A stretch of 16,681 bases of DNA from a virus: positions 1 through 16,681 of the IMG/VR virus record IMGVR_UViG_3300045988_050197. One strand, 5' to 3'. The first letter of the stretch is position 1, and every line of letters starts with the position of its first letter. This document shows positions 1-16,681 of this stretch, one piece after another. Position numbers and translations under genes: made by a program. A model generated the notes under the pieces. That model made no database searches. It had not been told where the DNA came from and saw nothing but the letters and a program-made list of their open reading frames with translations.

Positions 1-20
1 CCCCATTAAAGTTCAAACCC
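1..20. repeat. Left inverted terminal repeat (CCCCATTAAAGTTCAAACCC); presumed terminal-protein-linked replication origin
   Basis: The reverse complement of 16662-16681 is identical to 1-20. Identity breaks at position 21 (c, versus t on the other end). A protein-primed polymerase and a terminal protein candidate are encoded in the same window. Confidence 0.93.
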
Positions 21-56
21 CGATCCCAGTCTCCCCAAAAAGTTGCATACAAGTAC

Positions 57-85
57 TTGACAAGTGGTCACACCTGTGCTATAAT
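57..85 (+). promoter_or_regulatory. Early promoter P1 (sigma-A consensus, extended -10)
   Basis: TTGACA (57-62), 17-nt spacer, TGc (77-79), TATAAT (80-85). Both hexamers are perfect. Confidence 0.8.
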
Positions 86-146
86 GTAGTTACAAGGTAA
101 GGAAAGAGGATCAATACCAGATAACATATGAAAGTGAAAACAAGGG

Positions 147-175
147 TTGACAAACTTATCAAGGTGTGGTATAAT
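147..175 (+). promoter_or_regulatory. Early promoter P2 (sigma-A consensus, extended -10)
   Basis: TTGACA (147-152), 17-nt spacer, TGg (167-169), TATAAT (170-175). It lies directly upstream of the first early ORF. Confidence 0.8.
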
Positions 176-207
176 AAAGGTACAAAGAAATGAAAGGAGA
201 TCGCAAT

Positions 208-381
208 ATGAAACCTAGAAAAGCGTTTTACATGGATAACATTGAAACCATAAAGCAATTAGAGGATAAAGTATTTGACTTGACAACTAAAATGGAACGT
301 GAATGCGGTAAGCAAGATTTCAGCGAAAAGCTCAATCAAGCATGGTCATTGTTATACGAGGTATGGAAAGAAAATAGTTAG
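208..381 (+). CDS. Hypothetical early protein (57 aa)
   Basis: The ORF-track frame runs 190-381. The internal ATG at 208 follows AAAGGAGA (193-200) at good spacing, so 208 is preferred over 190. I recognise no motif. Confidence 0.6.
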   Translation: MKPRKAFYMDNIETIKQLEDKVFDLTTKMERECGKQDFSEKLNQAWSLLYEVWKENS

Positions 382-402
382 TTACAAATAGGAGGTATTA
401 TC

Positions 403-738
403 ATGAGAATTGGTAAAAAATTACAGATACAAGCTAACAATGAAGTGTTAGAAGCGGTCGATCGTTTCAATGAGGAATTGAACTATTGTTCAATTAGTGT
501 AGGTAAGCGACTTCGATCATGTCAGGCATACGTGTATGAAACACCTAGTTTCTATGTATTGCGTAGTTACAATACAGTAGTAGCAATTATTGAAAAGAAA
601 ACAGACACTTGCTACGACTTTCTAAGAGGTGTTTACGAATACACCAATACGTCAGCACAGCATATTTCAAAGTTTGATCACGACTATGGACGTGGTGGAT
701 ACGGTTGTAAAGAACGTGTAACTTACAGAGAAGTATAA
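403..738 (+). CDS. Hypothetical early protein (111 aa)
   Basis: ATG preceded by AGGAGG (391-396). Tightly packed in the early operon. Function not recognised. Confidence 0.7.
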   Translation: MRIGKKLQIQANNEVLEAVDRFNEELNYCSISVGKRLRSCQAYVYETPSFYVLRSYNTVVAIIEKKTDTCYDFLRGVYEYTNTSAQHISKFDHDYGRGGYGCKERVTYREV

Positions 739-751
739 GGAGGGAGCTAAT

Positions 752-949
752 ATGAGTATATTTATAAAGTTTAATGATGGTCGCTATTCGCAGTTTGACG
801 AGTGTGATGGTATAAAGTTTACATATGGATCTGTAATAATATTTGAAGATAACGTACCTTTTGTCTATGCGGAGGATGAAATAAAAGAAATGATTTTTGT
901 GAATGAATATACATTTCAATACGCAAAACAACAAGGATATGAATTCTAA
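752..949 (+). CDS. Hypothetical small acidic early protein (65 aa)
   Basis: ATG preceded by AAGGAGGGAG. The protein is acidic and aromatic-rich. No motif recognised. Confidence 0.65.
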   Translation: MSIFIKFNDGRYSQFDECDGIKFTYGSVIIFEDNVPFVYAEDEIKEMIFVNEYTFQYAKQQGYEF

Positions 950-956
950 ATAACTA

Positions 957-1020
957 GGGCGCGTGGTTCGGCACGATTACAGTTTCAACGCTGTCTGCCC
1001 ATTAGCACCTACAAAGGTGT
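957..1020 (+). ncRNA. Structured intercistronic element R1: D-armless tRNA-like module plus 3' hairpin
   Basis: Closing stem 957-961/996-1000 (gggcg/tgccc). Hairpin cgtg-gttcgg-cacg (962-975). T-arm-like hairpin acagt-ttcaac-gctgt (979-994). Then hairpin gcacc-tacaaa-ggtgt (1005-1020). Homologous to 1572-1633 with compensatory changes. Confidence 0.55.
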
Positions 1021-1061
1021 AGAAACCAAATAACATCACATTAGAAAGAAGAGGTAACATT

Positions 1062-1361
1062 ATGGCAAGAGAAAAAATGGTAACAAGGACAGTAACACAG
1101 ACAACGGCAGAAGTTATGACGATTGATGTCACAACGGCAGAAGTACAGATATGTGAGTATACTATCGGCGGTACTTATGATACCAATGAAATATTACTCA
1201 AAAAGCTACAGAAGCTTTTCCAGACCGATACATTCAAGCTTGTAAACATCAATAGTGCCACTGTAGAGGATTTACTTCTCGGAATGACTGAAGAGGACTT
1301 CATCAGATACGCTACGGTTCTTCCACCTAGAAATGCTAGAAAAGAAAGTGAGGCTGAATAG
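1062..1361 (+). CDS. phi29 p6-like double-stranded DNA-binding (histone-like) protein, paralog A (99 aa)
   Basis: RBS AGAAGAGGT precedes the ATG. It is a gap-free paralog of 2220-2519. The N-terminal MVTRTVTQTTAEV and C-terminal GMTEEDFIRYATV resemble recalled phi29 p6 segments (TKTTVNV, LPVEKFLEVATV). It has an acidic tail. Confidence 0.5.
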   Translation: MAREKMVTRTVTQTTAEVMTIDVTTAEVQICEYTIGGTYDTNEILLKKLQKLFQTDTFKLVNINSATVEDLLLGMTEEDFIRYATVLPPRNARKESEAE

Positions 1362-1362
1362 T

Positions 1363-1542
1363 ATGAGAAACAAAAACACAGTAGACATTATGGTTAGTTT
1401 TAAAGGTGCAGACAAATATGCAGACGGTGAACACTTTGTAACAGATTCATTTTCACTTGATTCACGTGTATTAACGATTAAACAAGATTGCATCAACCGT
1501 ACATTTCGAATTGACTGTGTTGAATCAATTTACATATTCTAA
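1363..1542 (+). CDS. Hypothetical early protein (59 aa)
   Basis: The ATG at 1363 lies 1 nt after the upstream stop (1359-1361), with GTGAGG 9 nt upstream. The tracked start at 1333 would overlap the preceding gene without an RBS. Confidence 0.55.
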   Translation: MRNKNTVDIMVSFKGADKYADGEHFVTDSFSLDSRVLTIKQDCINRTFRIDCVESIYIF

Positions 1543-1571
1543 GAATGTATAAAGTTAGTCAAAACTAACAA

Positions 1572-1633
1572 GGGTGCGTGGTTGACACGGTTACAGTTTC
1601 AACACTGTACACCCTTTAGCACTAACAAGGTGT
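1572..1633 (+). ncRNA. Structured intercistronic element R2: second copy of the D-armless tRNA-like module plus 3' hairpin
   Basis: Closing stem 1572-1576/1610-1614 (gggtg/caccc). Hairpin cgtg-gttga-cacg (1577-1589). Hairpin tacagt-ttcaac-actgta (1592-1609). Hairpin 1619-1633. Stem differences from R1 are compensatory. Confidence 0.55.
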
Positions 1634-1677
1634 GGGAACTAATTAAAATAAAAACCAGAAAGAAAGAGGGAACAAAA

Positions 1678-1935
1678 ATGAGTAAACACTATGTAAAGTT
1701 AGTAAAGGAAATGATTAAAGAGGGCATCAAGGATCAAGTAACCATATCAGTTGTATACGGTTCTCTTGTGGTAGACATCTATGTAAATCACCGTTTATGT
1801 TGGCACACAACTATACCACATATTGAATTACGAGCCAGTTCATATATGACTGCGAAAATCGTAGCAGACACGATCAAAAATCAATATAAGCAGTTCATTT
1901 TGGATAAGCATTTTGTTCGAAAAAAATTCAAATAA
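1678..1935 (+). CDS. Hypothetical early protein (85 aa)
   Basis: The ATG at 1678 is preceded by AAGAGGGAA. The tracked start at 1582 would translate through structured element R2 and has no RBS. Confidence 0.6.
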   Translation: MSKHYVKLVKEMIKEGIKDQVTISVVYGSLVVDIYVNHRLCWHTTIPHIELRASSYMTAKIVADTIKNQYKQFILDKHFVRKKFK

Positions 1936-1938
1936 TAC

Positions 1939-1967
1939 TTGACATTTAGATCACCATATGCTATTAT
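1939..1967 (+). promoter_or_regulatory. Promoter P3 (sigma-A consensus, extended -10)
   Basis: TTGACA (1939-1944), 17-nt spacer, TGc (1959-1961), TATTAT (1962-1967). It lies 4 nt after the upstream stop codon. Confidence 0.75.
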
Positions 1968-1974
1968 ATAATTG

Positions 1975-2170
1975 TAGCAAGGTAATAAATAAAAATCCAA
2001 GTTACGTTTGCCATAGGTGGTGTAGGCTTCAAACCAACTACGCCACCTACCCCCCTTAGCAGGTGTAGTTTATTGGTAAAATGCGTGAATCTTAAATAAA
2101 CCCTATCATCGCTCATTCACGTGAAACAGGTTCAATCCCTGTCACCTGCTCTAGTGCTTTATAGCACTAA
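1975..2170 (+). ncRNA. ORF-free structured leader RNA transcribed from P3; candidate packaging RNA (pRNA) or processed leader
   Basis: A 284-bp gap with no ORF. It contains a 12-bp hairpin (2014-2025/2038-2049, one G.U), a C6 linker, a cloverleaf (2059-2150) and a 7-bp hairpin (2152-2169). The 5' end is inferred from P3. The 3' end is not defined by a terminator. Confidence 0.45.
2059..2150 (+). tRNA. tRNA-like cloverleaf with a non-canonical anticodon arm (7-bp stem, 24-nt loop); possibly a tRNA-Lys(CUU)-derived pseudo-tRNA
   Basis: 7-bp all-Watson-Crick acceptor stem (gcaggtg 2059-2065 / cacctgc 2143-2149). U8 and A9. D arm gttt-attggta-aaat with A14, G18, G19 and A21. T arm acagg-TTCAATC-cctgt (2126-2142) with G53, T54, T55, C56, A58 and C61. 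Discriminator t2150; no encoded CCA. The anticodon arm is cgtgaat (2084-2090), a 24-nt loop, then attcacg (2115-2121). Confidence 0.6.
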
Positions 2171-2219
2171 ACTATATCTTGACGTTTTTAAAAAATAAAG
2201 AAAGAGAGGAAGAAAAAAC

Positions 2220-2519
2220 ATGGCAAGAGTACCAATGGTAACACGAACAATTATCACAACAAAAGTCAACGTAATGTGCTTAGACATTGAGACAGGAGAA
2301 CCTTGTAACAGGTCTGTAGTAGTTCCGCGTACTTACAAGGACGACGAAAAGCTTCTTAAGAAAGTGAAAGAAGTTCTTGAAACGGAAACTTTGAAACCGG
2401 TACACATTGTTGACAAGGAAGAGATTGAAACTCTTTATGGCATGACAGAGCAGGAGTTTATTGAACACGCAGAAGTTCAGCCACCTAGAAAAGTAGCAGA
2501 AGAAAACGTAACAGAATAA
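2220..2519 (+). CDS. phi29 p6-like double-stranded DNA-binding protein, paralog B (99 aa)
   Basis: RBS GAGAGGA precedes the ATG. MVTRTIITTKVNVM and YGMTEQEFIEHAEV resemble recalled phi29 p6. It sits immediately upstream of the SSB/TP/polymerase genes, as gene 6 does in phi29. Confidence 0.55.
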   Translation: MARVPMVTRTIITTKVNVMCLDIETGEPCNRSVVVPRTYKDDEKLLKKVKEVLETETLKPVHIVDKEEIETLYGMTEQEFIEHAEVQPPRKVAEENVTE

Positions 2520-2543
2520 CAGAAAAAAGAGAGGTAAAATAAT

Positions 2544-2900
2544 ATGATAGAAATTAAAGCTTGCAGTAGAGAGTTTACAGATATTGAACAATATTTTATG
2601 ACGATTGCACCATCAATCACTTCAATGAAAGACGTACCAGATGGTACACGTATCACCGTTAACGGTTTTTTGACATTCGACGACACCAAAGACGCAACTG
2701 GTGAAACGTCAGAAATTCTTTCAGTAATTACACCAGAAATGAAAGTATATTCCTGTCAGTCAGCAACGTTCAAACGTTCGATTAGAGATATTTCAAATAT
2801 TATGAAAGGTAAATCGTTTACAATCGTAAAAACATCTGGAAAGACGAAAGCAGGGCGTGACTTTATCAACTGTGAGTTAGATGTAGAAAGTATTAAGTAA
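2544..2900 (+). CDS. phi29 p5-like single-stranded DNA-binding protein (118 aa)
   Basis: RBS AGAGAGGT precedes the ATG. VPDGTRITVNG, YSCQSATFKRSIRDISNI and FTIVKTSGKTKAGRDFINCEL parallel recalled p5 segments (LPDGTIIEANA, YSAISKTVAEAASDLIDL, FKVKVVQGTSSKGNVFFSLQL). Synteny is p6-p5-TP-pol. Confidence 0.6.
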   Translation: MIEIKACSREFTDIEQYFMTIAPSITSMKDVPDGTRITVNGFLTFDDTKDATGETSEILSVITPEMKVYSCQSATFKRSIRDISNIMKGKSFTIVKTSGKTKAGRDFINCELDVESIK

Positions 2901-2915
2901 CCTACAAATATTAAC

Positions 2916-2946
2916 AGCGTGTACTTTAATCGGTACGCGCTTTTTT
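2916..2946 (+). terminator. Intrinsic terminator/attenuator between the SSB and terminal protein genes
   Basis: 9-bp stem 2916-2924/2933-2941 (one G.U), 8-nt loop, and a T6 run at 2941-2946. Confidence 0.7.
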
Positions 2947-2966
2947 AGACAAGAGGGTGTTTTTTC

Positions 2967-3557
2967 ATGGCAAAAAGAAAAAAGAAAGTATCAGCTTATA
3001 CACGTAACAGAAACCGAATCAACAGCTACATAAGAAGATTAAACAAAAAAGGAGTTATCACCGATCTGTATTTTCCGACAGAAAGAGAACTAAAATTGCA
3101 AGGAATAAAAGGTGCAGAGTTAACTCGTTACACCAATGAGTTGAAAAAGGTAACGCCAGATTTCTTAAAAAGTGAAGCTATTCCAATTCCAAAAACGCCT
3201 CAGAACTTTAACGAAAATGGTGATTTAAAAGTCGGTGACGACGGAATGTTTAATAGGACAGTAATAGCAGACATAAAAAATAACGTATCACATTATCCTA
3301 AAGAGATAACTGATAAAGTTACTTCTTTAATTGACCAGTTAATAACTCAGCAGGGTATAGATGATGTAGTAGAAGCTATCTTGTCAGCGCCAGATTTACA
3401 TTACTATTTCAATAAAAATAAGTATGACAGTGAATCAGCGATAGAAGATTACGCTACAGGAATTATAAATGCACTTCCTAGCGCAAGTGACCAGTATAAA
3501 ATGGACTTAGCTGACGCTTTCGAGTTTAATGAATTAGGCTATACCATTGAAGATTAA
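2967..3557 (+). CDS. Terminal protein (protein primer), phi29 p3-like (196 aa)
   Basis: It lies immediately upstream of, and overlaps, the polymerase gene. The N-terminus is highly basic (MAKRKKKVSAYTRNRNRINSYIRRLNKKG, compare phi29 p3 KAKIARTKKKYG). The C-terminal half is acidic. Confidence 0.6.
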   Translation: MAKRKKKVSAYTRNRNRINSYIRRLNKKGVITDLYFPTERELKLQGIKGAELTRYTNELKKVTPDFLKSEAIPIPKTPQNFNENGDLKVGDDGMFNRTVIADIKNNVSHYPKEITDKVTSLIDQLITQQGIDDVVEAILSAPDLHYYFNKNKYDSESAIEDYATGIINALPSASDQYKMDLADAFEFNELGYTIED

Positions 3558-5529
3558 AAAGTACAGATATTTTATGTGCGACTTTGAAACAACTGTTTAC
3601 AAAGGACAAGAGTTCACAGAGGTATGGGCGTCTGCTTCGGTAGAACTATTCACAGAAGATGTTCAAATATTTCACTCGATTGATGAACAGTTTAATTACT
3701 TTGTAAGTCAAGATTGTAATATCGTAGCATATTATCACAACTTAAAGTTTGATGGTTCATTCTGGTTATCATATTTGATGATAGATAAAGGATTCAAACA
3801 AGCATACAGAAAAAAAGGTGAACGTATAAATGAGGTAGAGTGGTTACAGGAAAAATTTATGGAAAATAATTCCTTTAAATATAGTATATCAGATAAAGGA
3901 ATGTGGTACACTATTATTATAAAGGTGAATAACCACTTTATTGAAATAAGGGATTCACTAAAGCTTTTACCATTTAGTGTTAAAAGAATAGGTGATAATT
4001 TTGGCACAAAGCATAAGAAACTTGACATGGAATACACAGGTTTTCGATATGCAGGGTGTGAGATATCAGACAGTGAAAAAGAATACATTGCTAATGATGT
4101 CCTTGTTGTTAAAGAAGCACTTGAAATTATGTTCAATGAGGGGCATGATAAGCTGACTATAGGTTCTTGTTGTTTGGAAGAATACAAAGAGATATGTAAG
4201 AAATCAGTCAAGAACCAGTTAGAGTATAAGGAAATGTTTCCAGACGTGTATAATGTGAGTATTAACCCTATAGAATACACATATGAAAACGCAGGAGATT
4301 ATATAAGAAAATCATACAGAGGTGGTTGGTGTTATTTAGTAAAAGGTAAAGAGAACCAAATAAAAACAAACGGAACTACGGCTGACGTAAATTCACTGTA
4401 CCCCTCTATGATGTCGTCGGAATCGGGAAACAGGTATCCAGTTGGTAAACCTTGCTTCTGGAAAGGAAACTATATTCCAGACGAAGCTATAGCCGATAAT
4501 AAGTATTATTTTGTTAGAGTTAAAACAAGATTTTATATTAAGAAAGATAAGTTGCCATTTATCCAGATAAAAAGTTCTTACTTATATAAAGGTACAGAAG
4601 CACTTGAATCGTCAGATATTTATGACAGTAAAACAGATTCTTACTTTTCATTCTATAAAGATAAGGACGGTATATTAAGAGATACAAGGGTTGAATTAGT
4701 CTTGACAATGACAGATTACCAGTTGTTGAAAGACCACTATGATTTAGTTGATTTTGAAATACTGGATGGATGTTGGTTTTATGCTTTGAAAGGTATCTTT
4801 GATGAATACATAGAAAAGTACAAGCACCAGAAGCTTGTTAGTAAAGGTGCATTGCGTGAGTTGGCTAAACTTTTTCTTAATAATCTTTATGGAAAAATGG
4901 CATCTAGTAAAGATTCATCGTTTAAACTGGCATATGTGAAAGATGATAAAACAATTGGATTTTTACCTGTTACAGAATCAAACAAGAAAGCAGGGTATAT
5001 CCCTGTCGGTTCAGCTATCACAAGTTATGCAAGAAACTTTACTATTAGATCGGCACAGGCTAACTTCCATGGTGTTGATAAAGCAGGCTTTATTTATGCA
5101 GATACAGATAGCATACATTGTGATTTACCACCAGAAAAAATAGTTGGAATCAAGGTACATGATAAAAACTTTTGTTGTTGGAAATTGGAATCATGTTGGG
5201 ATAAAGCAATATTCACAAGGCAGAAAACCTATATTGAACACGTAGTTGCTGAAAATCTAATTCCAATTGAAAAACCATACAACAATATAAAATGTGCAGG
5301 TATGCCAAAACATTGTAAAGATTTATTTGAATTATCACTGGCAGGTGATGCAGATAAAAATAAAGAATGGAGTGATGATGAAAAAGAATTTCTGTTCGAT
5401 AAAGATAACAACCCTATTAAACGTGATTATAGTTCATTTAAAATAGGATTGAAAGTACCCGGAAAATTACGACCAAAGAGAATACGTGGTGGTGTATTAC
5501 TCGTAGAAACATCATATGAAATGAGGTAA
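3547..5529 (+). CDS. Protein-primed family-B DNA polymerase (phi29 p2-like)
   Basis: Exo I CDFETT. Exo II HNLKFDGSF. Exo III YIANDVLVV. Motif A DVNSLYPSMM. Motif B KLFLNNLYGKMAS. Motif C YADTDSIH. KxY motif KTYIEH. The tracked start is a TTG at 3547. This gives an N-terminal length like phi29 (MYSCDFETT versus RYFMCDFETT). The alternative start is the ATG at 3574. Confidence 0.97.
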   Translation: MKIKKYRYFMCDFETTVYKGQEFTEVWASASVELFTEDVQIFHSIDEQFNYFVSQDCNIVAYYHNLKFDGSFWLSYLMIDKGFKQAYRKKGERINEVEWLQEKFMENNSFKYSISDKGMWYTIIIKVNNHFIEIRDSLKLLPFSVKRIGDNFGTKHKKLDMEYTGFRYAGCEISDSEKEYIANDVLVVKEALEIMFNEGHDKLTIGSCCLEEYKEICKKSVKNQLEYKEMFPDVYNVSINPIEYTYENAGDYIRKSYRGGWCYLVKGKENQIKTNGTTADVNSLYPSMMSSESGNRYPVGKPCFWKGNYIPDEAIADNKYYFVRVKTRFYIKKDKLPFIQIKSSYLYKGTEALESSDIYDSKTDSYFSFYKDKDGILRDTRVELVLTMTDYQLLKDHYDLVDFEILDGCWFYALKGIFDEYIEKYKHQKLVSKGALRELAKLFLNNLYGKMASSKDSSFKLAYVKDDKTIGFLPVTESNKKAGYIPVGSAITSYARNFTIRSAQANFHGVDKAGFIYADTDSIHCDLPPEKIVGIKVHDKNFCCWKLESCWDKAIFTRQKTYIEHVVAENLIPIEKPYNNIKCAGMPKHCKDLFELSLAGDADKNKEWSDDEKEFLFDKDNNPIKRDYSSFKIGLKVPGKLRPKRIRGGVLLVETSYEMR

Positions 5530-5534
5530 AAAAT

Positions 5535-5714
5535 ATGGAATTTGAATTTAAAGATATGAAATGTAAATGTGGTAGTAATAAATTTGCAATGATGAAAAAA
5601 GGGAGTCAAACAGGACTATATTGTGCTAGTTGTGGGAAATGGATAAAGTGGTTAAGTAAAGACGAGAAAAATTTAATTAAATTGAAATTAAATTCAATAT
5701 ATGGTATGAAATAA
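5535..5714 (+). CDS. Small zinc-ribbon protein (59 aa), absent from the ORF track
   Basis: The ATG at 5535 lies 8 nt after GAGG (5523-5526). My translation is MEFEFKDMKCKCGSNKFAMMKKGSQTGLYCASCGKWIKWLSKDEKNLIKLKLNSIYGMK. It has a CxC...CxxC pattern, and the stop is at 5712-5714. Confidence 0.55.
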   Translation: MEFEFKDMKCKCGSNKFAMMKKGSQTGLYCASCGKWIKWLSKDEKNLIKLKLNSIYGMK

Positions 5715-5758
5715 CATCTAGAGTGACATATATAGAGTGTTCATTATATGCAAATAGT

Positions 5759-5801
5759 AAAAAACAGAGGGAGAACTAAGTTCTTACCCTCTGTTTTATT
5801 T
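5759..5801. terminator. Bidirectional intrinsic terminator between the convergent early operon and ATPase gene
   Basis: Stem 5765-5776/5780-5793 (12 bp with a 2-nt bulge, 3-nt loop). It is flanked by A6 (5759-5764) and TTTTATTT (5794-5801), so either strand reads a hairpin followed by a U-run. Confidence 0.75.
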
Positions 5802-5918
5802 ATATCTGTAACTCATGTGTTATTCATTGCGTTCAGCGAAAACGACAAGTAACACAGGCTCTATACTTTCAAGAGTGCTATCCTATGTTCTCAATGATAA
5901 TCGCATGAGTAGATATAC

Positions 5919-6953
5919 TTAGTAACTAAGTGCGCTTAATGTGGCTTCTTTACATCTTAAATCTTTAAATCTAAAGCAACCACGTTCAAATAAATACCTA
6001 AGATTATTCAAAAAGAAATCGTTACGTTTTAACATAACATAATTGATTTCGTGATCGTCGGTAGTTACACTGATTTTTAAGCCAAAGGTGCGATCTGGTC
6101 TATCATCACAGTATAAGTAGCCATTCTCAGTAAATTCTCTTATACCGAACTCACAACCTTTATATTTAAGTGTGCAAAGGTATTTATTTTTTCCAGTAGG
6201 TCTTTCAATAAAACTCTGATTATCATTCAAATAAACACATTCACTACTATATCCAACATAACTGTCTTTCTTAAAAGCTCGGTTGAATCCACTGGTTTTC
6301 TGTGCTTCGCTTGCTGATTTATTGAATCCCTGTTCTAATACAAACCCGTCACCACGTAAAAATTTTGTATCTTTATGCAGTCTAGCACTAATCTCCATTT
6401 TTGTGTAATATGGATTGATAAGACTGACAGGATTCGCAATCATATACACAGGTACATAACGAACCTGTTTACCCTGTCCTCTTGCGATAGACGTATGAAT
6501 ACTGATGAACTTTCTTACTTCATCAGGACAATAGTGATTAGATTCGCTTTGAAATTCATCAAATTCTAGCCTAGAAATATCAGCAAATAAATGGCTGTAT
6601 TTTTTCAACTGATCCGCACTGTTTAAACTGATAGCATACCCACAGCTTTTTTCGTCTAAGAATAACTCATGAAAGATTCCACTCGCACGTCTTTTTGAAG
6701 TCATGGTATGTCCTATGAAGAAAAGACTGCCTATGTCTTTATAGAATTTATCTACCACGTTATCAAGTTCATAATTATAACGGTAAATAAGTCCAAACTT
6801 TTCGCCTTTATCAAGAAACCTGTTTATGCATAGTCTACTAAAATAAGTTGTCTTTCCTGCGGTTCGGTTGGAAGTAACCATATAGATTTCTGGTTTGTTA
6901 CCGTTGATATCTAACATTGACAATAATTTAGTACCGTCATAATATTTTGGCAT
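5919..6953 (-). CDS. DNA encapsidation (packaging) ATPase, phi29 gp16-like (344 aa)
   Basis: Walker A TSNRTAGKTT. Walker B LEFDEFQ. ANPVSLINPYY and GCFRFKD parallel recalled gp16 segments (NAVSVVNPYF, GYLRFDN). The ATG at 6953 is preceded by GAAAGGAG at 9-nt spacing. The tracked start at 7007 lacks an RBS. Confidence 0.9.
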   Translation of the reverse strand: MPKYYDGTKLLSMLDINGNKPEIYMVTSNRTAGKTTYFSRLCINRFLDKGEKFGLIYRYNYELDNVVDKFYKDIGSLFFIGHTMTSKRRASGIFHELFLDEKSCGYAISLNSADQLKKYSHLFADISRLEFDEFQSESNHYCPDEVRKFISIHTSIARGQGKQVRYVPVYMIANPVSLINPYYTKMEISARLHKDTKFLRGDGFVLEQGFNKSASEAQKTSGFNRAFKKDSYVGYSSECVYLNDNQSFIERPTGKNKYLCTLKYKGCEFGIREFTENGYLYCDDRPDRTFGLKISVTTDDHEINYVMLKRNDFFLNNLRYLFERGCFRFKDLRCKEATLSALSY

Positions 6954-6978
6954 ATCAAAAAACTCCTTTCCATACTTA

Positions 6979-7007
6979 ATTATAACACACCCATTGATTT
7001 TTAGCAA
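6979..7007 (-). promoter_or_regulatory. Promoter of the packaging ATPase gene (minus strand)
   Basis: On the minus strand: TTGCTA (7007-7002), 17-nt spacer ending TGt, TATAAT (6984-6979). Confidence 0.65.
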
Positions 7008-7022
7008 GTATTGTGATATAAT
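6994..7022 (+). promoter_or_regulatory. Late-operon promoter (plus strand)
   Basis: TTGATT (6994-6999), 17-nt spacer, TGa (7014-7016), TATAAT (7017-7022). It lies 30 nt upstream of the holin start. Confidence 0.65.
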
Positions 7023-7052
7023 AAAATTGAATTAAATAAGAAAGGAGATACC

Positions 7053-7400
7053 ATGGAAAACTTATATCCAATCTTTGTAGCGTTAGGGTTTAACGCCCTA
7101 GACGTACTAACCGGAATCGTGTCAGCCATAAAAAATAAAGACATTAAATCCACCAAACTACGTGACGGTCTTTTTAAAAAAGTGGGTTTTATTTTCTGTT
7201 ATTTTACGGCATGGTTAGTTGATGAATACGGTGGTGTTATAGGGTTCAAACTAGGTGTAGCAATATTACCAGTTATTGTCCTTTATGTATGCACGACCGA
7301 GCTAGTTTCAATACTAGAAAACATATCCAAAATTAACTCAGACCTTTTACCGAGCAAACTTATGGAACTTTTTCACGTTTCAAACACCAGAAAGGAGTAA
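7053..7400 (+). CDS. Holin (Phage_holin_4_1 / TcdE-like family)
   Basis: RBS AAAGGAG precedes the ATG. There are three hydrophobic segments. ALDVLTGIVSAIKNK...TELVSILENISK matches my recollection of the family signature. It lies directly upstream of the endolysin. Confidence 0.8.
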   Translation: MENLYPIFVALGFNALDVLTGIVSAIKNKDIKSTKLRDGLFKKVGFIFCYFTAWLVDEYGGVIGFKLGVAILPVIVLYVCTTELVSILENISKINSDLLPSKLMELFHVSNTRKE

Positions 7401-7403
7401 CAA

Positions 7404-8126
7404 ATGGCTGACATTAACAAAGCTGTTTCTTTCATGATTAACACAGCAAAGGACAATATTCATGGTTATGACCAACAGCACAGAAACGGTCCAGATTATG
7501 ACTGTAGTTCACTGGTAGGGGCAGCGTTATACTATGCAGGTTTTGCTGTTTCACCGTATTCATGGACTGGCAACTTAGAATCACAGTTAAGAAAAGCAGG
7601 TTTTGTCGATTGCAAAGCACCATGGAAAGCAGGTGATATTCATTTAAACAGAGGAAACCACGTATGTATGAGTATCAACGAAAACCAGATAGTTGAAGCG
7701 TCAATTAACGAAAAAGGAACAGCCACAGGTGGTAAAACTGGCGACCAGACAGGTAAAGAAATTCAGATTACTTCCTATTATAATTATTATCTAGGATGGG
7801 ATTTACACTTACGATTTACTGGTACAAACAATAACATCAATCAAGCTTATACGATTGAAGAAATAGCGCGTCAGGTTATTGCAGGTAAATGGGGTGTAGG
7901 TAACGAGAGAAAAAGACTCTTAGAAAAAGCTGGTTATAAATATGATGAAGTACAAAGCTATGTAAATGGACTCTTTACAAAAGGTGGTTATAAGTCGAAC
8001 GGTGAAGTTGCAAGAGAAGTTATTAAAGGTGTATGGGGCGTAGGAAAAGAAAGAAAAAACAGACTTGAAAAAGCGGGTTATGATTATAACGAGATTCAAA
8101 AACTCGTTAATCAGATGTTAGGTTAA
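7404..8126 (+). CDS. Endolysin: N-terminal cysteine amidase/peptidase (Amidase_5 / CHAP-NlpC-P60-like) plus two CW_7-like wall-binding repeats
   Basis: NGPDYDCSSLVGAALYYAGF resembles the catalytic-Cys region of phage Dp-1 Pal (GPDSYDCSSS). A His lies in GNHVCMS. Two ~40-aa repeats are present (nt 7851-7973 and 7998-8120): VIAGKWGVGNERKRLLEKAGYKYDEVQSYVN and VIKGVWGVGKERKNRLEKAGYDYNEIQKLVN. Confidence 0.85.
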   Translation: MADINKAVSFMINTAKDNIHGYDQQHRNGPDYDCSSLVGAALYYAGFAVSPYSWTGNLESQLRKAGFVDCKAPWKAGDIHLNRGNHVCMSINENQIVEASINEKGTATGGKTGDQTGKEIQITSYYNYYLGWDLHLRFTGTNNNINQAYTIEEIARQVIAGKWGVGNERKRLLEKAGYKYDEVQSYVNGLFTKGGYKSNGEVAREVIKGVWGVGKERKNRLEKAGYDYNEIQKLVNQMLG

Positions 8127-8130
8127 TACA

Positions 8131-9213
8131 ATGCCAGACATAAACAAAGCTTATTCATGGGCAATCGAAACGTGTAATGCCCCTAACGTGGGATACAGTC
8201 AGTCATATAGAAACGCCCAGACCGTAGGTGGCATTACATATTACGATTGCAGTTCTTTTATCAACTACGCACTCTTAGCAGGTGGATTTACAACACCGAA
8301 TTACGCGCCAAAATATAATGCATTTACAACTTATACCGAAGCAGACGTTTTACTTTCACTAGGTTTCAAAGAAGTTGATGCAAGTGGCGAATACTTATCA
8401 GGTGACATTGGTCTTTCAGTTTCCCATACAGAAATGTGCTATAAAGGTGGTAAGGGAAAAGGTGTGTTCATGGGGGCGCACACAGACAATGCACCATTAC
8501 AGCATCAAGTTAGCATAGGATCAACAACAGGAAATCAAAATTACGAAACATCATTCCCACGTTTATTTAGATACGGTGATGGTGGTGCATCTGGTTACGG
8601 ATGTAGTGCATACGTTGTATCAGCAATATGTGGCAATATGTGGCAGGAAAGTGGTGTAAACCCAGGAATGTGGGAAGGACAGAATGTTAGTTCATTTACG
8701 AGTTTAAATGTTGGTTTTGGGCTAGGACAATGGACAAACACTGGTGGAGATACGCATGGTAGACTTTATAAGTTACATGAATGGCTTCAAGAAAATGGGT
8801 ATCAAGACGATGATGGTAATGGGCAACTTCAATATTTAATTCACGAAAATGTATGGTATTCCAGAGATGAAGCTAGTCAATATGCTACGTTAACAGATTT
8901 TCTTACTTCCAGTAGTACAGATTTAGCTGAATTAACTCATGCTTTTAACGTAGGTTGGGAGGGAATACACGACCACACATGGGATTTCCGTGTAACCTAT
9001 GCAGAAAAATGTTATGACTTTATTACGAAACACGCTAATGACACCTCAATCAACAAATGGTTTTCAAAAAATGAGTTCTTATCAGTCGACGAAAGACTCA
9101 ACAATGCTGTTCTTATCTACAGATTCTTATCGGCAGGTGGTGGAGGTGGTGGTACGCACACTACAAAAAAGAAATCAATGCCAGTTTGGATGATGCTAAA
9201 ATATCATTATTAA
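8131..9213 (+). CDS. Virion-associated (tail) peptidoglycan hydrolase: cysteine amidase/peptidase domain plus phage tail lysozyme domain
   Basis: The N-terminus is paralogous to the endolysin (MPDINKAYSW...YYDCSSFINYALLAGGF, His in SHTEMC). The central part, ICGNMWQESGVNPGMWEG...GFGLGQWT, fits the phage tail lysozyme signature. The C-terminus carries a G6 tract and a 19-aa tail. Confidence 0.75.
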   Translation: MPDINKAYSWAIETCNAPNVGYSQSYRNAQTVGGITYYDCSSFINYALLAGGFTTPNYAPKYNAFTTYTEADVLLSLGFKEVDASGEYLSGDIGLSVSHTEMCYKGGKGKGVFMGAHTDNAPLQHQVSIGSTTGNQNYETSFPRLFRYGDGGASGYGCSAYVVSAICGNMWQESGVNPGMWEGQNVSSFTSLNVGFGLGQWTNTGGDTHGRLYKLHEWLQENGYQDDDGNGQLQYLIHENVWYSRDEASQYATLTDFLTSSSTDLAELTHAFNVGWEGIHDHTWDFRVTYAEKCYDFITKHANDTSINKWFSKNEFLSVDERLNNAVLIYRFLSAGGGGGGTHTTKKKSMPVWMMLKYHY

Positions 9214-9232
9214 GTTGAAAGGAGGTGATTAA

Positions 9233-9529
9233 ATGGCAGTAAAAACTAGAGAAGAAATTCTGGAAAGTTTCAGAACAAGACTAGGAGAAAATCCTGACGA
9301 CGATTCCATTTCGTTTTTAGAGGATGTTACCGACACACTGGATGACTTTGAAAAAAGAGCAAACGGTGACGGTACAGATTGGAAAAGCAAGTATGAAGAA
9401 AACGATGCAAATTGGAGAAAGAAATACACAGAAAGATTTTTCTCAGATGAACCAGAACCAGAATCAGAACCAGAGCCAAAACCAGATAATACCCCAAGTA
9501 CATTTTCAGATTTATTTAAGGAGATTTAA
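9233..9529 (+). CDS. Scaffolding protein (phi29 gp7 position; 98 aa)
   Basis: RBS AAGGAGGTGA precedes the ATG. The protein is small, acidic and predicted helical. It lies immediately upstream of the major capsid gene and is as long as I recall phi29 gp7 to be. Confidence 0.6.
   Translation: MAVKTREEILESFRTRLGENPDDDSISFLEDVTDTLDDFEKRANGDGTDWKSKYEENDANWRKKYTERFFSDEPEPESEPEPKPDNTPSTFSDLFKEI
9449..9484 (+). repeat. Imperfect hexanucleotide tandem repeat (GAACCA-like x6) encoding EPEPESEPEPKP
   Basis: Units gaacca, gaacca, gaatca, gaacca, gagcca, aaacca. They are in frame with the scaffold ORF. Confidence 0.9.
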
Positions 9530-9532
9530 AAG

Positions 9533-10942
9533 ATGGCTAGAAGAATTGCTAACAGTACGCTTAATGCGTCTACAATTGACATTATGAACGTTATCCGACA
9601 GAACGCTTCATATGATTATCAGCAGAACGTACCTGCTGTTGCAAAGGCAAGTGACATTCCTAAAGTCGGAGAAGTTATCTACGGTACACCTGCTTTCGCA
9701 AACCAGTTTATCAACGCACTTGTAAACAGAATTGCTATTGTGCGTGTGCAGTCTGCAAACTTTAACAATCCGTATTCTATTCTTAAAAAAGGGTATCTTG
9801 AGTTCGGTGAAACTGTAGAAGATATTTTTGTATCAATTGCAAAAGCAGTAGACTTTAGTGCAGAAAAAGCACCGAAGAGAGAGTTCCAGAGAAGTATTCC
9901 AGATGTTCGTTCAGCTTTCCACGTGATGAACTGGCGTGTGATGTACCCAGTAACCATTCAAGACGAAGATTTAAGGCAGGCATTTCTTAGTATTGATGGT
10001 GTACAGAATCTTATTGCTAAGATTGTTGATGCAGTTTACACAGGTGCAGAGTATGACGAGTTCCTACTCTTTAAGTACCTGTTGATTAAAGCAATCAGTC
10101 ATGGTAGAGTGCATCCAATCTCAATCGGTACTGGCGAAGTACTTACAGAAAGTGCAGTACAGTTCAGAGGTACTTCTAACTTATTACCATTTATGTCGAG
10201 TGAGTTCAATGAAGCAGGCGTTAAAACAAACACACCAAAAGAAAGACAGGTTATTTTCATGGACGCTATGTTCAATGCACAGTATGATGTGAATGTACTT
10301 GCAAGTGCTTTCAACATGGACAAAGCAGATTTTATGGGAAGACTGTTCCTTATTGATAACTGGTCAGAGTTCGACAATGAACGTTTTGACGTTATCAGAG
10401 CTAATTCTGATGGTATCGAAGAAGTTACCACTGAAGAACTTGCACTGTTGAAAAATGTAAAAGCTGTTATTCTGGATGAAAACTGGTTTCAGGTTTATGA
10501 CAACAATAACAAATTTACAGAGAAGTATGTAGCATCTGGTTTGTACTGGAATTATTTCTATCATACATGGAAAACAGTTTCCAATTCACCGTTCGCTAAC
10601 GCTTGTGTATTTGTAACAGATGATGCTACAATCACATTACCTGCAACAATCACAGCACATGTTGATGCTAAGGACGAAAGTGACATTGCTACGGTATTTA
10701 CGATCAGTCCAGACTTAGATGGTCAGAGCCTTGAACCGCACAATGTAAACTTTATTCAGACCGAAACTTTGACTACAGCAGGTATCGCAGTTCAGCCTTA
10801 TGGTGGCATTATGATTCCTAGCAATCAGTTAGATACAGAGATTACTCTGGTAGCAGAGATTAACGGTACTAAGTACACAGCTACTGCGACTATTACTGGT
10901 GCTACAACTGTTGACACAGCTATTACATTAAAAAAAGTGTAA
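9533..10942 (+). CDS. Major capsid protein (phi29 gp8-like, HK97 fold) with a C-terminal Ig-like domain
   Basis: NQFINALVNRIAIVRVQS, TIQDEDLRQAF, VNVLASAFNMDKADFMG and WFQVYDNNNKF...GLYWNYFYHTWKTVSNSPFANA parallel recalled gp8 segments. The last ~105 aa (nt ~10625-10939) are T/A/V-rich and beta-strand-like, as in the gp8 BIG2 domain. Confidence 0.93.
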   Translation: MARRIANSTLNASTIDIMNVIRQNASYDYQQNVPAVAKASDIPKVGEVIYGTPAFANQFINALVNRIAIVRVQSANFNNPYSILKKGYLEFGETVEDIFVSIAKAVDFSAEKAPKREFQRSIPDVRSAFHVMNWRVMYPVTIQDEDLRQAFLSIDGVQNLIAKIVDAVYTGAEYDEFLLFKYLLIKAISHGRVHPISIGTGEVLTESAVQFRGTSNLLPFMSSEFNEAGVKTNTPKERQVIFMDAMFNAQYDVNVLASAFNMDKADFMGRLFLIDNWSEFDNERFDVIRANSDGIEEVTTEELALLKNVKAVILDENWFQVYDNNNKFTEKYVASGLYWNYFYHTWKTVSNSPFANACVFVTDDATITLPATITAHVDAKDESDIATVFTISPDLDGQSLEPHNVNFIQTETLTTAGIAVQPYGGIMIPSNQLDTEITLVAEINGTKYTATATITGATTVDTAITLKKV

Positions 10943-11002
10943 TGATAAGGGTGTGTGGTGGTATTAAGTTACTGCCACGCATCAGTTAGAAAGGAATTTA
11001 TT

Positions 11003-12553
11003 ATGTATATATATCCTCAGACTAATATAAAGTTACTAAAAGATGTGCCACTAGATACAACATATGATCACACATTATGGTTTGACAATGCAAGCGCACA
11101 GTTCGAATATTTCAGTGCGTTGACAAAGTACAATATGAATAACTACAGTTATCAAAGGGTACAAAAAGGAGTAGCAAGAGTCGGCATTAAAGCTGACAGT
11201 CTTTATGATTGCAACTACATGATGTTTCAAAATTCAGCTTATGGTAATAAGTGGTTTTATGCTTTTATCACAAGTGTTGAATATGTGAATGACGTAACAT
11301 CTAACATTAGTTTTGAAATTGATGTCATGCAAACATGGTTATTTGACTGTTCACCAGATTATTGTTTTGTTGAAAGAGAACACTCAGAAAGTGACCAGAT
11401 AGGTGCTAACATTATACCAGAGAACCTTGACACTGGTGAATATGTATTTAATGACTATCAAGATTTAACGCCTGTGCTACAAGCTATGTGCGTTATAGTT
11501 ATGATATGCGATAATGCAGAAGATCCTAGTGGAAACATGATAGAGGGTATTTATAGTGGGTGTACACTTATGGCTTTTAACACAACTGATAAAGGTCTTG
11601 ATGCTTTAAACAAAACACTCTCGAATTTTAATCAAAAACCAGAAGCTATCGTTGGTATGTATATGTGTCCAGTTATCGCAACAGAGCAGACTATACCAGA
11701 CAAGGGTGAAATTTTAGGACGTTCATTTAAGGTTCATAGTTTTAATGTTGGAATTAAAGCTGTTACCACAAATGACAAACTAAATGGTTATAAGCCTAGG
11801 AATAATAAGTTATACACTTACCCATATAACTTTCTAAGTGTAGGAACTGGAAAAAATAATGCTGAATTTAGATACGAATTTTTTGATAATCTTGCAAACG
11901 CTTTCGAGTGCTATGTACCAGTACAAATGCCTATTCAGATTGCTCTAAGACCTAAAGGGTATAAAGGCGCAAAAGTTAGTGATACACTTAATAACGAAAC
12001 GTTAATTCTTGACGACTACACTATGTGCAGTTGGTCTACAGATTCGTTCAAAGCATGGGTTGCACAAAATGCTCTACCAATTGCAACAGTAGGTACGGCA
12101 GGTGCATCAGCACTAGGTTTGTCTGCTTTAGGTGTAAGCTTTCCACCTTTAGGCGTGTTAGCAGGCGTTGGAACTGTTATGAATATGCTATCACAAGGTT
12201 ATAAAGCGTCTATTAAGGCTGATGTTGCAAGAGGTAACATTAACAGCGGTAATATAGACATTGCAAGTAAGAAAAAATCTTTTTATGGCGGAAGAATGAG
12301 TGTAAGTTACCAATATGCTAGAATGATTGACGATTTCTTTACTAAGTTTGGTTACGCAACTAAGAGAGTAAAAATTCCTAACCGTAACAGTAGACCGCAT
12401 TGGAACTATGTGAAAACTGTTAGTGCTACAATGACAGGAAGTGTGCCGTCTGATGATATGAAAAAAATTTGTAGTATCTATGATAACGGTGTGACATTCT
12501 GGAAACATGGGTATGAAGTTGGTAGATACGACTTAGACAATAGTCCAGTGTAA
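11003..12553 (+). CDS. Tail knob / distal tube protein (phi29 gp9-like)
   Basis: YMMFQNSAYGNKWFYAFITSVEY...FEIDVMQTWLFD and FFTKFGYATKRVKIPNRNSRPHWNYVKT...IYDNGVTFWKH closely parallel recalled gp9. The ATG at 11003 follows GAAAGGAA. The tracked GTG at 10955 lacks an RBS and runs through a hairpin. Confidence 0.92.
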   Translation: MYIYPQTNIKLLKDVPLDTTYDHTLWFDNASAQFEYFSALTKYNMNNYSYQRVQKGVARVGIKADSLYDCNYMMFQNSAYGNKWFYAFITSVEYVNDVTSNISFEIDVMQTWLFDCSPDYCFVEREHSESDQIGANIIPENLDTGEYVFNDYQDLTPVLQAMCVIVMICDNAEDPSGNMIEGIYSGCTLMAFNTTDKGLDALNKTLSNFNQKPEAIVGMYMCPVIATEQTIPDKGEILGRSFKVHSFNVGIKAVTTNDKLNGYKPRNNKLYTYPYNFLSVGTGKNNAEFRYEFFDNLANAFECYVPVQMPIQIALRPKGYKGAKVSDTLNNETLILDDYTMCSWSTDSFKAWVAQNALPIATVGTAGASALGLSALGVSFPPLGVLAGVGTVMNMLSQGYKASIKADVARGNINSGNIDIASKKKSFYGGRMSVSYQYARMIDDFFTKFGYATKRVKIPNRNSRPHWNYVKTVSATMTGSVPSDDMKKICSIYDNGVTFWKHGYEVGRYDLDNSPV

Positions 12554-12568
12554 TAAGGTGGTGATAAA

Positions 12569-13459
12569 GTGGGACGAAGAAAACATGACATTTTTGACGA
12601 AAGTATGGTGTTGAATAACCTTACTTATCGGCAGTATTTAAACAGGTTAACAGAACTCGCTATATCCATGTTTGAATGGAAGAACCTGCCAGATACAGTT
12701 GATGAAAGATATTTGGAATTACATTTATTCGAAACGGGATGCATGGTTTACTTCCAAGACGATATATTAGGAGACTTGTGCTTAGACAACATTACCAATG
12801 GTAAGCTTAGTGTGTATGGTGATCCTTTATTAAGACGTGCTTACAGTGGTTACAACAATTATCAGAAGTTACTATCTTATAAAGATAGCGTCATTATCTG
12901 GAATAATTTATTGCATACTAACAGTATTCTTGACGTTAAAATGTTTGCAAGAAGATTATACAATATTGATAGAATTATTGATGTTAACGCAAACGCACAA
13001 AAAACACCAGTACTGTTACAAGGTAGTGAAAAACAAAGACTTACTCTTTTGAATTTATATAAAGAGTATGACGGAAATGCACCTTTTATTTTTGGCGACA
13101 ATAATCTTGATATTAACTCATTGAAAGCATTTAGCACTAATGCTCCATATGTGTGTGATAAACTGTACCAGTTAAAAACACAGATATGGAATGAAGCGTT
13201 AACTTATCTCGGAATCAGTAATATCAATATTCAAAAGAAAGAAAGATTGATTAGTGACGAGGTTACAAGAAATCAAGGTGGCACTATTGCTAGTAGATAT
13301 AGCAGGCTTGAAAGTAGACGTAAAGCTGTTAAGAAAATTAACAAAATGTTTGGAACTAACATTGAAGTTAATTATCGTGAAGATTTTCAGCAGGTTGGTA
13401 ACGATGATGTGACAGATAACGCAGGTAAAGCAACGACAGGCGGTGAAGAAAATGAGTAA
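12569..13459 (+). CDS. Head-tail connector / portal (phi29 gp10-like upper collar)
   Basis: GTG start 7 nt after AAGGTGG. FEWKNLPDT, NANAQKTPVLLQGSE, EYDGNAPFIFG, APYVCDKL and WNEALTYLGISNINIQKKERLISDEV parallel recalled gp10. The N-terminus is basic (MGRRKH). Confidence 0.93.
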   Translation: MGRRKHDIFDESMVLNNLTYRQYLNRLTELAISMFEWKNLPDTVDERYLELHLFETGCMVYFQDDILGDLCLDNITNGKLSVYGDPLLRRAYSGYNNYQKLLSYKDSVIIWNNLLHTNSILDVKMFARRLYNIDRIIDVNANAQKTPVLLQGSEKQRLTLLNLYKEYDGNAPFIFGDNNLDINSLKAFSTNAPYVCDKLYQLKTQIWNEALTYLGISNINIQKKERLISDEVTRNQGGTIASRYSRLESRRKAVKKINKMFGTNIEVNYREDFQQVGNDDVTDNAGKATTGGEENE

Positions 13460-14231
13460 ATACACGACAGAGGTTAGGTATATTTGTGAAACTGATAGCG
13501 GGTTAGATGAAAGTGTTGGATTTAACTCAGTAGATGATGTTATATCAAAATCATGGGACAAGATTTTTACCAGTAAAGTACCATTCTTTGATGAAGATTA
13601 TAGAAAAGTACTCTGTTGTAAAATCTTAAAGCACTATTATTTAAGAGAGATTTGCTGTGAAACTGTAGGAATCTGGAAACTTTGGGTTAACACCAAGTTG
13701 GAAGAAATCATGCCTTACTATAACCAGTTATACGAAAGTGCTAAATTAAAGTTTGATCCACTCCATGATGTTGACTTAACCAGAAAACGTAACAGATATG
13801 AAAACGAAAAAAGCACAGGCAATAGAAGCGGAAATATTATCATAGATGTAAACAAAACACAGACAACAAGTAGTGATAAAAATAGTAATGCAAACGGAGA
13901 AGAAAAGAACTTGTTCAGTGATACACCTCAAGGTGGGTTATATGGCGTTGATAACCAGACTTATCTAACAGACGCCAGAAAGATTAACACCACAAAAAGC
14001 GAAAATGAAAGTGTAAGCAGTAACGCTAACGAGAAAACTGGTGGTAGTTCTAAAGATAGCGAACAAAGTAGTGGTAATGTTGACACTACAGAAGATTATA
14101 TCGAAACTATTGTCGGCAAACAAAACTCAGAAAACTACAGCTCACTAATCATGAAATACCGTGAAACATTCTTGAATATTGACATGCAGGTTATTAAAGA
14201 ATTTGATGAGCTATTTTTTGGGTTGTGGTAA
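13452..14231 (+). CDS. Lower collar protein (phi29 gp11 position)
   Basis: It overlaps the connector stop (ATGAGTAA). VPFFDEDYRKVLCCKILKHYYLREICCETVG...MPYYNQLYES resembles my recollection of the lower-collar signature. An alternative GTG start lies at 13443. Confidence 0.7.
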   Translation: MSKYTTEVRYICETDSGLDESVGFNSVDDVISKSWDKIFTSKVPFFDEDYRKVLCCKILKHYYLREICCETVGIWKLWVNTKLEEIMPYYNQLYESAKLKFDPLHDVDLTRKRNRYENEKSTGNRSGNIIIDVNKTQTTSSDKNSNANGEEKNLFSDTPQGGLYGVDNQTYLTDARKINTTKSENESVSSNANEKTGGSSKDSEQSSGNVDTTEDYIETIVGKQNSENYSSLIMKYRETFLNIDMQVIKEFDELFFGLW

Positions 14232-14246
14232 AAGGAGGAATTTAAC

Positions 14247-16571
14247 ATGAATGAAGCTATAAAAACATTGCGATTTTATTGTCAAAAGGTACTACCATTA
14301 GTCTATGACGATAGTTTAAGTTACTACGAACTATTATGTAAAGTTTGTGACAAACTTAACGAAGTTATTACAGCACAAAATGGTATTCCAGATTACATCG
14401 AAAAGAAAATCAAAGAATACATTGAAAGCGGTGATATTAACGTCATTATTGCACAAATTTTAGCTAATTATAACCTTAACGTTAAATTTCCGCCTAGTGG
14501 ATTAAAACCTGCAAGTGGTGATGGAACAGCAGATGATACACAAGCTATTCAGGCTTGCGTTGATTATGCTTCACAGCATGAGGGTATGACTCTATTCTTC
14601 CCAAACGGCTCGTACTTAGTCAGTGAATTAACTTTACATGATACTTTATCAATGTATGGGCAGGATAGGTATAATACTAGGATAGTAATTAGAGGTGGAG
14701 TTAAAAAAGCTATCATTAGCGGTACATTAAGAAATCTCTCATTAACAGGGTTAGGGTTTGACGGTAATGGTGATATACAAGTGAACAACGTTGACATTAT
14801 TGATGTTAATTGCGATAGCTGTTCTATTAGTAATTGTTTCTTTACTGATGGTTATACATTAGTAAAATTAAATTCTAAAGTACAGTCTGACATTTCTAAT
14901 TGTTATTTTGAAAGTGCAGTTGTAGAATCAGCTAACTTAACTGGTACAGGTATTAGACTTACTAACTCTATGTTTAAGTCTATATCAGATGTTAAAGGAA
15001 AAACGTTCATAAATGTAGGGTGTGATAATTCTATCATTGACAACTGTATTCTCGATAAAGAAGTTAAAGATCCTTTGATTATTAGTGGTGAAAATAATGT
15101 TGTAAATGTAATGTATAATTACCCTTACAATAGTAAACAGGTTTACGGAAATAATAATGTAAAAATTTATCGCAAATACGAAGAAAGTAAAGCGGATAAG
15201 AAAATTTTTCATGGTAATGATTTTGTTGTAGATGCTAACTTAGTTTATTCGACACCTGCAACCGGTGGTAGTTTCTATGACACCGTTACAATGAAAACAG
15301 TTAATACAGATAACATGTATAATGTTATGGTGGAAAATAAAACAACAGGTACAATTCCAACTAGAATTTCAGAAGCTGAAAATGATATCAAAACTAATAG
15401 TGCTAATATTGCTACAAATTCAGATGAAATCACAAAAACAAATAAAGCTCTTAACGATTTTAAAAATGAAACAAACACCAATTTTACAAAGGTTAACAAT
15501 GATATAACAAATATCAACGGTGAAATTGAAGCTATTAAGGGAATTGAGGGAATACGTGCTAATCGTAAAATTATTATTGCTTGCGATAGTATTGGTATCG
15601 GGACAAATCCAGATGGGCATGTGACAGGATTCACTGAAATCATTAGGCAGAAAATGGGACTAACAACAGGTACTAATTTCTTCATATGTGGTGGAAATAA
15701 CTTTGGGTTTAATGTGCCAGAAACAGCATTTAGATGGATTGAAGCAATGAAAAAATTGACTACACCTGACGACAACTCTATTACGGATATTTATGTGTTT
15801 GGTGGCGATAACGATGCGCATGGTAGTTTTGATTACAATAACATAAACCCGCTATTAGCACAGATTGAGATATTTTGTGATTATTGTAAAGGCAGATTTC
15901 CTAACGCTCAAATATCAATTGGCATGATTGGGTGCAAAATGAACGCTAAACCATATATTATGAGCGGTGTAAAAGATGCTTATAGTAGATGTGGAAATTA
16001 CGGTGCAAGATTCATTGATAATTGCAATTTCATATTACACGACTTATCTCTATTTGGGAGTGACAATATTCACATCACACAAACAGGTCAAAACTTATTG
16101 GCTAGTTACTTACTTTCAGCTATAAACGGTGGTAATGTATCTGTAGTTAAAAAATATTATACCTTTGAATTTGAAGGAACGAATAAAATTACACCTTTTG
16201 GCGGTACAAAATACACAGGAACACAGTGGATGTATAACAATGTTAAACACTGGGGATTTGATGCTTTAAAGTTTAACATTAAAACACCTATAACGTTAGA
16301 TGTTTATGGCGGTGCTGATTTAGAAGCTTTTACATTTAATAAGGGCTATATTTGTGGTGATGATAGTTATAATTGTTGCCGATTTACAACAATGTGTTTT
16401 GGACATTTCACTGACGGTCAAAACAGAGCTATGAGCGTAAGGTTTAACGTTATTAACAGAAAAATAATATTATCATTTGTGTGCTTAGACGGTACTAATT
16501 ATCCAACAAGCAGTTTAGAGAATGTAGTTATACCAGCTTTTACCGCTGAACTGTCATCAGATATGTGTTAA
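14247..16571 (+). CDS. Tail appendage / receptor-binding protein: N-terminal anchor, pectate-lyase-like beta-helix, coiled coil, SGNH/GDSL esterase, Cys-rich C-terminal domain
   Basis: RBS AAGGAGG precedes the ATG. LVYDDSLSYYELLCKV resembles an N-terminal appendage motif. GDGTADDTQAIQACVDYA...LFFPNGSYLV is a Pectate_lyase_3-type start. A heptad-like N/T/K-rich segment covers aa ~370-435. SGNH blocks are present in order: ACDSIG (Ser448), GGDNDA (520-525) and DNIH (606-609). Confidence 0.85.
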   Translation: MNEAIKTLRFYCQKVLPLVYDDSLSYYELLCKVCDKLNEVITAQNGIPDYIEKKIKEYIESGDINVIIAQILANYNLNVKFPPSGLKPASGDGTADDTQAIQACVDYASQHEGMTLFFPNGSYLVSELTLHDTLSMYGQDRYNTRIVIRGGVKKAIISGTLRNLSLTGLGFDGNGDIQVNNVDIIDVNCDSCSISNCFFTDGYTLVKLNSKVQSDISNCYFESAVVESANLTGTGIRLTNSMFKSISDVKGKTFINVGCDNSIIDNCILDKEVKDPLIISGENNVVNVMYNYPYNSKQVYGNNNVKIYRKYEESKADKKIFHGNDFVVDANLVYSTPATGGSFYDTVTMKTVNTDNMYNVMVENKTTGTIPTRISEAENDIKTNSANIATNSDEITKTNKALNDFKNETNTNFTKVNNDITNINGEIEAIKGIEGIRANRKIIIACDSIGIGTNPDGHVTGFTEIIRQKMGLTTGTNFFICGGNNFGFNVPETAFRWIEAMKKLTTPDDNSITDIYVFGGDNDAHGSFDYNNINPLLAQIEIFCDYCKGRFPNAQISIGMIGCKMNAKPYIMSGVKDAYSRCGNYGARFIDNCNFILHDLSLFGSDNIHITQTGQNLLASYLLSAINGGNVSVVKKYYTFEFEGTNKITPFGGTKYTGTQWMYNNVKHWGFDALKFNIKTPITLDVYGGADLEAFTFNKGYICGDDSYNCCRFTTMCFGHFTDGQNRAMSVRFNVINRKIILSFVCLDGTNYPTSSLENVVIPAFTAELSSDMC

Positions 16572-16580
16572 TTTTTGAAT

Positions 16581-16612
16581 GAGGGTTATACAATGTATAG
16601 CCCTCTATTTTT
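16581..16612 (+). terminator. Late-operon intrinsic terminator
   Basis: 10-bp stem 16581-16590/16596-16605 (one G.U), 5-nt loop, then TATTTTT (16606-16612). It starts 10 nt after the appendage stop. Confidence 0.8.
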
Positions 16613-16661
16613 GATTAGTTCGAGGTAATAGGATTGCAAAAGGTGTGTACTAATGAAAATA

Positions 16662-16681
16662 GGGTTTGAACTTTAATGGGG
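16662..16681. repeat. Right inverted terminal repeat
   Basis: GGGTTTGAACTTTAATGGGG is the exact reverse complement of 1-20. Confidence 0.93.

Follow-up and report, generated by a model that had tools for sequence, protein, structure and literature searches.

Anticodon-less mini tRNA-like RNA elements in the early operon of a phi29-like phage and their possible role as processing signals

The question raised by this locus is why two short tRNA-like repeats, R1 and R2, recur between the early genes of a phi29-like phage. The window, that is the whole stretch of DNA that was analysed, comprises 16,681 nt (IMG/VR record IMGVR_UViG_3300045988_050197). A sequence-only reading had described the repeats as mini-tRNA-like elements punctuating the early operon, and on re-reading of the sequence their coordinates and base pairs proved to be as it had given them. 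The two elements and their parts are the following.

957-1001, + strand: R1, mini tRNA-like element of 45 nt (fold, covariation and a 97-bit covariance-model match)
957-961/996-1000, + strand: R1 P1, acceptor-like stem GGGCG/TGCCC, including G961.T996
962-965/972-975, + strand: R1 P2, GG-loop hairpin CGTG/CACG with loop GTTCGG
976-978, + strand: R1 linker
979-983/990-994, + strand: R1 P3, T-arm-like hairpin ACAGT/GCTGT with T983.G990 and loop TTCAAC
995 and 1001, + strand: R1 bulge C995 and discriminator-like A1001
1570-1617, + strand: R2, mini tRNA-like element (fold and a 92-bit covariance-model match)
1572-1576/1610-1614, + strand: R2 P1, acceptor-like stem GGGTG/CACCC, with 7 bp possible (1570-1576/1610-1616)
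1577-1580/1586-1589, + strand: R2 P2, hairpin
1593-1597/1604-1608, + strand: R2 P3, T-arm-like hairpin with T1597-A1604

R1 and R2 were found to be about 80% identical (54 of 70 aligned columns; about 82% over a 44-nt core), where the sequence-only reading had given about 85%, and their flanks are indeed unrelated, conservation being confined to the core. The 18-mer TTACAGTTTCAACNCTGT occurs twice, against 0.14 occurrences expected. The minimum-free-energy folds of both elements are exactly the three-helix structures that had been proposed, with junction strands of 0, 3 (ATT/GTT) and 1 nt. As the single-sequence folding z-scores are weak (-1.8 and -1.4, within a range of -1.3 to -2.0), the structure is not established by thermodynamics alone; it is the comparative data that establish the fold. 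The acceptor/T stack of R1 consists of 5 bp, a T-C mismatch and 4 bp, compared with 12 bp in a tRNA. In R2, which the rule-based finder described below reads with a 7-bp acceptor and a 5-bp T stem, an alternative T stem (1592-1596/1605-1609, with an 8-nt loop) would give an unbroken stack of 7 + 5 bp. The acceptor stems of relatives range from 5 to 7 bp.

A covariance model was built and run on related phages, as the sequence-only reading had proposed, and retrieved about 50 homologues, all from 16-17 kb phi29-like gut phages. Across 49 aligned homologues, 12 of the 14 pairs show double changes. In the same homologues, 99.0% of cells are paired, compared with 22-52% when the partners were slid. 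None of 500 shuffles reached the observed values, and when the sequences were aligned and folded independently with MAFFT and RNAalifold, these three helices were again predicted, 10 of 14 pairs showing compensation. The alignment contains 34 G.U cells, 19 of which are U.G at the last T-stem pair. Read from the opposite strand, these cells would turn into A.C mismatches, which shows that it is the + strand that folds, and all credible covariance-model matches lie on this coding strand. Judged from these comparisons, R1 and R2 are genuine, structured and strand-specific RNA modules whose structure is under selection.

The most conserved parts of the element are its loops. The UUCRA T-loop (TTCAA/TTCGA) is near-invariant among the approximately 50 homologues, and the GG at the 3' end of the P2 loop is also conserved. 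Given that R2 of the window and one further copy (L003:1470) have GA or GC in place of GG and no compensating change in the T-loop, an elbow-like contact between the two loops is only putative.

The R1-type 23-mer is confined to 29 viral contigs, which are 13-17.5 kb long and in nearly all cases 15-17.5 kb. Its absence from 185,579 bacterial and archaeal genomes led us to reject a host-derived repeat or mobile element. The elements are not a general phi29 feature either, as none is present in phi29, nor in the early regions of two faecal phages that are more distantly related (polymerase identity 44% and 42%).

The genes and structures surrounding the elements are listed here.

1005-1020, + strand: hairpin GCACCT-ACAA-AGGTGT, starting 4 nt after R1, without a U-tract (fold)
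1062-1361, + strand: p6a, paralogue of a p6-like dsDNA-binding protein (PHROG 6370, E = 1.3e-5)
1619-1633, + strand: hairpin GCACT-AACAA-GGTGT, directly after R2, without a U-tract (fold and alignment)
1678-1935, + strand: gene 1678, encoding an 85-aa product (synteny)
1939-1967, + strand: near-consensus sigma-70-type promoter TTGACA-17-TATTAT with TG (promoter scan 11/12; conserved in relatives)
1977-2011 and 2014-2049, + strand: conserved structured leader of two hairpins (folds, z = -3.7 and -4.9)
2059-2150, + strand: R3, full-size tRNA-like element (Rfam RF00005, 51.3 bits)
2152-2169, + strand: hairpin TAGTGCT-TTAT-AGCACTA, starting 2 nt after R3, without a U-tract (fold)
2220-2519, + strand: p6b, second p6-like dsDNA-binding paralogue (PHROG 6370, E = 1.2e-5)

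The product of gene 1678 has no match in Pfam or PHROG. The p6b gene opens the replication block, which comprises p6b, SSB, terminal protein and polymerase (Pfam: SSB, PolB), and the promoter at 1939-1967 is predicted to drive a transcript containing the leader, the tRNA-like element and p6b-SSB. Conservation of the leader motif GTTACGTTTGCCATAGGTGG reaches past the close relatives of the window.

R1, R2 and R3 end 61, 61 and 70 nt upstream of their start codons, within the range of 40-70 nt claimed at the outset, and the small hairpin said to follow each element within 5 nt is present in all three cases. The stem of the hairpin after R1 covaries in relatives (GCACC/GGTGC, GTACC/GGTAC, CGGC/GCCG and GCTCA/TGAGC). 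The homologues of R1 and R2 lie 46-66 nt upstream of p6a or gene-1678 homologues, and always of these two genes: the p6a homologue is the constant gene downstream of R1-type elements and the gene-1678 homologue that downstream of R2-type elements. The upstream neighbour varies among relatives. The elements are thus linked to the downstream gene and not to the upstream one.

These data bear on the view that the repeats have no RNA function and are decaying relics of tRNA duplication or recombination "boundary" repeats between gene cassettes. Since p6a and p6b are paralogous, an upstream tRNA-like element could have been duplicated along with them, and the gene content between the elements does vary among relatives. 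We nevertheless regard this view as very improbable, as the compensated pairs, the near-complete pairing, the strand-specific G.U cells and the invariant loops indicate purifying selection on the RNA fold, and conservation does not extend beyond the 44-nt core into the diverging flanks.

Both R1 and R2 are intergenic and lie within an operon that has no intervening promoter or terminator. A structured element followed by a hairpin in an intergenic spacer could be an intrinsic terminator or attenuator that splits the early operon transcriptionally. However, neither the elements nor the hairpins are followed by a U-tract, the sequence after the hairpins being A-rich instead; the terminator scan called no site at 950-1030 or 1565-1645, yet clear terminators were called elsewhere, at 2916-2941 and within 5757-5797; and the promoter scan found none downstream of R1 or R2 that could restart transcription. 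This identity was rejected for want of U-tracts and is extremely improbable.

A further possibility is that an RNA-binding protein, encoded by the phage or a tRNA-binding protein of the host, uses the elements as operators and thereby controls the translation or stability of the p6-like and neighbouring genes. The fixed spacing before particular genes, two of the three downstream genes being paralogous, and the conserved loops are in keeping with this. However, R1 and R2 lie about 35-40 nt upstream of the ribosome-binding site and leave it unoccluded. Furthermore, no candidate RNA-binding protein is present among the Pfam and PHROG matches in the window, the elements of different lineages are unrelated in sequence and have only tRNA-type features in common, and canonical tRNAs are able to occupy the same site, as detailed below. 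We therefore consider operators distinctly unlikely.

With regard to the resemblance to tRNA, the T arm of R1 and R2 (ACAGT-TTCAAC-RCTGT) has the canonical 5-bp stem and the U54-U55-C56-R57-A58 loop. Besides it, only one internal hairpin is present, with a 4-bp stem and a loop of 5-6 nt, which does not correspond to the anticodon arm of a tRNA with its 5-bp stem and 7-nt loop. The label "D-armless" that had been attached to the elements is doubtful. The small hairpin adjoins the acceptor strand, and its stem of 3-4 bp and loop of 5-6 nt ending in GG are found in the clade of the window and in several sequence-unrelated mini families (e.g., CAGA-GTTGGG-TCTG, AAAG-AAACGG-CTTT and TCGT-GATGG-ACGA). 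As this hairpin resembles a reduced D arm, it is more likely the anticodon arm that is missing. CCA is not encoded 3' of any element. When Rfam was scanned by E-value with a limit of E = 10, R3 was the only tRNA match and R1 and R2 had none; the scan gave nothing credible that would assign R1 and R2 to a known RNA family, and no match to small self-cleaving ribozymes (E <= 10).

R3 was found to have normal acceptor, D and T arms and an anticodon loop expanded by 24 nt. A role as a decoding tRNA was rejected: ARAGORN called 0 tRNA and 0 tmRNA genes in the window, and in close relatives it called the R3-type element inconsistently as Leu(taa) or Phe(aaa), with mispaired anticodon stems. In distant relatives, the same site holds a canonical tRNA-Met(CAT) or tRNA-Gln(TTG), according to ARAGORN. 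An element with acceptor and T arm, of 46-103 nt, precedes the polymerase-proximal p6-like gene in at least 49 of 74 relatives, and among the variants at this p6b site are elements whose anticodon arm is degenerate or expanded, one of 61-62 nt that retains a tRNA score of 44.5 bits, and, in the cultured Clostridium phage CS229P2, a mini of 54 nt. The acceptor stem and the T arm alone stay constant along the series. As the forms at this one site run from canonical tRNA to mini, the anticodon part is dispensable, and the acceptor stem and T arm are not. A loop-loop pairing between a leader hairpin and the D loop of R3 (CCAA/TTGG in the window, CTAT/ATAG in L005) was also considered and was rejected, being inconsistent across relatives by eye.

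The claimed homology of R1 and R2 to the cloverleaf at 2059-2150 could be upheld in part. The T-arm sequence is common to the three elements, and in one relative (L072) the mini before the gene-1678 homologue and the large tRNA-like element both have ATAG/CTAT where the window has ACAG/CTGT. The match between CGTG/CACG and the anticodon stem, in contrast, was seen once and is absent in other lineages. That R1 and R2 arose by reduction from, or serve as functional copies of, a tRNA or tRNA-like gene which this phage clade keeps before its main p6-like gene belongs to the explanation we favour, to which, taken as a whole, we give an even chance.

A second-generation covariance model found no match to the distant mini families. 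As these families are unrelated in sequence, a rule-based search was needed, which required an acceptor of 5-7 bp, a spacer of 8-32 nt, a T stem of 5 bp and a TTCRA loop. It returned 80 matches on the + strand and 4 on the - strand, compared with 0-3 in shuffles; 77 fell within the 241 kb upstream of the polymerase gene and 2 in the other 638 kb. The matches form at least 22 sequence-unrelated mini clusters that are almost confined to early operons. Across the clade, the minis measure 37-61 nt and have no anticodon arm; several families have an acceptor of only 5-6 bp, and relatives carry GGTTCGATTCC-type T arms. A significant hairpin lies 2-6 nt downstream in 16 of the 22 clusters, the other 6 having no clear one.

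Stable, conserved structures in intergenic spacers, followed by a hairpin, could also be passive stability elements, in which the junction and the hairpin block exonucleases (3'-5' or 5'-3') or insulate the mRNA from upstream ribosomes; tRNA-processing enzymes would not be involved, and the likeness to tRNA would reflect evolutionary origin only. We consider this unlikely. It leaves unexplained why conservation is highest in the unpaired UUCRA T-loop and in the GG loop, why sequence-unrelated families converge on an acceptor/T-arm geometry rather than on simple hairpins, and why relatives have bona fide tRNAs at this position.

The reading that we favour, to which we assign roughly equal chances of being right or wrong, is that R1 and R2 act as processing signals that mimic tRNA: host RNase P and/or RNase Z would cut them and so give the downstream mRNAs a protective 5' hairpin. 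The sequence-only reading had started from the acceptor/T-arm minihelix as the minimal substrate of these enzymes, and selection across the clade does keep the acceptor stem and the T arm, the part that RNase Z contacts; this fits "tRNA punctuation". In Bacillus subtilis, RNase Z makes its contacts with the acceptor stem and T arm. One third of the tRNAs of this bacterium have no encoded CCA; RNase P cuts them first and RNase Z second, and a stem-loop directly follows some of them (PMC1874595). The CC at the position concerned in the B. subtilis RNase Z literature was found in no element. Counting against the model, the B. subtilis enzyme is implied to tolerate aberrant pre-tRNAs less than archaeal enzymes do (PMC7479834).

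According to this processing model, R1 and R2 would mimic the top half of a tRNA, with the acceptor stacked on the UUCRA T arm and the GG hairpin as a small D-loop analogue. The 5' side of the acceptor stem is the putative cut site of host RNase P, and host RNase Z would cut after the discriminator-like base, or would act alone. These predicted cuts would part the upstream cistrons from the downstream gene, and the cut p6a, gene 1678 and p6b mRNAs would start 1-4 nt before a stable hairpin (at 1005-1020 in the case of p6a, as the proposed 5'-terminal protective hairpin), behind which come an A-rich spacer and a strong ribosome-binding site; this layout would resist 5'-end-dependent decay. The upstream fragment would keep an unprotected 3' end, the early genes would consequently differ in stability and dosage, and the excised mini would probably be discarded. 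Recognition and cleavage by RNase P and RNase Z, as well as the stabilizing role of the hairpin, are what we infer. Bacterial RNase P prefers a U at position -1, and against a role of this enzyme, the base found there is A in almost all R1/R2-type copies. Since the stack of R1 is short and several families have acceptors of 5-6 bp, the enzymes could cut at other positions, and more or less efficiently, than they do in tRNAs. Contig ends were considered as a stand-in for RNA ends and set aside, as the look-up yielded a single scaffold of metagenomic DNA.

Alternatively, the excised minis could themselves be the product and serve as tRNA-like decoys that titrate a host factor such as a defence nuclease directed at tRNAs, an enzyme that processes or modifies tRNAs, or the CCA-adding enzyme. 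Phages carry tRNAs that counter tRNA-targeting defences, and the minis are expressed early from strong promoters, in up to three copies per genome, and keep elbow-like features. However, the known anticodon nucleases require an anticodon loop, which the minis lack, the acceptor sequences of the minis vary freely and hold no common identity element, and their close association with the hairpin and gene that follow speaks for a role in cis. Decoys seem to us quite improbable.

The processing model has a close counterpart in the t-elements of plant mitochondria, tRNA-like structures shown to define 5' and 3' ends of mRNAs (Forner et al. 2007, PMC1920247), which are cut by RNase P and RNase Z and whose role is taken by canonical tRNAs at other genes (PMC1920247). 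R1 and R2 have the structural and positional features of this class, namely a non-canonical tRNA-like fold with a conserved T arm within an mRNA precursor and beside a coding region, and the series from tRNA through tRNA-like element to mini at one syntenic site follows the same logic. In contrast to these organellar elements, for which processing was demonstrated, the minis belong to phages of Gram-positive gut bacteria, their processing is predicted, they are much smaller (37-61 nt), they have no anticodon arm and they are regularly paired with a downstream hairpin.

Other systems resemble the phage elements in single respects. In the mascRNA and MEN-beta RNAs, a tRNA mimic embedded in a longer RNA attracts RNase P, with RNase Z and the CCA-adding enzyme acting next, so that the ends of the flanking RNA are made; an adjacent structure stabilizes this flanking RNA, as is putatively the case here. 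These transcripts are eukaryotic nuclear lncRNAs, mascRNA is a four-arm cloverleaf, and the RNA protected lies upstream (by a triple helix), whereas in the phage it is presumed to lie downstream (by the 5' hairpin). The elements, at the 3' ends of MALAT1 and NEAT1, were reportedly described by Wilusz and colleagues in 2008 and 2011. The tmRNA tRNA-like domain, YrlA and T-loop modules are elbow mimics, and they too combine an acceptor and T arm with a reduced D-loop analogue and lack an anticodon arm. Unlike R1 and R2, in which acceptor position 3 is G-C, tmRNA has a G3:U70 alanine identity element, as well as pseudoknots and a tag ORF. The C4 antisense RNAs of phages P1/P7 and the CI antisense RNA of P4 are matured by RNase P and are likewise non-tRNA phage substrates of the host enzyme freed from longer transcripts, but in their case the released antisense RNA is the effector, and they are not T-arm tRNA mimics between early genes. 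A bacterial tRNA-mRNA co-transcript is known from the tufB operon. Punctuation by tRNAs is said to have been set out for mitochondria by Ojala in 1981, and operon mRNAs are reportedly cleaved by RNase P (Alifano, 1994; Li and Altman, 2003, both cited in PMC3997798). In these cases, as predicted for the phage, tRNA-processing enzymes part cistrons and the stabilities of the segments differ; the signals there are real tRNAs or ill-defined RNase P sites, and here they would be dedicated anticodon-less minis.

We found no description of such elements for phi29-like phages in the literature, in agreement with the sequence-only reading; a 2024 review mentions tRNAs only as predicted in some metagenomic clusters. 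The broader proposal, that a clade of phi29-like phages of gut Clostridia punctuates its early operon with anticodon-less mini tRNA mimics at which host RNase P and RNase Z cut the polycistronic mRNA, giving hairpin-capped, stable mRNAs for the abundant p6-like DNA-binding proteins, is one to which we give slightly less than an even chance. If the enzymes do cut, this would be the first phage operon for which dedicated tRNA-mimic processing signals are described, and the minis would be among the smallest natural substrates of both. A 16-kb virus would then set gene dosage post-transcriptionally without a nuclease of its own, which would be the equivalent, in a bacterial virus, of tRNA punctuation in mitochondria and of plant t-elements, and its clade would keep a visible gradation that starts with bona fide tRNA genes and ends with minimal enzyme-recognition modules. 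The series from canonical tRNA down to a mini of 37 nt at one syntenic site is a natural deletion experiment on the tRNA parts needed by the recognizing factor, and the minis could be reusable as compact RNA-processing parts in Gram-positive synthetic biology. A direct test of the hypothesis is possible, as relatives are in culture, namely Clostridium phages CS229P1-3 on C. symbiosum.

Finally, prohead RNA was considered for the structured elements of this region. No match to pRNA was obtained with Rfam anywhere in the window. R1 and R2, at 45 nt, differ from a phi29-type pRNA of about 120 nt, in which a 5'/3' helix closes a three-way junction with two hairpin arms, and R3 is a cloverleaf with a separate leader. 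R3 plus leader was rejected as prohead RNA, because a far better covarying candidate follows the packaging ATPase gene. This candidate prohead RNA lies at 5801-5917 on the - strand, with 26 of 33 pairs compensated, and would, if true, extend pRNA-dependent packaging beyond Bacillus phages.

This analysis revealed that the fold of the two mini tRNA-like elements of the early region, R1 (957-1001) and R2 (1570-1617), is preserved by compensatory changes across related phages. The sequence-only reading had described them as alike copies in unrelated flanks, each with a closing stem around two hairpins (P2, CGTG/CACG, and a T arm with loop TTCAAC) and then one further hairpin. Every base position was confirmed, as were the fold and the unrelated flanks, and the copies agree at 54/70 aligned columns and at about 82% over a 44-nt core. 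The single-sequence evidence for the fold is weak (shuffle z-scores -1.4 to -2.0), and the two window copies alone provide just three informative substitutions. A covariance model derived from the two copies was run against 80 related loci retrieved through the polymerase, giving 49 matches with E < 1e-3, usually two per genome and all 49 on the polymerase-coding strand. In this alignment 12 of 14 pairs were found to have changed on both sides, which bears out the earlier claim of pairing-preserving differences. Standard pairs occupy 99.0% of cells, compared with 22-52% for slid controls, and 0/500 shuffles attained the observed covariation values. As the 49-match alignment is fitted to the covariance model, 25 diverse copies were realigned with MAFFT and RNAalifold, which recovered the identical three helices with 10 of 14 pairs compensated. 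The final T-stem pair is U-A in 21 sequences and U.G in 19, and since the whole alignment contains 34 G.U cells and only 6 non-pairs, the folded molecule is the plus strand, i.e. the mRNA. The hairpin downstream of the element covaries too (GCACC/GGTGC, GTACC/GGTAC, CGGC/GCCG, GCTCA/TGAGC). The covariation disfavours the reading of the minis as relics.

The window carries a perfect 20-bp inverted terminal repeat at 1-20 and 16662-16681 (CCCCATTAAAGTTCAAACCC) and is therefore a complete protein-primed linear genome of 16,681 bp. Its replication genes are phi29-like (PHROG and Pfam matches); among annotated phages its closest relatives come from faecal metagenomes or are the cultured Clostridium phages CS229P1-3 (C. 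symbiosum), with 65% polymerase identity, and the phi29 polymerase is distant (33%). The relevant features are the following.

57-85 and 147-175, plus strand: two perfect sigma-70-type promoters, head of the operon
957-1001, plus strand: R1
1062-1361, plus strand: p6a, p6-like dsDNA-binding protein (PHROG 6370)
1570-1617, plus strand: R2
1678-1935, plus strand: gene 1678, 85 aa
1939-1967: third promoter, near-consensus, preceding the tRNA-like region
2059-2150, plus strand: R3, full-size tRNA-like element
2220-2519, plus strand: p6b, p6-like dsDNA-binding protein (PHROG 6370)
2544-2900: phi29-type SSB (PF17427)
2916-2941: strong intrinsic terminator, first of the operon, between the SSB and terminal-protein/polymerase genes
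2967-3557: probable terminal protein
3547-5529: protein-primed family-B DNA polymerase
5757-5797: bidirectional terminator between the plus-strand early block and the minus-strand ATPase-RNA unit
5801-5917, minus strand: conserved structured RNA, 117 nt, immediately past the packaging ATPase stop codon
5919-7007, minus strand: packaging ATPase gene

Because the first terminator follows the two head promoters only at 2916-2941, R1 and R2 lie inside a polycistronic early transcript. In relatives, the R1-type element invariably has its end 46-66 nt ahead of the p6a homologue, and the same spacing separates the R2-type element from the homologue of gene 1678; the gene upstream varies, and the elements are linked to the downstream gene. 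The paralogues p6a and p6b share 76% identity over 45 nt at the ribosome-binding site and gene start. In front of each come a tRNA-like module, then a hairpin, then a ribosome-binding-site region that is A-rich and similar in the two. In three loci (L026, L028 and L030, elements from about 800, 847 and 306) the acceptor stem of the mini shares its first bases with the TAG stop of the preceding ORF (TAGGTGT...), so a cut at the 5' end of the element would land within or just after the stop codon.

With regard to their distribution, a second-generation covariance model matched only the window's own subclade, since the elements of other subclades are unrelated in sequence. A rule-based search (acceptor of 5-7 bp, spacer of 8-32 nt, 5-bp T stem including two or more G-C pairs, T loop of 6-8 nt containing TTCRA) gave 80 matches on the plus strand and 4 on the minus strand, whereas ten shuffles of 896 kb yielded 0-3 apiece. 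Of these matches, 77 come from the 241 kb that precede the polymerase gene and 2 from the remaining 638 kb. The elements sort into 22 sequence clusters, of which 16 have a significantly stable hairpin starting 2-6 nt past the acceptor 3' strand. These hairpins are followed by A-rich sequence and no U-tract, which disfavours terminators; membership tests likewise ruled out terminators, canonical tRNAs, tmRNA domains, ribozymes and pRNA. No such mini was found in phi29 or in the early regions of two faecal phages with 42-44% polymerase identity. The R1-type 23-mer had 0 matches in 185,579 bacterial and archaeal genomes; the only contigs with it were 29 viral ones, 13-17.5 kb long and in nearly all cases 15-17.5 kb.

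The minis had been regarded as D-armless. One observation favours this, the match of P2 to the R3 anticodon stem in the window's subclade, but the internal hairpins of sequence-unrelated mini families show the D-arm position and GG signature. Their 3-4 bp stem directly follows the acceptor 5' strand, and their 5-6 nt loop has GG at its end (CGTG-GTTNGG-CACG, AGCG-ATAGG-CGCT, AAAG-AAACGG-CTTT, CAGA-GTTGGG-TCTG, TCGT-GATGG-ACGA, CCG-ACAGG-CGG). Both are those of a D arm (G18 G19), and the GG loop together with an intact UUCRA T-loop suggests that the tRNA 'elbow', with its putative loop-loop contact, is retained. The minis may therefore be read as lacking, at least functionally, the anticodon arm. 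R2 of the window has GA where others have GG, with no compensating change.

The site upstream of p6b hosts a range of related forms. R3 is Rfam-positive as a tRNA-like element (51.3 bits), with normal acceptor, D and T arms and an anticodon loop expanded by 24 nt. ARAGORN did not call it in the window and called it inconsistently in near-identical relatives, as Leu(taa) or Phe(aaa) with mispaired stems, which rules out a decoding tRNA. More distant relatives carry a canonical tRNA-Met(CAT) or tRNA-Gln(TTG) of 72-74 nt or, at 80-81 nt, forms in which the anticodon arm is degenerate. Elsewhere the site is occupied by a 61-62-nt form with a 3-bp GNRA stub for an anticodon arm (tRNA score still 44.5 bits) or by minis of 46-55 nt, including a 54-nt mini in cultured phage CS229P2. 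In at least 49 of 74 loci, an acceptor plus T-arm element of 46-103 nt ends 10-135 nt before the p6b-site gene; what stays constant is the acceptor stem and the T arm. The leader from the third promoter to R3 (1972-2058, plus strand) is conserved and structured, with hairpins at 1977-2011 and 2014-2049, the motif GTTACGTTTGCCATAGGTGG and a C-run right before the tRNA-like 5' end; the order hairpin, GCCA, hairpin, CCCC, tRNA is kept even in relatives with a canonical tRNA. R3 with its hairpin (2056-2178) matches Rfam SpF41 at 25.7 bits, below the gathering score of 52; the consensus of this Streptococcus sRNA likewise resembles a tRNA-like fold with a hairpin after it.

The conserved parts of the minis match what tRNA end-processing enzymes read. 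One B. subtilis study places the RNase Z contacts on the acceptor stem and T arm and reports that cytidines following the discriminator block cleavage (PMC7479834); no CC follows the element across those found. In B. subtilis, one tRNA gene in three has no encoded CCA; the transcripts of these genes are cut first by RNase P and next by RNase Z, and some have a stem-loop directly 3' (PMC1874595). In plant mitochondria, t-elements, degenerate tRNA-like folds that conserve the T arm, define mRNA ends via RNase P/RNase Z, as canonical tRNAs do at other genes (PMC1920247). The minis could work like these t-elements, mascRNA-type tRNA mimics and mitochondrial tRNA punctuation. A mini would be excised by RNase P and/or RNase Z, and the downstream mRNA would start 1-4 nt before the hairpin, with an A-rich spacer and then a strong ribosome-binding site beyond it. 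This hairpin-led layout would resist 5'-end-dependent decay, a resistance that Emory in 1992 reportedly ascribed to 5'-terminal stem-loops. Upstream cistrons would lose their 3' continuation, and p6a, gene 1678 and the p6b replication block would be expressed at a higher level and for longer than the upstream early genes. We give this processing scheme roughly an even chance. Counting against it, R1 has a short acceptor/T stack with an interruption, A occupies position -1, and bacterial RNase Z may poorly tolerate aberrant substrates (PMC7479834); the minis might instead be passive stability elements, operators for a protein or functional decoy RNAs. Processing signals of this kind had been thought undescribed for phi29-like phages, and our literature search found no description in these or other phages; a 2024 review of phi29-like phages mentions no more than predicted tRNAs in some metagenomic clusters (PMC11476376).

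The 117-nt RNA at 5801-5917 precedes the bidirectional terminator and is conserved across 79 distinct sequences recovered from related loci. An Rfam search gave no match. In the predicted fold, a long helix between the 5' and 3' ends closes a three-way junction from which two hairpin arms extend; 26/33 pairs are compensated, and the z-score is -3.9. The topology is the one known from phi29 prohead RNA, and the RNA probably serves this clade as its pRNA.

What the first reader, a model, noticed from the sequence alone, without database searches (positions are those of the whole stretch)
2059..2150. Canonical tRNA cloverleaf with a grossly expanded anticodon loop, embedded in an mRNA leader
Seen in the sequence:
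- The acceptor stem is a perfect 7 bp.
- Essentially all universally conserved tRNA tertiary nucleotides are in place: U8, A14, G18, G19, A21, G53, T54, T55, C56, A58 and C61.
- The variable loop is 4 nt (tgaa) and the T loop is TTCAATC.
- The anticodon arm is aberrant: a 7-bp stem (2084-2090/2115-2121) closing a 24-nt loop.
- If the stem is trimmed to the canonical 5 bp, the loop begins A-U-CUU-A-A. That reads as U33, anticodon CUU (Lys) and A37, followed by 21 extra nt (2096-2116).

Inference: bacterial tRNAs are not known to carry short introns of this kind. The element is therefore unlikely to decode as it stands. Three hypotheses follow.
1. It is an RNase P / RNase Z processing signal that releases the upstream leader from the p6/SSB/TP/pol mRNA.
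2. It is part of the packaging RNA.
3. It is a decoy for host anticodon nucleases. PrrC and PARIS-type defences target tRNA-Lys, and phage T5 is reported to counter PARIS with its own tRNA-Lys.

None of these functions is demonstrated here.
Basis: partly seen in the sequence, partly recalled or inferred. Interest (0 to 1): 0.82.

Follow-up and report, generated by a model that had tools for sequence, protein, structure and literature searches.

The report
tRNA-like punctuation element in phage leader
A conserved tRNA-shaped RNA that cannot decode sits just upstream of the DNA-replication genes of a human-gut phi29-like phage, and it most likely acts as a cutting signal for the host's tRNA-processing enzymes that trims and stabilises the downstream messenger RNA.

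Summary
Window 2059-2150 (+) scores 51.3 bits on the Rfam tRNA model (gathering score 29). It has a perfect 7-bp acceptor stem, D and T arms, and a 7-bp stem closing a 24-nt loop where the anticodon arm should be. It lies about 85 nt downstream of a near-consensus promoter and 70 nt upstream of a p6-like gene.

About 70 of 81 related gut-phage loci carry an element at the same place. Only the 12-bp acceptor/T-arm stack and the T loop (GGTTCRAnnCC) are universal. The stack shows compensatory changes in 10 of 12 pairs. The middle part ranges from 19 to 132 nt and has no consistent anticodon.

In all 102 distinct modules no CCA is encoded and a U lies within 2 nt after the discriminator. In 95 of them a covarying hairpin starts 0-3 nt after the discriminator.

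Best reading (confidence about 0.5): a non-decoding "t-element" excised by RNase P and RNase Z, leaving the p6-SSB mRNA with a protective 5' hairpin.

The pRNA hypothesis is refuted. The true prohead RNA lies at 5801-5916 (-), with covarying interlocking loops. The anticodon-nuclease decoy idea is not supported.

No cleavage has been demonstrated.

The parts
1939..1967 (+). Sigma-70-type promoter (TTGACA, 17 nt, TATTAT, with TG before the -10). The inferred transcription start is near 1974-1977.
   Evidence: 11 of 12 matches, one of the three best + strand sites in the window. Equivalent promoters lie upstream of the element in relatives. The start site is inferred.
1974..2005 (+). Leader hairpin P0 (GUAGC..GG / CC..GUUAC) at the predicted 5' end of the transcript.
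   Evidence: Read, and predicted in several relatives. The stem varies compatibly between clades (GUAAC/GUUAC, GUAAUAAGU/ACUUAAUAC). Not tested formally.
2006..2013 (+). Conserved single-stranded linker GUUUGCCA. It is part of the motif GUUACGUUUGCCAU at 2001-2014.
   Evidence: Nearly invariant in most clades. It is complementary to the p6 start AUGGCAAG, and RNAfold pairs the two. The match is not significant. Function unknown.
2014..2049 (+). Leader hairpin P1: 12-bp stem (2014-2025 with 2038-2049) and 12-nt loop.
   Evidence: It is present in almost all relatives, with different but complementary stems, and ends 7-9 nt (mostly 8) before acceptor nucleotide 1.
2050..2058 (+). C-rich single-stranded spacer CCCCCCUUA. 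This would be the 5' leader contacted by RNase P.
   Evidence: Its length is nearly constant across clades. The predicted RNase P cut lies between A2058 and G2059 (inferred).
2059..2150 (+). tRNA-like element. Acceptor 2059-2065 with 2143-2149. D arm 2068-2082. Extended stem 2084-2090 with 2115-2121, closing a 24-nt loop 2091-2114. Variable loop 2122-2125. T arm 2126-2142. Discriminator U2150.
   Evidence: Family-wide covariation of the acceptor/T stack is shown.
2152..2169 (+). Hairpin UAGUGCU-UUAU-AGCACUA, starting 2 nt after the discriminator. Proposed 5'-terminal protective hairpin of the processed mRNA.
   Evidence: A hairpin starts 0-3 nt after the discriminator in 95 of 102 distinct modules, and the stems covary. 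It is not followed by a U run, so it is not an intrinsic terminator (one search lists none here).
2203..2222 (+). Shine-Dalgarno region (AGAGAGGAAG) and the ATG of the p6-like gene.
   Evidence: The distance from the 3' end of the element to the ATG is 58-75 nt in nearly all relatives.
2220..2519 (+). p6-like dsDNA-binding protein gene. It is the first gene of the p6-SSB-(TP-Pol) block served by the element.
   Evidence: PHROG 6370 'dsDNA binding protein', E = 1.2e-05. Weak C-terminal similarity to phage PZA gene 6 product, E = 0.004.
957..1020 (+). Second, degenerate module upstream of the p6 paralog (gene 1062-1361). It is a Y-shaped element at 957-1000, with a T-arm-like hairpin ACAGU-UUCAAC-GCUGU, followed by a hairpin at 1005-1020.
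   Evidence: In 18 relatives the same position holds a clean 46-nt acceptor/T-arm minihelix plus hairpin. The window copy gives no Rfam hit and its fold z-score is only -0.9.

Best explanation
The element is a tRNA-derived, non-decoding 't-element'. It is a processing signal in the early transcript that is recognised by the host's tRNA maturases.

Proposed steps:
1. Transcription from the promoter at 1939-1967, and read-through from the two left-end promoters, produces an RNA with this order: leader (P0, P1, C-rich spacer), tRNA-like element, hairpin, p6-SSB(-TP-Pol) mRNA.
2. RNase P cuts between A2058 and G2059.
3. RNase Z cuts after the discriminator U2150.
4. Three products result. Upstream RNA ends 9 nt after the stable P1 hairpin. 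A 92-nt tRNA-like RNA is released. The mRNA for the abundant p6 and SSB proteins starts at C2151, one nucleotide before a hairpin that shields its new 5'-monophosphate end from 5' exonuclease (RNase J1-type) decay.

Shown here:
- the structure and its conservation;
- that selection acts on exactly the features RNase P and RNase Z need;
- the fixed geometry of the flanking hairpins.

Inferred:
- the cleavages themselves;
- the stabilising effect;
- the transcription start.
For: 1. Core conservation. The T-loop motif GGTTCRAnnCC lies within 300 nt upstream of the p6 ATG in 71 of 81 loci. In 66 of these, a perfect 7-nt complement to the 7 nt after the T stem lies upstream, against 1.0 expected from shuffles.
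2. Covariation. Across 39 distinct cores, the 12-bp acceptor/T stack is 99.1% paired, and 10 of 12 pairs show compensatory changes. Slid controls give 36-46%.
3. Only the core is universal. The middle region ranges from 19 to 132 nt. A 4-bp D arm is detected in 39 of 56 distinct middle regions. ARAGORN's anticodon calls are inconsistent. Only 4 of 20 diverse relatives reach the Rfam tRNA threshold. The cultured phage CS229P2 has just a minihelix.
4. RNase Z determinants. All 102 distinct modules have a U within 2 nt after the discriminator, and none encodes CCA. Bacillus subtilis RNase Z processes CCA-less precursors and is stimulated about 200-fold by such a uracil (PMC10100781).
5. Flank geometry. 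A covarying hairpin starts 0-3 nt after the discriminator in 95 of 102 modules. Hairpin P1 ends 7-9 nt before nucleotide 1.
6. Orientation. All modules are sense to the p6 gene (the single '-' case is a GenBank record whose p6 gene is on the - strand).
7. Association with the gene. Two p6 paralogs are present in 65 of 83 loci, and each has its own module plus hairpin.
8. Precedent. Plant mitochondrial t-elements, found with the same motif GGTTCRANYCC, generate mRNA 5' ends through RNase Z (PMC1920247).
Against: - No RNA ends or cleavage data exist. All steps after folding are inference.
- A hairpin starting 1-2 nt after the RNase Z site could hinder the enzyme.
- RNase P is thought to have few direct mRNA targets in B. 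subtilis (PMC10100781).
- A dedicated promoter only about 85 nt upstream, and the strong conservation of the leader (P0 and GUUACGUUUGCCA), are not explained by a simple processing role.
- The inserts that replace the anticodon arm are not neutral in some clades. They have invariant blocks UCAUGCG and CGAGGUC and covarying hairpins. The loop flanks in the window's own clade are also conserved. The released RNA may therefore have a function of its own.
- CS229P2 lacks the abutting hairpin.
Confidence: 0.5

Rival explanations
1. A tRNA-scaffolded small RNA. The purpose would be the released about 92-nt RNA itself. The tRNA frame would give precise excision and stability, as in engineered tRNA scaffolds. 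The clade-specific insert at the anticodon position (here the 24-nt loop) would be a payload that binds a phage or host factor, or mimics tRNA to a host enzyme or defence protein.
For: - In the L024, L054, L030 and L051 clades the inserts keep invariant junction strands (UCAUGCG, CGAGGUC..ACAC) and covarying hairpins, although their acceptor, D and T stems differ.
- The extended stem in the window's clade is kept by a G-C to A-U compensatory change in 7 sequences, and the loop flanks are invariant.
- This reading shares all the processing-related evidence of the best explanation.
Against: - Many members have no insert: 19-42 nt middle regions in L035, L045, L049, L053, L026 and CS229P2, and all the 46-nt minihelices upstream of the first paralog.
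- The payload is not shared between super-clades.
- No complementary target for the window's loop was found in the phage genome.
- The tight link to the downstream hairpin and the p6 start is not needed for a free small RNA.
Confidence: 0.2
2. An uncleaved cis-regulatory leader. The whole leader (P0, GUUUGCCA, P1, C-rich spacer, tRNA-like fold) would stay on the mRNA. It would control translation or stability of p6, for example by pairing GUUUGCCAU with the start codon region AUGGCAAG, or by acting as a bulky 5' structure.
For: - RNAfold's minimum-energy structure pairs 2006-2014 with 2220-2229.
- The best non-self complement to the leader motif in the genome is the p6 start, at 11 of 14 positions.
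- Both sequences are nearly invariant across clades.
Against: - Duplex energies are not better than shuffles (z about 0 to -2.4 in most loci).
- The 11-of-14 match is within chance expectation: 4 matches found against 1.83 expected.
- Clades with an altered linker (UAGCCA) keep the same start sequence, so there is no covariation.
- This reading does not explain why the strict 7+5 bp tRNA geometry, the T loop and the U after the discriminator are conserved.
- CS229P2 and the modules upstream of the first paralog have no such leader.
Confidence: 0.12
3. A decoy for host tRNA-targeting defence nucleases (PrrC or PARIS type, acting on tRNA-Lys).
For: - The window's clade keeps A-U-C-U-U-A-A at the 5' side of the loop in 16 of 17 distinct sequences.
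- The element is expressed from an early promoter.
Against: - Outside this clade there is no Lys-like or any consistent anticodon loop.
- The universally conserved part is the acceptor/T stack, not the anticodon arm.
- The 24-nt loop is not a 7-nt anticodon loop.
- The element cannot replace a cleaved tRNA in decoding.
Confidence: 0.05
4. A genuine tRNA-Lys(CUU) gene with a short intron that is removed to give a decoding tRNA.
For: ARAGORN in intron mode calls tRNA-Lys(CUU) with a 21-nt insert at position 38. The Rfam tRNA score is 51.3 bits.
Against: - The fold shows a plain 7-bp stem and 24-nt loop with no bulge-helix-bulge motif.
- 21 nt is far too short for a group I intron, the only tRNA intron type established in bacteria (own knowledge).
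- The orthologous elements give more than 12 different 'anticodons' and insert lengths of 7-41 nt.
- Some orthologues lack the arm altogether.
Confidence: 0.02
5. Part of the prohead (packaging) RNA.
For: It is a conserved structured RNA in a phi29-like phage whose pRNA is not found by Rfam.
Against: - A different RNA at 5801-5916 (-), directly downstream of the gp16-type ATPase gene, has the pRNA architecture.
- That RNA has 27 consensus pairs, 20 of them with compensatory changes.
- Its interlocking-loop complementarity is 95.4% paired, against 15-46% for slid controls, and all 4 pairs covary.
- The Rfam pRNA model works on phage PZA, at 144.7 bits, but gives nothing on the tRNA-like element.
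Confidence: 0.01

Closest known systems
Plant mitochondrial t-elements (tRNA-like processing signals; Forner et al. 2007, PMC1920247)
   Same: - Both are non-canonical cloverleaves that keep the acceptor stem and a T arm with the motif GGTTCRANYCC.
- Both lie next to mRNA ends inside longer transcripts.
- For t-elements, RNase Z cleavage has been proposed or shown to create the mRNA 5' end (cox1), and RNase P cleavage the 3' end of the upstream RNA.
   Different: - The setting here is a bacteriophage in a Firmicute host, not an organelle.
- Here the element is systematically followed by a hairpin 0-3 nt after the discriminator and preceded by a hairpin 8 nt upstream.
- Here it is tied to one gene family (p6 paralogs).
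- Here some clades carry conserved inserts.
- No transcript ends have been mapped here.
MALAT1 mascRNA and MEN-beta tRNA-like structures (own knowledge: Wilusz et al. 2008)
   Same: A tRNA-like fold embedded in a long RNA polymerase transcript is cut by RNase P and RNase Z. This defines the end of the flanking RNA, and a nearby structure stabilises the new end.
   Different: - Those elements are eukaryotic nuclear lncRNA 3'-end signals.
- There the protected end is the upstream 3' end, held by a triple helix.
- Here the main beneficiary is proposed to be the downstream mRNA 5' end, held by a hairpin.
Murine gammaherpesvirus 68 TMER tRNA-like/pre-miRNA units (own knowledge: Bogerd et al. 2010)
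   Same: A viral, non-aminoacylated tRNA-like element is followed directly by a hairpin, and RNase Z cleavage separates the two.
   Different: - Those units are RNA polymerase III transcripts.
- Their hairpins are miRNA precursors, not the 5' end of an mRNA.
- The host is eukaryotic.
Canonical phage-encoded tRNAs and tRNA-mRNA co-transcripts (for example the E. coli tufB operon; own knowledge)
   Same: Both are transcribed with protein-coding genes and processed by RNase P plus a 3' maturase. Both match Rfam RF00005.
   Different: - The element here has no 7-nt anticodon loop.
- No anticodon is conserved among orthologues.
- ARAGORN in default mode rejects it.
phi29 prohead RNA (Rfam RF00044)
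   Same: Both are conserved non-coding RNAs of phi29-like phages whose 5' and 3' ends pair with each other.
   Different: - The element here is a four-way tRNA fold, not a three-way junction.
- It has no interlocking loops.
- The phage's real pRNA candidate is at 5801-5916 (-).

Membership tests
tRNA (Rfam RF00005; decoding tRNA) | Covariance-model score at or above the family's gathering score | tested here: met
   51.3 bits against a gathering score of 29, model positions 1-71, window 2059-2150. Only 4 of 20 diverse relatives also pass.
tRNA (Rfam RF00005; decoding tRNA) | 5-bp anticodon stem closing a 7-nt loop with U33 and an anticodon | tested here: not met
   The stem is 7 bp and closes a 24-nt loop. 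ARAGORN with default settings finds no gene.
tRNA (Rfam RF00005; decoding tRNA) | The same anticodon or identity kept in orthologous genes | tested here: not met
   ARAGORN in intron mode calls Lys, Glu, Ser, Val, Arg, Gly, Asn, Asp, SeC, Tyr, Leu, Ile, Pro and Cys at the same genomic position in relatives.
tRNA (Rfam RF00005; decoding tRNA) | Aminoacylation and use on the ribosome | not testable with these tools
   No conserved identity elements were seen. Pair 3:70 is A-U, G-C, C-G or U-A, and only once G-U. The discriminator is U or A.
t-element / tRNA-like processing signal | Acceptor stem stacked on a T arm that carries GGTTCRANYCC, with the rest non-canonical | tested here: met
   The motif is at 2129-2139. 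The 7+5 bp stack is conserved with covariation. The middle region is variable.
t-element / tRNA-like processing signal | Located inside a longer transcript, at the boundary of an mRNA | tested here: met
   Promoter at 1939-1967. The p6 ATG lies 70 nt downstream. All modules are sense to p6. In CS229P2 and L024 the element starts a few nt after the stop codon of the upstream ORF. That these regions are transcribed is inferred.
t-element / tRNA-like processing signal | The ends of the element coincide with mapped RNA termini, and it is cleaved by RNase P and RNase Z | not testable with these tools
   No RNA-end data are available. The contig look-up returned only metagenome DNA contigs.
Substrate of Firmicute RNase Z (B. 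subtilis rules) | No encoded CCA after the discriminator | tested here: met
   None of 102 distinct modules encodes CCA. The window has U2150 followed by C-U-A.
Substrate of Firmicute RNase Z (B. subtilis rules) | A uracil within 2 nt downstream of the discriminator | tested here: met
   All 102 modules meet this (CU 45, UU 30, UC 26, AU 1). The rule is taken from PMC10100781.
Prohead RNA (RF00044) | Match to the Rfam pRNA model | tested here: not met
   No hit anywhere in the window at E up to 10. The model finds the PZA pRNA at 144.7 bits.
Prohead RNA (RF00044) | 5'/3' helix, three-way junction and two loops with intermolecular Watson-Crick complementarity (PMC5066667) | tested here: not met
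   The element is a four-way cloverleaf. The pRNA features are found instead at 5801-5916 (-).
Intron-containing tRNA (archaeal/eukaryal bulge-helix-bulge type, or bacterial group I) | A bulge-helix-bulge motif at the exon-intron junctions, or a group I intron of about 200 nt or more | tested here: not met
   The fold shows an uninterrupted 7-bp stem with an open 24-nt loop. The insert is 21-24 nt. The size requirement comes from established knowledge.

The most novel reading that the evidence does not exclude
The element is a natural 'tRNA scaffold'. The phage would use the host's RNase P, RNase Z and CCA machinery to cut out and stabilise a small RNA whose business end is the clade-specific insert at the anticodon position. 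Examples of such inserts are the 24-nt loop in the window and the UCAUGCG / CGAGGUC junction domain in the L024 and L030 clades. This RNA, or the RNase P-released leader with its conserved GUUUGCCA and C-rich tail, would act in trans on a host or phage target. The same cuts would at the same time mature the p6 mRNA.
Probability: 0.2. Interest if true: 0.8.

Novelty: new variant of a known kind. Interest (0 to 1): 0.62.

Why it matters
tRNA-like processing signals are established in plant mitochondria, in mammalian long non-coding RNAs and in a herpesvirus. I found no description of them as conserved mRNA-maturation devices in bacteriophages. The one review that mentions predicted tRNAs in some phi29-like clusters does not analyse them.

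If the model holds, three things follow:
- Small gut phages use the essential host tRNA maturases to set the ends and stability of the mRNA for their most abundant replication proteins.
- A compact natural cassette (hairpin, tRNA-like minihelix, hairpin) becomes available for engineering expression in Firmicutes.
- Genome annotators are warned that such 'tRNA' hits are not decoders.

The work also locates the missing prohead RNA of this large, mostly uncultured gut phage clade. The current Rfam model does not detect it.

Tried and rejected
- A nucleotide search of 1900-2260 against GenBank phages found nothing. Relatives had to be reached through proteins.
- A MAFFT alignment of full elements from mixed clades shifted the 5' acceptor strand by one column. 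I replaced it with cores anchored on the T loop. Caveat: the 5' strand was chosen by complementarity, so the percentage paired is inflated. The shuffle control addresses this.
- Pairing between the leader and the translation start: duplex energies were not better than shuffles, and the script timed out partway. The 11-of-14 complement at the p6 start is within chance. It is kept only as a minor rival.
- A search for a target complementary to the conserved loop flank AUCAUCGCUCA found only the element itself.
- A look-up of contigs that encode the identical p6 protein, in the hope of finding transcript-derived contigs that end at the processing sites, returned only metagenome contigs.
- Permissive Rfam scans of the upstream module (900-1100) and of the pRNA region gave only chance-level hits.
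- A T-box-like reading of P1 (a UGGN bulge covarying with the discriminator) was considered by eye and rejected, because the discriminator changes without any change in P1.
- Known small-ribozyme cores (hammerhead, twister, hairpin) were compared by eye with the conserved insert of the L024 and L030 clades. No match was seen. This was not tested formally.
Full report
**1. The observation**

- The acceptor stem is a perfect 7 bp (2059-2065 with 2143-2149).
- U8, A14, G18, G19 and A21 are in place. The D stem is GUUU/AAAU.
- The variable loop is the 4-nt UGAA.
- The T arm is ACAGG-UUCAAUC-CCUGU, and the discriminator is U2150.
- The anticodon position holds a 7-bp stem (2084-2090 with 2115-2121) that closes a 24-nt loop.

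The Rfam tRNA model matches these coordinates end to end at 51.3 bits (gathering score 29, E = 1.2e-08), with a 24-nt insertion in the anticodon loop. ARAGORN with default settings rejects the element. In intron mode it calls tRNA-Lys(CUU) with a 21-nt insert. This is the only GGTTCRAnnCC motif in the window.

**2. Genomic context**

The window is a phi29-like podophage of about 16.7 kb and about 35% G+C.

| Coordinates | Strand | Feature |
|---|---|---|
| 2220-2519 | + | p6-like dsDNA-binding protein |
| 2544-2900 | + | phi29-type SSB |
| 2967-3557 | + | presumed terminal protein |
| 3547-5529 | + | protein-primed family B DNA polymerase |
| 5919-7007 | - | gp16-type packaging ATPase |
| from 7053 | + | late genes, including a phi29-type capsid protein and tail knob |

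The nearest GenBank records are unannotated human-faecal contigs (polymerase identity 77%) and the cultured Clostridium symbiosum phages CS229P1-3 (65%).

A near-consensus promoter with an extended -10 lies at 1939-1967. The element therefore sits about 85 nt into a transcript and 70 nt upstream of the p6 start. An intrinsic terminator lies at 2916-2941, between the SSB gene and the terminal-protein gene.

**3. Relatives**

The p6 protein retrieved 80 related loci from IMG/VR. Read by eye, the whole leader architecture recurs in them:

promoter, then 5' hairpin P0, then the conserved linker GUUACGUU(U)GCCA, then hairpin P1, then a C-rich spacer, then the tRNA-like element, then a hairpin, then an A-rich UTR, then the ATG.

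*The universal core*
- Anchoring only on the T-loop sequence, 71 of 81 loci have the motif within 300 nt upstream of p6.
- In 66 of these, the 7 nt after the T stem have a perfect 7-nt complement upstream. Shuffles predict 1.0.
- Over 39 distinct cores, the 12-bp acceptor/T stack is 99.1% paired, and 10 of 12 pairs show compensatory changes. Slid controls give 36-46%.
- Within the window's own clade, all four stems are kept (99.7% paired). One compensatory change each is seen in the acceptor stem, the extended anticodon-position stem and the T stem.

*The variable middle*
- The middle of the element ranges from 19 to 132 nt.
- A 4-bp D arm with GG in its loop is detected in 39 of 56 distinct versions, with 12 different stems.
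- ARAGORN's anticodon calls scatter over 14 identities.
- Only 4 of 20 diverse relatives reach the Rfam tRNA threshold.
- The cultured phage CS229P2 has just an acceptor/T minihelix with about 20 nt in between. It is not annotated in GenBank.

The universal part is therefore the top half of a tRNA. By established knowledge, this is the part that RNase P, RNase Z and the CCA-adding enzyme recognise.

**4. The flanks are positioned with nucleotide precision**
- Among 102 distinct modules, none encodes CCA, and all have a U within 2 nt after the discriminator. This matches the B. subtilis RNase Z rule: CCA-less precursors are the substrates, and a uracil at most 2 nt downstream stimulates cleavage about 200-fold (PMC10100781).
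- In 95 of 102 modules a hairpin begins 0-3 nt after the discriminator, and its stem covaries between clades. In the window this hairpin is at 2152-2169. It has no U tract and is not called as a terminator.
- On the 5' side, hairpin P1 (window 2014-2049) ends 7-9 nt before nucleotide 1, again with covarying stems.
- All modules are sense to p6.

**5. Link to the p6 gene family**

Two p6 paralogs are present in 65 of 83 loci. In the window they are 1062-1361 and 2220-2519, 41% identical. Upstream of the first paralog, 18 relatives carry a clean 46-nt minihelix plus hairpin. In L024 this minihelix starts 6 nt after the stop codon of the preceding ORF. The window's clade has a degenerate Y-shaped version at 957-1000, with a hairpin at 1005-1020. 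The cassette 'tRNA-like element, hairpin, UTR' therefore travels with genes whose phi29 counterpart, by established knowledge, is among the most abundant early proteins.

**6. What the element is not**

*A decoding tRNA.* It has no 7-nt anticodon loop, and its orthologues share no anticodon. It has no bulge-helix-bulge motif, and the insert is far too short for a group I intron.

*The prohead RNA.*
- The Rfam pRNA model finds nothing in the window, although it finds the PZA pRNA at 144.7 bits.
- Directly downstream of the ATPase gene, on the minus strand (5801-5916) and just before a bidirectional terminator, lies a 116-nt RNA. It folds into a long 5'/3' helix and a three-way junction (z = -5.4).
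- This RNA recurs in diverse relatives. It has 27 consensus pairs, 20 of them with compensatory changes.
- A bulge in one arm is complementary to the loop of the other arm, and the two covary: UAGC/GCUG, ACGC/GCGU, AAACA/UGUUU, GGAA/UUCC, CUGUA/UACAG.
- This loop-loop pairing is 95.4% paired, against 15-46% for slid controls, and all 4 pairs covary. It is the hallmark CE-loop/D-loop interaction of pRNA (PMC5066667).

*An anticodon-nuclease decoy.* This is unlikely, because the Lys-like loop is confined to one clade.

PZA, a phi29-group phage, has no such tRNA-like element.

**7. Mechanism proposed**

I read the element as a phage 't-element'.
1. RNase P cuts between 2058 and 2059.
2. RNase Z cuts after U2150.
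3. Upstream RNA ends shortly after the P1 hairpin.
4. The p6-SSB mRNA begins one nucleotide before the hairpin at 2152-2169. That hairpin would protect its 5'-monophosphate end from 5'-to-3' exonucleolytic decay. The relevant background is the RNase J1 5'-exonuclease activity and stabilisation by a 5'-terminal stem-loop, as referenced in PMC2777011.

Processing would give the same stable mRNA whether transcription starts at 1939-1967 or at the left-end promoters at 57-85 and 147-175.

The structure, its conservation and its geometry are shown. The cleavages and their effect are inferred.

**8. What this does not explain**
- *The inserts are not always neutral.* In the L024, L054, L030 and L051 clades the anticodon arm is replaced by a domain with invariant strands UCAUGCG and CGAGGUC..ACAC and two covarying hairpins. 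The L028 clade has a reduced form.
- *The window's own loop.* The flanks of the 24-nt loop are invariant in its clade, while the centre of the loop varies.
- *The leader.* The motif GUUACGUUUGCCAU is strongly conserved and is complementary to the p6 start. The match is within chance and shows no covariation.

These points keep open the possibility that the excised RNA, or the leader, has a function of its own. They are the reason I put the confidence in the simple processing model at only about 0.5.

**9. Comparison with known systems, and novelty**

The closest known system is the plant mitochondrial t-element. It was found with the same T-arm motif and has been shown or proposed to create mRNA ends through RNase Z and RNase P (PMC1920247). 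MALAT1 mascRNA and the MHV68 tRNA-like/pre-miRNA units work similarly (own knowledge).

I found no description of such an element in phi29-like phages. One review notes only that some clusters have predicted tRNAs.

I class the element as a new variant of a known kind. It is a phage-borne, hairpin-flanked t-element family tied to p6 genes, and some of its clades carry conserved inserts.

Noticed in passing
window 5801-5916, minus strand (terminator 5764-5797): Prohead RNA candidate directly downstream of the gp16-type ATPase gene. It has a long 5'/3' helix, a three-way junction, and covarying complementarity between an arm bulge (UAGC) and the loop of the other arm (GCUG). It is conserved in about 40 diverse gut-phage relatives. 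Rfam RF00044 does not detect it.
   Followed up: yes
window 1062-1361, with 957-1000 and 1005-1020: A second p6-family paralog, 41% identical to 2220-2519. It is preceded by a degenerate Y-shaped relative of the tRNA-like module (T-like hairpin ACAGU-UUCAAC-GCUGU) and a hairpin. In 18 relatives the same site holds a clean 46-nt acceptor/T-arm minihelix.
   Followed up: partly
window 2001-2014 and 2220-2233: The conserved leader motif GUUACGUUUGCCAU is complementary to the p6 start AUGGCAAGAGUACC at 11 of 14 positions, and RNAfold pairs the two. The first eight p6 codons are almost invariant at nucleotide level across 80 loci. The match is not statistically supported.
   Followed up: partly
L024:1571-1636, L030:1489-1555, L051 and L054 (the insert inside the tRNA-like element): The anticodon arm is replaced by a conserved multi-hairpin domain. 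Its junction strands UCAUGCG and CGAGGUC..ACAC.GG are invariant and its two hairpins covary. The L028 clade has a shorter version (AAUGCG..CGCUUGUCUGGUCAGCAC). No Rfam family matches beyond tRNA. Its function is unknown.
   Followed up: partly
L003:1796-1887: One close relative has lost both the D-loop GG (AAAGUAAAAA) and the T-loop UUC (AUCAUAA), while keeping all the stems. This joint loss of the two elbow partners suggests that the D-loop/T-loop contact matters in the other members.
   Followed up: partly
L054:1746-2095 and L058:2081-2431: Tandem duplication of the module. An intact tRNA-like element, hairpin and UTR are followed by a truncated pseudo-start (AUGCCAAGAGCACCC..). A decayed second copy of the element then precedes the real p6 gene.
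   Followed up: no
L071-L080 (inside the element), L079:2093-2115, L149 (after the ATPase stop): The perfect palindrome AAUGUUUCACGUGAAACAUU recurs at unrelated positions in different phages. It may be a mobile hairpin or a protein-binding site.
   Followed up: no
L081 (CS229P2) about 2003-2030, and L159 between the ATPase stop and the pRNA: A shared motif, CAUCAGGACUCCG-hairpin-CACCUCAUG, is inserted at different intergenic sites in two phages.
   Followed up: no
window 2916-2941 (+): A strong intrinsic terminator lies between the SSB gene and the presumed terminal-protein gene. This implies high p6 and SSB expression, with attenuated read-through into the terminal-protein and polymerase genes.
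   Followed up: no
window 57-85 and 147-175 (+): Two perfect-consensus (12 of 12) extended -10 promoters in tandem at the left genome end, upstream of the small early ORFs.
   Followed up: no
window 5535-5714 (+): A 59-aa ORF after the polymerase gene has two CxxC pairs (CKCG .. CASCG), a likely small zinc-ribbon protein.
   Followed up: no
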